A stretch of DNA of 64,000 nucleotides, from contig CP009479.1 in the NCBI GenBank assembly GCA_000965745.1, positions 1,856,001-1,920,000 on the forward strand, read 5' to 3'. Within the stretch, counting starts at the first letter, position 1. The number at the start of each line of letters is the position of its first letter. The stretch is from an uncultured archaeon. GTDB taxonomy: Archaea > Thermoplasmatota > Thermoplasmata > Thermoplasmatales > Thermoplasmataceae. This document shows positions 1 to 64,000 of this stretch, in pieces. Position numbers and translations under genes: made by a program. The notes beneath the pieces were generated by a model. That model saw only the letters and a program-made list of their open reading frames with translations. It was not told the origin of the DNA and made no database searches.

Positions 1-119
1 GGAGTAAAGAGGAGTTTCTAAGAGCCATATCCAACGGAAAACATCTTCCTCAGAAATCGACTTACTTCTTCCCAAAGGTACTCTCAGGGATAGCTATAAA
101 CGCATACCTCGGAGAATGA
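1..119 (+). CDS. 3' end of DUF1015-family protein (partial, starts before window)
   Basis: Frame from nt 3 reads SKEEFLRAISNGKHLPQKSTYFFPKVLSGIAINAYLGE*; PQKSTYFxPK is the typical DUF1015 C-terminal motif; TGA at 117-119. Confidence 0.75.
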   Translation, partial: SKEEFLRAISNGKHLPQKSTYFFPKVLSGIAINAYLGE

Positions 120-280
120 AACTCTTAACCTTTTCCATCCATTTTTCCCAATCATTTGGGAATTGAGATTCAGTGAGCCTGTATGTGCCACAGTAGTTCA
201 CCTGACCTCTGACAGGTGGACCGGCATCTGTGCGATAACATTGAAAGGTCATATACCTACAACCGATTAACCAAGCATCG

Positions 281-865
281 ATGGTATCCGAAATACTCGT
301 AGCAAGACACGGAGAAACTGATTGGAACTTTAATGGAAAATGGCAGGGGCATACCGACCGTCCACTCAACGAAAGAGGGCTGGAACAGGCGAGGGTTCTT
401 GCTACCAAGCTCTCCTCAATCAGGATAGATTCGATATACGCAAGTGATCTTGCACGTGCAAGAACAACAGCAGAGATCATTGCCAGTGCTGTTGGCGTGA
501 GTAATGTGGAAATAGACGCCCGGCTTCGGGAGAGGAATCTGGGGTCATTTGAAGGATTGTCGAGTGACGAGATATGTGCAATCCTGGGTATTCCGAGGCA
601 CAAACTTACAATAAAGGAGATAGGGGCCAATGAAACCATAGAGAAATGGGGAAGTTTCGCCAATCGTATCAGGAGTGCTGTTGATGACATAAGAGCAAGA
701 AACAGTGACAAAAGGGTCCTGATTGTAGCACATGGCGGAGTCATGGCTGCCCTGTCCATGATCATACTGAATGATTTTGAAACACCGAGAAAGTTCACGA
801 ACGGAGAAATAATCAGGCTGTCATTCGAGGACGAGTGGTCCATTCAGTTTAGCGGCTCTCAGTAA
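281..865 (+). CDS. histidine phosphatase (phosphoglycerate mutase-like) family protein
   Basis: RHGET N-terminal motif, SDLARARTT, LRERNLG, AHGG. Confidence 0.9.
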   Translation: MVSEILVARHGETDWNFNGKWQGHTDRPLNERGLEQARVLATKLSSIRIDSIYASDLARARTTAEIIASAVGVSNVEIDARLRERNLGSFEGLSSDEICAILGIPRHKLTIKEIGANETIEKWGSFANRIRSAVDDIRARNSDKRVLIVAHGGVMAALSMIILNDFETPRKFTNGEIIRLSFEDEWSIQFSGSQ

Positions 866-928
866 AACTTGCCATAACTCAGCGCCAGCGGAAGGCTAAT
901 TTATTATTCCTGTCCAGCATCTAACTTT

Positions 929-1345
929 ATGCAGTGGAAGAGAGACGGGAACGATTTCATCGTCAAGGTGGAGAGAGGAGAGGATGTGAAGGGTTCCATA
1001 ATGGATGTGGTGCAGAAAAATAATGTTAAGGCCGGCTCAATCCTGTGGGCGGTAGGCATGATCCAGGACCTTGAAATAGGCTACTTCAATGGAAAGGAGT
1101 ATGAAAAGGAAAAATATGAGGGGCCACTGGAAGTTGTCTCTTTTCATGGTTCGATAGCAGAGAACGACCCCCGTATGCATATACATGTTTCCGTTGCTGA
1201 CAGAAGCCACGGTGTAGTAGGAGGCCATCTCTTTGAAGGTGTGGCGAACCCGCTTCTTGAAGTCCACATTCAAAAACTTGAGAATATTACTTTGAAGAGG
1301 AAGTACAGTGAGTCTTCCACCCTGAAGGAACTTGAAGTCAGCTGA
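929..1345 (+). CDS. PPC/DUF296 domain protein
   Basis: GEDV start, EVVSFHGSI, HIHVSVAD...GGHL motifs. Confidence 0.85.
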   Translation: MQWKRDGNDFIVKVERGEDVKGSIMDVVQKNNVKAGSILWAVGMIQDLEIGYFNGKEYEKEKYEGPLEVVSFHGSIAENDPRMHIHVSVADRSHGVVGGHLFEGVANPLLEVHIQKLENITLKRKYSESSTLKELEVS

Positions 1346-2375
1346 TGGGGCTGTATATCGAAGAGATAACCTGATCCACAATCCCCTTATCCAGGGAGAG
1401 GCGGTTCAGTTCATGCCTCATTTGCTCCAGCCCAAAACCATGCTCAGAGAGTGTTTCGGTAACACCCAGCTTGCGAATCAGGCCCTGCACAAGCTCATAA
1501 CTCTTCCCTGAAAGTTCTGAAGTGTTGTCTCCCCTGAACCCAAGCCTGTTTGCAAGGTCTGACAGGCTTTTCTTCTTCCTTTCCATGCAATAGTAGGCAG
1601 TGAGGGGGAGAACCACAGCAGCGATAAGTTCATCTGGCATGTCCATGGATTTCTTCAGGCTGTTCCTGATAGGTGTCATTGGATCCCTGCTGACGGAGTA
1701 CCCGTCCTCTTTTGAGTACCATGATGACAGGAAGCTTTCCATCCTTGATTCCATGCTCTGTCCGGGAAGATTTATTATAAGCCTTTCAAGGGATGAAAGA
1801 AGCAGGTCCTCAACCTCAGTGCTTATGTCGTCCCTCATCAGGTTTGAGAATGTGTAGTCCATGACGCTCAGGCCTGATGAGTACCAGATGGAAGCGTCTG
1901 TTTCGACGCTTGATTGCGGGTCAAGAATCACGGTTTCGGGAATGAGCGATGCCTCAGAAACATGGTTGATTTCATCGCCAATCCTGTACTCGGCCCAATC
2001 TGAGAATGAAGAGACCGTCAGAGTTGTAGGGATTGCCATATGGTGCGCTCCGTGTGCATAATAATATTTCAGGAGCTTTGATGACCATATGACACTGGCA
2101 TCGCCGACGGAGATTATGGAGTCGCATTCTTTGTTCCTGTACGCCTCGGTAAGATGCTCCACTTCCGGGAGCGGGGGGCCGTATGTTATCTCCCTGAATT
2201 CAGAATACCCATTTTCCAGCTCTTCGGTAAGTTTCCTGTAGAAGTTTGTGGACGAGTATCCTGTAGTGGAGACGATGAGAGGGTTACTGCTCCCCTTCTC
2301 CTTGATATATTCTGCTGCTGATTTGACTGTGTCGATGCCGTAAATGAGCTTTCTGCCATTGGACTGGACTGGCAT
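1338..2375 (-). CDS. degenerate iron-containing alcohol dehydrogenase/maleylacetate reductase-fold protein
   Basis: Fe-ADH skeleton (DSIISVG, AIPTTL, VILDP, LP..L..G) but GGGS is replaced by GDAS and the His metal ligands are absent; starts 4 nt after the hmgA stop. Confidence 0.7.
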   Translation of the reverse strand: MPVQSNGRKLIYGIDTVKSAAEYIKEKGSSNPLIVSTTGYSSTNFYRKLTEELENGYSEFREITYGPPLPEVEHLTEAYRNKECDSIISVGDASVIWSSKLLKYYYAHGAHHMAIPTTLTVSSFSDWAEYRIGDEINHVSEASLIPETVILDPQSSVETDASIWYSSGLSVMDYTFSNLMRDDISTEVEDLLLSSLERLIINLPGQSMESRMESFLSSWYSKEDGYSVSRDPMTPIRNSLKKSMDMPDELIAAVVLPLTAYYCMERKKKSLSDLANRLGFRGDNTSELSGKSYELVQGLIRKLGVTETLSEHGFGLEQMRHELNRLSLDKGIVDQVISSIYSPIS

Positions 2376-2379
2376 GCTT

Positions 2380-3525
2380 CTACTGATACCAGGAAGACAT
2401 ATACTTCTTGTCCTCTATTTCCGATCCTTCCCTGGTGACTTTCAGTGGTTTGTAAGCTTCTACCATGACGGCTATTTCGTCTGTCTCCTCCTTCCCTATG
2501 GAAGCGTCGACGGCTCCCGGCTGAGGACCATGAATGAGCCCCCTTACGTGCAGGGTCATGGAACCGGGGCCTATGCCCTTCCTGCTCATGAAGTTTCCAG
2601 ATGAATAGAATAGAACTTCATCTGTGTCGATGTTGCTATGATAGTATGAGATAGGTATGGAATGGGGGTGAAAATCGAATTTTCTTGGGAGGAATGTACC
2701 GACCATGAAAGAGGGCCCGCTGAAGGTCTCATGGACGGGTGGAGGCTGATGCAGTTTCCCAACGATAGGGGCCATAAGGCTCACGTTTATTGTGAACGGG
2801 TACAGATAGCCATCCCAGCCAACAACGTCCAAGGGGTTTCTGTCGCGCTCCTCTGAAATGTAATAATCGTCATAATCCACGAGCACAGTATACCTTCCAG
2901 CGTCATTGGAAGGTTCCTCCAGCACAGGTACCCTTATGTCCCTGGTATAATATGGCGTGCCTTCCTTGAGCTGGCCGTACTTGTTCAGGTATCTCCCCGG
3001 TATTGAAATTCGTTCCCTTGACTCCAGGTAGAAAAATTCCGAATTCATTTCATATTCCGCAGAGTAAGTTGTGCCCTTGGGGATGTAAACATAATCGCCC
3101 TTGCTGAACCCCAGGCTGCCCAGAACGCTCCTCAAAACACCCTTTCCCTCGTGGACAAAAAGAAGCTGGTCCCTAAGCGCGTGCCTGAAATAATTCTCCA
3201 TGGGTTTCTCGGGTTTCACCGTTCCCATTCTTACATCATCGTTGAACAGGACTGGCCTCCTTCCTGAAACCAGATCCCCTGATGGCTTGAAGAATGAGGT
3301 CGAGAAGTGCCTGTGAAGAAGTTCGTCGGTCGATTTTTCATTTATGGGCTCCTTCATTACTTTCGTGACTTTCTTTACCCTTGTTGGCTCACCCAGGTGG
3401 TACAACAATGAATATGGGCCGTCAAAACCCTCTTCGCCGAATAACTCCTCCTTGTATATCCTTGACCTGTCAATGTAAGTATGCCTGCTCTCAGGCACTT
3501 CCCCCTGCTTTACATAATACACCAT
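2380..3525 (-). CDS. hmgA: homogentisate 1,2-dioxygenase
   Basis: EELFGEEGFDGPYSLLYH, DVVGWDG, HQPPPVH, YYHSNIDTDEVLFY, HGPQPG; SD AGGTGA 4 nt before ATG. Confidence 0.92.
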   Translation of the reverse strand: MVYYVKQGEVPESRHTYIDRSRIYKEELFGEEGFDGPYSLLYHLGEPTRVKKVTKVMKEPINEKSTDELLHRHFSTSFFKPSGDLVSGRRPVLFNDDVRMGTVKPEKPMENYFRHALRDQLLFVHEGKGVLRSVLGSLGFSKGDYVYIPKGTTYSAEYEMNSEFFYLESRERISIPGRYLNKYGQLKEGTPYYTRDIRVPVLEEPSNDAGRYTVLVDYDDYYISEERDRNPLDVVGWDGYLYPFTINVSLMAPIVGKLHQPPPVHETFSGPSFMVGTFLPRKFDFHPHSIPISYYHSNIDTDEVLFYSSGNFMSRKGIGPGSMTLHVRGLIHGPQPGAVDASIGKEETDEIAVMVEAYKPLKVTREGSEIEDKKYMSSWYQ

Positions 3526-3533
3526 AATGTCAC

Positions 3534-4436
3534 CTACACAACTTTGCTGATTAATTTTCCCAGGGCGTCAGATTCAAACACGACTGTATCACCCCTGTTA
3601 AGCCAGCCATACTTCTCAGGGCCTAGTTCGAGGATACACCCGGTACCGACAGTCCCTGACATGATTACGTCACCAGGGAACAGGGTGACTTCATTCGATG
3701 CCCTCTCTATCATGTCTCCAAACCCCCAGTACATTGTCTTGAGATTGGCATCACTGTACTTCCTGCCGTTAACGTATCCCTGGATACTTATGTCAAATCT
3801 CCCACTTTTCTCTTCAAGGTCCCACAGTTCCCTTCCTGCGAGAATATGGGGGCCAAAGCTCGTCCCGAAATCTTTGCTCTTGGCCGGGCCAAGGTTGAGT
3901 TTCATCTCCTTCTTCTGCTCGTCACGGGCACTCCAGTCATTCATCAGGAATGCCCCGGCTATATGATCTGCTGCCCCGGTAGCTGAAATGTCCCTTCCCT
4001 CCTTTCCTATAACTACAGCGGCCTCGAGCTCAAAATCAAGCTGTCCGGTGTATCGCGGGTATCTCACATCCTCGCCTGACGGATACAGAGAGGAGGTTCC
4101 AGAGTAATAAAAAACGGGAATTTCGTACCATTCGGGAACCATTTCCAGTCCCCTGCTATTTCTGCCAGCCTTTACATGCTCTTCAAAGGCGTAGAAATCC
4201 CTGATCTGGTTTACCTTAGGAACCGGAATGTCATGCTGCCAGGGTTCCGGTACAACACCCCTTCCGCCTTTTGCGGCTTCAACAAGGTCGTTTTCATGGT
4301 GGAGGATTATGTCGTAGAACTGGTCTGATATTGCCTTCTCGTCAATCCCCATTATGGTGGAAATTGAGTGTGCGCTGCCTCCTTCGAAGATTACGGAAAG
4401 TGTCTGCCCATCTTTTCTTATTCTGCCGACCTTCAA
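3534..4436 (-). CDS. fumarylacetoacetate hydrolase family protein
   Basis: RDFYAFEEH, LDFELE, NDWSARD, KSKDF, PGDVIMSGT; lies between hppD and hmgA. Confidence 0.9.
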   Translation of the reverse strand: MKVGRIRKDGQTLSVIFEGGSAHSISTIMGIDEKAISDQFYDIILHHENDLVEAAKGGRGVVPEPWQHDIPVPKVNQIRDFYAFEEHVKAGRNSRGLEMVPEWYEIPVFYYSGTSSLYPSGEDVRYPRYTGQLDFELEAAVVIGKEGRDISATGAADHIAGAFLMNDWSARDEQKKEMKLNLGPAKSKDFGTSFGPHILAGRELWDLEEKSGRFDISIQGYVNGRKYSDANLKTMYWGFGDMIERASNEVTLFPGDVIMSGTVGTGCILELGPEKYGWLNRGDTVVFESDALGKLISKVV

Positions 4437-5525
4437 TCAGAGATTACCCCTTCTTGCCTGCTCCACTTCAATAGACTCGAACAGTGCCTTGAAGTTTCCC
4501 TTGCCGAAGGACCTTGCCCCCTTTCTCTGTATTATCTCATAGAAGAAAGTTGGCCTGTCCCCGGTTGGCTTGGTGAATATCTGAAGCAGATAACCGGATT
4601 CATCCCTGTCCACAAGTATCTTCAGGTCCCTGAGCTTCTCCACATTTTCATCTATTTCCCCGACACGCTGGTTCAGGGTATCATAATATATGTCCGGGGT
4701 GTCCAGAAACTCTATGCCGCGTTTCTTCAGGTCGGACACAGTTTTGACAATATCGTCGGTTTCAAGGGCTATGTGCTGAACGCCCGGGGAGTTGTAGTAA
4801 TCAAGGTACTCCTGTATCTGTGATTTCTTCATCCCGAGTGCAGGCTCGTTAATCGGGAACACTATCTTCCTGTCATTGTAATGGACAACCTTGGACCTGA
4901 GGGCCGAATATTTCGTTGAGATATCCTTATCGTCAAAGCTCATTAGCTGGTCGAATCCCAGGCCTTTGACATAGTAGTCAACCCATTTGTCCATAAGACT
5001 GTCCTCGACGTTTCCCACCGCGTGATCGACTTTTTTCAGGCCTATCGGGTCAAGCGTCCTGTCATACACCTCTTCAAATCCAGGCGGTATGCTGCCTTCA
5101 TATTCTGAAAAGTCAGTAATGGTATGGACTGTCTCGCCAAATGTTGGGAGGACTGCCTTCCTTATCCTGCCATTCTCCGTCTTCTGTTCCCTGACCTTAC
5201 CCGGCTTTACGAGGCCTCTTCCTTCAACATACTTTACTGTGTAGTCTATATTCGGCACAGCAAGTTCAACATCCTTGACCCCATCTCCGTGCACCCTCAT
5301 ATGATCGGCGATTGGCGACGAGGGATTGAGAAAAGAAGTGAAAATCATCCTGATTGAACTCTGTTCCATCAAATATGAAACTCGATCCCTGACACCGGTT
5401 TCAGGCCCTGAATATGCCCTGAACCTGAATCCCATGCCGTGTTCATGCATGAAGGCCCATTGCCTTGCCGATCCAACATAGAACTCGATGGTGTTAACAG
5501 AATCAAAGGCATTTTCATCTGTCAT
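4437..5525 (-). CDS. hppD: 4-hydroxyphenylpyruvate dioxygenase
   Basis: HGDGVKD, DHAVGNV, SQIQEYL, GVQHIAL, LLQIFTKP, FYEIIQRKG, FGKGNFKALFESIE. Confidence 0.95.
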   Translation of the reverse strand: MTDENAFDSVNTIEFYVGSARQWAFMHEHGMGFRFRAYSGPETGVRDRVSYLMEQSSIRMIFTSFLNPSSPIADHMRVHGDGVKDVELAVPNIDYTVKYVEGRGLVKPGKVREQKTENGRIRKAVLPTFGETVHTITDFSEYEGSIPPGFEEVYDRTLDPIGLKKVDHAVGNVEDSLMDKWVDYYVKGLGFDQLMSFDDKDISTKYSALRSKVVHYNDRKIVFPINEPALGMKKSQIQEYLDYYNSPGVQHIALETDDIVKTVSDLKKRGIEFLDTPDIYYDTLNQRVGEIDENVEKLRDLKILVDRDESGYLLQIFTKPTGDRPTFFYEIIQRKGARSFGKGNFKALFESIEVEQARRGNL

Positions 5526-5583
5526 ATATCAGTATAAGAGTCCTTGGATATAACTATTTTCTCTCTGAGGCCGTAAAATAGCG

Positions 5584-5598
5584 TGTTACAAGATAACA
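5584..5598. promoter_or_regulatory. palindrome TGTTA-N5-TAACA in the hppD/cld divergent intergenic region (candidate operator)
   Basis: Perfect 5-bp inverted repeat about 60 nt upstream of the hppD start; function inferred only. Confidence 0.3.
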
Positions 5599-5746
5599 AG
5601 TGGCTATTCGATTCAACAACAGTTCCAAGGGACAAGAAACAGAAAATTGTCGTTGATGTGGGTTCCAGAGGTGCATTCCGGTCAATGTTGTGTCTGCACT
5701 ACTAGAAACAGATATCTATTTTCAACGAATATCCCCCATGATATTA

Positions 5747-6406
5747 TTGTCTGGCGAAATTTACATGATGGTGCTTTCCTACAGGTTCACCGATGATTTC
5801 TGGGTGCAGGATTCCTACAGGCAGAACAACATACTGAAAGCTGTTAACAGAATTGTAAATGATGAGAGCAATGAGCTCATACACCTAAAAACGTACAAGG
5901 GAATAAGGTATGACAGCGACGTTATATTCTGGATGTCTTCCTACAAACCGGAGGCGCTGACTGAGGTCAGGTTCAAGATAAACAGGTACTTCGGCGGATA
6001 TGCTGGCACGAACTACGGGATGATATCCCTTTACGAGCATTCGCCCTACCTGAAAAAAGATGGAGAGCTGTCGGATACCTTGACACAGGAGCCGCTGAAA
6101 TACTTTGTTGCATACCCTATGAGCAAACTTTCCGAATGGTACCTGATGGATTATGAGGAGAGGAAGAAGATACTCGCCGAGCATATAGGAATGGCGTCCA
6201 GCAGTCCTGAAAGCAAGGGAATCAGGTCATACACCACTTATTCGCACGGGCTTGATGACCAGGAATTTGTCGTACTGTACGAAGTTGAGTCGCTCAGTGA
6301 CTGGTCCCACGTTACTGCCAAGTTAAGAGAGGCCAGGGCAAGAAAGTGGATCATAAAGGAAACGCCCATAATCACTGGCGTTCTTGCGGATCTGGACAAT
6401 TTCTGA
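5747..6406 (+). CDS. chlorite dismutase/HemQ-family heme-binding protein
   Basis: YFVAYPMSK..WY, EHIGMA, RSYTTYS.G..DQEFVVLYE, LREARARKW; resembles the Thermoplasma Cld-like protein. Start uncertain (TTG 5747 or ATG 5765). Confidence 0.85.
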   Translation: MSGEIYMMVLSYRFTDDFWVQDSYRQNNILKAVNRIVNDESNELIHLKTYKGIRYDSDVIFWMSSYKPEALTEVRFKINRYFGGYAGTNYGMISLYEHSPYLKKDGELSDTLTQEPLKYFVAYPMSKLSEWYLMDYEERKKILAEHIGMASSSPESKGIRSYTTYSHGLDDQEFVVLYEVESLSDWSHVTAKLREARARKWIIKETPIITGVLADLDNF

Positions 6407-6414
6407 TTCCGGAT

Positions 6415-9400
6415 TCACAATAGCCTTCTATCATCAAGGATCTTGCCGTTCCGGTTTATTCTCTCAATTGCCTCGCTTATTGCCCTGTCCAGTTGGGGGT
6501 CCGACCCTTCTGCAAAGTTTTCGGGTGGATATTCCACCTCAATTGTCGGATCGGTACCATAGTTTTCAACATTCCATCCGACATCCTTGAACCAGAATGC
6601 GTATTGGGGCTGGGTGATTATGGTTCCGTCGACGAGATTGTGTCTTGGGTCAATACCCACGACACCGCCCCATGTTCGTGTCCCTATCAGCGGGCCGATA
6701 CCGTACAGCTTGAAGGAATGGCTGAAAATATCGCCGTCCGACCCGGCGAATTCATTGGTAACGGCAACTATTGGCCCATTCACGGAATATTGGGGGTAGT
6801 GCTGAAGCTTTCCCTTCCTTGGTTTGTCGAACCCAATAATCTTGCGGTTCAGCTTTTCCAGGATAAGTTCTGAAACATGCCCGCCCCCATTGTACCTTAC
6901 ATCCACAATAAGCCCCTCATGGCTGGATTCCTCGGGGAGAAGCCTGTGGAATTCGTTGAAGCCGTTCGGCCCCATGTCGGGAATATGGAGGTATCCTACC
7001 TTTCCGCCACTCTTTTCATGGACATACTTTCTGTTACTTTCAACCCATGATCTGTATAAGAGCATCTTATCCTGCACGAGAGTCCTGACAAAAGTCGTGA
7101 ATTTCCTTGTTCCCGTGTTTATACCGAGGATTGCATCCTCCCCCGCGTGATTGACAAGAGCCGCGTGGGGCGTGTATGTTTCGGTAAGCTTCTTGCCATT
7201 GATAGTTTCAATGACGTACCCTTCCCTGATCTCTTCATGAGCCATCAGAAGTGGCGATTTCTCATTCTCGTTTGACGGGTTTCCAAGGTAAATATGCCTG
7301 ATCGCATACCCATCTACTGTGTATTCCAGGTCGGCGCCAAGTTTTCCGACTGAAAACGCACCCTCCTGGGAAATTTCCGGGTTAATCTCGTATGCGTGGG
7401 ATGTGCCGAGTTCCCCCTGCAGTTCCCTTATGACGTCGGAGAGCTCGTACCTGGATCCGATCCTGTCCAGAAGGGGTTCGTATTTCCTGTATTCGTCCAG
7501 CCAGGAGTCACATACCTTTTCACTGTTCCAGTAATTTTCCCTCATGAGCCTCCATGCCTCCCTGAACATCTGTTTCCATTCCTCGGCAGGCTCTATCCTG
7601 CATTTTATCCTCCCCGTATCTATATAGCCTGAGGACCTTGAGGGGGATTCCTCGCCGGACATTTTCTCCTCAGTCTTATCTGGCTTGATCACCCTGAACA
7701 GTGAAGCTGCTTCAACCATGATGCTTTTCAAGTCCCCGCTCAACACTGCAGATGAGACGCCGGATATGACCGTGATAGTGTTTCCGTCCTCAAGACTGTA
7801 GGCTATAAGTTCGCCGTTCGGCCGGCCAGGCTTGCCAAACAATGACGTGCCCATTGATCCTTCTACGGGGAATTTCAAAAACATGACACGGTCTTCAGTG
7901 GCGAGAAGTTGTGAGTAATTGGAGCTGCCAACGGGAAAGGGCTCTGACCTGTACTCAATCCCTTCAAGTTCCACAGAAGCGTCAACCTCCTCTTCTTTAT
8001 CCTCTTTCCTGAACGTATCAGGAACCACCCGGAAGGGTGAGCTGACATCTTTTCTGAGTGCAGCAGCATAAGGCTTAGATGCGGTCGGGTACCCGAGATC
8101 GAATACTACTTTGTCGTATACGGGGTCAAGTGTTCTTCTTGAAAGGTAGTATAGATAGCGGTTCTTTGGGTCAAAATACGGGGAATAGTCCACAGATCCG
8201 GTGGTTGTGACCTGGCACTTCTCCCCTTTCTCAATGTCGGCGATCATAATGACGCTGCCCTCACCTTCTGTGGGGCTTGTGTAAGACAGGAATTTGCCGT
8301 TGAAGTTCCATACTGGATCTCCAATGATTCCATTTTTATTCTCATCCAGAAGGCGCACCTCCCCAGACGGCACTCCAGCCAGAAACAACTGGAACCTGTT
8401 GTTCGATATTGCCAGATTTTCGCCGTCTGGCGATGGGGCCAGGTATTCGATTGTACCGAAATCGCCCTCCAGATATTTCAGTGAAAAATCACGCACATCG
8501 AAAATGAATATCCTTTCTTCAGGTCCGTCGTCGATGACTCCGGCAACCTTCCGCCGGATGTTTCCAAGAAAACAGGCCAGCCTGATCCTCCCGGGAACGT
8601 AGTTTGATACTTCGACCACCGGGCCTTCCCAGTTTCCCATCGCGAAAAGGTGTCCGCGCACCACATAAAGGGATGCCTCACCATTGTGGTTGAGATCGTA
8701 TTCGGTCATAAATTTCTCATTTTCAACGAACCTTGGCAACTTCTTTCTTCCCGTTTGTCGCGTGTCTATTTCTACTTTTGAAGCTTTTCCGTTTTCCGGT
8801 GAGAACTCGTAGATGTCGCCACCGTTCTGAAATACGATTTTAGACCCGTCCCCTTTGGCATTTCTCACATAATACCTGTCGAAATCGGTGTGTTTCCTCA
8901 GTCCCCTGCCATCAAGATCAACGGAGTAGAGATTGCCATGCCCCTCGTGGTCAGATATGAAGTACAATCTGTCCTTCAGGAGGACGGGAGAATTTATGTT
9001 TGAGTCCATTTCCAGGAATTTGCTGAATTTTTTTCCGCCGTCAGACGAGATCCATATCTTTCCTCTTAAGCCACCTTTGTATCTTTTCCAGAATGTCAGA
9101 TCATTGGTGTTTCTCCCCAGGAATATTGTCTGCCCCCGGTAGATTATTGACGTCGCGGGACCGTAGCCGACTGGAACGGGGTACCCTCCCATCAGGTCAA
9201 GAGTAAACAGTTCGTTTACCCTGCTGAATGGGTTCTTCATGTCCGATGAAACCACGAGTTTACCATCGGGAGTCCACCCGGCAATATCAGTTCCTGGTGA
9301 GCCCATGTGTGTGAGCTGCCTGATCTCTCCTCCCTCTGTTGGTATGGCAAATATTTCTGAGACGGTGGAATTTTCTCCCCTTTTCAATACAAATGCTATG

Positions 9401-9561
9401 TTTTTGCCGTCCGGGGAGAAAGAAGGGCTAGCTATTACACCTGAATTTGAAACAATTCTTGCAATACTTGCCTTCTTAGTGTCATGCAGCCAGAGGTCGT
9501 CCTCTGATGTGAAAACTATGTTGTTTCCTGAAACAGCCGGGTATGAATAATAAGAGGCCAT
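6415..9561 (-). CDS. tri: tricorn protease (S41)
   Basis: 1048 aa, beta-propeller repeats, WKRYKGG, GELGTSHAYE, DVRYNGGG, AGSDGDIF, GTRTWGGVVGI, VENYGTDP. Confidence 0.95.
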   Translation of the reverse strand: MASYYSYPAVSGNNIVFTSEDDLWLHDTKKASIARIVSNSGVIASPSFSPDGKNIAFVLKRGENSTVSEIFAIPTEGGEIRQLTHMGSPGTDIAGWTPDGKLVVSSDMKNPFSRVNELFTLDLMGGYPVPVGYGPATSIIYRGQTIFLGRNTNDLTFWKRYKGGLRGKIWISSDGGKKFSKFLEMDSNINSPVLLKDRLYFISDHEGHGNLYSVDLDGRGLRKHTDFDRYYVRNAKGDGSKIVFQNGGDIYEFSPENGKASKVEIDTRQTGRKKLPRFVENEKFMTEYDLNHNGEASLYVVRGHLFAMGNWEGPVVEVSNYVPGRIRLACFLGNIRRKVAGVIDDGPEERIFIFDVRDFSLKYLEGDFGTIEYLAPSPDGENLAISNNRFQLFLAGVPSGEVRLLDENKNGIIGDPVWNFNGKFLSYTSPTEGEGSVIMIADIEKGEKCQVTTTGSVDYSPYFDPKNRYLYYLSRRTLDPVYDKVVFDLGYPTASKPYAAALRKDVSSPFRVVPDTFRKEDKEEEVDASVELEGIEYRSEPFPVGSSNYSQLLATEDRVMFLKFPVEGSMGTSLFGKPGRPNGELIAYSLEDGNTITVISGVSSAVLSGDLKSIMVEAASLFRVIKPDKTEEKMSGEESPSRSSGYIDTGRIKCRIEPAEEWKQMFREAWRLMRENYWNSEKVCDSWLDEYRKYEPLLDRIGSRYELSDVIRELQGELGTSHAYEINPEISQEGAFSVGKLGADLEYTVDGYAIRHIYLGNPSNENEKSPLLMAHEEIREGYVIETINGKKLTETYTPHAALVNHAGEDAILGINTGTRKFTTFVRTLVQDKMLLYRSWVESNRKYVHEKSGGKVGYLHIPDMGPNGFNEFHRLLPEESSHEGLIVDVRYNGGGHVSELILEKLNRKIIGFDKPRKGKLQHYPQYSVNGPIVAVTNEFAGSDGDIFSHSFKLYGIGPLIGTRTWGGVVGIDPRHNLVDGTIITQPQYAFWFKDVGWNVENYGTDPTIEVEYPPENFAEGSDPQLDRAISEAIERINRNGKILDDRRLL

Positions 9562-9641
9562 GCGGAGTGATAAAGACCTGATTCAATATGTCTTCGCATT
9601 AAAGCCCGTAATGTTTAAATCAGGTTTGGAATGAACAGTGC

Positions 9642-11072
9642 GTGTACATAGTCCGCTATTCTGAGATCGGCCTCAAGGGTACCAAGGCTAGGGAGAGGAT
9701 GGAGCAGTTGCTCGTAAGGAACATATCCAAGGGCCTCGGTGAACTATCCGTGGAGGCGACCATCAAACGTGGCTTCGGCAGGATTTATATCACTGGCGAA
9801 ACGGATTCCGATCGGGCGGCAGACGTACTCTCCCGGACAATGGGGGTCAAGAATTACTCCAGGGCGATTCATAGCAGGTTCACCAGGCTGGAAGACATAA
9901 CGTCCAAGGCCGTGGAGCTATGGGCTGATAAGGTGAATGGGAAAAGCTTTGCCGTGCGTGCCAGGAGAACAGGCCAGCACGATTTCAGCAGCAGGGACAT
10001 AATGAGGGCTGTCGGAGATGCGGTCTACCCATATGCTGGCAGGGTAAACCTTGTAAATCCTGATGTTGAGATTAATGTTGAGGTCAGGGAAAATTCCGCA
10101 TATTACTTCGGGGAATATAGCCCCGGACCGGGAGGCCTTCCTCTTGGAAGTGAAGGGAAGCTGGTCGCGCTTGTTTCGGGTGGAATAGATTCCCCTGTTG
10201 CTGCCTGGAGCGTTATGAAGAGGGGCTGCCCGACGGATCTGATATTCTGCTCACTTGCCCATCCAGTGGACACGAGAGATTTTCTGATAGCTGCAAAGGC
10301 GCTCAATGATAACTGGGGCCACGGATATGATCCGAAGATTCACATCATAAACGGTTCTAAACTTGTCGGTGAACTCACAGACAGGTCAAAATTCAAGCTT
10401 GCAAACATAACGTTCAAGAGGATTCTCTATCTTCTGGCCGAGAGAATTGCAAAGAAATCAAAGGCGCATGGCATAGTCACAGGCGAGTCGCTGGGCCAGG
10501 TTTCCTCGCAGACACCTGAAAGCCTTCATGCGACCAGCCATAATCTGGAAGTACCAGTGATGAGGCCGATGCTTGGATTTGACAAGGACGACATAGTTGC
10601 ACTGTCCCGGAAGATTGGCACCTTTCCCGAAAGTTCCAAAGGGGAGTTTTGTTCCCTGTTTGCTGCACACCCGATAACCAGGCCCACGATTTCAGAATTA
10701 GAAGAAGACATGAAGAATTTTGACTTCCTTGAGCACCTGATTGGTAATGATACCGTCATAAGAGGATCAGAAATTGCAGACTTCCTTTCATCTCTCGGTG
10801 AATCCGATGTCGAAGCGTCAGAAGTTCCAATGAATTCTATCGTGGTCGATTTGAGGTCGAAAGACAAGTATGAACAATGGCATTTTCCAGGTGCGGTGAA
10901 TATGGATCTCCAGGCTGTCGATCAGCTTTTTTCGTCCCGGGACGGAAATACATACATTTTTTATTGCATGAAAGGACTGCAGAGTGCTTACGCCGCAAGC
11001 AGGGCAAGGGCGATGGGGACAACTGCGTACTTCATTTCCGAAGACAAACTTCGAAAGAAAGTGGAAGCTTAA
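9642..11072 (+). CDS. thiI: tRNA 4-thiouridine synthase ThiI with C-terminal rhodanese domain
   Basis: RYSEIGLKG, THUMP, PP-loop SGGIDS, TGESLGQVSSQT, rhodanese YCMKGLQS. Confidence 0.93.
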   Translation: MYIVRYSEIGLKGTKARERMEQLLVRNISKGLGELSVEATIKRGFGRIYITGETDSDRAADVLSRTMGVKNYSRAIHSRFTRLEDITSKAVELWADKVNGKSFAVRARRTGQHDFSSRDIMRAVGDAVYPYAGRVNLVNPDVEINVEVRENSAYYFGEYSPGPGGLPLGSEGKLVALVSGGIDSPVAAWSVMKRGCPTDLIFCSLAHPVDTRDFLIAAKALNDNWGHGYDPKIHIINGSKLVGELTDRSKFKLANITFKRILYLLAERIAKKSKAHGIVTGESLGQVSSQTPESLHATSHNLEVPVMRPMLGFDKDDIVALSRKIGTFPESSKGEFCSLFAAHPITRPTISELEEDMKNFDFLEHLIGNDTVIRGSEIADFLSSLGESDVEASEVPMNSIVVDLRSKDKYEQWHFPGAVNMDLQAVDQLFSSRDGNTYIFYCMKGLQSAYAASRARAMGTTAYFISEDKLRKKVEA

Positions 11073-11112
11073 CCCGGTCCAATATTAAATAACGCCACTG
11101 GCATATTGAACC

Positions 11113-11532
11113 ATGGACCATCCTGAATTGCGATCCGGATCATCTCGAAAACAGGCCGGCCTCGTGGTTCTTTATGATGGATACTGTCCAGTATGCAGAA
11201 GGTCTGCCCGCATCATACGTAAAATGGATATCCTTGGCATAATCGAGCTCAGAAAATACCAGGACTTTCCGCTGGAAAAACTTCCGGTATCGCTTGAACG
11301 TCTTGGAAAGCGCGTCCAGGCCTGTGATCCTGAATTAAGGGTCTGCAACGAGGGCATTTTCGCCTTCAGTTCCATCCTGATTCGAATACCTCCATTGTTC
11401 ATTCCTGCAGTAATCTCTTTCATTCTTGGGAAACTTGGAATAGGCCAGAGATTTTATGATTTTATCTCTGATAACAGGTATCATCTCCCGTTTTCCGGAA
11501 TGTCAAGAATTTTGCTCGGATCTGATGAATGA
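11113..11532 (+). CDS. DCC/DUF393 thiol-disulfide oxidoreductase family protein
   Basis: YDGYCPVC motif; YDFISDNRY C-terminal motif. Confidence 0.85.
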   Translation: MDHPELRSGSSRKQAGLVVLYDGYCPVCRRSARIIRKMDILGIIELRKYQDFPLEKLPVSLERLGKRVQACDPELRVCNEGIFAFSSILIRIPPLFIPAVISFILGKLGIGQRFYDFISDNRYHLPFSGMSRILLGSDE

Positions 11533-11535
11533 AGC

Positions 11536-11997
11536 ATGAAAATTTCGGGTAAAGTAATAATCCCGGATCCAATCTGCATGACGAAAATGGCCAAAGACAG
11601 TTTATTCTTGTCCTCATTCATGCTTGCCTCGTCGGCCTTCGTCTCTATCGGGGCATTCCTTCTGAGATATTATTCCATGGTTCCGGTAATGCTCACTTAC
11701 TTGACCGCCGCAGCAGTGCTGTCAGTTCTCATTACTTCGTTCTTCGTCCACAGGGGTAGCAGACTTGCAATGAACATTGGTGTGATATTGTCGGCCCTGG
11801 CAATATTGTCTTCACTGTCCTCCATAAGCCATCTTGAAGCAATGACCCGGATTTTTCGTGGAGGCCTGATAACAGTTCTTGACCTTCTCGAAATACTCGG
11901 CTTCTATGCGTTCCCTCTCCTGTACATTTTTTACTGGGCTGTGGCTGCAAGAAAGAGGGGGCCGAAATCAACCGGGCTGAAAGAAAGCCGCGACTAG
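11536..11997 (+). CDS. hypothetical membrane protein (about 4 TM)
   Basis: Four hydrophobic segments, basic C-terminus; start may be ATG 11578. Confidence 0.65.
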   Translation: MKISGKVIIPDPICMTKMAKDSLFLSSFMLASSAFVSIGAFLLRYYSMVPVMLTYLTAAAVLSVLITSFFVHRGSRLAMNIGVILSALAILSSLSSISHLEAMTRIFRGGLITVLDLLEILGFYAFPLLYIFYWAVAARKRGPKSTGLKESRD

Positions 11998-12512
11998 GCA
12001 AACTCGTTCCAGTATGATTTCCTTGACCTTTCAAGAGAACGCTGAATTTCTGCCTCCTTTATGGCAATTTCAACAGCTTCTTCCGGATCAGATATCTTGA
12101 TAAATTTCCCGTCGCCGGGCTTGAGGTTGTTAATCGCCATGTCACCGAGGGAGATAACTGATTTCCCTTCTGTGATTGCAAATGACGCCTCGGAAAGGGT
12201 TCCTGAAGACCCCTGCAGCGCTATTACGGAGTCAGCAGCACGAATTATCAGGAAATTTCTGGCATATCCGATTCCAGTTGGAAGGCTAACCGAAAGGTAC
12301 TTGTTGCCGTTCTCAGGGTTTGTTCCAGGGATGATGCCTACTATCAGCCCCTCGTTTTCGTATGCTCCACGGGAGACGCATTCCATTACGCCCTCGCCCC
12401 CTCCATTAATTAATGCAACTCCTTTCTGGGCCAGAAGCTTTCCTATGGTGTATGCGCCTGCGCATGCCTCTCCGTGTTCAGTGCTACCCCCAATTACAGC
12501 GATGTTATACAT
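11994..12512 (-). CDS. LOG-like/TIGR00725 family protein
   Basis: IAVIGG, GGGEGVME, TGIGYARN, GTLSE. Confidence 0.88.
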   Translation of the reverse strand: MYNIAVIGGSTEHGEACAGAYTIGKLLAQKGVALINGGGEGVMECVSRGAYENEGLIVGIIPGTNPENGNKYLSVSLPTGIGYARNFLIIRAADSVIALQGSSGTLSEASFAITEGKSVISLGDMAINNLKPGDGKFIKISDPEEAVEIAIKEAEIQRSLERSRKSYWNEFA

Positions 12513-12637
12513 TTATCACACCTTCAGGTCAACCCTGGAGCTAACCGGACAGTTTAGAATATCGTATTGTGTCAAGATTGAAAATTTTGTGCCTGCCTGA
12601 AAATTTATGAAAGTGTTAAATGACAATTAGTATCTAG

Positions 12638-13444
12638 GTGAGGATGACATTTTCGGTGGTTTTCCATGATCGGGAAACAAAGACATGGGGAGTAGGAGTT
12701 GCCAGCAAGTTTATCTCAGTGGGATCTGTAGTTCCGTGGGCCAAAGCAGGGCATGGTGCAGTTGCTACCCAGTCCTTTTCAAACTATTCTTACGGGCCTC
12801 ATGGGCTGGAGCTGCTAAGGGACAAAGATGCGTCAACCGTATTGAACCTGCTTACATCCGATGATCCCTTGAGAGAAACAAGGCAGGCCGCAGTTGTTGA
12901 TAGAAATGGAAATGTTGCGGCACACACCGGAAGCAAATGTATGGACTTTGCAGGCCACATAACCGGCGATGGGTTCTCAGTTCAGGGAAACATACTCGCC
13001 GGAAGGGAAGTAATCGAGGCCATGGCAAAGGAAATGGAGAAAGGCGGGCCAGTCCTTGAGAGAATATTAAGGACGCTTGAGGCAGGAGATTCCAAAGGGG
13101 GAGACAGAAGGGGGAGGCAGAGTGCCGCAATACTCATAGCAACAGAAGGAAAACCCTTCGAAGAGTTTTCAGACAGATGGGTTGACCTCAGAGTCGATGA
13201 CTCCATCGAGCCGTTTAAGGAGATGAGAAAGCTGTCCCTGCTCTGGGAGGCCACATTCTTTGACCAGGAGATGGTATCCATCAAAGACCATGAGGCGGAA
13301 ATCAACCCTGCCCTGAAGAAGGCAGGCTACAGCTCCCTGAGAGAATGGGCGGACAACAACAATTTCACGGACAAGGTAACAGAGCTGAAAATTGGCGATA
13401 AGGTTCTTGAGGCACTGGTAACGGGTGCAAGAAGCGAATGGTGA
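12638..13444 (+). CDS. DUF1028 family Ntn-hydrolase-like protein
   Basis: (M)TFSVV N-terminus, GVGVASKF, GAVATQS, QGNILAG, GGDRRGRQSAA, DLRVDD. Confidence 0.88.
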   Translation: MRMTFSVVFHDRETKTWGVGVASKFISVGSVVPWAKAGHGAVATQSFSNYSYGPHGLELLRDKDASTVLNLLTSDDPLRETRQAAVVDRNGNVAAHTGSKCMDFAGHITGDGFSVQGNILAGREVIEAMAKEMEKGGPVLERILRTLEAGDSKGGDRRGRQSAAILIATEGKPFEEFSDRWVDLRVDDSIEPFKEMRKLSLLWEATFFDQEMVSIKDHEAEINPALKKAGYSSLREWADNNNFTDKVTELKIGDKVLEALVTGARSEW

Positions 13445-13514
13445 TCTCGCCATCTCCGCCGGGAACTTCATAAAAAAAGCTAATAGTTAAAAAAATATAT
13501 TCCTCAACAATAAG

Positions 13515-13886
13515 GTGGCGTTACAAATGAATGGATCCTTTGCATCAAGAAAAGTGGATCAGCTTAACCCGTACGACATTCAGGAGATGATGGAAGAAGA
13601 CAACGAAAACGTTGTTGTCCTGGATGTGAGGGAGCCATGGGAATACAATGGCGATACCGGTCACGTAAAGGATTCCCTGCACATACCAATGGGGGAAGTT
13701 CCAGACAGGGTAGAGGAGCTCAGGAAGCTTATAAACAAGAATATTGCAGTCATATGCAATAGCGGGAACAGGAGCTACAGCGTATGCGAGTACCTTAAGG
13801 AAAACGGTTTCGACAAGGTTTACAACATACGTGGCGGCATTATTCAATGGCACCTGTCCGGGCTCGATGTTGAATACGGGGACTAG
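13515..13886 (+). CDS. rhodanese-like domain protein
   Basis: LDVREPWEY, GHV, active-site CNSGNRS, GGIIQW; T-run follows the stop. Confidence 0.88.
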   Translation: MALQMNGSFASRKVDQLNPYDIQEMMEEDNENVVVLDVREPWEYNGDTGHVKDSLHIPMGEVPDRVEELRKLINKNIAVICNSGNRSYSVCEYLKENGFDKVYNIRGGIIQWHLSGLDVEYGD

Positions 13887-13929
13887 GCGCCCACAAATCC
13901 TTTTTTTATTATTTTGTGTTACATAAAAC

Positions 13930-15240
13930 ATGAAGGTGGAGAATCTAGAGTCTGTTTCCACAAATCCGAGAAGGCGGAAGATTCTGGAACAGCTCCCGGA
14001 TATCTTCCATAAGCTCGACCCGGAAAATGTTTGTCGCGAGAAGGGGGCAGAGTTAAAGCAGTCGCCGAAAAAATCGGGCAGGACGTACGTAATTGGCTTT
14101 GGCAAAGCCTCCCTTAAGATGTACAAAGGCATCAGAAGCTCATTCGTTGACTGCATTGACGGTGCATACATCATTGTCCCGGATGATGAGATCATTGATT
14201 CAACGTTTCCTGAGTTGACAGTACTTGAAGGCACACATCCTGTCCCAGACGGAAAGTCGGTCAGTTCTACTGAAAAGATTCTTCGCTCCCTTGAAGATCT
14301 CAATGAGGAGGACACAGTATTTGTTTTAATCTCCGGAGGCGGATCAGCACTATTTGAAAGCCCGGTTGAGGGCGTCACCATAGAGGACATTGGGAAAGCC
14401 TCTGAATGCCTCATGGATGCCGATGCGGACATATATGAGCTGAATACTTTCAGGAAGTTTTTCTCCAGGGTAAAGGGAGGGAGGCTGGCCAATCTTCTAA
14501 GGCCTGCGAGAGTGATCGGCCTCGTTATATCCGATGTCTTTGGGGACGACCTTTCTATGATAGCCTCCGGACCGCTTACATACACCGAATATAAAGAGCA
14601 GGATCTTGAGGACATCATTGGAAAATATGGGCAAAGATGTCCCATTCTGAAAGAGATGGGAAGCAAGTCCGCAATAGCAGGGCCGGATTCTTCTGCTTTC
14701 ACGAACGTTCAATTGCACGTTGTCTTAAGGAACCGGGATTTTGTGAATGAATTCTACAATACATTCAATCACTGGGGAGCGGACTGCATAAACCTGGGTT
14801 CCGATGTCAATGGAGATGTGCAGAGCGTGGCTGACAGGGTGATATCCATTATCAGGTCTGCGAGGAGCATCAAGAGGAACGGGTTCTGGTTCACATTCGG
14901 CGGTGAAACCACTGTTAAGGTCAGGGGGGACGGACAGGGAGGAAGGAACCAGGAACTTTCGCTGCGAGTCCTTAAACGGATGAAAGACCAGGATTTTCTC
15001 TTCATGAGCATAGGAACTGATGGCATTGACGGAAAGAGCCCTGCAATGGGCGCTATTGTCGACTCGGAACTCAGAAAAAAACTCACAGACGAAGAAATAG
15101 ACAGATCCATCGCATCGAGTGATTCGTACACGTTGTTGAACAGTTATAACAGTGCAATCATTACAGGAAGAACTGGAACAAATGTTTCTGATATAGCAGT
15201 CGGATACTTTGGTGGCAGTCAGAGAGATGAGGATGATTGA
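13930..15240 (+). CDS. glycerate 2-kinase (MOFRL family)
   Basis: GFGKAS, HPVPD, LISGGGSAL, VKGG, SDV.GD, GGETTV, GGRNQE, GTDGIDG, TGTNVSD. Confidence 0.92.
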   Translation: MKVENLESVSTNPRRRKILEQLPDIFHKLDPENVCREKGAELKQSPKKSGRTYVIGFGKASLKMYKGIRSSFVDCIDGAYIIVPDDEIIDSTFPELTVLEGTHPVPDGKSVSSTEKILRSLEDLNEEDTVFVLISGGGSALFESPVEGVTIEDIGKASECLMDADADIYELNTFRKFFSRVKGGRLANLLRPARVIGLVISDVFGDDLSMIASGPLTYTEYKEQDLEDIIGKYGQRCPILKEMGSKSAIAGPDSSAFTNVQLHVVLRNRDFVNEFYNTFNHWGADCINLGSDVNGDVQSVADRVISIIRSARSIKRNGFWFTFGGETTVKVRGDGQGGRNQELSLRVLKRMKDQDFLFMSIGTDGIDGKSPAMGAIVDSELRKKLTDEEIDRSIASSDSYTLLNSYNSAIITGRTGTNVSDIAVGYFGGSQRDEDD

Positions 15241-15989
15241 AGGTTGTTAAGGGAAGGGAACAGGTTGGGGTTTACGATGAATCCTGCAGGGAAATCAGAA
15301 TAAGAAACAGAACCTATGAGGTTCCGCCAAACCTGATCATATCGACCGGAGATACAGTGACTGTCAAGGGTGATCGGTATGATGTGCTGGACTACAACCC
15401 GTCCTGGTTTGCCGTTGTTGCCAGGAGAGGAGCGCAGATCATACATTCAAAGGATGCTGCATACATCATATCCAGGGCAGGAATTTCTCATGGTGATACG
15501 GTACTGGAGGCGGGGGTAGGTTCAGGCGCGCTCTCTTCTGCACTTCTTTGGGCTGTTGGCAAAAATGGGAAACTTTTCAGCGTCGAATCAGACCGTTCCG
15601 CTATTGAGCGCGCCAGGGAAAATGTCTCGAATTTTCAAGTGATAGAAGACTGGGAAATAATACAGGGAGATGTGAGAACCGATCTTCTTCCCACGGATCT
15701 GGATTGCATTATCCTGGACATTCCTGACCCATGGGATGCTGTGGGGAATTCAATCAGGTCGTTAAAGACGGGTGGCCACCTTGTGACGTACTCGCCGACG
15801 TTCAACCAGACAGAAAGAAATGTAGCCGAAATGGAAGCTGCCGGAATGTCTGTTGTGGAGACTGTTGAGATCACTAAGAGGAACATCCTGGTAAGGCCCG
15901 ATGCGACAAGGCCGGACCATCAGATGATAGGGCATACCGCTTTTATTACGTTTGGAGTTAAAAAGTCAGGCCACTCTGTCGAATTATAA
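15237..15989 (+). CDS. trmI: tRNA (adenine-N1)-methyltransferase
   Basis: RGAQII..KD, EAGVGSG, LDIPDPW, RPDH.M.GHT. Confidence 0.88.
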   Translation: MKVVKGREQVGVYDESCREIRIRNRTYEVPPNLIISTGDTVTVKGDRYDVLDYNPSWFAVVARRGAQIIHSKDAAYIISRAGISHGDTVLEAGVGSGALSSALLWAVGKNGKLFSVESDRSAIERARENVSNFQVIEDWEIIQGDVRTDLLPTDLDCIILDIPDPWDAVGNSIRSLKTGGHLVTYSPTFNQTERNVAEMEAAGMSVVETVEITKRNILVRPDATRPDHQMIGHTAFITFGVKKSGHSVEL

Positions 15990-16003
15990 CAGGTGCTGTA
16001 ACC

Positions 16004-16525
16004 TCACCTTGTAGTGTGGAGAATGTTTTCCAGGCTCCTTTTGCAATTTGGGCAGCAGGCATAGTATGTGTTTCCTTTTGTCTGAAGCTTCAGAGGGGCA
16101 TCAAGAATCTGTTTTCTGCAATAGTCGCAGTAAAGGTCAAAGTCAACTTCATTCTCCTCATATCTTGAAAGTTTATGAACAATCTTCATGCTCCTTACCG
16201 GGAATTTTTCGTACATTGCTTCCTTTCTCAAAACAACGAGAAATGTTCCATCGGATAGTTCGATCGATTCGACCATAAATTCCTCTGGGATGTCAAAGAG
16301 ATTTTCAACCTCGGCGAGCACCATTATGTCTTCGTCTTCGGAATCCACGTTTATTGTGAAATTTCTGATTATGCCTCTCTCGACAAGATTGGATATTATT
16401 CGCGAGACAGTGTTCCTGTTCAACCCTGTCATTTCAGCAATCTCGCTTGCTGACCTCCTTGAATCTTCCTTCAATATTCTAAGAATTTTGGATTCATTAT
16501 AGTTTAAGTTAACAGGCCTCTTCAT
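16004..16525 (-). CDS. Lrp/AsnC-type HTH regulator with C-terminal TRASH metal-binding domain (CopT/CopR-like)
   Basis: N-terminal wHTH (DSRRSASEIA...GIIRNFTI); C-terminal CDYC...YYACCPNC. ATG 16525 preferred over the track start 16606. Confidence 0.85.
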   Translation of the reverse strand: MKRPVNLNYNESKILRILKEDSRRSASEIAEMTGLNRNTVSRIISNLVERGIIRNFTINVDSEDEDIMVLAEVENLFDIPEEFMVESIELSDGTFLVVLRKEAMYEKFPVRSMKIVHKLSRYEENEVDFDLYCDYCRKQILDAPLKLQTKGNTYYACCPNCKRSLENILHTTR

Positions 16526-16618
16526 CTCTGATGGGATGTCAAGGTCTAATAAAATCCTCTCCCACGGTTTGTAAAATTTCGTCGGCCGTCCCTGGAATCC
16601 AATCAAACATTTTTAAAA

Positions 16619-17014
16619 ATGAAGCAATACCAGTTTATGTTTTCTTACGAGAGACTTGTTGGCAATGACGTTGAGAACACCTTTGGGAGTCTTTCCGCAA
16701 AGCTGAAAAATGCTGGATATATAGTTCTCTCATTCGTTGACGTTAAAGAAATACTGACAAAGAACTTCGGCGGGGATCACCCGGGCTACTACATACTCAA
16801 TGTCTGCAAACCACCAGCAGCAAGGGACCTGATTGGGGAGAATGAGGACATGGGATTGCTGCTGCCATGCAAGATAGTTCTGATCGAAAAGGGTGAGAAA
16901 ACCCGGGTCATGATGCTCCGCGTATCCGAACTTGCACAGAAGTATCTTGGCAGCGATGGAAAAAAAGCAATGGTGTATGAAGAAGAACTTATTTCGGTAC
17001 TCGACAACCTTTAG
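16619..17014 (+). CDS. DUF302 domain protein
   Basis: ILNVCKP..A and GLLLPCKIV motifs. Confidence 0.85.
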   Translation: MKQYQFMFSYERLVGNDVENTFGSLSAKLKNAGYIVLSFVDVKEILTKNFGGDHPGYYILNVCKPPAARDLIGENEDMGLLLPCKIVLIEKGEKTRVMMLRVSELAQKYLGSDGKKAMVYEEELISVLDNL

Positions 17015-17079
17015 TTTTTCAGGCAGATAGAAGTTGCCTGCACAATAAAAATTATTAGTATCGACCCTATCAACCTTCA

Positions 17080-17182
17080 CCCGGCTTAGCTCAGTTGGTA
17101 GAGCGGCGGACTGTAGAGGGAATCCACGGCATGGAATACCGCCGTAATCCGCAGGTCTCTGGTTCGAATCCGGAAGCCGGGA
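17080..17182 (+). tRNA. tRNA-Tyr(GTA) with 30-nt intron at 37/38 (17117-17146)
   Basis: Acceptor CCCGGCT/AGCCGGG, D arm GCTC/GAGC, anticodon stem GCGGA/TCCGC, GTA at 17113-17115, T loop TTCGAAT; CCA not encoded. Confidence 0.93.
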
Positions 17183-17604
17183 TACAAAGATTGGTTAGGT
17201 TCCTAAACACATTTCTATGCCTTCAGTTGGTAGTTGTTTATGTACTTCCAGGCCAGATTCTGTGATATAATAATGTTTGAATTATAATGCCAGATGTTAT
17301 GGGCATCATGCGGAGGTTATTTCATTGAGAGCGTGTCTGCCACTTAAGTCATCCTCTGATTTAGGAGCAAAGATACTTGGCCTGATAATCCTGATTTCCT
17401 TCTTCAGTTTCCTTCTTGTTAAGCCCGGAGGAGAAGACCTCCGACTACGATCCCAATGGATCAGAGCCATGATAATCTAGCGATTCGGTAAGTGTATAGT
17501 TTGCATTATTACGCAATTATCCCCAAGGATGCGTCGAATTAGAATTTTCATCATGGACGGGACATTACTATCGCTTCAACCGCAAGACATAATGAGGTTA
17601 TTTC

Positions 17605-18546
17605 TCACCTTGAGCGCAACTTATGGCCAGCAAGGCTTGAACCCATGATAAGCAGATCCTTGGCATTTTCAGATATCCCAATATGACTGAGGAATCCATG
17701 AACCATTCCAGTGGCACGAATACAGGTTACTTTTACAGAATGTTGCTTCAGGGTAGATGCATAGGTCTCGCCCTGATCACGCAGCGGATCAAACTCAGCA
17801 GTGATGACGAGAGTTTCTGGCATGCCTTCATGATTTTTGAATAACATCGGAGAGAAATACGGGCTTGCAATGTCCGCATCATTGTTGATGTAATTCTTGT
17901 GGAACCAGCCCATCATTCCCTCTGTGAGTACATATTCCTTTGAAAACTCTCTGAAAGACTCTGAAGAATAATCGGGCGCGACAACGGGATAATACAGGAC
18001 ACTCAGGGCAGGAACCGGATACCCGTCTTCAACCGACTTGACAGAAAGTGCAGCGCACAAGTTTCCACCCGCACTGTCCCCCATTGTGGCAATCTTGTCT
18101 TTATTTGCCCCAAACTGTTCAGATTTCTCCCTAATCCATCTGTAGGAATCGTACGCATCATTCACAGCCGTTGGAAACTTAAACTCGGGTGCGAGCCTGT
18201 AGCCAACTGAAATTACTTTTGAACCGGAATACCTGGCGATGTGCCTGCAAATGCTGTCATATGCCTCAATGTCACCTATTACAAATCCTCCGCCATGATA
18301 AAACACTATGATGGAATCGCTGGCCGAATCGTCAGAATAAAGCCTGGCATCGAGTTCTGAATCCCTTACCGGTATCTTCATGTCTTCAGATTTCTCAATA
18401 GAGATTTCTGCTCCCAGCATCTGATCGTAGGTCTTTGTCAGTTCCCTGAACTCCTTAGGGTCCACACCTTCCATTGATGTGGGCATTATCTGCATTATCT
18501 GGTCTACCATTTTTTTGATGTCCGGATCAACAGGCATGTTTATCAA
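17605..18546 (-). CDS. HSL-family alpha/beta hydrolase (esterase/lipase)
   Basis: HGGGF, YRLAPE, GDSAGG, DPLRD, HGF. Confidence 0.92.
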   Translation of the reverse strand: MINMPVDPDIKKMVDQIMQIMPTSMEGVDPKEFRELTKTYDQMLGAEISIEKSEDMKIPVRDSELDARLYSDDSASDSIIVFYHGGGFVIGDIEAYDSICRHIARYSGSKVISVGYRLAPEFKFPTAVNDAYDSYRWIREKSEQFGANKDKIATMGDSAGGNLCAALSVKSVEDGYPVPALSVLYYPVVAPDYSSESFREFSKEYVLTEGMMGWFHKNYINNDADIASPYFSPMLFKNHEGMPETLVITAEFDPLRDQGETYASTLKQHSVKVTCIRATGMVHGFLSHIGISENAKDLLIMGSSLAGHKLRSR

Positions 18547-18574
18547 TATGAATTTGAAGCTAATTAACTTTGAA

Positions 18575-19438
18575 TCAATCCGCGCGGTACGGGGTTCCGT
18601 TATCCCAGATGCCCGGGGTCAGGCAGCTTTCCAGGTCCTTCCCTATATCCTGTCTTGAGGCATGATAAATCACGATAAAGCCCCCCTCTTTCCCGTCGTT
18701 TCGGATAAGGGCATTCCTTAAGGATTCAGCGGGCTGAAAAATGTAACCTGACATTCCACGGCTTTTGTAGTTATCCTGGAGCACATAATAGAATTCGTGG
18801 CCTGATTCCGAATATTTCTTGATCATGCCCGCAAGGACAACAAAGTGGCCAACCGACCAGTCATCAAGCTCCATGCATTCCTCCCTGGAAAGAAATTCGA
18901 ACAGGTCCACGGGGGTCTTGAGGAAGGCATTTGAACATGTGAGGTCCACCTGAAGATTCAGAATAATATTCAGATCAGTCTTCTGCAAGTTCTCCCAGAT
19001 TAATTCTCCCACTTTTCTGAAAGCTTCAGAGGTCAGGTTCACTTCATTGTTTCTTGCTGCAAAGAATGGTTTTGCGGAGTACTGGTTTCCAAGGACCTTT
19101 CTTGCTGCCTCCAGAACACCAACAGCACTGGTGCCAAGTTCCTCTTCCCTATCAGAAAACTTCATTTCCAGTGGATAAAAGACTTCTCTTGTCCTGTCAT
19201 CCAGCTCGTCTTCAGATTTCCCTTTTAGTTTCCGGCTGAGTTCATACTCGTCACGGGATATTGTTGTCCCACTCAGTTTTGCCATGATGTCTTCTGAAAG
19301 ATCATATTCAGACTTGGTCTCCAGTGACTGGGCAATCTTGAGAAGAGAGTAGGGGCCGCACGTCTCACTTTTCTGATCCTTAAGGCTACTGAAAGTGCCA
19401 TTTAGCCTCTGGATAGACTTCAGCATCCTGATTTCCAA
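18575..19438 (-). CDS. uncharacterised papain-fold (C39/phytochelatin-synthase-like) Cys-His-Asp protein
   Basis: DQKSETCG, LGTS, VGHFVVLAG, VLQDNY in C39-like order; TTG start at 19438 with GGGAG upstream (ATG 19426 is the alternative); 22 nt after the GS-like stop. Confidence 0.6.
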   Translation of the reverse strand: MEIRMLKSIQRLNGTFSSLKDQKSETCGPYSLLKIAQSLETKSEYDLSEDIMAKLSGTTISRDEYELSRKLKGKSEDELDDRTREVFYPLEMKFSDREEELGTSAVGVLEAARKVLGNQYSAKPFFAARNNEVNLTSEAFRKVGELIWENLQKTDLNIILNLQVDLTCSNAFLKTPVDLFEFLSREECMELDDWSVGHFVVLAGMIKKYSESGHEFYYVLQDNYKSRGMSGYIFQPAESLRNALIRNDGKEGGFIVIYHASRQDIGKDLESCLTPGIWDNGTPYRAD

Positions 19439-19460
19439 ACTTACTCCCGGTTTCCCGGCG

Positions 19461-20849
19461 TCAGATTGGTTCAAGGAATCTGTCAACCTCCCATTTATCG
19501 ACGTTCTTGTAATAATCATCCCACTCTGATTTCCTTACTTTGAGGTACTCATCATACAACAGTTCCCCCATGTACGATCTCAAATCCGAATCTTCCTCAG
19601 CAGCGTGGATGGCTTCAATCAAAGTTGTAGGCAGCATTTCCACCCCTTTCTTCTTCAGTTCACTTTCAGAGAAATCAGCGGGATCATAGTTCAGCGGCTC
19701 CCCGGGATCTATACCGCTTTCAATGCCGTCTATTCCAGCCGCAATCAGGGCACCAATGGCGATATGTGGGTTAGATGAGCAATCCGGGAGCCTGAACTCA
19801 ATTCTGGTCGACTCCGTATCGCCAGGAGGATTGGATGGAATACGAACTGCAACACCCCTGTGGTCGTATCCGTAAGAAACGTGTGCAGGTGCCCAGCTGC
19901 CAGGTATCAACCTTTTGTATGAGTTGGAAAGAGGGTTTTCGAATGCACAAAGCGCCTTCATGTGCTTCATCACACCGCCAATGAAGTTGTAGGCGGTCCT
20001 GCTCAAACCGATTCCCCCTGGATCTTTACCGTCAGACATCACATTTCGGGTTGTGCTCTTGTCGAAGAGAGAAAGGTGAATGTGGAGTCCACTTCCGGGT
20101 GAAGAGTTGTCAACCTTTGGCATGAAACTGGCGACCATGGCTCCCTTCGCTGCGGTTGATTTGATAACGCTCTTCAGAACGATGAACTGGTCTGCTATTT
20201 TTAAAGGTTCGCCATACCTGTAGGTTATTTCAAACTGGGAGCTGCCGTATTCTTTTTTCAGATGCTCGACAACAATCCCCATTTTTTCCAGGTTGCCGGA
20301 CACTTCGTTTAGGAAGGGGGCGGTCTTGTCGATCCCGAGGCTGTCCATCAGCTTGCCGGTAACCACAGGCTTATGATCATTTTCATTGAAAATATAGAAT
20401 TCTGACTCCATTGCGCATTTGGCATACAACCCGAGGCTGTCCAGCCTGCCAATCATCCTTCTCAGGAAAAAGCGAGGATCGGAAGGCGTCGGTTCAAGAT
20501 TTTCAGGTTCCGATAATTCAGTCTGAATCCTCGCAACACCATCGACATGCGGGAGAACAGCGTATGTCGAAATATCGGGCATTAATTTGAATTCTGACGA
20601 TTGTGAGCCATATAGCCCGTCATGGACAAGATGGTCAAGGACGTTGAAAGACTGCTGGGCCCTTGTAACACCTATACCATACCTGACAGCATCTGAAAGA
20701 AAGTCAACAGTTGTTGCCATATTTCTCAGAATCAGGTCAAGGCCCATCCATTCCAGCTTAACAACCCGAATTCCATCCTTCCTCACCTTTTCAACGAACG
20801 CATCAACATTTTTACTGTTCAAATAATCACCATTCTTAAGGAGCGCCAT
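19461..20849 (-). CDS. glutamine synthetase-like gamma-glutamyl-amine ligase
   Basis: ESEFY, EYGSSQFE, FMPK, GSGLHIHLS, NSYKRL, RIEFRLPD; flap reads PGSWAP rather than the GYEAP of true GS. Confidence 0.88.
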   Translation of the reverse strand: MALLKNGDYLNSKNVDAFVEKVRKDGIRVVKLEWMGLDLILRNMATTVDFLSDAVRYGIGVTRAQQSFNVLDHLVHDGLYGSQSSEFKLMPDISTYAVLPHVDGVARIQTELSEPENLEPTPSDPRFFLRRMIGRLDSLGLYAKCAMESEFYIFNENDHKPVVTGKLMDSLGIDKTAPFLNEVSGNLEKMGIVVEHLKKEYGSSQFEITYRYGEPLKIADQFIVLKSVIKSTAAKGAMVASFMPKVDNSSPGSGLHIHLSLFDKSTTRNVMSDGKDPGGIGLSRTAYNFIGGVMKHMKALCAFENPLSNSYKRLIPGSWAPAHVSYGYDHRGVAVRIPSNPPGDTESTRIEFRLPDCSSNPHIAIGALIAAGIDGIESGIDPGEPLNYDPADFSESELKKKGVEMLPTTLIEAIHAAEEDSDLRSYMGELLYDEYLKVRKSEWDDYYKNVDKWEVDRFLEPI

Positions 20850-21015
20850 TCCAATTTCCAGAAACGGTTCCCGGACCCTGCAGGCAGCAGTACTGATGAT
20901 GGGCTGTTTCTGTTGCCTTTAGGTACTGCACACCCAACCAGGTAACACACTATCATGCGATATATATTCCTTTCCCCGAAAATTCCGGCAGGAATAGCAC
21001 AGTTAACTGCCGCCT

Positions 21016-21369
21016 TCAGAATATCTTGTAATACATCAGCACAATTGCAGCTATTATGATGGTGGCTCCAACCGCATATAAAATATAATTCTTCAGAGGG
21101 TAGGGAGGCTTGTAGTTTTCATCCGACAGCATATTCTCAAAGGAGTAATCCTTATCGTTTTTTTCTGCGGGTGCACCTGTAGGTGCCGGCGTTGGGCTTG
21201 GTCTCGCACCCCTCCTTCTTCGCCTGAAGAAGGGGAAAAAGAAGAAAAATGGAAGGAAATATCCGTAACCTGAGTAATGAGGGAAGAATCTTGGAACTAT
21301 AAATATGAGAAGCGCCCAGATCGCAATGTATGCAATCCAGATGAAAGAGCCAATATTTCTTCTGTCCAC
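21016..21369 (-). CDS. small hypothetical membrane protein
   Basis: Hydrophobic N- and C-terminal helices around Phe-run, Arg-run and Pro/Thr/Ala linker. Confidence 0.65.
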   Translation of the reverse strand: MDRRNIGSFIWIAYIAIWALLIFIVPRFFPHYSGYGYFLPFFFFFPFFRRRRRGARPSPTPAPTGAPAEKNDKDYSFENMLSDENYKPPYPLKNYILYAVGATIIIAAIVLMYYKIF

Positions 21370-21457
21370 AACTATCGCTCCAGGATTAAATTCTTGCTAA
21401 TAACCATATCATATCCTGTTATCCATGGAAGAACGCGCCCACTTCAGTCTTTCACCT

Positions 21458-21931
21458 TCACCTTCGCCTTCTGAGTATGTTGCACACCCACCCTTCAGGA
21501 GCTCTGGCCTGTTCAATCTCAAATAGAATAAGCCTTGCCTGGGTGCTTGCGTCCTGTTTTTCCAGTTCCTGGTAAACAGTCTGTTCTTCGGCTTCATTAT
21601 GGGCATCCAGAACTCTTATCAGGCCCTCTACCCTGTCAGTTGCCAGCTCACCCCGCCCCGCGTTGAGATATTCCTCTATCTTGTCGAGGAGTTTCCATAT
21701 CCCGCCATGTTCTACCTCCAGGCCATGAATCCTTGCGGCGTTCGCCTGATTTTCAACGGTTCTGAAAAGGATGGACTCCTCCCAGAATATGTGGTTTTGG
21801 AGGCTGTTCCTGGCTTTTTCGAAACAGGACACCGACGGTTTTCCTTCTCTTAAGGAGTCCAGAAAACAGGTAAGTGATTCGCCTACGCGCTTGTGATCTT
21901 CTTCCAGAATGTCTGAGAGCAATTGCCCCAC
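21458..21931 (-). CDS. hemerythrin/HHE domain protein
   Basis: EDH, HIFWEE..LF, EH, HNEAEE..VY repeats. Confidence 0.85.
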   Translation of the reverse strand: MGQLLSDILEEDHKRVGESLTCFLDSLREGKPSVSCFEKARNSLQNHIFWEESILFRTVENQANAARIHGLEVEHGGIWKLLDKIEEYLNAGRGELATDRVEGLIRVLDAHNEAEEQTVYQELEKQDASTQARLILFEIEQARAPEGWVCNILRRRR

Positions 21932-22047
21932 CCAATGGCTTATATCGGAACTGTATCTAAATTTAGCCCATTGGCAAATTGTAATCCCGGATATTTGCTC
22001 AGGATAATTTTGTGAATATATTTATACAGTATTCGGGTTGGTCAACC

Positions 22048-22836
22048 ATGAAAGAAAGTGACATTCCCGGGAAATCTTCATTGCTTATGGGAAAAGTAGC
22101 GCTTGTTACTGGCGCAAGCCAGGGGATAGGAAGGGCTATAGCCATCGCATTCCAGAGGGAAGGTGCTCAGGTTGTAGTGCATTACAAGGGTTCTGAAAAC
22201 AGGAAAGATGCAGAGAATCTTAAAGTTGAGCTAGAAAGGTTGGGAGATACATCTCCGCTTCTGGTACAGGGTGATGTCACAATTGAGGATGACGTAAAAA
22301 AGGCAGTAGACTCAGTAATGGACAAGATAGGCCGCATTGACATACTTGTAAATAATGCAGGCGTCCTTAGCCAGTATGAGGTGCATAAAATGCCAGTAGA
22401 TGAGTGGGACCGAATAATAGGGACCAATCTGCGGAGCGTATTCCTCTTCACAAGGCTGGTTGTGCCCGGTATGATTGAGCGCAAGTGGGGAAGAATCATA
22501 AACATCGCATCACAGCTGGGACAGATCGGAGGTGAGGAGATGGCACATTACAGTGCTTCCAAAGCAGGCATTATAGGTTTTACCAAGTCTATAGCGAGAG
22601 AGCTTGGAAAGCACAACATAACAGCCAACTGCATCGCCCCGGGACCTATAGAAACGGACATGCTCAAAGAAGAGACGGATGAGTGGAGGAACTCAAAGCT
22701 TTCGGAGCTTCCACTCAAGAGATTCGGGTATCCAGAAGAGGTGGCGCCCACTGCCGTGCTGCTTGCATCGGACCCCCGAGGAAACCTTTACACTGGACAG
22801 ACGCTGGGGCCGAACAGTGGCGACGTTATGCTCTGA
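22048..22836 (+). CDS. short-chain dehydrogenase/reductase (FabG-like)
   Basis: TGASQGIG, NNAG, YSASK, IAPGPIET. Confidence 0.92.
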   Translation: MKESDIPGKSSLLMGKVALVTGASQGIGRAIAIAFQREGAQVVVHYKGSENRKDAENLKVELERLGDTSPLLVQGDVTIEDDVKKAVDSVMDKIGRIDILVNNAGVLSQYEVHKMPVDEWDRIIGTNLRSVFLFTRLVVPGMIERKWGRIINIASQLGQIGGEEMAHYSASKAGIIGFTKSIARELGKHNITANCIAPGPIETDMLKEETDEWRNSKLSELPLKRFGYPEEVAPTAVLLASDPRGNLYTGQTLGPNSGDVML

Positions 22837-22850
22837 TATACGGTCGAGTC

Positions 22851-23915
22851 TCATGGGAACGGCCACCCGGAAATTCTTTGAGGGTTCCGCCTTACTTCCG
22901 GCAGAGGTTTGATGTCAATTTTACGGCCGCATTCCCTGCACCTTCCATCTTCCGTCAGATTGAACGATATAGTGCGCATCATATCCCTCTCAACACATAG
23001 GCTGCCGCATTCGGGGCAATAGGTATTCTGGTAGATGCTGCCAGGGACATTGCCGATATACACGTATTTCATGCCCTCCTCCCTGGCCACTTCATAATGC
23101 CTGATTAGTGTCTCCACTGGAGTGCTCGGGAGATGCATGAGCTTATAATCGGGATGAAACCTCAGAAAGCTCACTGGGATGCTGTCGCCGAATATCTCCT
23201 TCACTCTTTGAACCATAATTCTTGCATCATCGATCGAGTCTCCGATCTGTGGCACGACGAGATCAGTGATTTCCACATGAATTCCAGTTTTAGACAGCCC
23301 CTTCAGGGCGTCATATATGAATTCCGGAGATGGAACTGACATGTACCTCCTGTAGAATGAGAGATTGGCGTTTCCCTTGAAATCCACAGTTATGCAGTCG
23401 AGGAAATCGGAGAGTTCATCTATCGCCTCCGGCGTTTCATATCCGTTGGAGACAAAGACAGTTATCAGGCCTTTCTCTTTGGCTATAAGGCCAATATCCT
23501 TTGCATATTCGATGAAGATTGTAGGCTCGTTGTATGTGAATGCTATGCCCTGGCACCCTTCCTTCACTGCATTATCTACAACCTGCTCAGGTGTCATATA
23601 ATAGCTGCCTTCTATTTCCCTTCTCTGGCTGACGTCATAATTCTGGCAGAACTGGCACGCAAAGTTGCAGCCAGCAGTCCCTATGGAATATATCCAGGTA
23701 CCCTGGTACCTGTGCAGGATTGGCTTCTTTTCAATGGGGTCAATCTGAGCAACGAGCGGCCTCCCATAAGCCAGCAGGTCAAGCTTACCGCCCACGTTTT
23801 TCCGGACTCCGCAGAACCCTATCTGCCCATCCTTCAGAATACAATACCTGCTGCAGGCTGTGCATCTGACCTTGCCTTCGGATATCCTCTCATAAAGTGT
23901 TGCCTCGTGAATCAA
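22851..23915 (-). CDS. amrS: AmmeMemoRadiSam radical SAM enzyme
   Basis: N-terminal CxxC..C, DPIEKKP, CNFACQFC, TYNEP, RFHPDY, C-terminal CPEC. Confidence 0.92.
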   Translation of the reverse strand: MIHEATLYERISEGKVRCTACSRYCILKDGQIGFCGVRKNVGGKLDLLAYGRPLVAQIDPIEKKPILHRYQGTWIYSIGTAGCNFACQFCQNYDVSQRREIEGSYYMTPEQVVDNAVKEGCQGIAFTYNEPTIFIEYAKDIGLIAKEKGLITVFVSNGYETPEAIDELSDFLDCITVDFKGNANLSFYRRYMSVPSPEFIYDALKGLSKTGIHVEITDLVVPQIGDSIDDARIMVQRVKEIFGDSIPVSFLRFHPDYKLMHLPSTPVETLIRHYEVAREEGMKYVYIGNVPGSIYQNTYCPECGSLCVERDMMRTISFNLTEDGRCRECGRKIDIKPLPEVRRNPQRISGWPFP

Positions 23916-23974
23916 TATCTTATCAGTACCTTAATGAATTAAACTCTTTCCGTGCGAGAAACGCAACTGCCGGG

Positions 23975-24790
23975 TTAACTCTGCGGGCAGGCAACCAGGG
24001 ACGCATAACCGACCACAGAAGAGAAATCACCGCTGGTTTCTCCTGATGTTCTATAGTCGAGCAGCTTCAGGCTGCCGCCCCTTAGCCTGACTATTTCCAT
24101 CATAATTGCAATAGCACCGTATCCGCAAGAGGAGATTCTCCTGTCTCCAAGTATTCTGTAAAGTTCCGGTACATCCAAGGACTCTATGACCGCTACGAGA
24201 TCATGATCCTTTCTTCTTGCGGATTCGTGGCTTTCATAATGGGTCAGGTCAGATGTGGAAACAAAGGCGACTTCGTCCCCGAGGCCGTTCAGTGCATGGG
24301 CGATTTCCAGTGCTGTTTCCTTAGTCTGGTCGCCCAGAATTATCGGGGAGAACTCAAAATTTTCCCCATAAATATACTGGAGAAAAGGTATCTGCACTTC
24401 CACCGAATGCTCGACGGAGTGCGGGGTTGGATCTATGACTATTTTCTCAGATAATTCCGAGATTCTGTCAGAAAGGGCTGAATCAATCTTCGCGGAACCA
24501 AGCGGGGTAAGCCACGAGCCTCCTGAATAAGCTGCGGCAATTCTAGGGTAAGAATTGTGATTGGGACCTATAATGACGAATTTCCTGGCAGGAGATCTTC
24601 TTAGTGCCTTGAAAGAATGCATTGCGGTTATGCCGGAATATATCAGCCCGGCATGCGGGACAACCACTCCTATGGGATTATCGCATGAGTCTGGCTCACC
24701 GACTTCACGATCGATTGTTGAGAGCAACTCCTCAAGCTCTTTCTTACTGGATGGGTAGAAGAAACCACTGACAGCGGGACGTCTGTCCAT
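23975..24790 (-). CDS. amrB: AmmeMemoRadiSam protein B (MEMO1 family)
   Basis: RRPAVSGFFYP, PHAG..YSG, GPNH, EHSVEVQ.PF, SDLTHY, CGYG, VVGY. Confidence 0.92.
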   Translation of the reverse strand: MDRRPAVSGFFYPSSKKELEELLSTIDREVGEPDSCDNPIGVVVPHAGLIYSGITAMHSFKALRRSPARKFVIIGPNHNSYPRIAAAYSGGSWLTPLGSAKIDSALSDRISELSEKIVIDPTPHSVEHSVEVQIPFLQYIYGENFEFSPIILGDQTKETALEIAHALNGLGDEVAFVSTSDLTHYESHESARRKDHDLVAVIESLDVPELYRILGDRRISSCGYGAIAIMMEIVRLRGGSLKLLDYRTSGETSGDFSSVVGYASLVACPQS

Positions 24791-24873
24791 GTCTTTACAT
24801 TCGCACAGGGTTATATTAAACTTGACCGACCATATGAGAACAATCCAATACAAACTTTATATCACAACTATTC

Positions 24874-25476
24874 ATGATACCAGTAATGGTACAATCGGCC
24901 AACCCAGCCAGTGAATTGCGGGTTTTCGACCTCATTACCGTGAGCCGTCGCGAATACATCAGGAAGACAGCAGCTTGTGCACTGAGGAAATATTTCAGGT
25001 TGTCTGAATGCCCTGGCACGGACGATGACTTATTGCAGAAACTTAAGGCAGGGGTCTTTGTAACCATCAAGGAGAATGGTGATCTCCGGGGATGCATCGG
25101 GTTCGTGACACCTCCTACCGGCTTCCTGCAGACAGTCAGGGAGGCAGCTGTGATGGCAGCCACTGAAGACCCCAGGTTTCTTCCCGTAACTGCTGATGAT
25201 CTTGAAAGGATTGAGTTGGAGATCACAATACTTGGCAGCCCTAAACCATTCGGAAACAGGGACGCGACTAGCCTGAAATCTCTGGAGATTGGGAAGCATG
25301 GGCTCATTGTGGAGAGCCCGTTCGGGCGAGGCCTGCTGCTTCCTCAGGTAGCACTTGAATGGGGATTCGGCGTCGAGGAATTCCTGGAAGCAACGTGCAT
25401 AAAAGCCGGGCTCAAGCGTGACTGTTGGAAAGACCCAGGCAATAAGATTTTTTACTTTGACGCACTGAGTTTTTGA
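24874..25476 (+). CDS. amrA: AmmeMemoRadiSam protein A (AMMECR1 family)
   Basis: GVFVT, LRGCIG, DPRF, GKHGL, GLLLPQV, KAG. Confidence 0.92.
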   Translation: MIPVMVQSANPASELRVFDLITVSRREYIRKTAACALRKYFRLSECPGTDDDLLQKLKAGVFVTIKENGDLRGCIGFVTPPTGFLQTVREAAVMAATEDPRFLPVTADDLERIELEITILGSPKPFGNRDATSLKSLEIGKHGLIVESPFGRGLLLPQVALEWGFGVEEFLEATCIKAGLKRDCWKDPGNKIFYFDALSF

Positions 25477-25503
25477 CCGCCTCATGTGGTTTTTTATTGA
25501 CCG

Positions 25504-25520
25504 TGTAACACAGTGCTACA
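25504..25520. promoter_or_regulatory. imperfect inverted repeat TGTAACAC-A-GTGCTACA upstream of the copper operon (candidate operator)
   Basis: 8-bp arms with one mismatch, about 65 nt upstream of the YHS chaperone ATG. Confidence 0.4.
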
Positions 25521-25586
25521 TCAGATTTGGATTAATCGTGCAATTTGTTTTAGAAAGAGACATATATTGCCTCGTGATCTTAACTC

Positions 25587-25727
25587 ATGGCACGAGATGT
25601 AATATGTGGAATGAGCGTTAAAGAGGATACTGACATAACCAGCACGTTTAGTGGAAAAACCTACTACTTCTGCAGCGTGGATTGCAAGGAAGAATTTGAC
25701 AAGAACCCCATAAAGTATACAAGGTGA
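25587..25727 (+). CDS. YHS/TRASH copper metallochaperone (46 aa; not in ORF track)
   Basis: MARDVICGMSVKEDTDITSTFSGKTYYFCSVDCKEEFDKNPIKYTR*; DxxCGM...YYFCSxxC...F..NP..Y; stop lies 9 nt before the copA ATG. Confidence 0.88.
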   Translation: MARDVICGMSVKEDTDITSTFSGKTYYFCSVDCKEEFDKNPIKYTR

Positions 25728-25736
25728 AGTGAAGAA

Positions 25737-27773
25737 ATGCCGACCGATCCGGTATGTGGGATGTATGTCCCGGAAACATCGGATCTTTTTGTAGAAAAAG
25801 ATGGTGAGAAATACTACTTCTGCTCCAAATCGTGCATGGAGAGGTTTACCTCTCCCGAGGAGGAGACCAGAAAGTTAAGATCAAGGCTTATTGTAGGATG
25901 GAGCCTGTCAATACCAATCATCATACTCACTTTTGTGCTTGACTGGCCATACAAAAATTACCTGCTCCTTGCAATGGCAGTGCCCGTCCAGTTTTACTCC
26001 GGCCTTGGTTTTTACTCCGGTGCATATCATTCACTCAAAACCAGGACGAGCAATATGGATCTCCTGGTTACGCTTGGCACCCTGATTGCATTTATCTTTT
26101 CAGTGTCCATAACAGTAAGCCCCGGGATAATACTAAACTCACCCACATTCTTCGATGCGTCGGCATTCATCATCACAATGATCCTTACTGGGAACTACAT
26201 AGAGAACCTTACAAAAGTTCGTGCAGGCGGAGCTGCAAGAAAACTCCTGGAAATGATTCCCGCCACTTCGCATTACGTGAAAAGCGATGGGTCGATTGTT
26301 GACGGTGATACGGACAGGATGAAGCCGGGCGACAGGATCCTGGTAAAGGCGGGTGAAGTTGTTGTGGCAGACGGTATAGTATTTGAGGGCAGCAGCGAAG
26401 TTGACGAATCCCTTATAACAGGGGAACAAAACCCTGTCCTCAAAGAGAACGGCGACAAAGTGATATCAGGGACAAAGAACCTGAACGGATCGCTTACCGT
26501 TGAAGTAACAAATGTGGGCAAGAACAGTACAGTCAGCCTGATACATGATCTCCTGGAGAAGGCAACTTTTGGAAGGTCAAAGGTTCAGAGGATCGCCGAC
26601 GTCTTCTCCAGCGTGTTTGTCCCGGTAGTTCTCTCAATCGCTGCAGGAACTGCCATTTTCTGGTTCCTCCACCTTGGAGGCATCGGCAACAGGCAGGCTG
26701 TTGAAGTGGCGATTCTATCATTTGTATCAGTAGTTGTGATCGCATGCCCCTGTGCAATAGGCCTGGCCGGTCCAATAACTTTCCTTGTATCTTCCACATC
26801 TTCATCCGGAAAAGGCATCATCATCAGGAACCCGGGAGCTTTTGACAGATTTGTTAAGGTGAACAGGGTTGTTTTTGACAAAACGGGAACGATAACCGAA
26901 GCCGACCCTTCAATCCATGAGATCAACGTTACGGGGTCCCACAGCAGAGGGGAAAGTCTGCTTCTGTCCGCCTCCCTTGAAAAATATTCCAATCATCCGA
27001 TAGCAAAGGCGATTGTTAAGTTCGCAAGAGATGAGGAGATCGTTCTCTACGAAGCCAAGAACGTGGTGGAGACCCCAGGCAGGGGAATAAAAGGTGATGT
27101 GGCGGGAAAGTCCGTTGAAGTAACCAGAAGTGAGGGTGCAGTCGGTTCCAGGGTCATGGTATACGTGGACGGAGAACCATCATGCGAGTTTACAGTTTCT
27201 TACAGGATCAGGGAACAGGCCAAATCCGTAGTAGAAGAGCTCAAGAGAAACGGAATCAGGACATCGATTGTGACTGGAGATTCCAGAGAGGAAGCTGAAA
27301 GGGTAGCAAACGAGGTGGGAATTGAAGAAGTTCATTCACAAGCATCTCCTGAGGATAAATCTGAGATTGTAAAAAAATACCAGATGGAGGGTGATTACGT
27401 TCTCTTTGTGGGGGATGGAATCAACGACAGCATCGCAATGGAAGTGTCGGATGTGGGTGTGGCAATGGGATCAGGCACTGATATTGCAAAGGAAAGTGGA
27501 GACATAATACTTCTTAACAACGACCTTAGAAATATATTGCGCTCCAAGAGCATTAGCGAAAAAACACTTGCTAAAGTGAAGCAGAACCTTGGATGGGCTG
27601 TGGGGTACAACACTGTCCTGATACCAATCGGAGCAGGCATACTTGTCCCGCTTACCGGGTCATGGATATTTTCCATAATGCCGATATTTGCATCATTTGC
27701 AATGGGTTTCAGTTCCACATCTGTTGTTATAAACTCGCTTTTCCTGAGAAGAAAGCTTGAATCACTTCAATGA
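25737..27773 (+). CDS. copA: P1B-type Cu(I)-transporting ATPase with N-terminal YHS domain
   Basis: DPVCGM..YYFCS..C, TGE, CPC, DKTGT, HP, GDGIND, YN and MxxSS transmembrane Cu(I) ligands. Confidence 0.92.
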   Translation: MPTDPVCGMYVPETSDLFVEKDGEKYYFCSKSCMERFTSPEEETRKLRSRLIVGWSLSIPIIILTFVLDWPYKNYLLLAMAVPVQFYSGLGFYSGAYHSLKTRTSNMDLLVTLGTLIAFIFSVSITVSPGIILNSPTFFDASAFIITMILTGNYIENLTKVRAGGAARKLLEMIPATSHYVKSDGSIVDGDTDRMKPGDRILVKAGEVVVADGIVFEGSSEVDESLITGEQNPVLKENGDKVISGTKNLNGSLTVEVTNVGKNSTVSLIHDLLEKATFGRSKVQRIADVFSSVFVPVVLSIAAGTAIFWFLHLGGIGNRQAVEVAILSFVSVVVIACPCAIGLAGPITFLVSSTSSSGKGIIIRNPGAFDRFVKVNRVVFDKTGTITEADPSIHEINVTGSHSRGESLLLSASLEKYSNHPIAKAIVKFARDEEIVLYEAKNVVETPGRGIKGDVAGKSVEVTRSEGAVGSRVMVYVDGEPSCEFTVSYRIREQAKSVVEELKRNGIRTSIVTGDSREEAERVANEVGIEEVHSQASPEDKSEIVKKYQMEGDYVLFVGDGINDSIAMEVSDVGVAMGSGTDIAKESGDIILLNNDLRNILRSKSISEKTLAKVKQNLGWAVGYNTVLIPIGAGILVPLTGSWIFSIMPIFASFAMGFSSTSVVINSLFLRRKLESLQ

Positions 27774-27820
27774 GGTTCACTGTACCAATAAATCTTTATT
27801 TAGTTTGCAATTTAAAGGGT

Positions 27821-28804
27821 GTGAAGACTTTCCCCGTGATTCTCGCAGTCGCGTTTATTATTCTTGCATTTTCTGCCGGGACTGCGGTAGCTGATACTCA
27901 AGAGTCTGAAGTTCAGGTTCTGCCCTCACCCAGCATAACCCTGAATGTGACTAACGGCACCTTCTACAACCTTACCTTCGCCGGGATTGTCCTAGTTACC
28001 CATACTGGAATGTACAACACGAACTTTAATGAGAACCACTGGGTTTTTTCCAAGGTAAACAACACATCATATTTTTACAAGTCCAACGTCAAGCTCAAAA
28101 GGGGAATGGGTGAAAGCGGAACTCCCGACACAGCATCCCCGGTACAGGATCAGAACAACCAGCAGAACTCAATAAATGCAGAGGTGAAAATTTCCCTCAA
28201 TGCGCTTGGGTATTCCCTTTCCAATCTGAGAATCAACAATATTTCTTCCGCACAAGACAACTACTCTTTTCCCGATTACTCGGTGCTGGAGATAACAATA
28301 TCAATTGTGCTGCAGAACCCTGTTCAGGGTCCGGGAGCCCTTTACCTTTACCAGTTGATCAAATCCTCCAATCAGTCAAACAATGCAGTAAAATACTATC
28401 TTGGAAATGTCACGCACAACGCCAGAGACCGGATGCATGGCGATCATGAAGGCATGCAGATCCTGCCATCTGCAAAGAACCGGCTGGGTGCATTCTACTG
28501 GTGGAACAATACTTTCCAGCTCAACGGTGTTGGCAAGAACCTGACATCAACTGTTGCCCTGAAGGACGGCGGAATATACCTGGCCTTCAAGTTTCCATTC
28601 AACAATACACTGAAGAGCGTATACCAGGACCCGTATTTTGGAGTTCCCGGCACCCCGCTGTTCAAGAACCCGATCATCAAGAAGGATTTTGGTCAGCTTG
28701 TAAACTATGTGATCATCCATGCAGAGTATCTTGGAACTGGTGTGGTTGCCGGAGTCGGCCTCCTCGGCATTTCGTACTCAGTGTACCGCAGGCGAAGGTT
28801 CTGA
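27821..28804 (+). CDS. secreted, C-terminally membrane-anchored hypothetical protein
   Basis: Signal-peptide-like N-terminus ending AVA-D, Asn/Ser/Thr-rich with many N-x-S/T sequons, C-terminal TM followed by RRRRF. Confidence 0.7.
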   Translation: MKTFPVILAVAFIILAFSAGTAVADTQESEVQVLPSPSITLNVTNGTFYNLTFAGIVLVTHTGMYNTNFNENHWVFSKVNNTSYFYKSNVKLKRGMGESGTPDTASPVQDQNNQQNSINAEVKISLNALGYSLSNLRINNISSAQDNYSFPDYSVLEITISIVLQNPVQGPGALYLYQLIKSSNQSNNAVKYYLGNVTHNARDRMHGDHEGMQILPSAKNRLGAFYWWNNTFQLNGVGKNLTSTVALKDGGIYLAFKFPFNNTLKSVYQDPYFGVPGTPLFKNPIIKKDFGQLVNYVIIHAEYLGTGVVAGVGLLGISYSVYRRRRF

Positions 28805-29320
28805 CTATTCGTCTTCATCAATAAGGGAAAGGAAGTTTTCTGAAAGTGTCTCTATGAAGCTTTCGCGGTACTTCCTGGCAGCATCGAGTAGCCTTGTTAA
28901 TTCTCTGATCTTAACGAAGCTTGTGCCTTCCTCCTCGAAGATCTCAATAATCCTGTCGCTGGCCAGGTCTTTAAGGACCTGCTTTCTTTTCTCCACCTTG
29001 GATTTCCTTACCCTCATAAGGTTCGAAAGGGGTAGTGTATCAGCCCTGGCCAGTTTCTGAAGAATCTCCCTGCTGTTGTTGCTTCTCAGGTAGAACAGAA
29101 GCTGCCTTTCGGAAAAACTGTCGCTTGAGATGCAGAAATATCTCTTTACTTTGCCGTCCTCACGGGAAACAATCCTCTCATCCTTTTCAAGCTGGTACAG
29201 ATGGTATTCCACCTGGCCTACTGCAAGCCCTGACCTTCTCTGTATTTCCCGGAAGTGTATGCCGGGATTTTCCTCTATCAGGCCGAAGATTGAGTCTCTC
29301 GTGGTAGGATGCTCGTTCAC
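28805..29320 (-). CDS. winged-HTH transcriptional regulator (archaeal double-wHTH type)
   Basis: NPGIHFREIQR..GL..GQVEYHL..LE motif. Confidence 0.82.
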   Translation of the reverse strand: MNEHPTTRDSIFGLIEENPGIHFREIQRRSGLAVGQVEYHLYQLEKDERIVSREDGKVKRYFCISSDSFSERQLLFYLRSNNSREILQKLARADTLPLSNLMRVRKSKVEKRKQVLKDLASDRIIEIFEEEGTSFVKIRELTRLLDAARKYRESFIETLSENFLSLIDEDE

Positions 29321-29596
29321 TTAACCAATACCCCTTACTATGGCAGCGTAGAACAGTATCAGAATCAGCAGTTCAACCCCAAGAAGGATGGTGATTTCAA
29401 ATCCCGTGAAGGGGATAACCGAGAAGACCTGCAATACAAAAACTACGTTGGAGATCAGGATTATTATGAAAACTGCGCCAATATATGAAAGAATCCTAGC
29501 TCTCCTTCTCCTTGTTACTCTCCTGGTAATGCCTAGCAGGAATATGGAAAGCACTATTGAGAGACCGGATATCAGGATGGCGAGTTCATACATCAT
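29321..29596 (-). CDS. small 3-TM membrane protein coupled to the wHTH gene
   Basis: Three hydrophobic helices; stop abuts the wHTH start. Confidence 0.7.
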   Translation of the reverse strand: MMYELAILISGLSIVLSIFLLGITRRVTRRRRARILSYIGAVFIIILISNVVFVLQVFSVIPFTGFEITILLGVELLILILFYAAIVRGIG

Positions 29597-29645
29597 TTAG
29601 CTAAACATTATGATATATGTTAAATTTCCCCAGACGAAATGCGGA

Positions 29646-32600
29646 TTATGGGAAAATGACAGCGTAGCCGAATTCGTTGAGCTCCTTCTTTGCCTGTTCC
29701 CTGTATTTATTGTCACCGAACACTTTCACGACCCTGAGGGTGTACTGGTTCTTTCTGGTCTGGAGGGCGGTGATTATCTCCCCGTTACGTATGTAGAAAT
29801 ACATGTTCAGTGTCCCGAAACGGCTGCGGATATAGTCCTGGAAGTACAGGGTGATAAGGTCCTTGGGGGACATGACCCGGTTTCCTGAACCCTTCTTCGC
29901 CTGTTTGCTGAACTCTTTTTCCACATACACTGTTTTCCGCTCAAGGCTTATGACACTCCTGATCAGCCCCTCCTCAAGCATCCTGTCCCTTGCATCCCTG
30001 AAATCTTCATCCGCCTCAACCCCCGTGACCTTATGGTATCTTTCCTCATCGAAAAACCCGAACGTTGAGATCATTGCTTTCAGTATTAATGCCACAGCCT
30101 CTTCTCTGGAGTATTTCTCCGGAACGAATACGAGCTTCCTGCTGAAATCCTTTGCCACGAGGTTGTTAACATACAGTTTCTTTATTACGTCCTTGGTTCC
30201 GTAAATGCTTTTCTTAAGCCTTGCCAGGATTTCATTCTCAGTGGCCCCGCCGCTTTCAATAACTGCCCTCAGGACTCTCTGGTCCTCCTGGCTCAGCTCG
30301 AGATTCTTTATTGCCCTGTATACAGAGATGATCTCAAGAGGTGCATAGGCCTGTGAGCCGTAGGGCCCGCTGAATGTGAATATCAGCCTTGACTGAAAAT
30401 AATTGCTCAACTGGACGTTCCTTATGCCGAGATAGTTGGCCTCTATATCGGTTCTGACGCCAAGGGGCTCATCCTTGAGCATGTTGTATATGGATTCGCC
30501 ATCCCTTTTCTTCTTTGACATCTTGGAATATGAGTAAGAGAATAGGTCCTCCTCCCCGATGTCCGTGATTTCTGCATCGCCAACGGTAATGAATCCGGCT
30601 TCTTCCCTGAATTTCATGGCGATTGCCTCAGAGGTGAAATCCTCCGACGGTGGCGTAATCACTACGGAGTTCAGCTTCAATCTCTCCCTGATGCCGCTTA
30701 CTGCCTCGAGCAGGTCCTTGCCGGATTGATCAGAGTAGAGTACCAGGTTGTCAATCCATAGAATGGAGTTGTTCTGCTCCATTGTGAATGTTGCATCATC
30801 AGTGCCACGTGAAATAAGGCGTGCGTTGAAATCAACCTCTCTTTCATATACGCGGCCCAGGTATATTGAAATCGGGTCCTGAAGCCTCACTATGATTGAA
30901 TCTGTCCCTTTCTTCTTCTTTGAGGAACCATAGTACAGGTTGTTTCTGAAGTACACAGGTTTCAGGCCTGTTTTTTCAAGCTCTTCTCCCGCATATATCC
31001 AGAATGTCCTTGAAAGCTCCTCTGCAGTAACAGGCCCGTATTTATCCACCAGGAACATTATGGCATCAGTTTTCCCATCCGGCTTGTCTAGTCCGAAAAG
31101 CGGGTTGAACAGTCCATCATTGTCTCTGGAAATGCTTAGCCTGTATTCTAGGTCCTTCAGAAGCTGCCTTACAACTTTTTGCGGGTATCCAGACCGCACT
31201 ACCAGCGATTTTTCATCTCTGAACCCCTCGGATATAAGGTGCATCACCTTCCGGGCTTCTTCGGATGGCTCATCGTATCGGAGCCTGTGCAATGCATCTG
31301 CAAGGTCAAAGGATGCGTATGAAAGCTTATGCTTGATGATCTTTCCATAAACCACTCTGCGCTCCTCAACCAGATTTCTGAGCGACTCATGGGAGAAGTT
31401 CTTGACTCTGACCTTAATGTCCCAGTCGTTTATTGCAAAGCCATACTTATCAAAATAAGATTGAACGTCCTTTACCACTGTAGACAGGTTACGGATTCTT
31501 TCTTTTGACAAGTCTTCCTGTGGGCCCCCTGTAAGTGCTTCCAGATCAGCCTTCAGCATGTATTGCTTTACAAAGACCGGGGTGATGTAGTCATAGACCA
31601 GCGTCTCTGAGGATGTGAGATCTTCAAGCGCACCTTCAATCAGCTCCTGGGAAACGGGAAGCTTGATAAGCAATTCGTCAAGAGTCAGGGGCCCGAATGA
31701 TCCTATGATCTTCGTGAGTATGTTCCTGGCAGCCTCTTTTTCATCTCCGGGAATGTCCGGCATATCGTTGCTGTGATAGACTGTTGTTTCTCCCCTCATC
31801 TTTTTCCTTACAATATATTCTGATTCGAGGTTGACCAGGCAGTCCTTGAGATCATTCTCGGCCATCCCCAATGCATCCCTGATCTCGCCAAAGCTCTTTC
31901 CGGTGCACTGCTCCAGGATTCTGTCATATTTTTCATCGGGGGAAATTTCTCTCTTGAAGAGGGTCATGAAGTCGCCGTAGAAGTCAATGTGTGTCCACTG
32001 TGTTCCTCTCATGTAGATAGACACAAGCCTGTCCTCCCTGATCAGATCATTTGAAAGGTCAAGTGTCCCGGTGATGGCATAAGGGAAAGGTGAATTTGTC
32101 CTGTTCTTGAATGGGTCTATGTATGGAAAATAATGAAGGAAGTCTTCATAAGTATCCCTGTCCTCAATAGTTGGAGCTTTTCTGAAGTAGTAGTTGTCGA
32201 TTTCCTTCGGGTCTGAGAATATGAATTTAACCTTTTCAGAGCCGTAGATCTTGTCAAGGATCTTGCTCTGCAGTTCCTTGAGAATCTTGGATCTATCTTC
32301 CATTAACACCAGGTCGGACACGCCGGCGAATACAATCCCGAAAGAGAACGGGCTCGTTTCCTTGCTGTAATCCCTTATTGTGTAGTTCCCACCCTCTATT
32401 GTGTTTTTGACGTAGTTTCTGGCCCTGGGAACATCCATCATGTCCGTGGTTATCTCATGGTAAGTTTCCTTTATTACAGGAAAATTCTTCATCTTGTCGA
32501 GGGTGCTGAGAACCCTGTCGCTTCTCAGCTGCTGCCTGACAACGGATATATCGTAACCCTTGTATTTTCTCAGTACCATAAGGGACCTGGCCGCACAATG

Positions 32601-34793
32601 CCTGAACCTCTGCTTGAATACCTCAGTGTTTGACAGCGATCTCCTTACAATGTCCTCGAATTCGCCTGATTTTAGAAGCTTCACCTGGTCCTTCAGAGGT
32701 ATCTTGGCGGGGGATGTAAGCATAAACCCGTCGTCTGTGACAGTGACCCGGGTGTTGACCTCATAGGTGTTCGAAATAAGATGTGCATAAGCCCTTGAAA
32801 GAGCGTCATTAACCCTTCTGCCCAGCGGGATGTGATATATTATGTTGTAAAAGCCGTCCTTGTCAATGAAGCCTTCAATGAGAAGATGCCTGTCCGTGGG
32901 TATGTCGAAGTTCTCCTGGGTTCCTATGTAGGAGATCATGCTGTTTGCACCATACTCGTCAAGCCTGTATTCTTCCATTAGCCATTTCTTCACGTCGTCC
33001 CCTTTGTGCATTCGTTCAACGACTTCTTTCCTGAACTCGCCTACGAGAACTCCGAGATCGTAACTCCTCGGAAGCATCTCGCCAGTCCATGAAGGCACGG
33101 TCGGCCTCATTCCGGTTGCATCCTTGACGCTGACACGGTTTCTGTTTATCTTGAGGAACATGTATGTCTTTGCACCTAGAACAAAGATATCGCCTGCTTT
33201 CAACCTCTCAACGAATTTGTCGCTGAGCTGGCCGAGGTGCCTGCCTTTCTCGTTTATTACCTGATAATCGGCTTCTTCAGGTATTGTGCCGATATTCATG
33301 AAGTATATCATGCGGGTACTTCTCTTCTTTCCGAATGTGCCCTCATCCTCGTCAAGCCAGATCTTTGAGTATATTGTGCTGTCCTCGATCTTCCCCCCGA
33401 GGTACCTTAGTGTCTCCATGTAGTCTTCCCTGTCAAGGGTGTGAAATGTGTAGGAATTTCTCACAACCTGGAATGCTTCTTCGATGTTCCAGACTTTTTC
33501 TATGGACATTCCTACTAGGACCTGGGAAAGTACGTCCAGGGAATTGGTTGGGACAACCACCTTGTCGATGTTCTGGTCGTATGCCGCCTTGGTCAGTACC
33601 GCACATTCCATCAGATCGTCAACGTTGAAGACGAGAAAGCGCCCCTTGGAAAGTTCGTCAATGCCATGGCCCGATCTCCCTATTCTTTGCAGGCCTTTGG
33701 AAACGGACTTCGGGCTGTTGATCTGGACAACAAGGTCAATATATCCTATGTCGATGCCCAGTTCAAGTGATGTTGACGTTATGACACACTGGAGTTCCCC
33801 TGCTTTGAGCTTGTTTTCCACTTCGAATCGTGTATCTCTGCCAAGAGACGAATGGTGGGCTTCAATGCTTTCGACCCCACGGGCTTTCAGCCGCATTGCC
33901 ACGTGCTCTGCGCCACTTCTTGTGTTTGTAAAGACAAGAGTGGTTGAATGTTCCTGGATCATTGAAGCCAGCATGTCATACATCTTGTCATTTGCTACTT
34001 CATACTGCGTCTTGGTGAGATCCTGCACAGGGGTGATCGTCTTCAGGTCAAGAAATTTCTTCGTGTCAACGCTGATGATCTCACAGCCTCTCGGTTCGTC
34101 TCCCTCAAATCCCGTGAGGTATGAGGCTATCAGATCAAGAGGAGCCTGAGTTGCTGAAAGGCCTATCCTTACAAACGGTGTTGAAATGCCTGTCAGCCTC
34201 TCCAGATTAACTGAGAGAAGAGCTCCTCTCTTGGTGGCGGATATCTCGTGAATCTCATCCAGGATTACGTATTTCACGTCATAGAATTTTTCCCTGAATT
34301 TAGGGGCGGAAAGCGCAAGGGAAAGAGATTCAGGTGTAGTTATCAGTATATGGGGGGGTTTTCTAAGCATCTTCTGCCTTTCACTCTGAGGAGTATCTCC
34401 AGACCTGACTCCCACCCTTATCTTTGGGTATTTATCGCCCATTTCCTCCACGAGGTTGTAAATCTCCCCCAGTGGCTTTTTCAGATTCTTGTCTATATCG
34501 TTTGCGAGCGCTTTTAGCGGGCTTATGTAAACACAATATATCTTGTCTTCAAGCTTATCCTTTGCAGACATCTTGAAAAGTTCATTGATGATGGTGAGAA
34601 ATCCAGTCATGGTCTTGCCTGTACCTGTAGGGCTCGATACAAGCACATTCTTCATTTTATGTATGAGCGGTATAGCTTTCTTCTGTGGTTCTGTAAGGGA
34701 TGAATACCTGGAGTTGAACCATTTTGCTATTACCGGATCGAGGAATGGTAGTTCGTTCTCGACTTTAAAGGATATCTCTTCAGCGTTTTGCAT
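29646..34793 (-). CDS. lhr: Lhr-family ATP-dependent helicase with long C-terminal extension
   Basis: SPTGTGKT, YISPLKALANDI, TTPESL, DEIH, SAT, HHSSL, QRIGRSGH, P.W.GE; 1715 aa. Confidence 0.92.
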   Translation of the reverse strand: MQNAEEISFKVENELPFLDPVIAKWFNSRYSSLTEPQKKAIPLIHKMKNVLVSSPTGTGKTMTGFLTIINELFKMSAKDKLEDKIYCVYISPLKALANDIDKNLKKPLGEIYNLVEEMGDKYPKIRVGVRSGDTPQSERQKMLRKPPHILITTPESLSLALSAPKFREKFYDVKYVILDEIHEISATKRGALLSVNLERLTGISTPFVRIGLSATQAPLDLIASYLTGFEGDEPRGCEIISVDTKKFLDLKTITPVQDLTKTQYEVANDKMYDMLASMIQEHSTTLVFTNTRSGAEHVAMRLKARGVESIEAHHSSLGRDTRFEVENKLKAGELQCVITSTSLELGIDIGYIDLVVQINSPKSVSKGLQRIGRSGHGIDELSKGRFLVFNVDDLMECAVLTKAAYDQNIDKVVVPTNSLDVLSQVLVGMSIEKVWNIEEAFQVVRNSYTFHTLDREDYMETLRYLGGKIEDSTIYSKIWLDEDEGTFGKKRSTRMIYFMNIGTIPEEADYQVINEKGRHLGQLSDKFVERLKAGDIFVLGAKTYMFLKINRNRVSVKDATGMRPTVPSWTGEMLPRSYDLGVLVGEFRKEVVERMHKGDDVKKWLMEEYRLDEYGANSMISYIGTQENFDIPTDRHLLIEGFIDKDGFYNIIYHIPLGRRVNDALSRAYAHLISNTYEVNTRVTVTDDGFMLTSPAKIPLKDQVKLLKSGEFEDIVRRSLSNTEVFKQRFRHCAARSLMVLRKYKGYDISVVRQQLRSDRVLSTLDKMKNFPVIKETYHEITTDMMDVPRARNYVKNTIEGGNYTIRDYSKETSPFSFGIVFAGVSDLVLMEDRSKILKELQSKILDKIYGSEKVKFIFSDPKEIDNYYFRKAPTIEDRDTYEDFLHYFPYIDPFKNRTNSPFPYAITGTLDLSNDLIREDRLVSIYMRGTQWTHIDFYGDFMTLFKREISPDEKYDRILEQCTGKSFGEIRDALGMAENDLKDCLVNLESEYIVRKKMRGETTVYHSNDMPDIPGDEKEAARNILTKIIGSFGPLTLDELLIKLPVSQELIEGALEDLTSSETLVYDYITPVFVKQYMLKADLEALTGGPQEDLSKERIRNLSTVVKDVQSYFDKYGFAINDWDIKVRVKNFSHESLRNLVEERRVVYGKIIKHKLSYASFDLADALHRLRYDEPSEEARKVMHLISEGFRDEKSLVVRSGYPQKVVRQLLKDLEYRLSISRDNDGLFNPLFGLDKPDGKTDAIMFLVDKYGPVTAEELSRTFWIYAGEELEKTGLKPVYFRNNLYYGSSKKKKGTDSIIVRLQDPISIYLGRVYEREVDFNARLISRGTDDATFTMEQNNSILWIDNLVLYSDQSGKDLLEAVSGIRERLKLNSVVITPPSEDFTSEAIAMKFREEAGFITVGDAEITDIGEEDLFSYSYSKMSKKKRDGESIYNMLKDEPLGVRTDIEANYLGIRNVQLSNYFQSRLIFTFSGPYGSQAYAPLEIISVYRAIKNLELSQEDQRVLRAVIESGGATENEILARLKKSIYGTKDVIKKLYVNNLVAKDFSRKLVFVPEKYSREEAVALILKAMISTFGFFDEERYHKVTGVEADEDFRDARDRMLEEGLIRSVISLERKTVYVEKEFSKQAKKGSGNRVMSPKDLITLYFQDYIRSRFGTLNMYFYIRNGEIITALQTRKNQYTLRVVKVFGDNKYREQAKKELNEFGYAVIFP

Positions 34794-34865
34794 TTAGATA
34801 ATCTTGAGCATAGCTCTTGAACATATTTAACTATTTTGAGGAATTGCAGGCGCAATATTTACAGT

Positions 34866-35990
34866 TTAAGGTGAAGGCTGTCTCCATTCCATTGTTCTGC
34901 CGTAGCTGTACCTTCCAAGGTTGCGGAGCACCCTGTCATAGCTTCTGTTGCCTGAATCTTTCAGTACCTCCCTGTAGAAGGATGTCACTAGGTCATAATC
35001 CCCCACGTTGACCGGTTTAGGTATGCCGTCCTTTCCCCCCAATGCAAAGGAATATTTTATCGGGTCCTCGTAAGACGGCGATTCGCCATAGATAAGCTCT
35101 GCCATGTACGAAACAGCTCTCATAGCAGATTTCCCGACGCCGTGGAAGTGCATCAGATCCTCGAAGCCGTCGGGTTGATACTCGTATATTGACCTGAGAA
35201 GTTTCCAGTTTACCCTTACATTCATGTCGAGGCTTTTTTCGGCGCCTGAGAAATTCTCCAGAGTCCTTTGTGGCCCTCTAGCTATCCTCCCCCTGTAGCT
35301 TCCGGGATTTTCCCTTACAAGTTCTACCATAAGACCCCTGTTGTTAATGCTGTCCTTCGTTGAAAGGTTCAAGGGCTTTTCAACCCGTTTCTCAGCCGAT
35401 ATCCCATTCCTCCCATCATTGAGCAAGTCCAGGCCAGAACCATTTATCCAGTGGTATCTTCTGGCCATGCGTATTTCCTGGTTCATGCCCTGCTGTACTA
35501 TAACCCAGTTCCCCTTTCTGTCAATTATGATGAAGTGCATGTAGAGATCGAAAGTGTCCTGCAGGAGATCCTGATCCACTTTCGCTATCCTCCTGCTCGT
35601 TTTCTTTATGCGTTCTGCTTCTGAATCCCGAAGAATGCCGTCTCCAACAACCCTGTTGAGCTCATTGGAAATTTCAGACATGCGTTTTCCCTTTCCGCCG
35701 AGTATCATTACGTCCCGGCTGTGGTCGGAATAGTATTCCTTCAGTGCACTGAGAGTTGCAGTAGTTGTTCCACTGGAATTCCAGTCAAAACCAGTTGCCA
35801 GTGAGAGGGAGTGGAACCAGAAAGGGTCCGCCAGATTATCGAGGTATTTTCTCACCCCGAACTTTTGTATTATCAGGTCACTGATGATTCCCCCCAATTC
35901 CACCATTCTCTTGAATAGGTACTCAGGTGGCTTCCCGTAATGAAGTGGCAAATTGGCGGTTCCTTTTCTGTCCATATCCACCTTGGCCAT
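34866..35990 (-). CDS. DUF763 family protein
   Basis: A.LPLHYG..P, DPFWF, GFDWNSSGTT, QQGMN, ARRYHW, FALGGKDG.P.PV. Confidence 0.9.
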   Translation of the reverse strand: MAKVDMDRKGTANLPLHYGKPPEYLFKRMVELGGIISDLIIQKFGVRKYLDNLADPFWFHSLSLATGFDWNSSGTTTATLSALKEYYSDHSRDVMILGGKGKRMSEISNELNRVVGDGILRDSEAERIKKTSRRIAKVDQDLLQDTFDLYMHFIIIDRKGNWVIVQQGMNQEIRMARRYHWINGSGLDLLNDGRNGISAEKRVEKPLNLSTKDSINNRGLMVELVRENPGSYRGRIARGPQRTLENFSGAEKSLDMNVRVNWKLLRSIYEYQPDGFEDLMHFHGVGKSAMRAVSYMAELIYGESPSYEDPIKYSFALGGKDGIPKPVNVGDYDLVTSFYREVLKDSGNRSYDRVLRNLGRYSYGRTMEWRQPSP

Positions 35991-36158
35991 TCCTGTATCA
36001 TTATAGTATTTTCTGGAAACAGCTATGCAATGTTCGGACCCGGAGAATAAGCGTCGGATCGTGGTGCATTTCAGGTGTTACGGAATCAGAATCTTGCACA
36101 ATACATATATTAGTACCTTTCAATACTTGTCTAGTAGAAATCCGCATAGAAGGTCGAA

Positions 36159-37457
36159 ATGATGAAAGGATCAGCAAAAGTGGGAACCGCAAACTTTAAT
36201 GAGAAAGATATCCGATCAGTATTGAAGCGTTATCTGGAGGTAAGAGAATACACTGAAAGCCTCTGCAAGGGATTGAAGACCGAGGACTACGTGGTCCAGT
36301 CCAGCTTCGAGGTAAGCCCCATAAAATGGCATCTTGCCCATACAACCTGGTTCTTTGAGACTTTTATTCTCAAACCGTATAAAACTAGATTCCATCCTTT
36401 TAATGATGCATTTGACTACCTGTTCAATTCCTATTATGAAACAGTCGGTCAATATTTCCCCAAGGGGATGAGAGGGACCCTCTCAAGACCAACTGTTGAT
36501 GAAGTCTTCTCCTACAGGAAATTCGTGGACGAAAACGTAATCTCAATTGCTGATCAGGAAAACCTGCCTGATGAGATCACGCAGCGGTTGATCATTGGAA
36601 TAAACCATGAGCAGCAGCACGAAGAGCTGATGCTGATGGATCTGAAGTACAACTTTTACAGAAACCCCCTAAAGCCGGAATATGCCCCGTATAAACCCTA
36701 CGAAGGGCCAAAGCCACCAGAACTTACATGGCTTGAATTTGAGGGAGGGATAGTTGAGATCGGCCATGATTCCGATGAATTCGCCTTCGACAACGAATCC
36801 CCAAGGCACAAGGCATACCTTGAACCCTACAGAATAGCTTCAAGGCTTGTGACAAACGGTGAGTACCTTGAGTTCATGGAGGCCGGCGGATATTCCGACC
36901 CCAAGCTGTGGCTTTCTGAGGGGTGGCACAAGATAAACAGCGATAAATGGAGAGCCCCTTTGTACTGGGATGAAAAGAAGGACGGTTGGTATGTTTTCAC
37001 GCTTTCTGGTGAGCGGAAGATGGACCCGGAGGAGCCGGTCAGCCATGTCAGCTTCTACGAAGCCTTGGCGTATGCTAACTGGAAAGGAAAGCGGCTTCCC
37101 ACTGAAGAGGAGTGGGAGCATGCCATGCGTGATGTTGATCAATCTCCTGGCGATAACTTTGCAGAAACGTGCTATTTAAGGCCAGTTCCACCATCGGTTT
37201 CAGGAAAGAAGATCCTCCAGGGTTTCGGAGACCTTTGGGAATGGACTTATAGTTCATACATGCCATATCCGGGAACAAGGGCACTGCCTGGTTCGCTTGG
37301 GGAGTACAATATTAAATTCATGGCTAACCAGATGGTGCTTAGGGGAGGGGCATGTGTTACCCCTCAATCCCACATAAGAAGAACATACAGGAATTTCTTC
37401 CACCTCGGTGAAAGATGGCCGTTTACTGGTATAAGACTTGCAGAGGATCTTTCATGA
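36159..37457 (+). CDS. egtB: ergothioneine biosynthesis sulfoxide synthase
   Basis: DinB-like WHLAHTTWFFETF, FNSYY, Fe ligands HEQQH, FGE-sulfatase domain (FDNE.PRH, RLPTE.EWE, EYN.KFM, LRGG, YRNFF). Confidence 0.93.
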   Translation: MMKGSAKVGTANFNEKDIRSVLKRYLEVREYTESLCKGLKTEDYVVQSSFEVSPIKWHLAHTTWFFETFILKPYKTRFHPFNDAFDYLFNSYYETVGQYFPKGMRGTLSRPTVDEVFSYRKFVDENVISIADQENLPDEITQRLIIGINHEQQHEELMLMDLKYNFYRNPLKPEYAPYKPYEGPKPPELTWLEFEGGIVEIGHDSDEFAFDNESPRHKAYLEPYRIASRLVTNGEYLEFMEAGGYSDPKLWLSEGWHKINSDKWRAPLYWDEKKDGWYVFTLSGERKMDPEEPVSHVSFYEALAYANWKGKRLPTEEEWEHAMRDVDQSPGDNFAETCYLRPVPPSVSGKKILQGFGDLWEWTYSSYMPYPGTRALPGSLGEYNIKFMANQMVLRGGACVTPQSHIRRTYRNFFHLGERWPFTGIRLAEDLS

Positions 37458-38413
37458 CTGCCGAAAACGTTGAATTCATTGACATGAAGCCTGAATTGGC
37501 CAGTTTCAGGGATGAAGTCCTCCAAGGCCTTTCCAAAAACCCTAAGAGAATTCCTCCCAAATTTTTTTACGATGACCGCGGGTCAGAGCTTTTTGTGAAG
37601 ATTACACGTACCCCGGAGTATTATGTTACCAGGACAGAGGAGGAAATTCTTGGAAAGTTTGGTGAGGAAATATCGGAAACCATTGGCAAGGGCACTTTCG
37701 TGATTGAGTATGGCAGCGGGAACAGCGAGAAGACCAGCATGCTGATTTCTTCACTGGATTCGCCTTTCGCATATGTCCTTATTGATATTTCGTCCGATGC
37801 GGTCAGAAATTCAGCAGACTTACTGTCTTCAAGATTCCCGGACCTGAAAATAATCTCTATCTGTGCTGACTATCTGAGAATGCATGAAATACCAGAGCAG
37901 GACCCCAACAGGAAAAAGGTGATAGTTTTTCTAGGCTCCACAATTGGAAACTTCGAGCCGGACGATGCCAAAGGGTTCCTGGAGCTGGTTCAGAGTGAGC
38001 TTAATGACGGAGATGGCATGCTTGTAGGCGTGGACCTTCGGAAGGATGTTAAAACGCTTAACGCGGCATACAATGATTCTGAAGGATATACCGCCAGGTT
38101 CAACCTGAACCTTCTGCGAAGGATTGGTAAAGAGCTGGAAACTGACATCAATCCTGAGAAATTTGCCCATAAAGCATATTACAACAGGGAACTAGGGCGG
38201 ATAGAAATGCACCTTGTAAGCCTGGAAAATCAGGAAGTCATGATAGAGGGCATGAAATTCCGCTTCGACAGGGGAGAAACAATCCATACAGAAAGTTCCT
38301 ACAAATATACTGTCGAGGACTTTTCAAGACTTGCCGAAAAGTCCGGGCTGAAAGTGAAAAAGAACTGGCAGGATTCCAGGGGATACTTCAGCCTTCTCTA
38401 CCTTACTAAGTGA
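37454..38413 (+). CDS. egtD: L-histidine N-alpha-trimethyltransferase
   Basis: PPKFFYD.RGSELF, PEYY.TRTE, EYGSG, FLGSTIGN, AYND..G.TA.FN.N, RIEMHL, IHTE.SYKY; ATGA overlap with egtB. Confidence 0.93.
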   Translation: MTAENVEFIDMKPELASFRDEVLQGLSKNPKRIPPKFFYDDRGSELFVKITRTPEYYVTRTEEEILGKFGEEISETIGKGTFVIEYGSGNSEKTSMLISSLDSPFAYVLIDISSDAVRNSADLLSSRFPDLKIISICADYLRMHEIPEQDPNRKKVIVFLGSTIGNFEPDDAKGFLELVQSELNDGDGMLVGVDLRKDVKTLNAAYNDSEGYTARFNLNLLRRIGKELETDINPEKFAHKAYYNRELGRIEMHLVSLENQEVMIEGMKFRFDRGETIHTESSYKYTVEDFSRLAEKSGLKVKKNWQDSRGYFSLLYLTK

Positions 38414-38435
38414 TTTATTATCTAAAAAAGGTAGT

Positions 38436-38636
38436 TCAGGATTTCTCTTCCTTGGGTTTCTGTTCTTCCTCTTTTTCTACCTTCTTTCCTTTCTTAATCT
38501 CTGTGTAGCCACAATTTCCGCATGAGTACCTGTTTTCGTGCTCTGCGAGGAAAACGCCAGGGCCGCACCTTGGGCAGAATCTCCTCTGCCTCACTATCTT
38601 CTCTCCTTCAACCGCGTAAAGTTCCCTCTTCATCAT
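38436..38636 (-). CDS. rps27ae: 30S ribosomal protein S27ae
   Basis: [22 protein letters not shown]. Confidence 0.93.
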
Positions 38637-38941
38637 TCTGCCTCAGCCTCCTCCTTTATCTTGAGCCCGTTCCTGTAAAGCTCATAGTCTGGTTCGTAGA
38701 GCATTGCACTTTCCTTGTCGGAATAAACCTTCGAATATCCATTCATCTCGTGTTTTCCGGACTGCTGCACGTTGTTATCTACAATTATCAGCTCCTTGTT
38801 TACCCCAAGGTTTTTGGCGAGAAGGTCCCTTATCTGTTCCCTCTTTGGTGTCGACTCATTTCCAAACAGGACTTTATACCTGATTTCCTTTCTCTTCAGC
38901 AGTTTGTTGTCCCTGGTTTCCTCAATCTTCAATTCGCTCAT
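38633..38941 (-). CDS. rps24e: 30S ribosomal protein S24e
   Basis: N.LL.RKE, TPKR, GYSKVY, EP.Y.L.RN. Confidence 0.92.
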
Positions 38942-39441
38942 TCTTCTTCCATCCTTTTTACGAGATCCTTAGCGTATTCCTTTGTATTCTCGTCGATCTC
39001 AATGCAGGCCATCCCTTTATTGGGAACGCCGTATACTACGACTGTATTTAAATCTGAATAAAAAATTATTGGTATCACTGCCAGATCTTCCTCACCGTCA
39101 ACCTCGATCCTGGTCTTACGACCCTTCTTCAGGCTCTCTTCAACGTGCCTGAACAACTCTGCTGTCAAGGTAGCTGCAGGATTTCTGACATGAATTGAGC
39201 CTTCAACGTGCGGAAAAATGCCATCCTCTTTCCGCTGCGTCTTGAGATCCACTATTTCAAGCAGGAGAGGTACTCCCGCTTTGTTAAGATTCCCGGCAGT
39301 AACATCACCCACTGCCACGATTTTCTTTGTTCGGGCAAGGTGCGACACCTCTTCCAGCGTGCACATCCTCGCCTTGTATGAAGATATTTCTTCCCTTATC
39401 TCTTCACTGACCCTGAGGTCACTGCCTGACTTTGATTGCAT
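38938..39441 (-). CDS. GTP-dependent dephospho-CoA kinase (DUF359)
   Basis: VGDVT, D.KT.R, NPA..LT, VDGEEDL, YG.P..G; conserved archaeal operon position. Confidence 0.88.
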
Positions 39442-39613
39442 ACATACCAGGCATTTCAGTTCCTGCGCGCTCAGAAATGGAAGATACCTTTGTTTCCACT
39501 ATGTAAATGAAACCCATCCACTCCGTTGTGGTCTTTTCATCTCCGTGTATAGGGCAGATTTTTTCAGTTGTTATCCTCTTGCATTTCTTGCATGCCCTGT
39601 AAATTTCCTTCAT
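39419..39613 (-). CDS. spt4: transcription elongation factor Spt4 (RpoE'')
   Basis: ACKKC...CP.H, W.G, S.I, PG.YAIKVR. Confidence 0.92.
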   Translation of the reverse strand: MKEIYRACKKCKRITTEKICPIHGDEKTTTEWMGFIYIVETKVSSISERAGTEMPGMYAIKVRQ

Positions 39614-39622
39614 TTTTCACAC

Positions 39623-40210
39623 CTAAGTTTCTACCTTCTTTTTTTCCCGGAGCCATTCCAGTTTTCCGAGTCCCATCTGCTTCATGGTAAGGCCGATTTT
39701 GCTGTCCCTGATGGACGATGATGACAGGTTAAGGGCAACTATTTTCACCCTGACTTTGTCCCCTACCTTGATGTCTCTTTTAGTATCCTTGCCGATAAAC
39801 CTCATGTTGGCGAGATCGACATCAATCCTGTCATCCATTATCTGGCTTATGTGGAGAAGCCCGTCAAATGAGCTGAATCTGACAAAAGCTCCAAAGTTCT
39901 GTACTGATACTACCACTCCCTCAATGATCTCATGCATTTCAGGGTAGAAGCCAAGGGCTTTAAACTTAACAGACTGGTACACTCCACCATCTCCATGAAC
40001 AATTGCTCCTTCTCCGACAAGATCCACGTCCACGATGGATATAACCAGGCATTTCCCGATGTTCTTCCCCTCGATCTCCTCGCTCTGGACATCGAGCAGC
40101 CTCCCTTCTAATGAGTCTTTCGTTACCTGTGTTACAGATCTTGAATAATCATCACCCAGTAGTTCCGGTGGAATTCTTGCTATATATTCATCCTCAACCA
40201 TTACGAACAT
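39623..40210 (-). CDS. rpoE1: RNA polymerase subunit Rpo7 (E')
   Basis: RIPP, GDGG.Y, S1 domain FGAFV..DGLLHISQ, KIGLTMKQ.GLGK.EW. Confidence 0.93.
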   Translation of the reverse strand: MFVMVEDEYIARIPPELLGDDYSRSVTQVTKDSLEGRLLDVQSEEIEGKNIGKCLVISIVDVDLVGEGAIVHGDGGVYQSVKFKALGFYPEMHEIIEGVVVSVQNFGAFVRFSSFDGLLHISQIMDDRIDVDLANMRFIGKDTKRDIKVGDKVRVKIVALNLSSSSIRDSKIGLTMKQMGLGKLEWLREKKKVET

Positions 40211-40224
40211 TTTATATATCCCCT

Positions 40225-40344
40225 GCCTGAAGGAAATACGTCAGATCATCCCAATTCAACCAGCTCCTGAAAACACACCAGCTTCAGTCCCGCGGGCATC
40301 ACTATGTGGATTTTTCAGGCGTTTATCAGGGATGACGTATGATC
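40225..40344 (-). ncRNA. candidate structured 5' leader of the rpoE' operon (nested stems, possible K-turn)
   Basis: Inverted repeats 40236-43/40333-40, 40246-52/40329-35, 40266-73/40312-19; minus-strand GTGATG...CTGA at the apex. Confidence 0.4.
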
Positions 40345-40454
40345 AACAGACAACCTAGCCAGCAGATATGCTTAGCAGATCGATCGTTGTGCCTTAATTA
40401 AAAAAGAATTATTAATATTATGGTAAGAAGTGAGGGAAACTAACATGTTGCGAG

Positions 40455-41006
40455 TTAATCTTTGACATACTTGTGAATGTAATGGTGGCTGAACTCCATC
40501 CTTTCAACAAATCTGAAGCCTCTTGAAGTAAACTTATTCATTAACTCTTCCTCTGAAATCCTAATGTGTTCAGGTGGACCCAGATCAAGTGTTCCTTTCT
40601 TGAATTCTATCAGTATGATCTCCAGATTTTCCTCGTTGACGGCTGCAAATCTTTCTACAAGGTCATCTCTGCAAGGGATGTCGTGGAATGTGTTAGAAAA
40701 GAATGCCTTGTTGTATCCATCAAAGTGAAATTCATCGCAGGCATCCTGCTGCACAACTTCTACATTTGACACACTATGTTCGTTCATTCTTCTCTTAAGC
40801 AGGTCAGTACCCCGTTTATCAATTTCAAGGGAGATAACTTTCCCCCCGTTGAGTTTTTCCGCAAAATTCACGCTGTAGAATCCGTCTCCTGCCCCGATGT
40901 CCAATATCACATCAGTCCCATGCGGATTGACAAATTCCTCAACCTTCCTGTATGGGATCAGTTTTTCCCTTAGTTCAGCAACATGCTCATAGTCAAACTG
41001 GTGCAT
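40455..41006 (-). CDS. class I SAM-dependent methyltransferase
   Basis: LDIGAGDG motif I, FHD, GPP..RI, HY. Confidence 0.85.
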   Translation of the reverse strand: MHQFDYEHVAELREKLIPYRKVEEFVNPHGTDVILDIGAGDGFYSVNFAEKLNGGKVISLEIDKRGTDLLKRRMNEHSVSNVEVVQQDACDEFHFDGYNKAFFSNTFHDIPCRDDLVERFAAVNEENLEIILIEFKKGTLDLGPPEHIRISEEELMNKFTSRGFRFVERMEFSHHYIHKYVKD

Positions 41007-41085
41007 CGCGTCCCCATATTCAGAAAGGTATTAGGATTTCCTACTCAGAAAGAAGTATAATAAGCCCAGTTCAATCTTAGACTCG

Positions 41086-42240
41086 ATGAGCGGGGAGGAT
41101 TCTGATACTTTTTCATTACTGAGGCAATCAGTAAGGCAGTTTATAGAGAAAGAGGTAATGCCTGTGTCACAGAAAATAGACAAGGAGGATTACTTTCCGT
41201 TGGACCTGTTTAGAAAAATGGGAAAAATGGGATTCCTTGGTGTTACCATCCCTCCGGAATACGGGGGTTCTGGAATGGATTATACTGCACAGGCGATCAT
41301 AGAGGAAGAACTTGGGTATGCATCAGCATCCCTTGCACTTTCATATGGTGCTCACAGCAATCTATGCCTGGATAACCTTTACAGGAACGGAAGCGAGCAG
41401 CAGAAGGAGGAGTATGTTCCCAAACTTGCTCGTGGAGACTGGATTGGATCCCTGGCACTTACCGAGCCCGGGTCCGGGTCTGACGCCCTTGCCATGAGAA
41501 CTAGCGCAGAAATACAGAACGGAACCTTTGTGTTGAATGGGAGCAAGACCCTAATCACCAACGCACCTTATTCGGATGTTTTCCTTACCTATGCCCGTAC
41601 CGGTGACAGCTATTCCGCTTTTGTGGTGCTGTCAGAGGATAACGGTTTCTCACGGGGAAAGAAGTTTGATAAGATGGGGATGCGCGGTTCACCCACCGGT
41701 GAAATATTCTTCGACAATGTTAAGGTCCCGGAATCCAGGCTGGTAGGAAATCTGAATGGTGGCAAGGATATCATACTGAGCGGCCTCAACGTTGAAAGAG
41801 TAATACTTTCATTCATTTTTGTCGGGCTCGCAAGGAGGGCACTGGAACTGTCCGTGAAATATGCTACCGAAAGAAAGCAATCCGGGAATTACCTGCATGA
41901 ATTTGAGATGATACAGGACAAGCTGGCAGTCATGTATACAAAATACCAGACAAGCAGGCTTATGGCGGACAGAGCGCTCAATGGAATCAAGGAGGACAAT
42001 ATGAACGTAATGGATGCTGCAGCGGCCATATACCATGTTGCTGAATCGGCGGAGTATATCGCACGCGAGGCCGTACAGATCCATGGCGGAATAGGCTATG
42101 TAAGAGAAGGTGAAGTGGAACGGCTGCTCAGGGACGCTATCCTGGGCCAGATTGGTGCAGGGACAACTGAGATAAGGAAGAAATTGATTGCCCAGGGCCT
42201 TGTTAAAAAGTATAAAAAGCAGGGAAGAATATCGGATTAG
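41086..42240 (+). CDS. acyl-CoA dehydrogenase (isovaleryl-CoA DH-like)
   Basis: LSYGAHSNLC, LTEPGSGSD, KMGMRGSPT, QIHGG.GY, IGAGT.EI. Confidence 0.9.
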   Translation: MSGEDSDTFSLLRQSVRQFIEKEVMPVSQKIDKEDYFPLDLFRKMGKMGFLGVTIPPEYGGSGMDYTAQAIIEEELGYASASLALSYGAHSNLCLDNLYRNGSEQQKEEYVPKLARGDWIGSLALTEPGSGSDALAMRTSAEIQNGTFVLNGSKTLITNAPYSDVFLTYARTGDSYSAFVVLSEDNGFSRGKKFDKMGMRGSPTGEIFFDNVKVPESRLVGNLNGGKDIILSGLNVERVILSFIFVGLARRALELSVKYATERKQSGNYLHEFEMIQDKLAVMYTKYQTSRLMADRALNGIKEDNMNVMDAAAAIYHVAESAEYIAREAVQIHGGIGYVREGEVERLLRDAILGQIGAGTTEIRKKLIAQGLVKKYKKQGRISD

Positions 42241-43259
42241 TGTTATGCATTCTCTGCGGAAGCAAGGAAGAATACGATAGGGGAATATGCAAGGATTGCA
42301 TAGCTGATAAGCTTTCCCTGAGTGTAAACGGCACATTGGACCTGACAGAATGCCCTAAGTGCGGTTCAATGAAGGTCGGGAACAAATGGTATGCCGACAA
42401 CCAGCAGAAAGTTCTCGCAAAAAAAGTAAACCAGATGATTGGCCTGAACGATCCCTCCTTCGAGAAATATGTTGATCCTGGCGATGTGATGATTTCCCAT
42501 GACGGCAAAAACACGTTTGTGAGAATCTCCCTGAAAAAACCCGATTTTTCAGATATTGTTCAAGATGTAAATATACCAACCAGGCGTCTGAGGAACAGCT
42601 GCCTCACATGCAACAAGGTTACAGGGTCATACTATGAGGCCATACTCCAGATAAGGACCCTGAATTCCGAATACAACAGTCTTGTACAATACGTAAAGGA
42701 CGAAGCCGTGCATATTATGAGGGGACTGAACAGGAAAGACCCTGAATCATTCATTTCAACCGTGGCAAAAGTACCGGAAGGGCTCGATATATATCTTGGC
42801 AAGCGGGCCGACGGAAACAGGCTCGCGAAGCATATTCTCGACAATTACCTTTCAACGATGAAGGTCTCGAAAACTCTGGCAGGTGTGAAGGACGGCGCTA
42901 AGTTCTACAGATTCACCTACGGTGTAAGGCTAGCTTCTCTCGACAGGGGCTCTGTAATCTCGCTGAACGGCAGCGATTACCTTGTCCTTGGAACGGGGGC
43001 TGCAGGCCTTGATGTAATCAACACAAGGAATGAGAAGAGGACCAAGATTTCTAAGAGCGAGTTCTTTTCCTCTGATGTGAGGATACTTGAGAAAAATCCG
43101 AGGAAAAGCACCTTCATTGTAGTCTCAAAGGAGGCTGGTGAACTTCAGCTGATGGATAAAGAAAATTACAAAATGATCACCATGAAGGGAGATACAAGCC
43201 AGGAGGAAGTTGAGCTGTTCAACTTTGACGGAAAATACTACCTTCCTGACCGGGCGTAG
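42240..43259 (+). CDS. nmd3: NMD3-related ribosome export/assembly protein
   Basis: Four CxxC pairs, YYEAILQIR, G.DIY.G, C-terminal OB-like QLMD..Y. Confidence 0.88.
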   Translation: MLCILCGSKEEYDRGICKDCIADKLSLSVNGTLDLTECPKCGSMKVGNKWYADNQQKVLAKKVNQMIGLNDPSFEKYVDPGDVMISHDGKNTFVRISLKKPDFSDIVQDVNIPTRRLRNSCLTCNKVTGSYYEAILQIRTLNSEYNSLVQYVKDEAVHIMRGLNRKDPESFISTVAKVPEGLDIYLGKRADGNRLAKHILDNYLSTMKVSKTLAGVKDGAKFYRFTYGVRLASLDRGSVISLNGSDYLVLGTGAAGLDVINTRNEKRTKISKSEFFSSDVRILEKNPRKSTFIVVSKEAGELQLMDKENYKMITMKGDTSQEEVELFNFDGKYYLPDRA

Positions 43260-43289
43260 GTTAATTTATTTCATAGACATTGTGGGTTT

Positions 43290-44555
43290 ATGAGGATAAA
43301 AGCGGAATGGGACAGACTTAGAGATGTTATGATCCACAGGCCAGGCATCGAAATTGAATATGCCATGCTTGCTCCCAGACCGTTTTTGTTTGAACGGCCT
43401 TTCCGGACGGATATAGCCATCAAGGAACATGAGAATCTTGAGCAGACGTTGAAGGAGAATGGCGTTTCAGTAAAACTCCTGAGAAACGTTGTAGTCGACA
43501 AGGCAAGGAGTGACAGCCAGTTCAGAAAGGACCTCGAGGAAAAGGTCTCCACAATAGTCAAATTTTACGGGAGAGTTGAGTCGTCAAAGAAAGCCATGGG
43601 ACTGTTTTTGAAGAACCTGGAGATTATAGATCCAGTAACACTTTTCCATATTCTCACGCTTGAGCCTTCAATAGACCTCAAGCAAGAGGAAGAGAACAGC
43701 GTAGAATACCCTACAGTATATTCCAACCTGCCCCTGGCGAACCTTTATTTCATGAGGGACCAACAGGCGGTTGGACCGGGCGGGCCGATTTTTGGCAGAA
43801 TGAAAAAACGCCAGCGAATGAAGGAGCCTGAGATCACACGCTTTGTCGTTGAGAAAGCTATTGGTGAGAAAAACACATACAGTGTCGGTGAAGGGGGAAT
43901 ATTCGAAGGGGGAGATTTCATCCCGCTGGGAAGCTTTGGCCTAATCGGCATTGGCCCCAGGAGCAACCGGCAAGGTGCCATGGAAGCCATGTCCTCCGGC
44001 CTTCTTGATTTTGATGAGATCGGAGTGGTGACAAATCCGGTTTATGATTTCATGGACATTCCTGACAGGGACCCAATGGTGAACATGCACCTTGACACTT
44101 ACTTCAATATTCCAGGGGACGGCATTGTAATCAGTTCAGTCGAGCTGTCCAAAAAGGCAAAACTCGAGCTATTCACCAGGGAGTCCAAAGGGAGCTACAA
44201 GCATGAGAAAGAAACAACGCTGTATGACTATATGCTCTCTAAGGGCTTCAGGTTCATTAATCTCAGAATCAGTGAGCAACTGAGCTATTCCTCAAATTTC
44301 CTGACACTAGCTGACAGAAAGATCCTCGCTGTTAACGCGCCTGACGTGCTTGACAAACTTCTGTCTGAAAATGTATTTACTGGCCAGCTCAAGGACCTTG
44401 TGGTATCGGACATAAACAAAAATGGTAAGGAGAATCTCTTCCCCAACAACCCACAGATTGCCCGGGAGGGCATAGACATAATCAGGCTCAATTTAAGCGA
44501 ACTCACAGGAGGGTATGGTGGTGCCCACTGCATGACTGCTGCCCTAAACAGGTGA
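43290..44555 (+). CDS. arcA: arginine deiminase
   Basis: HRPG.E, NLYFMRD, EGGD, MHLDT, ELTGGYGGAHCMT. Confidence 0.88.
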   Translation: MRIKAEWDRLRDVMIHRPGIEIEYAMLAPRPFLFERPFRTDIAIKEHENLEQTLKENGVSVKLLRNVVVDKARSDSQFRKDLEEKVSTIVKFYGRVESSKKAMGLFLKNLEIIDPVTLFHILTLEPSIDLKQEEENSVEYPTVYSNLPLANLYFMRDQQAVGPGGPIFGRMKKRQRMKEPEITRFVVEKAIGEKNTYSVGEGGIFEGGDFIPLGSFGLIGIGPRSNRQGAMEAMSSGLLDFDEIGVVTNPVYDFMDIPDRDPMVNMHLDTYFNIPGDGIVISSVELSKKAKLELFTRESKGSYKHEKETTLYDYMLSKGFRFINLRISEQLSYSSNFLTLADRKILAVNAPDVLDKLLSENVFTGQLKDLVVSDINKNGKENLFPNNPQIAREGIDIIRLNLSELTGGYGGAHCMTAALNR

Positions 44556-44885
44556 ATATTAAACCATCTTGTTGAGAAACAGTGATCTACCTAAAACTGG
44601 GCACCAGTACTGGATGCAAACTTCAAGGAGAGTTCTTTAAGCGCAGTGCCCCCAGGCAATATTGCCCTGTCCACTGAAGAGACCGACAATATATTCAATT
44701 GCTGGCGACTGCCTTTGCAGAGACTGCCTGCAGAAAGCCTCCATCCTTTTTAGGCAGTCGGTTGATGCAGGCTCTGCCTTATTCGATGCCCTCATCAGTT
44801 ACAGAAAAGGCAGATAAGCGGAAACATTTAATTTGAGAAGGCTATTACGCTTACATCACATTCACTATGATAATAGAGGGATTTA

Positions 44886-45536
44886 ATGGCAAGTGACAGA
44901 AGTCAGAGGAAAAGTAAAGATAAGTGGAAGGAGAAGTCCTGGTTCACAATAGTATCACCCGGCTATCTTGGTGAAAAGGAGATAGCTGTTAGCCCTTCAT
45001 ATGACGAAAATGGCATGATTGGGAGGAAAATAGAAGTTCCTGTTTCCGATTTCACTGGAAACTTTAAAAAAGCCAACTCAAAGGTTCTTTTCAAGATTAT
45101 ATCCTGCCAGGGTAAAAAATGCCAGACGATGTTCATCGGCCACTCTGTAAGCGATGATTTCATAAAGAGAATGGTCAGAAGAAGAAAGGAAAGAATTGAC
45201 ATAGTGCGAAACGCAACAACAAAAGATGGCTACACCATGAGTGTCAAGACCGTCATTGTAACGGACGGAAAGCTCACCAACACCAAGAGAGTTGCCATAA
45301 GAAGAACGATTGAACAGTTTCTTGATCAAAAATCAAAAGACATGGGATATGAGGACTTCACACGATACCTTATTGGCGACGACGTGTACAATGATATGGT
45401 TGGCGCTACAAGGGATGTTTACCCCATAAGGAAACTCGAAGTCAGAAAGTCACGTTTGCTCGAAGTGAGCTCCGGTGTAGAAACCACGGTTCCCGATTCC
45501 TCTACTGAGGAAACACCTCCGGAACAGGTTTCCTGA
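44886..45536 (+). CDS. rps3ae: 30S ribosomal protein S3ae
   Basis: KDKWK.K.W, GR.IE, MVRR, TKDGY, YP.R..EVRKS. Confidence 0.93.
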   Translation: MASDRSQRKSKDKWKEKSWFTIVSPGYLGEKEIAVSPSYDENGMIGRKIEVPVSDFTGNFKKANSKVLFKIISCQGKKCQTMFIGHSVSDDFIKRMVRRRKERIDIVRNATTKDGYTMSVKTVIVTDGKLTNTKRVAIRRTIEQFLDQKSKDMGYEDFTRYLIGDDVYNDMVGATRDVYPIRKLEVRKSRLLEVSSGVETTVPDSSTEETPPEQVS

Positions 45537-45550
45537 AAACTGAAACAGAT

Positions 45551-45643
45551 GCCGGGATGGCTCAGTTGGCAGAGCGCCGGACTCATAAGGCCTTAGTGTT
45601 CTGAGAAATCCGGAGGTCTCGGGTTCAATCCCCGATCCCGGCA
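45551..45643 (+). tRNA. elongator tRNA-Met(CAT) with 20-nt intron at 37/38 (45588-45607)
   Basis: Acceptor GCCGGGA/TCCCGGC, anticodon stem CCGGA/TCCGG, CAT at 45584-86, canonical BHB helix CTCA/TGAG. Confidence 0.92.
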
Positions 45644-46037
45644 TATCCAAATAAATCTCTGTTGCTTCTAAATACCTCTTAACGAATGGTAGTTTCAGCA
45701 TCAATTTCATGGAGAAGTTCTATTCTACTGTGGCGGTTTAAGGTTGCGGTGCTGTTTTCCTGTCGTTTCATTATTTTCCCTGCCAACTTTCCAGAATGTT
45801 ACTAAGAAGAACAGTATCGCGATCAAAAGATATGCAAGTCCGGTTCTTCCGGCCCTTTCCGGATCATTTCCCACGGCAGTTGGATTCATGGCGCAATCTA
45901 TACTTGGCACCCCCTAATATCCGAAGTTGAAATATGTAACTTCCGATAAGAAAAGCGGAATATTCATGGTACAATATTTATTGGTAATGCTTTCTTTATT
46001 CTGCAGAATCTGCTGGTGTCATAAAGAGGTGGGGTTA

Positions 46038-46283
46038 TCACCCCACAGCAATAGGCTGAGCCAAACTTTTCGGGAATTTCAATCCAACAAGGTGTCCCTT
46101 TCTTGGCAGCACCTTGATTCTAACAGTTCTGGCCGAGATTTTCTTCATGTTTCCAGAAAGATAGTCGTCACCCACATACCTCAATAACCCACCACCCATG
46201 CCTTTCAAGCGAAGGTAATGCATTCTGTCCTTTGCTGAAAGGCCTGATCTTATCTCATATTCATACATTTGAGTCATCCTCAA
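46038..46283 (-). CDS. small basic hypothetical protein
   Basis: 81-aa ORF with GAGGGG SD upstream, divergent from the HTH regulator; no recognisable motif. Confidence 0.4.
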   Translation of the reverse strand: MRMTQMYEYEIRSGLSAKDRMHYLRLKGMGGGLLRYVGDDYLSGNMKKISARTVRIKVLPRKGHLVGLKFPKSLAQPIAVG

Positions 46284-46378
46284 ACTGACATCCCCTCTGA
46301 GAAGATCAGGTTTATACCTTCGAAGAGAGCCGTCATATGGTGGGACAAAGTATAATATCCTACCACCACTGATTGTTC

Positions 46379-47110
46379 ATGAGTACTTGGGAAGTCTCAT
46401 TCAGAGTAAAGCATGATTATCCATTCATCAGGATGTCAGAGAAACATCCGGGCACAAAGATTTCCATGTGGTGTGTCTGGAACCGGGAAATGATACATGT
46501 GCCGGTCAATCATGAAGATGCGATTTCAGAGATTGACGGGTATGTCAGGCAGATTGGAAGAGCTATTGAAAATTACAAGCCTACAAAGGATGGTTTTGTG
46601 GTAACCCTGACCTGTAGCTGTGACCTTAACCCAAACACATGGGACTTTACAGAAAAAAACAACTGCGTGGATGTTTTCCCATCAGTCTTTCTCGATGGAT
46701 GGGGGTATTACAGGGTCATCAGCTTCAATGAAGATGATGTTAAGAACTTGTTTAAGGAACTGAGTTCACTGGGGCAGGTGGAACTAGTGAGCAAGAGGCT
46801 GTTGGGCATCGACGCACTTCCTTCAACTGTATGGGCAGACAGTTTTTTTTCCAGGATGACAGATCGGCAGATGGAATCACTGGTAAGAGCCTATGACCAT
46901 GGCTACTACACATCCCCAAGGGGCGTAACGACCGATTCCATTGCAACTAGCATAGGAATTTCAAGATCCACGTACGAGGAACATCTTCGCAAAGCGGAGA
47001 ATAGAATTATGGAATCCATAATACCATATCTTAAGCTCTTCAGGGCAGGAGCCCAGAAGCGTGGGGAAATAGCGTCCTTCCGGCCTCCAGTTCCAGAATC
47101 AAGCGAGTAG
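46379..47110 (+). CDS. bacterio-opsin-activator-type (HTH_10) transcriptional regulator
   Basis: C-terminal TDRQ..L..AY..GYY..PR......IA..IGISRST..EHLRKAE. Confidence 0.88.
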   Translation: MSTWEVSFRVKHDYPFIRMSEKHPGTKISMWCVWNREMIHVPVNHEDAISEIDGYVRQIGRAIENYKPTKDGFVVTLTCSCDLNPNTWDFTEKNNCVDVFPSVFLDGWGYYRVISFNEDDVKNLFKELSSLGQVELVSKRLLGIDALPSTVWADSFFSRMTDRQMESLVRAYDHGYYTSPRGVTTDSIATSIGISRSTYEEHLRKAENRIMESIIPYLKLFRAGAQKRGEIASFRPPVPESSE

Positions 47111-47189
47111 AGTGTCTAACAGGGGCAGGCTCGATGTTGCCCCCATAGACGTGAGTGTTTATATCTGGCCCTATATTCAGCAACTGTCA

Positions 47190-47654
47190 ATGAGGGAGTT
47201 TGAGGTAAGCATTGGGGACATTCGTGATTTAGGGGTTCTGGTTGAACACAGACAGAAGATGTGGAAAGCAATTTACCCTGACAAGGCGGATGCCATAGAC
47301 TCTATTGAAGATCTTACGAGAGAGTGGTTGAAGGACGATCTTTCCAGGGGAACGATGATACCATTCATAGCAAGGACTGATGAGGGCATTGTGGCGGGAA
47401 GCGGTTGCATCATGCTCAAAGAGGACCAGCCCAGGCCATCTAGCCTTAAGATAGATAATCCATACCTCCTGTCAGTCTATACAGAAGAGAAATACAGAAA
47501 TCGGGGGGTTGCTACCAGAATTGTCAGGGAATCGATAGATTGGTCAAAGAAGATGGGTTATGACAGAATGACCCTTCATGCATCCCCGGATGGACGTTCA
47601 CTGTATGAGAGCCTTGGTTTTGCGGCTACCAACGAAATGAGGCTATGGTTCTGA
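47190..47654 (+). CDS. GNAT N-acetyltransferase
   Basis: VYT..KYRNRGVA, LHAS.DGR.LYESLGF. Confidence 0.88.
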   Translation: MREFEVSIGDIRDLGVLVEHRQKMWKAIYPDKADAIDSIEDLTREWLKDDLSRGTMIPFIARTDEGIVAGSGCIMLKEDQPRPSSLKIDNPYLLSVYTEEKYRNRGVATRIVRESIDWSKKMGYDRMTLHASPDGRSLYESLGFAATNEMRLWF

Positions 47655-47669
47655 AAAATAGGTGATATT

Positions 47670-48176
47670 CTGGCTATTTCTGGTGTAACAGCAAGGGAGG
47701 CAACTATTGACGATTCTGCTGCAATCACGGAAATATACAATACTGGGATTGTAGAGAGAACTGCAACCTTTGAGACCAGGCAGAGAGATATAGGTGAGGT
47801 CAAGCAATGGTTTGACGGCAGGCATCCAGTAGTTGTAGGCGAGCTGAACGGCAGAACAGTATCATTTGCTGCAGCCTCAGAGTACAGTAGCAGGGAGTGT
47901 TACTCAGGCATTGCAGAATTCTCTGTTTACGTGTGCCAAGAGCATCGTGGGATCGGTGCAGGAAATATCACTATGAGAAGACTTGTTGAGGAGTCAAGAA
48001 AGAAAGGATTCTGGAAACTTCTTTCCAGGGTGTTCACTGACAACATTGCCAGCCGGAATATGCTGAGAAGTGTGGGTTTCAGGGAAGTTGGTGTGTATGA
48101 GAGGCACGGAAAACTGGAGAATTCATGGAAGGATGTTGTGATTGTTGAATTCCTCATTATGGAGAACATCAGATAA
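47670..48176 (+). CDS. Pat/YncA/ArsN1-like GNAT N-acetyltransferase, probable CTG start (168 aa)
   Basis: Frame is open from 47655: AREATIDD..AITEIYNTGIVERTATFET...RECYSGIAEFSVYV...RGIGAG...N.ASR...GFREVG; no ATG/GTG/TTG before 47931; SD AGGTGA at 47660-65. Confidence 0.82.
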   Translation: MAISGVTAREATIDDSAAITEIYNTGIVERTATFETRQRDIGEVKQWFDGRHPVVVGELNGRTVSFAAASEYSSRECYSGIAEFSVYVCQEHRGIGAGNITMRRLVEESRKKGFWKLLSRVFTDNIASRNMLRSVGFREVGVYERHGKLENSWKDVVIVEFLIMENIR

Positions 48177-48215
48177 TTGATATTGTAACCGCAACCAATT
48201 ACAGAGGTTTAAAGC

Positions 48216-48789
48216 ATGAGTGCATTTGGGATATCGGTCATAGGAGAAAAACTCTGGAAAGGTGTAATTTTTGACACTCTGGAGTACAGCAGGATGATCA
48301 GTATTCCTGATGGCTCGGAATTTGCGGGGGGAAACTGTGGCAATGCTGAAGAATGCTCCGTTCAGCGCAAGATATATCATTCTCACGGACTCAAGATTCC
48401 ATACTGCAAGCGCTGAAATTTACCTCTATTCCAGTGACTTGAGAGGGCATCTTGTAATAATGCATTCTGGTGATGCCTGGGTTCTGGATGGCGAAGAGCT
48501 GCCGTCACTGGCAGGATGTACCGATATAGACCTTGAGATGAGCCCCGTGACCAACACCATTCCCATAAGGAGAGTTGCCTTGAAAGTGGGTGAGAAGGAG
48601 GATATATCCGCAGCATGGATAAGATTCCCCTCCTTGGAGATTATGCCACTGAAGCAAAGTTATGAAAGGGCGTCTGATAACAGTTACATATACAGATCTT
48701 CAAACTTCTCATCGGAAATTGAGGTTGATTCTACTGGCATGGTAAAGTGCTATGGTAACGTCTGGAAAGAGATAACTCCGCAGTCTTGA
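48216..48789 (+). pseudogene. putative glycolipid-binding-domain family gene split by a +1 frameshift in a G6 run (48326-48331)
   Basis: N-part LWKGVIFDTLEYSR..GSEFAG joins ETVAML..PF..RY...DIDL..SP.TNT.PIRR...QSYER if one G is removed. Confidence 0.7.
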
Positions 48790-48883
48790 AAGAGGAACAA
48801 AAACCAGGATTCAACACAACAGCGGGATCTAGAATATTCATATACTTCAAGTTGCATACATACCAACACGTGGAGATGTTCAA

Positions 48884-49621
48884 TTGGCTGAATATGAACA
48901 GGCAAGTTCTGGTATGGCGATTGAGGTTAACAGCATAGTGAAAAGGTTTGGAGATAAAGAGGCAGTAAGGGGCCTCAGTTTTTCCGTATCGAAAGGTGAG
49001 CGCGTTGCCCTTCTAGGCCCAAATGGAGCCGGAAAATCAACAACCTTGAAGGTTATCGCCGGGCTCCTCAAACCGGAAGAGGGTGAAGCGAGACTGGGAG
49101 GGTACCTGCCCAATCAGCTGGAGGCAAAACGCATGCTTGGCTATCTGCCTGAGGATGCAACGCCTTATATGAGCCTCTCCGTTCGGGAGAATCTTGAGTA
49201 TATAGGAGCTATTAGAGGGACAGAAAACCTCAGAGACAGGGTGAATTATCTTTTTGACCTCCTGGATCTGGGACAGTATCAGAGGACCAAAACCAACAAC
49301 CTGTCTAGAGGCAACAGGCAGAAGCTGGCTTTGGCACTCGCTATGGTCCATAACCCAAGTGTTATAGTGATGGATGAGCCCCTGAACTACCTTGACATTC
49401 CAACGCAGGAAAGGGTGATTGATTCTCTTATGGAGATGAAGGCAAGCTTCCTTGTTTCCACTCACATAATGTCTATTGCGGAGAGGCTCACTGAAAAGGT
49501 CATCATAATTTCAAACGGCCAGACTGTATGGACTGGCGATATACAGGACCTCAGGAAATTTGGCGACCCGAAGGAACCAGTAGAGAAGATAGTGGCGAGG
49601 ATGATGAGAAGTGTTTCCTAA
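48884..49621 (+). CDS. ABC transporter ATP-binding protein
   Basis: GPNGAGKST, LSRGNRQK, MDEP, STH. Confidence 0.92.
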   Translation: MAEYEQASSGMAIEVNSIVKRFGDKEAVRGLSFSVSKGERVALLGPNGAGKSTTLKVIAGLLKPEEGEARLGGYLPNQLEAKRMLGYLPEDATPYMSLSVRENLEYIGAIRGTENLRDRVNYLFDLLDLGQYQRTKTNNLSRGNRQKLALALAMVHNPSVIVMDEPLNYLDIPTQERVIDSLMEMKASFLVSTHIMSIAERLTEKVIIISNGQTVWTGDIQDLRKFGDPKEPVEKIVARMMRSVS

Positions 49622-51029
49622 ACTCATGAAACTGATAATCAAGAGCCGTTTTTCCTGGACCTATTTTCTCATTATTTTTGTTTTCTTCGCTTACGCAGGG
49701 GTCGCGGTCCTGTCGTCTCAAGCTCCAACAGGAGTTGCTCTTGGAGATTATTACTTCGCAGGGATGCTTGCCCTTTTCTCGGTGGTTTCAATATTGACCG
49801 GTGGCCTCAGCATGACCAAATCAGACAGCGAATTCCTCCTTGTTTCCCCTGTTGAGAGGCGAACCCTTTCCTCGGCACTCTACATAGGGCAGTACCTCTT
49901 CACAGGACCATTGATATTCGTGGCTTTCCTGGTGTACGCCCTTACGGCACCTTACGGGCCTGATGTTAGAATCATATTGTTTGCATATGCAATATTCTTA
50001 AGCACACTGCCTGTTTCTTTGAGCGTAGCAAGTGCAAATCTTCATCTGAAATGGAAACTTTCCGCTGCCGCCCTGTTTGTGGTCTGGGTGTTTTCATTCC
50101 GCCTCGGTTTTCAATATTCACCCGTTTCAATGTTCCAGGGCCATCTTTATTCAGCAATCATTCCCGCGATTTCACTTTCAGTTATTCTGCTCGCGGCCTC
50201 GCTTTTCCTGCTGAGCAGTGATAAGCTTGAATATAGATTGCTTGATCGAAGCGTTGGAAAATCAGAGTACAAACACATCAAGGATTATACAGATATAACA
50301 CCTGAACGGGCCATTTTCAGGTACGGTTTTTCCCGGTTCGAGATGGCTACAAGAACAAACTTTTCCGGTACCCCGACACTCTCCGGGAGGAGAATAAGAG
50401 CAAACTTTGTCCTCGCAGTATTTGTTGTAGCAGCTTTACTGTACGGCTACACGGCCTATCATTTCAACCCTAAGCCGGGCTCATTCATCAACGTGAACAT
50501 AATTACCCTCACTATCGGCATATACCTTGGAGTTTTTCCACCCTTGATAATTTCCGGAAGCACTATGCCAATGGAAAGGGCTTGGCTTTCCTTCACTTCT
50601 ATGAGGCCGAGCAGATACGTTCCACTCCTTACTTTGGCTAAGATGTTTCAGTTGATATATTTTTTTACAGCCTTTGCTGCTGTTGATGTCGCACTGTATT
50701 TCCTCGGCGTATATGGAGCAATAAACAACTTGCTTCTGTTCCTTGTGATAGATCCGCTATTTCTCGTATTTTTCATGGCACTCAACTTCAGGGTTCAGAG
50801 CTACCAGATCAAGGATGATAAACTGATCACTTCAAGGTACAGCGCTTCCCAGTTTATTCTAATACCCCCAATGCTTGTGTTCTTTGCTGTCGCTGGCATA
50901 TCCAGCCTGTTTCTCCTGGTTGATTTGTTCATCATCCCGATTGCTGCAGCCATAGTTGCATTAATCATGCTTTGGAAAGGATTCTGGGACAAGCGCGTTA
51001 ACAAGCTCGTTGAGAAGGGGTTTATATAG
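49611..51029 (+). CDS. ABC exporter permease-like membrane protein (about 12 TM)
   Basis: Overlaps the ATPase stop; two bundles of hydrophobic helices; D..FL...P motif. Confidence 0.75.
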   Translation: MFPKLMKLIIKSRFSWTYFLIIFVFFAYAGVAVLSSQAPTGVALGDYYFAGMLALFSVVSILTGGLSMTKSDSEFLLVSPVERRTLSSALYIGQYLFTGPLIFVAFLVYALTAPYGPDVRIILFAYAIFLSTLPVSLSVASANLHLKWKLSAAALFVVWVFSFRLGFQYSPVSMFQGHLYSAIIPAISLSVILLAASLFLLSSDKLEYRLLDRSVGKSEYKHIKDYTDITPERAIFRYGFSRFEMATRTNFSGTPTLSGRRIRANFVLAVFVVAALLYGYTAYHFNPKPGSFINVNIITLTIGIYLGVFPPLIISGSTMPMERAWLSFTSMRPSRYVPLLTLAKMFQLIYFFTAFAAVDVALYFLGVYGAINNLLLFLVIDPLFLVFFMALNFRVQSYQIKDDKLITSRYSASQFILIPPMLVFFAVAGISSLFLLVDLFIIPIAAAIVALIMLWKGFWDKRVNKLVEKGFI

Positions 51030-51112
51030 GGTACAAATGAAGTGGAAGAGGCACACAATCATCTGTGGATACCACATAGGGAAAGTTAATTTCGGAGATT
51101 ACATGATAAAAT

Positions 51113-51586
51113 ATGGAGCTGAAAGAGATAGGCAAGGTGCACCATCATTTTCCGGATGATGATGTGAGGGACCGGGCCGGCCAGATAGATGGCGTCATCA
51201 CCGTGCATCCTGAATTTGCTGAAGGCATATCAAACCTGGAAAACTACCCGTATATATTTGTAATAGCAATAATGCACAAGCACCTTGAAGAAGCCTTCCC
51301 GCTTAAAATAAAACCAAGGCTTCTTCTCAGGAAAGGGTACAGGATAGAGGATCTTCCCGAGATCGGTGTATTCTCGTCTGATTCACCTTCCAGGCCTAAC
51401 CCGATTGGCCTCTCCCTTTTGAGGCTGAACAGGATTGTGGACTGCAACGTGCATGTTTCAGGGCTGGATCTTTTTGATGGCACACCTATAGTTGATATAA
51501 AGCCGTATACGAAGCGATACTGTCCTCCCGACAAGGGGAGTGAGGCTTTTGCCATGAATGAGTGTGAAGAGATTGGCAGGCATTAG
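51113..51586 (+). CDS. tsaA: TrmO/TsaA tRNA methyltransferase family protein
   Basis: GVFS..SP.RPNPIGLS, GLD..DGTP.VDIKPY. Confidence 0.88.
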   Translation: MELKEIGKVHHHFPDDDVRDRAGQIDGVITVHPEFAEGISNLENYPYIFVIAIMHKHLEEAFPLKIKPRLLLRKGYRIEDLPEIGVFSSDSPSRPNPIGLSLLRLNRIVDCNVHVSGLDLFDGTPIVDIKPYTKRYCPPDKGSEAFAMNECEEIGRH

Positions 51587-51676
51587 AAAAGGATGTGGAG
51601 CTTTGCCTCCTCCTGCATAATCGGAAATGTGCAGGTCTGCAAGATCAGTATTATAACTGTTTGGTCGATTAAGCAT

Positions 51677-52129
51677 ATGTTGGAGCCTGTAAGAATAATA
51701 ATTGCGGTTGCACTGATGGTTGTTACGGTTTTTGCTTATGCCGTGGCGGGCACCCTGATTGCAGTTCCTTTCGCCGCAGTAACAATAATATATTTCCTCC
51801 TCAGCTTCACTAAGATAGGCGCAATGAATGCAAACAGGAAAATCAGCCGTTTCACGTTCAACGCCATAAAGGAAGAGGGGATTAAAAGGATAAAGATTGG
51901 AACGTTCCATGTGAGAGAAGAGGATTTTACCGACTCGGTGGAGAGGATAAAGGATGTCCTTTCGGATCAGCAATATTTTCCAGAATTCGGGCTGGATGGA
52001 ATGTTTCTGAGCTATGGTACAGAAGATGAGGCAAACAGGGCTCTTGAAAAGATAAAGTCCCGTGGAGTCAAGGCTGACACCATACTTGACCGCAGGACAT
52101 GGCTTGTGAAGATAGAGTTCGAACAGTGA
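51677..52129 (+). CDS. hypothetical protein with two N-terminal TM helices
   Basis: Hydrophobic N-terminus, charged soluble C-terminal domain. Confidence 0.65.
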   Translation: MLEPVRIIIAVALMVVTVFAYAVAGTLIAVPFAAVTIIYFLLSFTKIGAMNANRKISRFTFNAIKEEGIKRIKIGTFHVREEDFTDSVERIKDVLSDQQYFPEFGLDGMFLSYGTEDEANRALEKIKSRGVKADTILDRRTWLVKIEFEQ

Positions 52130-52273
52130 GATTGTTCAGCACACCCACTATTTCATTCAATGTTATGATGCCACGACATATGAACTGTTTAAATATGTGA
52201 TCGTGATGACGAATTAGCAAAATAAATACATAGTAGAAAAGAACTACTGAATTTTATTTTCCAGAGTGTTAAA

Positions 52274-53545
52274 ATGACAGAATTCAAAGAAATGAACTTG
52301 AAGCGAGATTTATTGGCTTCATTGGAGAATATGGGTTTCAGAGAACCAACTGAAGTTCAAACCAAGACCATCCCCATGATACTTAAGGGAAAAGATGTCA
52401 TAGTCAGGTCAAAGACTGGCTCAGGCAAAACGGGAGCATTCCTGATACCAATCATACAGAATCTTCAGAGAGGAGACCATCAGTCCGCACTGGTTATCGC
52501 ACCCACCAGAGAGCTTGCAATGCAGGTACATAAGGTCGCAGAGACAATGACTGCCAAGACTGGCCTGTCAACTACCGTGGTATACGGTGGAGCATCAATA
52601 GAGAACCAGATACGCAACCTGAGGAAGGGCACCAACGTAATTGTGGGAACGCCTGGAAGAATCCTTGACCTCATGGAGAGGAGGGAGATCGACCTGAAAT
52701 CCCTGAAATTCCTTGTGCTAGATGAAGCAGACATAATGCTTGACATGGGCTTTATTGAAGACATAGAGCGCATAATTTCCCGCACCCCAAAAGAAAAGCA
52801 GATGATGCTCTTCTCGGCAACCATGCCGGACATGGTAGTAAAGTTGTCAAAGAAGTATATGAGGACCCCTTCTAGGGTAACAATAGGAAACGAGGAGGAA
52901 CTGACAGTTGAGACTGTTTTCCATAGCTATGCTGTAGCGGGAAACTATTCAAAGGTGGCAACGCTCCTTGCATACCTGACAGAGTTCAACCCTACCAAGT
53001 CAATCATATTCTCACACACCAAAAGAGGGGCAGACATACTGTATGAAGTACTGCGTGAGCACGGGTACGATGCTGCGGTGATACATGGAGACTTGAGCCA
53101 GGCACAGAGGGAAAAGTCACTGTCGACATTCAGGTCAGATGCCAAATATCTTATCGCAACCAACGTTGCTGCGAGAGGTCTTGATATCACTGATGTTTCA
53201 GACGTGATCAACTTCGATATCCCTGAGGACCCGTATGTGTATGTCCACAGGGTAGGAAGATCGGCCAGGATGGGTGCAAGCGGAAATGCAATGACTATAA
53301 TAACCGATAAAGAGGTCTCTTTGATCCATGAGATAGAAGATTCGGCAAACATCAGAATGAGCCTTATCGAACTAAACAAGGAGCCCTTTAAGCATGTAGG
53401 CTTCAATTACACCCACAGAAAGTACCAGAATCAAAACAGAGACGGAAGAAACGACGGTTTCAGAAATCAGAGAAGAAGATCAAATAATTCCAGCAGACCC
53501 AGAAACCGGAACAGATACCAATTCGAAAGAAGAAACAGGTCCTGA
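52274..53545 (+). CDS. DEAD-box RNA helicase
   Basis: Q motif, TGSGKT, PTRELA, TPGR, DEAD, SAT, ARGLD, HRVGRSAR, R/N-rich tail. Confidence 0.95.
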   Translation: MTEFKEMNLKRDLLASLENMGFREPTEVQTKTIPMILKGKDVIVRSKTGSGKTGAFLIPIIQNLQRGDHQSALVIAPTRELAMQVHKVAETMTAKTGLSTTVVYGGASIENQIRNLRKGTNVIVGTPGRILDLMERREIDLKSLKFLVLDEADIMLDMGFIEDIERIISRTPKEKQMMLFSATMPDMVVKLSKKYMRTPSRVTIGNEEELTVETVFHSYAVAGNYSKVATLLAYLTEFNPTKSIIFSHTKRGADILYEVLREHGYDAAVIHGDLSQAQREKSLSTFRSDAKYLIATNVAARGLDITDVSDVINFDIPEDPYVYVHRVGRSARMGASGNAMTIITDKEVSLIHEIEDSANIRMSLIELNKEPFKHVGFNYTHRKYQNQNRDGRNDGFRNQRRRSNNSSRPRNRNRYQFERRNRS

Positions 53546-53562
53546 AGCTGAAAAAGCAACAG

Positions 53563-53745
53563 CTATTCTTCTTCCCTGGATTTTCTTATTTCTTCCTGGA
53601 ATTTCTCCGCGTCGGATGAATCAACTTCCAGTATAAATGGGCCGGTGTATTCACAATCCTCGCATTTATAGATGTAACCCATTATACCTCCTATGATCCA
53701 GTTGACATGGAGGGAACCACATTTTGGGCACATCTTCACCTGCAT
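53563..53745 (-). CDS. small zinc-ribbon protein
   Basis: CPKCGS...YKCEDCEY.GP, a common archaeal small Zn finger. Confidence 0.75.
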   Translation of the reverse strand: MQVKMCPKCGSLHVNWIIGGIMGYIYKCEDCEYTGPFILEVDSSDAEKFQEEIRKSREEE

Positions 53746-53885
53746 AGCATGCAGATGCAATCTATATTAATTAATGATTTCAGGGTGGATGCATCAATTT
53801 CCTCAGTTGTGAAAGTTTACGCAAAATGATGAGTGCCGGAAATTCTCCAGAACAGTTATTCAATGTTAAAAAATGGGTAGGGGTA

Positions 53886-56282
53886 TCAGGACTTCGCGGC
53901 CCTGACTGCCTTCCATATGTTTTCAGGCTTGAGCGGCATATCAATGTTAGAGATACCATATTCACTGAGGGCGTCAATCACTGCATTCACAAGGGCTGGG
54001 GCCGCAGCAATTGTCCCCGCTTCTCCAACACCCTTTGCCCCGATAGGGTTATGAGGCGATGGAGTGAATGTCGACGCTGTCTCAAACCTTGGAACTTCAA
54101 CGGCTGTTGGGACCGCGTAATCAGCGAGTGATGCAGTTATGAGGTTCCCACTCTCATCGTATATGGATTCCTCATACAACGCCTGAGCAAGCCCTTGCAC
54201 AATTCCTCCATGAATCTGCCCCTCCACAATCATTGGGTTCAGCTGAGGGCCGCAGTCGTCGACAGCCACGTACCGCTTGATCTTGACCTGGAACGTCTCA
54301 GGGTCGATCTCAACGTTGCACACATGGGTTCCAAAGGGGAAAACAAAGTTTTCAGGGTCATAGAAGGTGGTTTCTTCAAGTCCCGGCTCCATACCCTCAG
54401 GCAACTGGTCGAAACCTGCACCGTAAGCCGAGTAGGCAATATCCGACAGCTTCCTTTTTTCCGTGGGATTGCCTTCAGAATAAAATTCCCCGTTGTCGTA
54501 AACGATGTTATCTGGGGTCGTGTTCAGCATGTGTGCTGCTATCACAGTAGCTTTCTTCAGGACTTTTCTGCATGCAAGGGCAATTGCGCCTCCTGCTATT
54601 GGTGTGGTCCTGCTTGCATACGTTCCCATGCCGAACGGTATAATCGCTGTATCGCCATGGACAAGTTCTATATCTTCATAAGGAGCCTGAAGCTCATCTG
54701 AAACAAGCTGTGCGAACGTGGTATCTTCTCCCTGTCCATGGGGATGCCCTCCTGTGAGGACTGAAACCTTACCGGTGGGGTGAACCCTGACAGTGGCACT
54801 TTCCCAGAGGCCAAGGCCGTATCCCGTTGCCCTGACAATCTTTGAAGGGCCGGCACCACTCATTTCCACATAGCTCCCAATACCAGTGCCCACCAGTTTC
54901 CCTTCCTTTCTGAGTTTCTTGTTCTCTGCTACCTGTTTCCTGTAATCGATTAGATCTAGTGCTTTCTCAAGGGCTGTGTGATAATCACCGCTGTCATACA
55001 AGGTTCCGGTGACGGTGGCAAAGGGAAATTCCTCTTTCTTGATGTAATTCTTCCTCCGCAGTTCTGCGGGGTCCATCTCAAGTTTGCGCGCCAGGTTGTC
55101 AACCATCCTTTCCACAATAAATGTTGCTTCAGGCCTGCCGGCGCCCCTGTATGCATCCACGGCCATCGTGTTGGTAAGAACTCCAATGACTTCACACTGC
55201 ACAGCTTGCATCTTGTACTGGGCACTGTACATAAGGACGGACAGGACAGTCGCGACACCCGGGGCAACGGTAGAGATCCATCCCCCAAGGTTTGAGTATA
55301 CCTTGACCCTCACTCCAAGTATGGTGCCGTCCTTCTTGGCAGCCATCTCGACATAATGGACGTGGTCCCGGCCATGGGTTGTGGAGAGATAGTTTTCTCT
55401 CCTGTCTTCAGTCCACTTCACTGGCGCCTTGAGTTTCCTTGAAAGGTAGATAAGAACAACCTCCGGCCCGTAGCATGCTATCTTGCTTCCAAAAGCGCCA
55501 CCTACATCGGGTGAGATCACGCGCAGCTTGTTCTCTGGAATTCCCAGCACCGAAGAAAAGAGATATCTGTGCACATGCGGATTTTGTGAGGTCATCCATA
55601 TAGTGGTCTCGTCCTTTCCCTGCTCATACTTTGCGATTGCACTTCTCGTTTCCATGGCAGACGGCTGGAGCCTCTGGTTGCGAAGCCTCTCCTTTATTAT
55701 CACGTCAGCCTGATCGAAAACAGATTCATCTCCGCCCGCGAACTTCCAGTTCAGTGCAACATTATTCTCTATGCCTTCATACAACCTTGGAGAACCTTCC
55801 TTGACTGCGTCCTCCTGGTTGCTTACTGCAGCGAGAATTTCATAATCCACATCAATGAGTTCAATGGCATCCCTGGCTATGTATGGGCTTCTGGCAACCA
55901 CCACGGCCACCGGATCGCCAACATAGCGGGCTTTGTCAAAAGCTATCGAATAATATGGGGTGTGCTTCAGGTCTGCGTTGGGGAGATTCCACGCAGTCGG
56001 AATAGGACTCATCTTGTCTTTCAGGTCATTTCCTGTAAGAACCTCAACCACCCCGGGAAGTTCCTTCGCCTTTTCCGTCTTTACACTCCTGATCCTGGCA
56101 TGTGCATAGGGGCTTCTCAGAAAGGCGGCGTACATCATGTCAGGGAATTTGATGTCGTCCGTATATGTGCCCATGCCTGTGATCATCCTGGCATCTTCTT
56201 TCCTCTTCATGCGCGTTCCGGAAATCCTGTTGACCTTTCTTCCGGACACCTTCTCCATGATTACCTGTGCTTCCTGAGGCAT
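53886..56282 (-). CDS. molybdenum hydroxylase large subunit (CutA/form II CoxL-like), copy 1
   Basis: RKED.R.ITG, VGGAFGSK, AYRGAGRPE, HGQG, GQIHGG..QG, KGVGEAG. Confidence 0.92.
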   Translation of the reverse strand: MPQEAQVIMEKVSGRKVNRISGTRMKRKEDARMITGMGTYTDDIKFPDMMYAAFLRSPYAHARIRSVKTEKAKELPGVVEVLTGNDLKDKMSPIPTAWNLPNADLKHTPYYSIAFDKARYVGDPVAVVVARSPYIARDAIELIDVDYEILAAVSNQEDAVKEGSPRLYEGIENNVALNWKFAGGDESVFDQADVIIKERLRNQRLQPSAMETRSAIAKYEQGKDETTIWMTSQNPHVHRYLFSSVLGIPENKLRVISPDVGGAFGSKIACYGPEVVLIYLSRKLKAPVKWTEDRRENYLSTTHGRDHVHYVEMAAKKDGTILGVRVKVYSNLGGWISTVAPGVATVLSVLMYSAQYKMQAVQCEVIGVLTNTMAVDAYRGAGRPEATFIVERMVDNLARKLEMDPAELRRKNYIKKEEFPFATVTGTLYDSGDYHTALEKALDLIDYRKQVAENKKLRKEGKLVGTGIGSYVEMSGAGPSKIVRATGYGLGLWESATVRVHPTGKVSVLTGGHPHGQGEDTTFAQLVSDELQAPYEDIELVHGDTAIIPFGMGTYASRTTPIAGGAIALACRKVLKKATVIAAHMLNTTPDNIVYDNGEFYSEGNPTEKRKLSDIAYSAYGAGFDQLPEGMEPGLEETTFYDPENFVFPFGTHVCNVEIDPETFQVKIKRYVAVDDCGPQLNPMIVEGQIHGGIVQGLAQALYEESIYDESGNLITASLADYAVPTAVEVPRFETASTFTPSPHNPIGAKGVGEAGTIAAAPALVNAVIDALSEYGISNIDMPLKPENIWKAVRAAKS

Positions 56283-56283
56283 T

Positions 56284-56808
56284 TCAACTGCCCCCTTTAG
56301 TCTTCATCTTGTCAGCAGCAAGCCTTACCGCATCAACAATATTCTGGTATCCGGTGCATCTGCAGATATTGCCGGATATGCCCCACCTGATCTCGCTTTC
56401 GCTAGGGTCCGGGTTCTCTTTGAGGAACCAGTAGGACTGCATTATCATTCCGGCGGTGCAGAATCCGCACTGAAGCCCGTGCTTTTCCTGGAATGCTTCC
56501 TGAATGGGGTGAAGTTCAGTAACGTTTCCAATACCTTCTACGGTAATTATGTCTGAGCCATCTGCCTGAATGGCGAACACTGTGCATGACTTAACTGATT
56601 GACCATCCTGGATCACGGTGCATGATCCGCAGTTTGTAGTATCGCATCCAATGTGGGTGCCCGTCATGCCAAGCCTGTCCCTCAAGACTGTTGCAAGAAG
56701 TTCCCTCGGCTCAACTGAAACTTTCCTCTTCCTGCCGTTGAGAGTGAATTGAACCTCCACCAGGTCTTCCAGGCCTGCCCCATCTTCAAACGTCTCCTCA
56801 TAAACCAT
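56284..56808 (-). CDS. molybdenum hydroxylase 2Fe-2S subunit (CoxS/CutC-like), copy 1
   Basis: [27 protein letters not shown]. Confidence 0.93.
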
Positions 56809-57689
56809 TATATAGCACCTCCAGCCCTTTCAAATGCAGTTCTAAGTGACCTTCTGGTGTAGACTTCACACATGGCCTTCTTGAATTCTGCTGAACCCCT
56901 GAGGGGATCGTCAGTTGGGTCGGTGCTTTTGACCGCCAGCTTCGCAGCCTCGTTTATTCCATCTATGCCCACCTTTTTGCCCAGAAGGAATTCTTCAGCT
57001 TCGGATGCCCTCATTGGAGTGCGTCCCACGGCTGTAAGGCCGATCCCTGCACTGCTGCAATTGCCTTTATCATCTAATTCGAGCTGCGTTGCCACGCCAA
57101 CAGTCGCAAAATCCCCTGCTTTTCTTTCCATGTTCATATAAGAAAAACCATGGCCCTTTCCTGATTTGGCGGGAACGGATACTCGTGTCAGTATTTCACC
57201 AGCCTTTATGGACGTCTCATACATATCAACGAAAAAGTCGTCCGAATCTATTGCCCTCTCCTTTTCTCCGTTGCTGACCATGATCTTGCCTTTTAAGGCT
57301 ATAATACAGGCTCCCCAGTCACCAGAAGGATCGGCGTGGATTAGGGAGCCGCCTATTGTCCCCTTGTTCCTGACCTGAGGGTCTCCAATCCAGGATGCCA
57401 CCTCAGACATCAATGGAACCTCCTTCTGGATTAATGGCGAAGTCTCAATTGCATGATGAGTAGTTGCACCCCCAATAACTATATCTGAACCATTTTCAGC
57501 CATCCCTTTCATGCTGTCGATTTTACCGATATCGATCAGGTGATTCACTGACACGAGCCTCATCTTCATCATGGGTATGAGGCTCATGCCACCTGCAAGA
57601 ATTCTTGCTTCCTCTCCATGCTCCTGAAGCAGTTTTACAGCCTCAGCTACTGTCCGGGGAGAATAATACTTAAAATTGGCAGAGTACAT
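56808..57689 (-). CDS. molybdenum hydroxylase FAD subunit (CoxM/CutB-like), copy 1
   Basis: [33 protein letters not shown]. Confidence 0.92.
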
Positions 57690-57893
57690 AACAAATCCTT
57701 TAACAACATTCAAACGGATGTATAATAGAATTGCGTTCGGAATATATGACGGGGGTGGTTTAAATATACCGAATAGAAGAACTGAAATCTTTGCGAGAAT
57801 TAAATATCCCTGGAGTTTTCAAAAAGGGATGGGTGGATAATTGAGCCAGAATTGATTGCTTGAGCTAGAAAATGCTCCTGTTGCATCAAGCTC

Positions 57894-58742
57894 TCAATGC
57901 GAGATCTTGCTGTGCTTGCCTTTTTGTTCGCCATCGGGCGTTCTGGAAACTTTGACAACCTGCCCCATTATGCTCATTGCTATCTCTTCCGGGGTTATGG
58001 CCCCAATGTCGATCCCTATGGGTGCGAACATACTTCCCAGGAATTCATCTGAAACCCCCCTTGAGCCTAGCTGTTCCTTGTCTGCCCTAACCCTGTTCTT
58101 GCTTGCCATAAGGCCAACGTATCTGAGATTCCTCCTGGAAAGAGCTTCGAGAATGGGGATGTCTCTGGCACCCTTAGTTAGAACTACAACCGAGTCAGAA
58201 TCGTACAGCTCGAAATTTGAAAGGTCGTCCTCAACATCCTTCAGCACTTCATCCGGCTGGTTGTTCAAAACAGGAGAGTGATCCAGGAGGACCACCTGGT
58301 ATCCTAGAAGTTTAGCTTGCCTTATGAGTGCATCCTGAACGTCATCCTTTCCTCCCTGGCCCACAATTACGAGTCTCTGGGCCGGATTGTACGGTTCGAG
58401 GAATATATCCATGACACCACCGCAGAAGGTTTCAACGTGGATTTCATTCTCCGGTATGGCCCTGTTCATGGACAGGAGGGCGTCCTTTGCTTCCTCAAGG
58501 AATACTTTAACCATTTTTGGCTTGCCTGTCCTCATTACTTCCTTGGCATGCGGCAGGAGGGAAGATTCAGGGCATGCTCCCCCTAAGGTTCCATAGGGCA
58601 CATCCTCGTCAGCCGTTATTATTATCTTAAACCCGGGCTTGCCCAGAGTTGACCCGTCCACGTTGATAATGGTTGCTACGACGAATGGCTTTCTCTTCTC
58701 GATCAGCTCATTTAACACAATAGGAAATTCCTGAGGTTTCAA
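57894..58742 (-). CDS. xdhC: XdhC/CoxF Moco insertion chaperone
   Basis: GTLGGAC.E, CGG, YVGLM.S..R, APIG.DIGA.TPEEIA.SI. Confidence 0.88.
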   Translation of the reverse strand: MKPQEFPIVLNELIEKRKPFVVATIINVDGSTLGKPGFKIIITADEDVPYGTLGGACPESSLLPHAKEVMRTGKPKMVKVFLEEAKDALLSMNRAIPENEIHVETFCGGVMDIFLEPYNPAQRLVIVGQGGKDDVQDALIRQAKLLGYQVVLLDHSPVLNNQPDEVLKDVEDDLSNFELYDSDSVVVLTKGARDIPILEALSRRNLRYVGLMASKNRVRADKEQLGSRGVSDEFLGSMFAPIGIDIGAITPEEIAMSIMGQVVKVSRTPDGEQKGKHSKISH

Positions 58743-58840
58743 GGCAATTTACTATCAATATGATGTATTTATCGTTTTTGGGCTGCGAAACTGGTTAACT
58801 AAATCAATATATCTCCTTACAATCACATGTACAGTGCTGA

Positions 58841-59449
58841 ATGTCTGATAATAAGAGTGTGTCTGGCGTAATTCTTGCCTCAGGGTTTTCATCACGCTTC
58901 CGGGGAGACAAGCTTTCAGCTAAACTGGATGAAAAGCCTATTGTAGCTTATGCGGTGGAAAATGCCCTCAACTCAGAATTGGCAGAAGTGATAGTGGTAA
59001 TCGATCCTGATAACAAGGCGGTTCGCAAACTGATGCCTGACAAAGTAAAAATCGCAGAAAACAGGCACAGGGAAGAGGGTATAAGCAGTGCTGTGAAGGC
59101 GGGATTGAAGAGTGTTGATGAAAATTCCACGGCGGCCCTCTTTCTTGTCGGTGATCAGCCTTTCGTATCACCTGCCCTGATCAACAGGATTGTGAATGCT
59201 TATCTTGAAGAAGATTGCCAGATTGTATCATGCTCTCATAAAGGTGTCTGGAAGAATCCAATGCTCTTTGACCGGAGCTTTTTCGAGCAGCTTTTGAGCA
59301 TTGCCGGAGATGTTGGCGCGAAGCAGGTAGCACTCCTGAATCCTGACCGGGTCTGTACAGTTGAGGTTAAGGATCCGCTTCCGCTTTTTGACATAGACAC
59401 ATTTGAGGACCTTGAGAAAGCCCGGAGATTGAAGAATATGGTTGATTGA
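58841..59449 (+). CDS. mocA: molybdenum cofactor cytidylyltransferase (MocA-like)
   Basis: LASG.SSRF..DKL, GISS, GDQP, NP.LF, GD.GA, DIDT..D; between two Mo-hydroxylase operons. Confidence 0.85.
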   Translation: MSDNKSVSGVILASGFSSRFRGDKLSAKLDEKPIVAYAVENALNSELAEVIVVIDPDNKAVRKLMPDKVKIAENRHREEGISSAVKAGLKSVDENSTAALFLVGDQPFVSPALINRIVNAYLEEDCQIVSCSHKGVWKNPMLFDRSFFEQLLSIAGDVGAKQVALLNPDRVCTVEVKDPLPLFDIDTFEDLEKARRLKNMVD

Positions 59450-59506
59450 GCTTACAATCATATAATGCGATAAAAGAGGATGGGAAAAAAATAGTTTTGT
59501 GATCTT

Positions 59507-61522
59507 TCAGAAGTCTTCGGCAATATCTTCCGGCCTTACCGGAGTGTCCCTGATCCTCTTCCCGGTCACTTTCTCGATGGACCTTACAAGCGCGCTTGGT
59601 ACACCTATTGTCGGGGCTTCCCCCAGTCCCTTGACGCCGTGTGGCAGGTCTGAACGATTTTCTGCTACCTTGACCACGAAATTTGGGACCTGATCGGCCG
59701 AAAGGACACCGGAATCAGCTATGCTGCCTGTCAGCAGTTCACCTTCATCGGAGTAGGCGATCTCTTCTGAAACAACCTGGCCGATTCCCTGGACAATTCC
59801 CCCCATAATCTGGCCCCATACGCTCTCCTTGCTCAGAACTCTTCCGACATCATAGTAGGACCAGCAGTCCTTGACCCTGATAGCCCCAAGAGGAGAAACA
59901 TCAGCAACTGCGATGTTTGCCCCGAATGAGTTAAGAGTTCCCTTCATTTCCTCGAAGTGGTCTATGTCGTAGCTGCCCGAAAGAGCGTTTTCTGGCGAGT
60001 AGTCGCCAAAGTCCTTAATCACCATGTCCTTTATTTTCCCGGATGCTGCAATTACGGCAGCACCGGCAGTGATCGCAGACCTGCTCCCCCAAGCCCCAAC
60101 GCCCCTCTTTACGGCGTCTGTGTCACCAAGTTGCAACTCAACAAGATCACTTGCTATTCCAAGCTCCTCCCTTATAAGGGTCCTTACGAATTCCTGATGG
60201 CCCTGGCCCGCGGTGTCACCACCAAGCCACACCTTCACTCTGCCTTTTTCAATCTTTATTCTTGCGCCTTCTCCTGGCCCTATTCCCGGTACGAGAACAA
60301 AGAAACCCAGGCCTGCCGTGTCGGAAGTAAATCTCTTTCCGTATTCGAATTCCTTGAGCGCATCCTGGAAGAATGGTTTAGCAGCCCCTATTTCAAGGCC
60401 TAGTGGAGATTTGAAGGGTTCTGATGACATGTTCGCGATTCTTACGTCTGCAGGGTCCATCTTGAGTTCATCTGCAAGAAGATCAACCATCCTTTCAATG
60501 AAGTAGGATGCCTCAGGCCTCCCGGCTCCCCTGTAAGGCCCCTGAGGCACCTTGTTTGTGAGCGTGGCAATAGCGCGGACATAGCCGTTTGGTATTGCAT
60601 ACGGGCCCGTAAGCTGATATGCTATGAATCGTGGAGCGAACTCACCGAATCCTCCATAGGCGCCTGCATCTACGTACACTTCGCCTGTAACGCCGTTTAT
60701 TATTCCGTTCTTGCCGGCAAATATCTTGATGTCTGCCCTGGCACCTCTGCCCGGATTGCTTGAGCTGAGGTGCTCGCTCCTGGTTTCTATCCACTTCACC
60801 GGCCTCTTGTACTTCATTGCTGCATGAGCGGCAATAACGTACTCTGGATGAAGTCCACCCTTAAGGCCGAATCCGCCTCCTGTATCAGCCTGGATTACCC
60901 TGACCGAATCAGGGCTCAGATTCATGGCCTCAACCAACCCCTCCTTTATGCTCTGTGAGGACTGGGAGGATGCCCACATGGTAAGCCTGTTCCCGTCATA
61001 GGTAGCCACCACTCCCCTGGGTTCCATTGGGTTTGTAGCGACCCTTCTGTTGTAGAACGAGTCTTCCAGAACTATGGGGGATGATGTGTCCTTGAATTCC
61101 TTTCCAACCCACTTGTCGATAAGAATGTTGTTTTTTGTTCCCGGATGTATCGGATCTGCCTTCAGGGCAGCATCAATCTCCATCACAGGCTTCAGCGGCT
61201 CATATTCCACATCAACGGAGTTAAGCAGGTCTTCCGCCTTGTATCTGTCTTCACCGAAAACTGCAGCTACGGGCTGCCCCAGATAGCTGGTATAGCCCTG
61301 GGCAAATACCGGTTCACTGTATATGTTGATTTCACCGGACCCGCCTTCCCCGACGGATGCCATTCTTCCTTCATAGTCGCTGCTGTTGAGCCCTCCCTTG
61401 AGTGAAGCAATCTTTGCACGTGAGTATGGGCTTCGGACTATGGCCATATAAAGCATTCCCGGGAGATTTATGTCGTCAACGTATGTTCCTTTTCCTTCCA
61501 CAAACTTCTGTCCTGTTATCAT
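59507..61522 (-). CDS. molybdenum hydroxylase large subunit, copy 2 (compact, 671 aa)
   Basis: G.GTYVDD, MEPRG, TGGGFGLK, PYRGAGRPE, GQG, GQIMGG..QG, KGLGEA. Confidence 0.9.
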   Translation of the reverse strand: MITGQKFVEGKGTYVDDINLPGMLYMAIVRSPYSRAKIASLKGGLNSSDYEGRMASVGEGGSGEINIYSEPVFAQGYTSYLGQPVAAVFGEDRYKAEDLLNSVDVEYEPLKPVMEIDAALKADPIHPGTKNNILIDKWVGKEFKDTSSPIVLEDSFYNRRVATNPMEPRGVVATYDGNRLTMWASSQSSQSIKEGLVEAMNLSPDSVRVIQADTGGGFGLKGGLHPEYVIAAHAAMKYKRPVKWIETRSEHLSSSNPGRGARADIKIFAGKNGIINGVTGEVYVDAGAYGGFGEFAPRFIAYQLTGPYAIPNGYVRAIATLTNKVPQGPYRGAGRPEASYFIERMVDLLADELKMDPADVRIANMSSEPFKSPLGLEIGAAKPFFQDALKEFEYGKRFTSDTAGLGFFVLVPGIGPGEGARIKIEKGRVKVWLGGDTAGQGHQEFVRTLIREELGIASDLVELQLGDTDAVKRGVGAWGSRSAITAGAAVIAASGKIKDMVIKDFGDYSPENALSGSYDIDHFEEMKGTLNSFGANIAVADVSPLGAIRVKDCWSYYDVGRVLSKESVWGQIMGGIVQGIGQVVSEEIAYSDEGELLTGSIADSGVLSADQVPNFVVKVAENRSDLPHGVKGLGEAPTIGVPSALVRSIEKVTGKRIRDTPVRPEDIAEDF

Positions 61523-61547
61523 TTCATCACCATTCCAGGGAATCCTC

Positions 61548-62057
61548 TTACTGGGACTCCACCACGACTTCTTCCTCTTCTCCTTCTTTCTCGATGAGTT
61601 CGGATGCGTATTTTACTGCTTCAACAATATTCTGGTATCCTGTGCACCTGCAGAGGTTTCCGGAAAGGTTCCTCCTTATTTCCTCCTCAGTGGGTTTCTT
61701 GTTTTTCTTCAGAAGCCAGTATGAAGCCATGAGCATTCCGGATGTGCAGTACCCGCATTGAAGTCCATGCTTGTCTAGAAACGCCTTCTGAATTTTGCTG
61801 AGTTTTCCATTCTGCGAAAGCCCTTCTACTGTTTTTATTTCCCTTCCGTTAGCCTGTCCCACCAGAACGGTGCATGATTTTACAGCTTTTCCGTCCATGA
61901 CCACAGTGCATGCCCCACAGTTGGAGGTGTCACATCCAATATGAGTTCCAGTTGCCCCTACTACATCCCTTAGATAATGAGCAAGAAGCATCCTGGGTTC
62001 CACTTCGTCACTTCTCTCTTTGCCGTTTATTTTCACTCTAACCTTTATTTTGCCCAT
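61548..62057 (-). CDS. molybdenum hydroxylase 2Fe-2S subunit, copy 2
   Basis: GCDTSNCGACTV, QCGYCT, GNLCRCTGY. Confidence 0.93.
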   Translation of the reverse strand: MGKIKVRVKINGKERSDEVEPRMLLAHYLRDVVGATGTHIGCDTSNCGACTVVMDGKAVKSCTVLVGQANGREIKTVEGLSQNGKLSKIQKAFLDKHGLQCGYCTSGMLMASYWLLKKNKKPTEEEIRRNLSGNLCRCTGYQNIVEAVKYASELIEKEGEEEEVVVESQ

Positions 62058-62059
62058 TT

Positions 62060-62941
62060 TTATTGCGCCTCCTTTGCTCTTTTGTAAGCTGCCACAAGAG
62101 ATTCTTTGATGATGAACCTCAATACCTTCTTCTTGTAATCAATTGAACCGTAGAAGTCCGAAACAGGGTCAGATTCCTCGGTTATTGATCTGGCAGCTTC
62201 GGCAGCGAGTTCCTCTGTCAGTTTCTTTCCGGCAAGAATTCCCTCTGCCCTGGTGGATTTGATTGGGGTTGGGCCAACCGATGTCAGCGCAACGCCAACC
62301 TTAATGATCTTCCCATCCCCATCAACAATGATATTGCTCGCAACTGCAGCCACTGAAAAATCGCCGGCGCTCTTCTTGTGCTTTATGTAGGCTCCACCTT
62401 GCCTCTTCACCATTTTTGGCACCCTTATCTCGTAAAGTATTTCGTTTGGCTCAAGTGCTGTGATGAGGGAGTCGACAAAGAAGTCTTCTGCCTTGATCTC
62501 TTTGCCGCCATTCTTTCCCTGTACCATGAAGGTCGCATCCAGGGAAAGCATAACTGCTGGAAGGTCGTTTGCAGGATCGCCGTGTGATATGTTTCCGCCA
62601 ACCGTTCCCATGTTCCGGACAAGGGGGTCAGCTATCTGGTCAGCTGCCTCTTTTATTATCATGTATCTGTTTTTAATTGTAACGCTGGAGCCAAGTTCAT
62701 CAACTGTCGTCAAAGCGCCTATGCTTAGCCTGTTGGAATCTTCCTTTATGTAGTCCATCTCCTCAATCCTGGATATATCTATCACGTGAGATATTGAGGC
62801 AAATCTCATTTTCATCAGCGGGATAAGGCTTTGGCCGCCAGCCAGCAACTTTGCCTCATCACCATATTTTTCTAGAAGGTTCACAGCTTCGACCATGGTC
62901 GAAGGTGTATAATATTCAAAAACACTAGGTGTAATGGTCAT
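62060..62941 (-). CDS. molybdenum hydroxylase FAD subunit, copy 2
   Basis: LAGGQSLIP.MK.R, VRNMGTVGG, HGDP.ND, GDF. Confidence 0.92.
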   Translation of the reverse strand: MTITPSVFEYYTPSTMVEAVNLLEKYGDEAKLLAGGQSLIPLMKMRFASISHVIDISRIEEMDYIKEDSNRLSIGALTTVDELGSSVTIKNRYMIIKEAADQIADPLVRNMGTVGGNISHGDPANDLPAVMLSLDATFMVQGKNGGKEIKAEDFFVDSLITALEPNEILYEIRVPKMVKRQGGAYIKHKKSAGDFSVAAVASNIIVDGDGKIIKVGVALTSVGPTPIKSTRAEGILAGKKLTEELAAEAARSITEESDPVSDFYGSIDYKKKVLRFIIKESLVAAYKRAKEAQ

Positions 62942-63081
62942 GGCGCTAACTATGAATATTACATATATAATCCCATTCATCAATTACCCGTGTTAATTAA
63001 TTTATTATCCATCTATAAAAACCATAACAGGGAAAGTTGAGGGGCATGTATTGTGCACCTTTGCCTGAGCCATATGGGAGG

Positions 63082-64000
63082 TGATCTGCCCCACCGGAAT
63101 TTGGAACACTTTTTCTCATTTTTCATCTAGTGCTACCTCCATTTCTTTCGATTCAAATCTTTCCCTGAATGCCTGATCATCCCGGAACTTCCTCCTGAAC
63201 TCCCTTGGAGGAAGATAATCAATGGATGAATGCGGCCTGCATTCATTGTAGTCGGTGAACGCCTTTTCTATTGTCCTGGATACTTCACTGAAATCCCTGA
63301 ACTCGTTTGGCCAGATGTAATCTGTCTTTATGCTGTTGTGGAAGGACTCAATGTTTCCGTTGTCCTCTGGAGTGTGTTTCTGGATATACTCCAGCCTTAT
63401 CCCAAGGAGTTTCATGGCGTTCCTGAACTCATGGGATTGATACTGGGGGCCATTGTCAGTTCTCAGTACCAAGTTCTTTGGTACTGTACCATTGAAAGCA
63501 AGAAGAACAGCGTTTTCCACCGATCTTACGGCATCTTTTGCCATGCATGACCTGGAATAATGAAAACCCTGCCATTCCTTCGTGAAACAGTCCTTTATAC
63601 ACATCAGATAGGTCATTCCAGAATCAGTGGGAATATACGTGATATCAGTTTCCCAGAGTTGATCAGGACCATTTGGACGGAAGAGATTCCTGGACTTTGT
63701 TCTCCCTCTGTGTTTTGATGCAGGAAGGGAGAGATTGTTATCCTTCAGCACCTTCCTGACAGTTTTCTGGTTCACCTTCGTACCTTGGTTCCTCAGTATT
63801 GCCCATACTCTCCTGTATCCGTATGTTGGCCTTTCGGAAGCGATATCCCTGATCTTGCTCTGCACAGATAGATCAAGCCTCTGAATATGTCTCTTCCTGG
63901 GTGCGTAATAATATCCGGACAGTGAGATTCCGGATATTCTTGATGCGTTTCTCAGAGACATCATAGGTTTCAGATCTTCAAGAACCATCATCTTGACCTC
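63082..64000 (-). mobile_element. IS3-family insertion sequence (right end in window, rest beyond 64000)
   Basis: IS3-type terminal IR starting TGATCTGCCCC at 63082, 34 nt past the stop of an rve transposase. Confidence 0.85.
63116..64000 (-). CDS. IS3-family transposase OrfB (5' partial)
   Basis: YGYRR, WETDITY, TDNGPQY, NG.IESF, YN..RPHSS..Y..P; frame open to the window end. Confidence 0.92.
   Translation of the reverse strand, partial: EVKMMVLEDLKPMMSLRNASRISGISLSGYYYAPRKRHIQRLDLSVQSKIRDIASERPTYGYRRVWAILRNQGTKVNQKTVRKVLKDNNLSLPASKHRGRTKSRNLFRPNGPDQLWETDITYIPTDSGMTYLMCIKDCFTKEWQGFHYSRSCMAKDAVRSVENAVLLAFNGTVPKNLVLRTDNGPQYQSHEFRNAMKLLGIRLEYIQKHTPEDNGNIESFHNSIKTDYIWPNEFRDFSEVSRTIEKAFTDYNECRPHSSIDYLPPREFRRKFRDDQAFRERFESKEMEVALDEK

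Follow-up and report, generated by a model that had tools for sequence, protein, structure and literature searches.

A degenerate maleylacetate-reductase-like gene, probably retained as a pseudoenzyme, ends a homogentisate operon in an archaeon of the Thermoplasmataceae

The last gene of a homogentisate operon in a 64 000 nt stretch of DNA from an uncultured member of the Thermoplasmataceae (contig CP009479.1; the whole stretch is here called the window) is probably, at a probability of about 0.6, a dead descendant of an enzyme resembling the maleylacetate reductases (MARs) that has been kept as a non-catalytic pseudoenzyme, while the fumarylacetoacetate hydrolase (FAH) encoded in the same operon handles maleylacetoacetate without it. 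What is new here, as read from the alignments, is an entire genus in which the NAD-binding glycines and all basic substrate residues of such a protein have been lost and no cleft Cys is conserved. No paper describing this operon gene was found in the literature searched, coverage of which was incomplete.

The operon is on the minus strand and begins with hppD (4437..5525), which encodes a 362 aa 4-hydroxyphenylpyruvate dioxygenase (TIGR01263, 385.8 bits against a cut-off of 277). It is followed by the gene for a 300 aa short-type FAH with a TTG start (3534..4436; PF01557), by hmgA (2380..3525) for a 381 aa homogentisate 1,2-dioxygenase (PF20510, with a weak match to TIGR01015) and by the degenerate MAR-like gene (1338..2375), which encodes a 345 aa putative pseudoenzyme with the Fe-ADH fold (PF00465, E 6e-17). 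The coordinates bear out an earlier note on this DNA, which had described the four genes as packed with gaps of 0, 8 and 4 nt. HmgA has H259, H296, E303 and H332 in place, all in invariant columns, and FAH, for which mammalian FAH is the top PDB match, retains the catalytic and metal residues D80, H87, E136, E138, D167, R171 and K188. Within the genus, dN/dS is 0.034 for hppD and 0.058 for hmgA. A promoter and terminator scan gave nothing informative.

Membership of the final gene in the operon, also proposed in that note, holds well beyond this genome. Of 65 genomes carrying the reductase-like gene, 64 include hmgA, and the gene was found in 0/68 genomes without hmgA, a linkage far beyond chance. 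The MAR-like gene lies directly 3′ of hmgA in 61 Thermoplasmatales genomes, with different flanks, and is also present in soil Bathyarchaeia; the operon with the intact gene occurs in Bathyarchaeia, and the Chloroflexota homologues are not in such an operon. The window protein matches the profile of the intact family over its full length (E 5e-65), and grouping of the window clade with the genera that the hmgA tree makes its sisters was not rejected (p-AU 0.42). On these comparisons, the window gene is an orthologue of the MAR-like gene that follows hmgA.

Most orthologues keep GGGS, three histidines and, at the metal-Asp site, an Arg; those that are intact also have PTTLS, DH, SH and PHG in common with MARs. 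The intact orthologues further resemble MARs in having GGGS, the Arg at the metal-Asp site and His at PcpE positions 172, 237 and 251 (invariant columns in alignment A2), and the top PDB match of the family is a fungal-type MAR1 (E 3e-47). The LHHKLCH signature (His at GraC 243, Lys at PcpE 238), of which fungal-type MAR1 retains the second His, is replaced by S-H-x-I-G-K/R. As Lys or Arg occupies the GraC His243 position and the HHKLCH signature is absent, the reaction of the intact orthologues is not guaranteed.

The window protein itself scores 62 bits against PF00465 (cut-off 31), which places it in the Fe-ADH (type III ADH) superfamily, and its structure model (pLDDT 89) aligns with many superfamily members at a TM of ~0.8. 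Its closest solved relatives, by both sequence and fold, are MARs (9PH0 MAR1, E 8e-15; 3W5S; 3HL0), in agreement with the MAR relationship suggested earlier. The Asp/His/His/His metal-ligand set of the Fe-ADHs has been replaced by S170, Y174, T234 and D248. The reported change of GGGS to GDAS and the loss of three His ligands (Y174, T234, D248) were thus correct, but D173 of the 'DY' pair is not the metal Asp, the equivalent position being S170. At this site MARs, which bind no metal, carry Asn or Arg (PMC5125639), an Arg here being their hallmark, so loss of the ligands is uninformative by itself, and the informative losses are those of the NAD and substrate residues.

All of the altered motifs are encoded on the minus strand. 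GDAS (aa 91–94; 2094..2105) replaces the NAD-binding GGGS and W97 the next conserved Asp, and this MAR NAD(P)H loop has been lost across the genus. ITYGPP (2172..2189) stands where the intact orthologues have a QH loop, with His changed to Gly in 13/13 genus members. SVMDY (1854..1868) replaces R-x-x-D-H, which removes the MAR-type Arg and puts Tyr at the equivalent of the essential PcpE His172. TPIRN (1662..1676) replaces H-x-I-G-K/R, and PDE (1629..1637) replaces PHG, after which the ITSC motif has lost its invariant Cys as well (A253). S170 stands in place of the metal-site Asn or Arg of MARs, and I136, Y174, T234, N238 and D248 in place of the basic substrate residues (PcpE K140, H172, H237, H241 and H251). 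In total, 49 positions that are conserved in the intact orthologues vary within the genus, including every NAD and basic substrate position, and the degenerate proteins are more acidic (mean K+R−D−E of −16.7 versus −4.5). By alignment, the orthologue is intact in some 60 relatives, and the loss that led to the ligand-less state is specific to this genus. Residual, weak NAD(P)H-dependent reductase activity could be argued from the intact fold and from two features that most members keep, PTT and a Lys behind the glycine loop, but with that loop blocked by Asp or Asn, Trp at the conserved Asp, Tyr at the His172 equivalent and PTT also lost in two members, it is extremely improbable.

Neutral decay, with dN/dS near 1, was looked for and is absent. 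The dN/dS of the degenerate gene is 0.15 in the genus, against 0.05–0.08 in the intact orthologues, and 0.09 on the window branch, values that are approximate because synonymous sites are near saturation; a model with dN/dS of 0.15 beats one with dN/dS = 1 by 416 log-likelihood units. The frame is open in all 12 genus proteins at 41–67% identity, and 38 positions are newly conserved within the genus, the stem branch to which carries ~1.3 changes per site. The gene is under purifying selection, and the window protein, with its catalytic residues lost and its fold and frame under purifying selection, is probably a pseudoenzyme.

The degenerate gene was also found beside a decayed hppD–FAH–hmgA in the metagenomic contig L118. 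The hppD remnant has changes at 29% of otherwise invariant positions, plus stops and frameshifts, and the 350-codon reductase-like frame is still open, for which the neutral chance is 0.0005 at 0.2 substitutions per site. Selection on the degenerate gene is weaker on the L118 branch (dN/dS 0.30). A separate erosion of the gene, in a g8-like organism, was seen in L112, where a transposase and not hmgA lies upstream. Both are 2–3 kb contigs from one sample, and the organisms may carry an intact operon in another part of their genomes. A strong role independent of the pathway is disfavoured by the fact that no GTDB genome without hmgA retains the reductase-like gene. One model joins P0013 to the genus clade, of which it would then be an early member; the mixture model and neighbouring genes place it in g8, and we therefore treat it as probably independent.

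The gene could alternatively be a relic that is gradually being lost, still translated and without positive function, in which selection removes only misfolding changes. A dN/dS about three times that of the intact orthologues and of hmgA, freely varying cleft residues, clean deletion of the gene in several lineages and the further relaxation in L118 would all fit. However, deletion is evidently easy and yet the frame persists in a genus diverged to 41% identity, positions have become newly conserved, and the frame outlasted the decay of the upstream genes, so we consider a relic unlikely. Quite improbable, too, is a new catalytic or small-molecule-sensing, non-maleyl function in a remodelled acidic cleft (D92, D126, E129, D231). 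The return of constraint after a long stem branch, the near fixation of G66, D231 and R237 and the existence of Fe-ADH-fold regulators (ErcA) speak for it, but most of the replaced cleft positions are unfixed (D/N/G at 92, D/N/G at 126, E/S at 129). On the pseudoenzyme reading that we prefer, the protein would be kept folded, and probably dimeric, under the selection documented here, with a putative non-catalytic binding role through newly conserved surface residues; its partner may well lie outside homogentisate breakdown. Complex prediction for the window protein with HmgA returned a score of 0.00, which says nothing either way.

The earlier claim that maiA is missing extends to the whole order: maiA (TIGR01262) or MDMPI (PF11716) was found in 0/169 genomes. 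This 99%-complete genome has no match to GST_N_3, GCS2 or GSH-S_ATP. The reductase-like gene is in turn missing from 36 genomes with hmgA, and no replacement gene was seen at the 20 such loci inspected. With neither maiA nor MDMPI in 169 genomes and 36 hmgA genomes lacking the gene, the step is therefore dispensable. Several candidate substitutes were rejected. All four genus genomes carry an Asp/Glu-racemase-family gene that resembled a maleate isomerase, but it is of the aspartate-racemase type and does not track reductase loss, and PF17645 (maleate isomerase type) has matches only in g2, g5 and g14, with one Cys, and none in this genus. There is no second intact MAR copy in the genome, the other PF00465 match being glycerol-1-phosphate dehydrogenase-like (a third, weak match was left out). 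LeuC/HacA hydratases, a possible maleate sink, are present here but are patchy and unrelated to reductase status.

The earlier note had suggested that the gene might encode a new glutathione-independent maleylacetoacetate cis-trans isomerase, or a protein holding maleylacetoacetate for FAH. Its tight operon position, the lack of maiA, MDMPI and maleate-isomerase-family genes in the genus, purifying selection, and an FAH of the type seen where the reductase is absent (F109/A185, see below) are compatible with this. But the only invariant Cys of the genus proteins, C84, precedes a core strand and the cleft Cys of the intact orthologues is lost, leaving no conserved nucleophile in the cleft and no active-site Cys pair of the cofactor-free (maleate isomerase type) cis-trans isomerases, and the protein matches neither the GST-zeta MaiA nor the MDMPI profile. 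The basic residues for a dianionic maleyl substrate have gone and acidic ones have been gained, the gene survives pathway decay in L118, and 36 genomes run the operon without any such gene. With its active site lost, the window protein is therefore unlikely to be a new isomerase, and we rate isomerase and carrier together as very improbable. Operon membership, MAR kinship and non-neutral evolution stand from the earlier interpretation, and 'pseudoenzyme' is probably right; the new isomerase and the maleylacetoacetate-binding protein find no support. It is more likely that intact members of the gene family close the pathway gap, as reductases.

Maleylacetoacetate has the same cis-enone as maleylacetate. 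In most Thermoplasmatales and in soil Bathyarchaeia, the intact, metal-independent enzyme would be an NAD(P)H-dependent reductase acting on the C=C bond of maleylacetoacetate to give succinylacetoacetate, and FAH would then cleave this to succinate and acetoacetate. We think it rather probable that this step takes place, and such a route would need neither isomerase nor glutathione. Human FAH has been described, from modelling and as a hypothesis, as accommodating succinylacetoacetate (PMC5108417).

In this genus and the gene-deleted lineages, where the sequences record loss of the enzyme, the route presumably runs without it. The window FAH has F109 (codon 4110..4112) and A185 (codon 3882..3884), both on the minus strand, where the majority of genomes whose reductase gene is intact have Tyr and Ser, respectively. 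Phe/Ala accompanies loss or decay of the reductase, and was found in 35/35 genomes scored outside g17 in which the gene is missing or degenerate, and Tyr/Ser accompanies the intact gene; Bathyarchaeia, g13 and g15 combine an intact reductase with Phe/Ala. The covariation of FAH type and reductase status is strong in counts but only suggestive, as it loses significance once the tree is taken into account (independent-pairs test, 2 supported pairs, p 0.5). Most likely, an FAH of the F109/A185 type splits maleylacetoacetate by direct hydrolysis into maleate and acetoacetate, or it acts after thiol-catalysed chemical isomerisation. In Bacillus, a route that yields these two products without glutathione is attributed to Crawford 1976 in PMC9338888, and FAH may be its hydrolysing enzyme. 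More tentatively, these archaea may have an undescribed reductive tyrosine route with a co-tuned FAH, in which the reductase had a second, non-catalytic job, hence its retention by two lineages after loss of active site or pathway.

Several known systems share features with the one described here. MARs (EC 1.3.1.32, cd08177; GraC 3W5S, MacA 3HL0, HxqD 3JZD, PcpE, MAR1 9PH0) have the fold of the window protein and are its best matches. However, the known ones serve hydroxyquinol and chlorocatechol routes rather than following hmgA, the intact archaeal orthologues have Lys or Arg at GraC His243, and the window protein lacks all of the shared motifs. GST-zeta MaiA/HmgC and mycothiol/bacillithiol-type MDMPI act at the HmgA–FAH step that is empty here, but have unrelated folds, and a thiol-cofactor site is lacking in the window protein. 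Short-FAH homogentisate operons without maiA in Bacillota and Chloroflexota share the FAH type (F109 with Ala or Gly at 185) and the lack of a glutathione isomerase, but a MAR-like neighbour is missing from nearly all loci fetched. ErcA of Pseudomonas likewise has an Fe-ADH scaffold in a non-catalytic role, but the window protein scores 60 bits with the ErcA model, whose cut-off is 550, and an active MAR paralogue as partner is absent from this genome, with the same weak PF00465 match set aside.

How maleylacetoacetate is passed without glutathione is an open gap in the textbook pathway. Within the order, the reductase-like gene comes in a natural series of three states: it is intact, present as a dead copy or cleanly deleted, and an FAH goes with each state. 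Succinylacetoacetate is known as a by-product of tyrosinaemia, and the series bears on whether it may be a normal archaeal intermediate, and on direct maleylacetoacetate cleavage by short FAHs. As a case of an enzyme turning into a pseudoenzyme the dead copy is a clean one, and it can be compared with sister genera in which the gene is intact. Downstream, a convergent PCC-domain (PF03479) gene on the plus strand (929..1345) overlaps the 3′ end of the Fe-ADH-fold gene by 8 nt and, as a matter of context, persists also where the reductase gene has been deleted.

The tight packing described in the earlier note was confirmed: hppD (4437–5525), a short FAH gene (3534–4436), hmgA (2380–3525) and a 345-aa Fe-ADH-fold gene (1338–2375) all lie on the minus strand, separated by gaps of 0, 8 and 4 nt. 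Catalytic residues are preserved in the first three, which are strongly constrained (dN/dS 0.03–0.07). The glutathione-dependent MaiA that canonically acts between HmgA and FAH is missing, as claimed; neither maiA nor the gene for MDMPI, another thiol-dependent isomerase type, was found in any of 169 genomes searched across the order, and searches of the window genome for GST, GCS2 and GSH-synthetase domains found none.

With presence scored at E below 1e-20, the fourth, maleylacetate reductase (MAR)-like gene was found in 65 genomes, 64 of which carry hmgA, and in 0/68 genomes lacking hmgA. The co-occurrence survey proposed in the earlier note therefore shows the linkage to be real. In the exception, G109, the gene and hppD-FAH lie at the ends of two different contigs. 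Judged by the listed coordinates, the gene and hmgA are directly adjacent in 61 of the 64 genomes and split between contigs in three. The four-gene unit is kept in a second family, where its flanks differ, and is also found in soil Bathyarchaeia, while Chloroflexota homologues show no linkage to hmgA.

Most orthologues are intact, retaining QH, GGGS-x-x-D, PTTLS, R-x-x-D-H, SH and PHG, and match a fungal-type MAR1 structure at E 3e-47. MARs reduce the C=C bond of maleylacetate, which contains the same cis-enone as maleylacetoacetate. The intact enzymes probably provide a reductive bypass, in which the C=C bond of maleylacetoacetate would be reduced to give succinylacetoacetate, and FAH would then release succinate and acetoacetate. 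Human FAH has been modelled as accommodating succinylacetoacetate, with cleavage to these products proposed (PMC5108417). Reductase chemistry in the intact family should be read with caution, as the position of GraC His243 is Lys or Arg in the archaeal proteins and they do not include the HHKLCH signature. An intact bacterial relative (P0021) lies directly after an MDMPI/DinB-family gene, within a xanthine-dehydrogenase-like cluster (L115:5149-7122).

MARs are also the best matches of the window protein, by sequence and by predicted fold. GGGS is replaced by GDAS and the three His ligands are lost (Y174, T234 and D248), as the earlier note had read them; the metal Asp position, however, is S170 and not D173 of 'DY'. 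At that site MARs carry Asn or Arg, and they do not bind a metal (PMC5125639). The degeneration is genus-wide, covering 12 proteins (41–67% identity) plus copies in G108 and G109, and these form a monophyletic clade whose stem is approximately 1.3 changes per site long. It aligns to the intact family over its full length, and a tree test did not reject placing it beside its sister genera of the hmgA tree. Of the positions that intact orthologues conserve, 49 vary in this clade, among them every NAD position, every basic substrate position and an invariant cleft Cys; the mean net charge is −16.7, against −4.5 in intact orthologues. Thus, there is no apparent site to hold a dianionic maleyl substrate or to isomerise it by a thiol, and the proposed isomerase or substrate carrier, to which the place in the operon would be suited, is very unlikely. 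A residual reductase, for which the intact fold would speak, is extremely improbable with every NAD position among those that vary. No intact paralogue was found in the window genome.

The degenerate gene is not a pseudogene. Neutral decay would give dN/dS near 1; the clade value is 0.15, 416 log-likelihood units better than neutrality, and that of the window's own branch is 0.09, compared with 0.05–0.08 among intact orthologues and 0.058 for hmgA in the clade's own genomes, all only approximate because synonymous sites are near saturation. Thirty-eight positions are newly conserved, around residues 67–70, 101–112, 190–209 and 277–302; the N-terminal strand and the 190–209 helices presumably lie at the dimer interface. 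We favour a retained pseudoenzyme with a non-catalytic, possibly binding, role (probability approximately 0.6). Some other new function, which the new conservation could also reflect, is quite unlikely.

On a Logan contig carrying P0010 (L118:348-747), hppD, FAH and hmgA are reduced to remnants of approximately 400 bp in their original order, and the hppD remnant has stops, frameshifts and changes at 29% of those first and second codon positions that are invariant elsewhere. The degenerate fourth gene behind them is still whole, with an open 350-codon frame for which simulation put the probability under neutrality at 0.0005, assuming 0.2 substitutions per site. A functionless relic would fit the lost motifs and the weaker selection on this branch (dN/dS 0.30, still below 1), but we regard it as unlikely, given the frame that outlasted the upstream genes and the newly conserved positions. 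On L112 (3-1840), an IS605 transposase replaces hmgA upstream of a partly eroded reductase-like gene (P0013), whose erosion was probably separate from that of the degenerate clade, since its neighbouring genes most resemble those of genus g8, though tree models disagree. These loci suggest that the retained role of the dead copy lies outside the homogentisate step; they are only suggestive, as a single sample yielded both of these short contigs and the gene is absent from all whole genomes that lack hmgA.

The maleylacetoacetate step is dispensable, as 36 genomes have hmgA without the reductase-like gene and no replacement was seen in the operon at 20 such loci inspected. By counts among 95 genomes, the operon FAH type may track the state of the gene: Y109/S185 accompanies an intact gene in 47 genomes and no gene in three (all of them from g17, where other members have an intact copy), whereas F109/A185 accompanies no gene in 32, a dead copy in three and an intact gene in five. 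Short FAHs of Bacillota and Chloroflexota have F with Ala or Gly at these positions, while in Bathyarchaeia F/A occurs together with an intact gene. Sister comparisons (g1 with g8 and g18; g9 with g10) agree with tracking, and an independent-pairs test, with only two supported pairs, was not significant. Direct hydrolysis to maleate and acetoacetate is cited for a Bacillus strain in PMC9338888. The likeliest route in the window organism would be such hydrolysis, with FAH handling maleylacetoacetate alone, or chemical isomerisation by cell thiols.

Candidate replacement isomerases were checked and rejected. Arylmalonate-decarboxylase/maleate-isomerase-like proteins with a single Cys (L254:1225-1896; L261:1090-1740) are confined to g2, g5 and g14, none of which has the reductase gene. 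G118 has a second FAH-hmgA locus (L303, G118:C54) without it. A broken hmgA in G140 (C4:93486-94632; several frames, assembly 50% complete) and split FAH genes in G095 and G149 (L090; L106) could reflect either sequencing errors or genuine decay.

The top ESM Atlas feature match is a cluster of hypothetical Bacillota proteins (339 aa) in which Fe-ADH accounts for just 14% of hits; it may represent a further degenerate Fe-ADH family. An ordinary metal-binding Fe-ADH, of a type missing from the window genome, lies beside a 134-aa SCP2-like-looking gene in G107 and G108 (L204:1393-2935; L205:1270-2811). A PF14518 heme-oxygenase-like iron redox gene lies approximately 6 kb before the window (G000:C1:1849504-1850172) and near the operon in 24/44 loci mapped (L072–L111); in g2, g5 and g14 it immediately follows hmgA, and in g34 and g36 it immediately precedes hppD. 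Unlike in the relatives mapped, where hemQ and thiI adjoin each other, a putative 1048-aa tricorn-like protease gene (6415–9561) separates them in the window.

Follow-up and report, generated by a model that had tools for sequence, protein, structure and literature searches.

What reaction joins a glutamine synthetase (GS)-like gene to its neighbour of the family DUF6885, for which our literature search found no paper, in an uncultured archaeon of the Thermoplasmataceae? The pair lies on the minus strand of contig CP009479.1, within a window (the whole stretch of DNA that was analysed, 64,000 nucleotides long) in which the predicted GS-like gamma-glutamyl-amine ligase occupies positions 19461–20849 (462 amino acids; P0001; PF00120 at 3.4e-95) and the papain-fold DUF6885 protein positions 18575–19474 (299 amino acids from TTG 19474; P0099). 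The longest open reading frame of the partner spans 18575–19519, its homologues reach further upstream than TTG 19438 (MN.SDAG...E.R), and a Shine-Dalgarno-like GGGAGGT (19486–19492, minus strand) stands 11 nt upstream of TTG 19474; the homologues and this site favour TTG 19474 as the predicted start codon. Read in this way, the ligase stop and the DUF6885 start overlap by 14 nt (19461–19474, minus strand), an arrangement suggestive of translational coupling and common to the loci L004, L006 and L011. A sequence-only reading of the window had described two co-oriented genes 22 nt apart, a figure that arose because TTG 19438 had been taken as the start; the co-orientation stands, and the gap gives way to the overlap. 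As a whole, that reading's observation of the pair is confirmed.

The ligase combines an intact GS active site with a lost ammonium site. All GS residues for metal, ATP and glutamate are retained, with E148, E150, E200, E207, H256, R313, R331, R336 and E351 invariant in alignment A3. The flap reads PGSWAPAH, with Trp318 in place of the flap glutamate, as against PGYEAP in the canonical GS encoded elsewhere in the same genome (L008) and in solved GS structures; relative to these same references, the DGSS ammonium loop (Asp50'/Ser53') is replaced. Loss of both the flap glutamate and the loop is the mark of PuuA/GlnA3/GMAS-type ligases, and the WAP-for-EAP exchange in an otherwise complete set of GS motifs had been recognized correctly from the sequence. 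The protein falls under all NCBIfam equivalog cut-offs: the best model, gamma-glutamylputrescine synthetase (GGputSyn, NF045547), gives 339.5 bits where 650 are required, so that the ligase is not an equivalog by this model, and the type I GlnA model (TIGR00653) gives 299.7 bits against 429. Its best solved relative is a glutamate-methylamine ligase (GMAS; 9qur, 1.9e-67), which shares the W-A-P flap; identity is only ~30–35%, and GMAS is partnered with N-methylglutamate-pathway genes rather than with a papain-fold protein. Among seven DUF6885-linked ligases examined, all carry Trp or Phe at the flap and six score best with the gamma-glutamylputrescine synthetase model. These features support the assignment of the ligase as a PuuA/GMAS-like GS homologue that does not use ammonia, as had been proposed, and it probably joins glutamate to an organic amine.

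The partner has a single domain and a hydrophilic N-terminus, and DUF6885 is its sole Pfam match (PF21819; 105.1 bits, cut-off 27, covering profile positions 4–251 of 251), with no match to ABC or C39 Pfam families. It carries the motifs DQKSETCG (Q-x4-CG), LGTSAVG, VGHFVVLAG and LQDNY; the earlier account of these motifs, with an aspartate downstream and no ABC domain, thus holds. With residues counted from TTG 19474, Gln34 is conserved in 60/60, Cys39 in 61/61, His210 in 62/62 and Asp/Glu234 in 62/62 sequences of the 62-member family alignment, and because the motifs are conserved across that alignment they are not due to chance. In the AlphaFold model (pLDDT 96.1), which is papain-like, Cys39 opens a helix (39–50), His210 opens a strand (209–222) and Asp234 follows the paired strand, so that the model shows the papain fold, helix-N-terminal cysteine and strand-borne histidine of clan CA. 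Conservation of the putative triad in 61–62 of 62 sequences and its placement in the model mark Gln34, Cys39, His210 and Asp234 as candidate catalytic residues.

Neither the protein nor the family profile found a meaningful sequence match in the PDB, and fold comparison gave many papain-like matches at Z ≥ 8. The nearest solved fold is the phytochelatin-synthase-like Alr0975 of Nostoc (Z 15.5; r.m.s.d. 2.6 over 174 residues) and the second-best is 22oc (‘CD lyase’, a name for which a literature search found nothing). C39 peptidase domains match at Z 12–12.6, PeiR at Z 12.6, and UfSP, ZUFSP and Atg4 at Z 8–10.6; C1 peptidase folds and, among atlas matches, phytochelatin families are also represented. 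The earlier description of the partner as papain/C39/phytochelatin-synthase-like therefore agrees with the model, the Alr0975 match and the conserved Gln-Cys-His-Asp set. Alr0975, the ‘primitive phytochelatin synthase’ of MEROPS C83 and PF05023 (PDB 2btw, 6tho), handles a gamma-glutamyl substrate via a thioester. In both proteins a Gln precedes a Cys that opens a helix, the histidine strand bears GHF and an aspartate comes after it; DUF6885 differs in spacing (Q-x4-C versus Q-x5-C), in ~60 extra residues of helical insertion, in a longer His-Asp hairpin and in the missing glutathione context of its loci. A sequence relationship between the two is undetectable: PF05023 does not match the DUF6885 protein at E ≤ 0.01, and hhalign against cyanobacterial phytochelatin synthases gives a probability of 0.5%, which is insignificant; the alignment is used solely to see whether the His and Asp placements are consistent. 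In that weak alignment, His210 falls on the GHFSP histidine and Asp234 on the catalytic aspartate of phytochelatin synthase, whose triad is Cys56/His162/Asp180 (PMC3855540). The C39/C39_2 leader peptidases (ComA, PCAT1) likewise have a compact papain-like core with the Gln/Cys/His/Asp arrangement; DUF6885 differs from them in being twice the size, in having neither a PF03412/PF13529 match nor an ABC fusion or neighbour, and in the absence of a leader-peptide gene.

Linkage of the two genes extends well beyond this archaeon. A GS-like gene adjoins DUF6885 in seven of eight diverse lineages; by locus, the adjacency is seen in the window and in L004/L005, L006, L010, L011, L022, L024/L025, L026 and L007. 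The GS-like gene lies directly 3' of DUF6885 in 53 of the 55 soil-metagenome loci with ≥600 nt of flank recovered with a 16-sequence bacterial subset of the family alignment as query, as expected from the proposal that partner homologues are linked to GS-like genes. Archaeal loci have the ligase followed by DUF6885 with the 14-nt overlap and no M20 amidohydrolase nearby; the bacterial soil clade has DUF6885, then the ligase, then usually an M20 amidohydrolase (TIGR01891), which follows the ligase in ~30 loci of the large bacterial clade and reaches 233 bits against that model. Since gene order varies among clades, the pairing is more than inherited synteny, and its recurrence from archaea through cyanobacteria to soil bacteria makes it almost certain that the ligase and DUF6885 share a compound on which they act. 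Against the pairing, no GS-like gene was found within 7 kb at the cyanobacterial locus L018; L047 retains DUF6885 and M20 without the ligase. Recurrent neighbours are catabolic: an amino-acid permease, a class-III aminotransferase, a short-chain dehydrogenase (SDR), an aldehyde dehydrogenase, an Orn/Lys/Arg decarboxylase and a microcompartment with acylating-aldehyde enzymes. A literature search found no microcompartment paper connecting GS-like genes with DUF6885. No ABC gene was seen around the window pair or related loci, and no glutathione or cysteine gene link near any DUF6885 locus. Complex prediction for the ligase and DUF6885 scored 0.01 and carries no weight either way. Fused ligase-DUF6885 proteins were not found among longer homologues, which is weak evidence; the 1351-amino-acid match P0025, considered as a fusion, is a repetitive artefact.

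The family is rare and patchy. Among 41 relatives it turned up in three, and among 401 genomes of the phylum likewise in three, being absent from most Thermoplasmatota searched; a search of 1.84 billion cluster representatives with the window's protein gave only 85 matches. Most of the family is in neutral soil bacteria, with other members in archaea and cyanobacteria. Two genomes of the genus (G002 and G003) have the ligase, DUF6885 and the SDR together, and a third (G001) has none of the three. The SDR gene lies divergently in the window (22012–22836, plus strand; adh_short at 2e-62); its orthologues (73–77% identity) are confined to the two congeners with the pair, and its position is also filled in L004 and L011, making it a possible pathway member. 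Upstream of the ligase are a hemerythrin-domain gene (21458–21931, minus strand; PF01814) and, between the two, a 117-amino-acid orphan (21016–21369, minus strand) with no Pfam or NCBIfam match. L004 repeats the hemerythrin gene order and has a 117-amino-acid gene at the corresponding place; seen in one congener only, both genes were rejected as core members, and their membership in the operon is uncertain. A hormone-sensitive-lipase-type esterase 28 nt downstream of the pair (17605–18546, minus strand; Abhydrolase_3 at 3e-69; LipP1 302 bits) was likewise rejected, as it is not conserved with the pair outside the genus; it is not downstream of the pair in L004 and L006. An egtB-egtD cluster 17 kb away prompted a reading of the ligase as EgtA and of DUF6885 as EgtC in ergothioneine synthesis. 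This was rejected because egtD occurs widely without DUF6885, in 14 of 41 relatives that include one congener and ten other genera lacking the family.

We put at about an even chance that these two genes form a translationally coupled module that gamma-glutamylates an organic amine and then cleaves or transfers the product. Building on the observed fold, conserved residues, ligase features and linkage, we infer the substrate, the bond cut and the choice between hydrolysis and transfer as follows. At the expense of ATP, the GS-like enzyme would activate glutamate at its gamma-carboxyl and couple it with an amine in place of ammonia; diamines, polyamines, amino alcohols and similar compounds are the most likely amines. 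DUF6885, presumably cytoplasmic, would attack an amide carbonyl of the glutamylated compound or of an oxidized derivative with the thiolate of Cys39, for which His210 and Asp234 would be the activating residues and Gln34 would serve the oxyanion, and the resulting thioester could be hydrolysed or transferred to an acceptor. Here DUF6885 would most likely fill the role of PuuD and free the glutamate, because the archaeon lacks a PuuD-type hydrolase (a genome search for C26, PF07722, gave only 22-bit generic amidotransferase matches) and an adjacent M20 amidohydrolase. The scheme resembles PuuA/PuuD of putrescine utilization in E. coli, Streptomyces GlnA2/3/4 and the NpaA1-type arylamine ligases, in which a GS-like ligase stands beside a cysteine-nucleophile amide-cleaving enzyme (here predicted), with permease and redox or aminotransferase genes close by. 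DUF6885, with its papain fold, is not a member of the class-I glutamine-amidotransferase/C26 group to which PuuD belongs, although it may work alike, and the bacterial loci differ from PuuA/PuuD in adding the M20 amidohydrolase. The interpretation offered by the sequence-only reading is therefore partly supported; its suggestion of osmolyte or metal-binding-thiol biosynthesis in an acidophile finds no support in a mostly neutral-soil family that is absent from most Thermoplasmatota searched and has catabolic neighbours, and no cysteine or glutathione link was found.

Two points weigh against deglutamylation by DUF6885. Phytochelatin synthase cuts the bond after the gamma-glutamyl-bearing residue, not the gamma-glutamyl bond itself, and the M20 gene that follows the ligase in bacteria implies that DUF6885 may serve a different step. 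M20 enzymes hydrolyse gamma-glutamyl or N-acyl amino-acid bonds, so this third conserved partner could be the bacterial deglutamylase. DUF6885 might then act before the ligase, as an amidase or peptidase that releases the amine, bound in a precursor as an amide, N-acyl compound or peptide, for capture by the ligase, with another enzyme (M20 in bacteria) later removing the glutamate. The bacterial order of DUF6885, ligase and M20 follows that sequence of steps, the M20 score makes a credible deglutamylase, one locus, L047, has DUF6885 and M20 but no ligase, and the C39 and C1 matches are peptide-bond hydrolases. We nevertheless consider this order of events rather unlikely: the archaeal loci place the ligase ahead of an overlapping DUF6885 with no M20 nearby, the present genome would be left without any identified deglutamylase, and no conserved precursor-related gene was found. 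Somewhat less probable still is a phytochelatin-synthase- or transglutaminase-like transferase that passes the acyl unit of the ATP-made gamma-glutamyl compound to a second amine or peptide, so that a gamma-glutamyl metabolite is built up, in biosynthesis rather than breakdown. In its favour are the closeness of the fold to Alr0975, which forms a gamma-Glu-Cys acyl-enzyme, the phytochelatin families in the atlas, and the His210/Asp234 positions in the weak alignment. They are set against the lack of a PF05023 match and the insignificant hhalign probability, neighbours that are transport and catabolic genes with none biosynthetic, the missing cysteine or glutathione link, the patchiness of a rare family (unlike a core protective metabolite) and the occurrence of egtD mostly without DUF6885.

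A macromolecular target is improbable. DUF6885 would in that case be either an isopeptidase, stripping amines of proteins or the cell envelope of their glutamate-linked tags, or a protease through which the ligase is processed or regulated. The matches to PeiR, UfSP, ZUFSP and Atg4 are indeed to isopeptidases and tag-removing enzymes, and the two genes overlap. The PF00120-type GS-like ligases that have been studied, however, act on small amines (PMC5403932, PMC6529630, PMC11335346), the neighbours encode small-molecule transporters and aminotransferases, and the failure to find a fused form counts, weakly, in the same direction. That the ligase is simply an ordinary second GS, next to DUF6885 by accident, we regard as very improbable: its strong PF00120 match and its 300 bits against GlnA are offset by the higher GlnA cut-off, the loss of the flap glutamate and ammonium loop, the canonical GS elsewhere in the genome, and an adjacency conserved across domains in two gene orders.

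The preferred reading, a gamma-glutamylating ligase whose product is cleaved or transferred by DUF6885, bears on amine metabolism. Many bacteria detoxify and consume polyamines, amino alcohols and arylamines mainly by gamma-glutamylation, and in all studied cases known to us a hydrolase of the class-I amidotransferase fold takes the glutamate off. DUF6885 is an unstudied family of a different fold whose association with such ligases spans archaea, cyanobacteria and abundant soil bacteria. Tentatively, it may represent a new papain-fold class of gamma-glutamyl-amide enzymes that, together with the ligase, writes and erases glutamate tags on amines, perhaps even on protein or envelope amines in place of small molecules, and that supplies the signature chemistry of an uncharacterized microcompartment (L040) in some bacteria. 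Once assigned, the DUF6885 reaction would annotate a domain of unknown function and fill the missing hydrolase step where PuuD is lacking, and it might bring to light a new amide chemistry built on a phytochelatin-synthase-like scaffold.

The upstream gene of the pair (19461-20849, minus strand) encodes a 462-residue protein matching PF00120 (3.4e-95) and, in the ORF reading of the window, has the same minus-strand orientation as its DUF6885 partner. All NCBIfam equivalog cut-offs lie above its scores: the best match is gamma-glutamylputrescine synthetase (339 bits versus a cut-off of 650), and the type I and type III glutamine synthetase (GS) models give 300 bits (cut-off 429) and 298 bits (cut-off 470). 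The closest solved relative in a PDB sequence search is glutamate-methylamine ligase (9qur, 1.9e-67), which has the same Trp-Ala-Pro flap at the position of Tyr-Glu-Ala-Pro in true GS structures. The protein was aligned with six other DUF6885-linked ligases and the canonical GS (L008) that is also present in the window's genome. No ligand of the metals, ATP or glutamate varies in this alignment, the flap position is Trp or Phe in every DUF6885-linked ligase, and the DGSS ammonium loop, kept in the canonical GS, is missing from all DUF6885-linked ligases aligned. This combination indicates a GS-like amine ligase rather than a second GS, as the sequence-only reading had proposed, and would make the protein a further representative of an established group. 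A hemerythrin-domain gene and a 117-residue orphan with no family match (21016-21931) lie ahead of the ligase on the same strand, as they do in the congener locus L004.

The partner (P0099, minus strand) matches Pfam DUF6885 at 105 bits (cut-off 27); NCBIfam and PDB sequence searches with it gave no match, and a literature search found no paper on DUF6885. Its longest ORF spans 18575-19519, and a TTG start at 19438 produces the 22-nt intergenic gap originally described. That gap is displaced by an N-terminal extension (M-N-x-S-D-A-G ... E-x-R) conserved in thirteen close homologues and mapping onto TTG 19474, by GGGAGGT 11 nt ahead of this codon, and by the resulting 14-nt overlap with the ligase stop, a feature shared with the archaeal loci L004, L006 and L011. 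On this evidence 18575-19474 (299 residues) is taken as the gene, and the pair is regarded as translationally coupled.

An AlphaFold model built from a 62-sequence alignment (mean pLDDT 96.1, pTM 0.93) supports the papain/C39/phytochelatin-synthase-like fold suspected from sequence. In an exhaustive structural search, the top match was the Nostoc phytochelatin-synthase-like Alr0975 (Z 15.5, rmsd 2.6 over 174 residues), with further matches to 22oc (Z 14.7), the C39 peptidase domains of ComA and PCAT1 (Z 12-12.6), the pseudomurein isopeptidase PeiR (Z 12.6) and many papain-clan enzymes (Z 8 or more); Foldseek and ESM Atlas searches concur. By sequence, the partner is not a member of the phytochelatin synthase (PCS) or C39 families. 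A statistically insignificant profile comparison with cyanobacterial PCS sets GHF against GHFSP and Asp234 against the catalytic Asp of PCS (triad from PMC3855540). The candidate catalytic residues are well placed in the predicted model: helix 39-50 begins with Cys39 and strand 209-222 with His210, and Asp234 comes after the strand paired to it. Among the 62 relatives in the family alignment, Gln34 is kept in 60/60, Cys39 in 61/61 and His210 in 62/62, and position 234 is always acidic (55 Asp, 7 Glu); Asn173, Arg258, Gln247 and a C-terminal W-D-N-G motif are also near-invariant.

The pairing itself is real. In a diverse set of DUF6885 representatives whose surroundings could be read, DUF6885 has an immediate GS-like neighbour in the window's lineage, two further Thermoplasmataceae MAG lineages, L010 (partial), L011, L022, L024/L025, L026 and the cyanobacterial MAG L007. 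The sole exception is the cyanobacterium L018, with no GS-like gene within 7 kb and DUF6885 flanked by an Amt-family transporter and an aldehyde dehydrogenase. Of 80 high-GC soil-metagenome loci, 55 extend 600 nt or more downstream of DUF6885, and in 53 of these the next gene, in the same orientation, is GS-like. The archaeal and bacterial clades arrange the pair in opposite orders (ligase first in archaea, DUF6885 first in bacteria), which argues for selection on the pairing and against inherited synteny. Identity to the window's copies ranks lineages alike for both proteins, consistent with inheritance as a unit.

Neighbouring genes include amino-acid permeases (L007, L011, L022), class-III aminotransferases (L022) and short-chain dehydrogenases (the window, L004, L011). 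Together with the aldehyde dehydrogenase of L018 and the decarboxylase and microcompartment contexts described next, these recurrent neighbours form, by analogy, a signature of amine catabolism by gamma-glutamylation, resembling the context of the Puu pathway and the Streptomyces GlnA2/3/4 systems (PMC5403932, PMC8998196, PMC6529630). In L121 (2373-4657) an Orn/Lys/Arg decarboxylase gene overlaps DUF6885 in place of the GS-like gene, a further hint that DUF6885 deals with di- or polyamines. One contig (L040:1-10193, Logan SRR22388066) holds a complete aldehyde-processing microcompartment operon in the order GS-like gene, PduL-type phosphotransacylase, BMC shell proteins, aldehyde dehydrogenase, PduS-like flavoprotein, four EutN/CcmL genes, DUF6885, acetate kinase, ornithine-cyclodeaminase/mu-crystallin and GntR, and may represent an amine-utilisation metabolosome of uncharacterised kind. 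A larger amine/amino-acid island in archaeal genome G863 (L022:1244-12888) comprises a Pab87-type beta-lactamase-fold peptidase, two orphans, a GS-like ligase, DUF6885, a class-III aminotransferase, an amino-acid permease, a metallophosphoesterase, a second aminotransferase and an alcohol dehydrogenase. Elsewhere in the window (16004-17014), a regulator of metal-responsive type, with winged-helix and archaeal TRASH domains, is transcribed divergently from a DUF302 gene on the near downstream side of an esterase gene; this regulator/DUF302 pair shows no link to ligase-DUF6885 in other loci.

A genome search found no true PuuD/C26 hydrolase in the window's archaeon, and a putative Cys-nucleophile hydrolase overlaps the ligase, making DUF6885 the obvious candidate for deglutamylation there. 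DUF6885 would form a thioester with the ligase's product, resolved by hydrolysis or transfer, in a PuuD-like role; we consider this reading about evenly balanced. Phytochelatin synthase, the fold nearest to DUF6885, cuts the bond after the gamma-glutamylated residue, not the gamma-glutamyl bond, which is a caveat to deglutamylation; a PCS-like transferase is one rival, and a macromolecular isopeptidase, the activity of the PeiR match, another. In ~30 loci of the bacterial clade the ligase is followed by an M20 amidohydrolase (N-acyl-amino-acid type, TIGR01891), which also lies alongside the pair in L024 and L026. Among soil loci L045-L124 (for example, L077:4911-8243), a three-gene core of DUF6885, ligase and M20 is conserved, often near a TetR regulator or MFS transporter, and L047 retains DUF6885 and M20 without the ligase. 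The chief caveat to the PuuD-like reading is that M20 could be the deglutamylase in this clade, leaving DUF6885 another amide-directed step; DUF6885 as an amidase acting upstream of the ligase is a third rival.

A biosynthetic role in making an osmolyte or metal-binding thiol, also suggested initially, found no support: the DUF6885 loci examined have no glutathione or cysteine context, and the family occurs mostly in soil bacteria, not acidophiles. A link to egtB-egtD (36159-38413, 17 kb away) was ruled out, as egtD is widespread in relatives without the pair; the EgtD family occurs in 14/41 relatives independently of DUF6885, pointing to ergothioneine synthesis as a common trait of this archaeal family with no bearing on the pair.

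DUF6885 is an uncommon family: of 1.84 billion representatives, 85 match at E <= 1e-3, and it occurs in 3/41 relatives, 3/401 Thermoplasmatota-level genomes and 2/401 cyanobacteria. Two species of the window's genus carry the ligase, DUF6885 and the divergently transcribed short-chain dehydrogenase (22012-22836, plus strand) together, and a third has none of the three. The literature search found no publication on a papain-fold partner beside such a ligase, a variation on the ligase/hydrolase scheme to which our analysis contributes the archaeal gene order and 14-nt overlap, the shared presence/absence pattern across the genus, the lack of PuuD, and the microcompartment and decarboxylase contexts of DUF6885.
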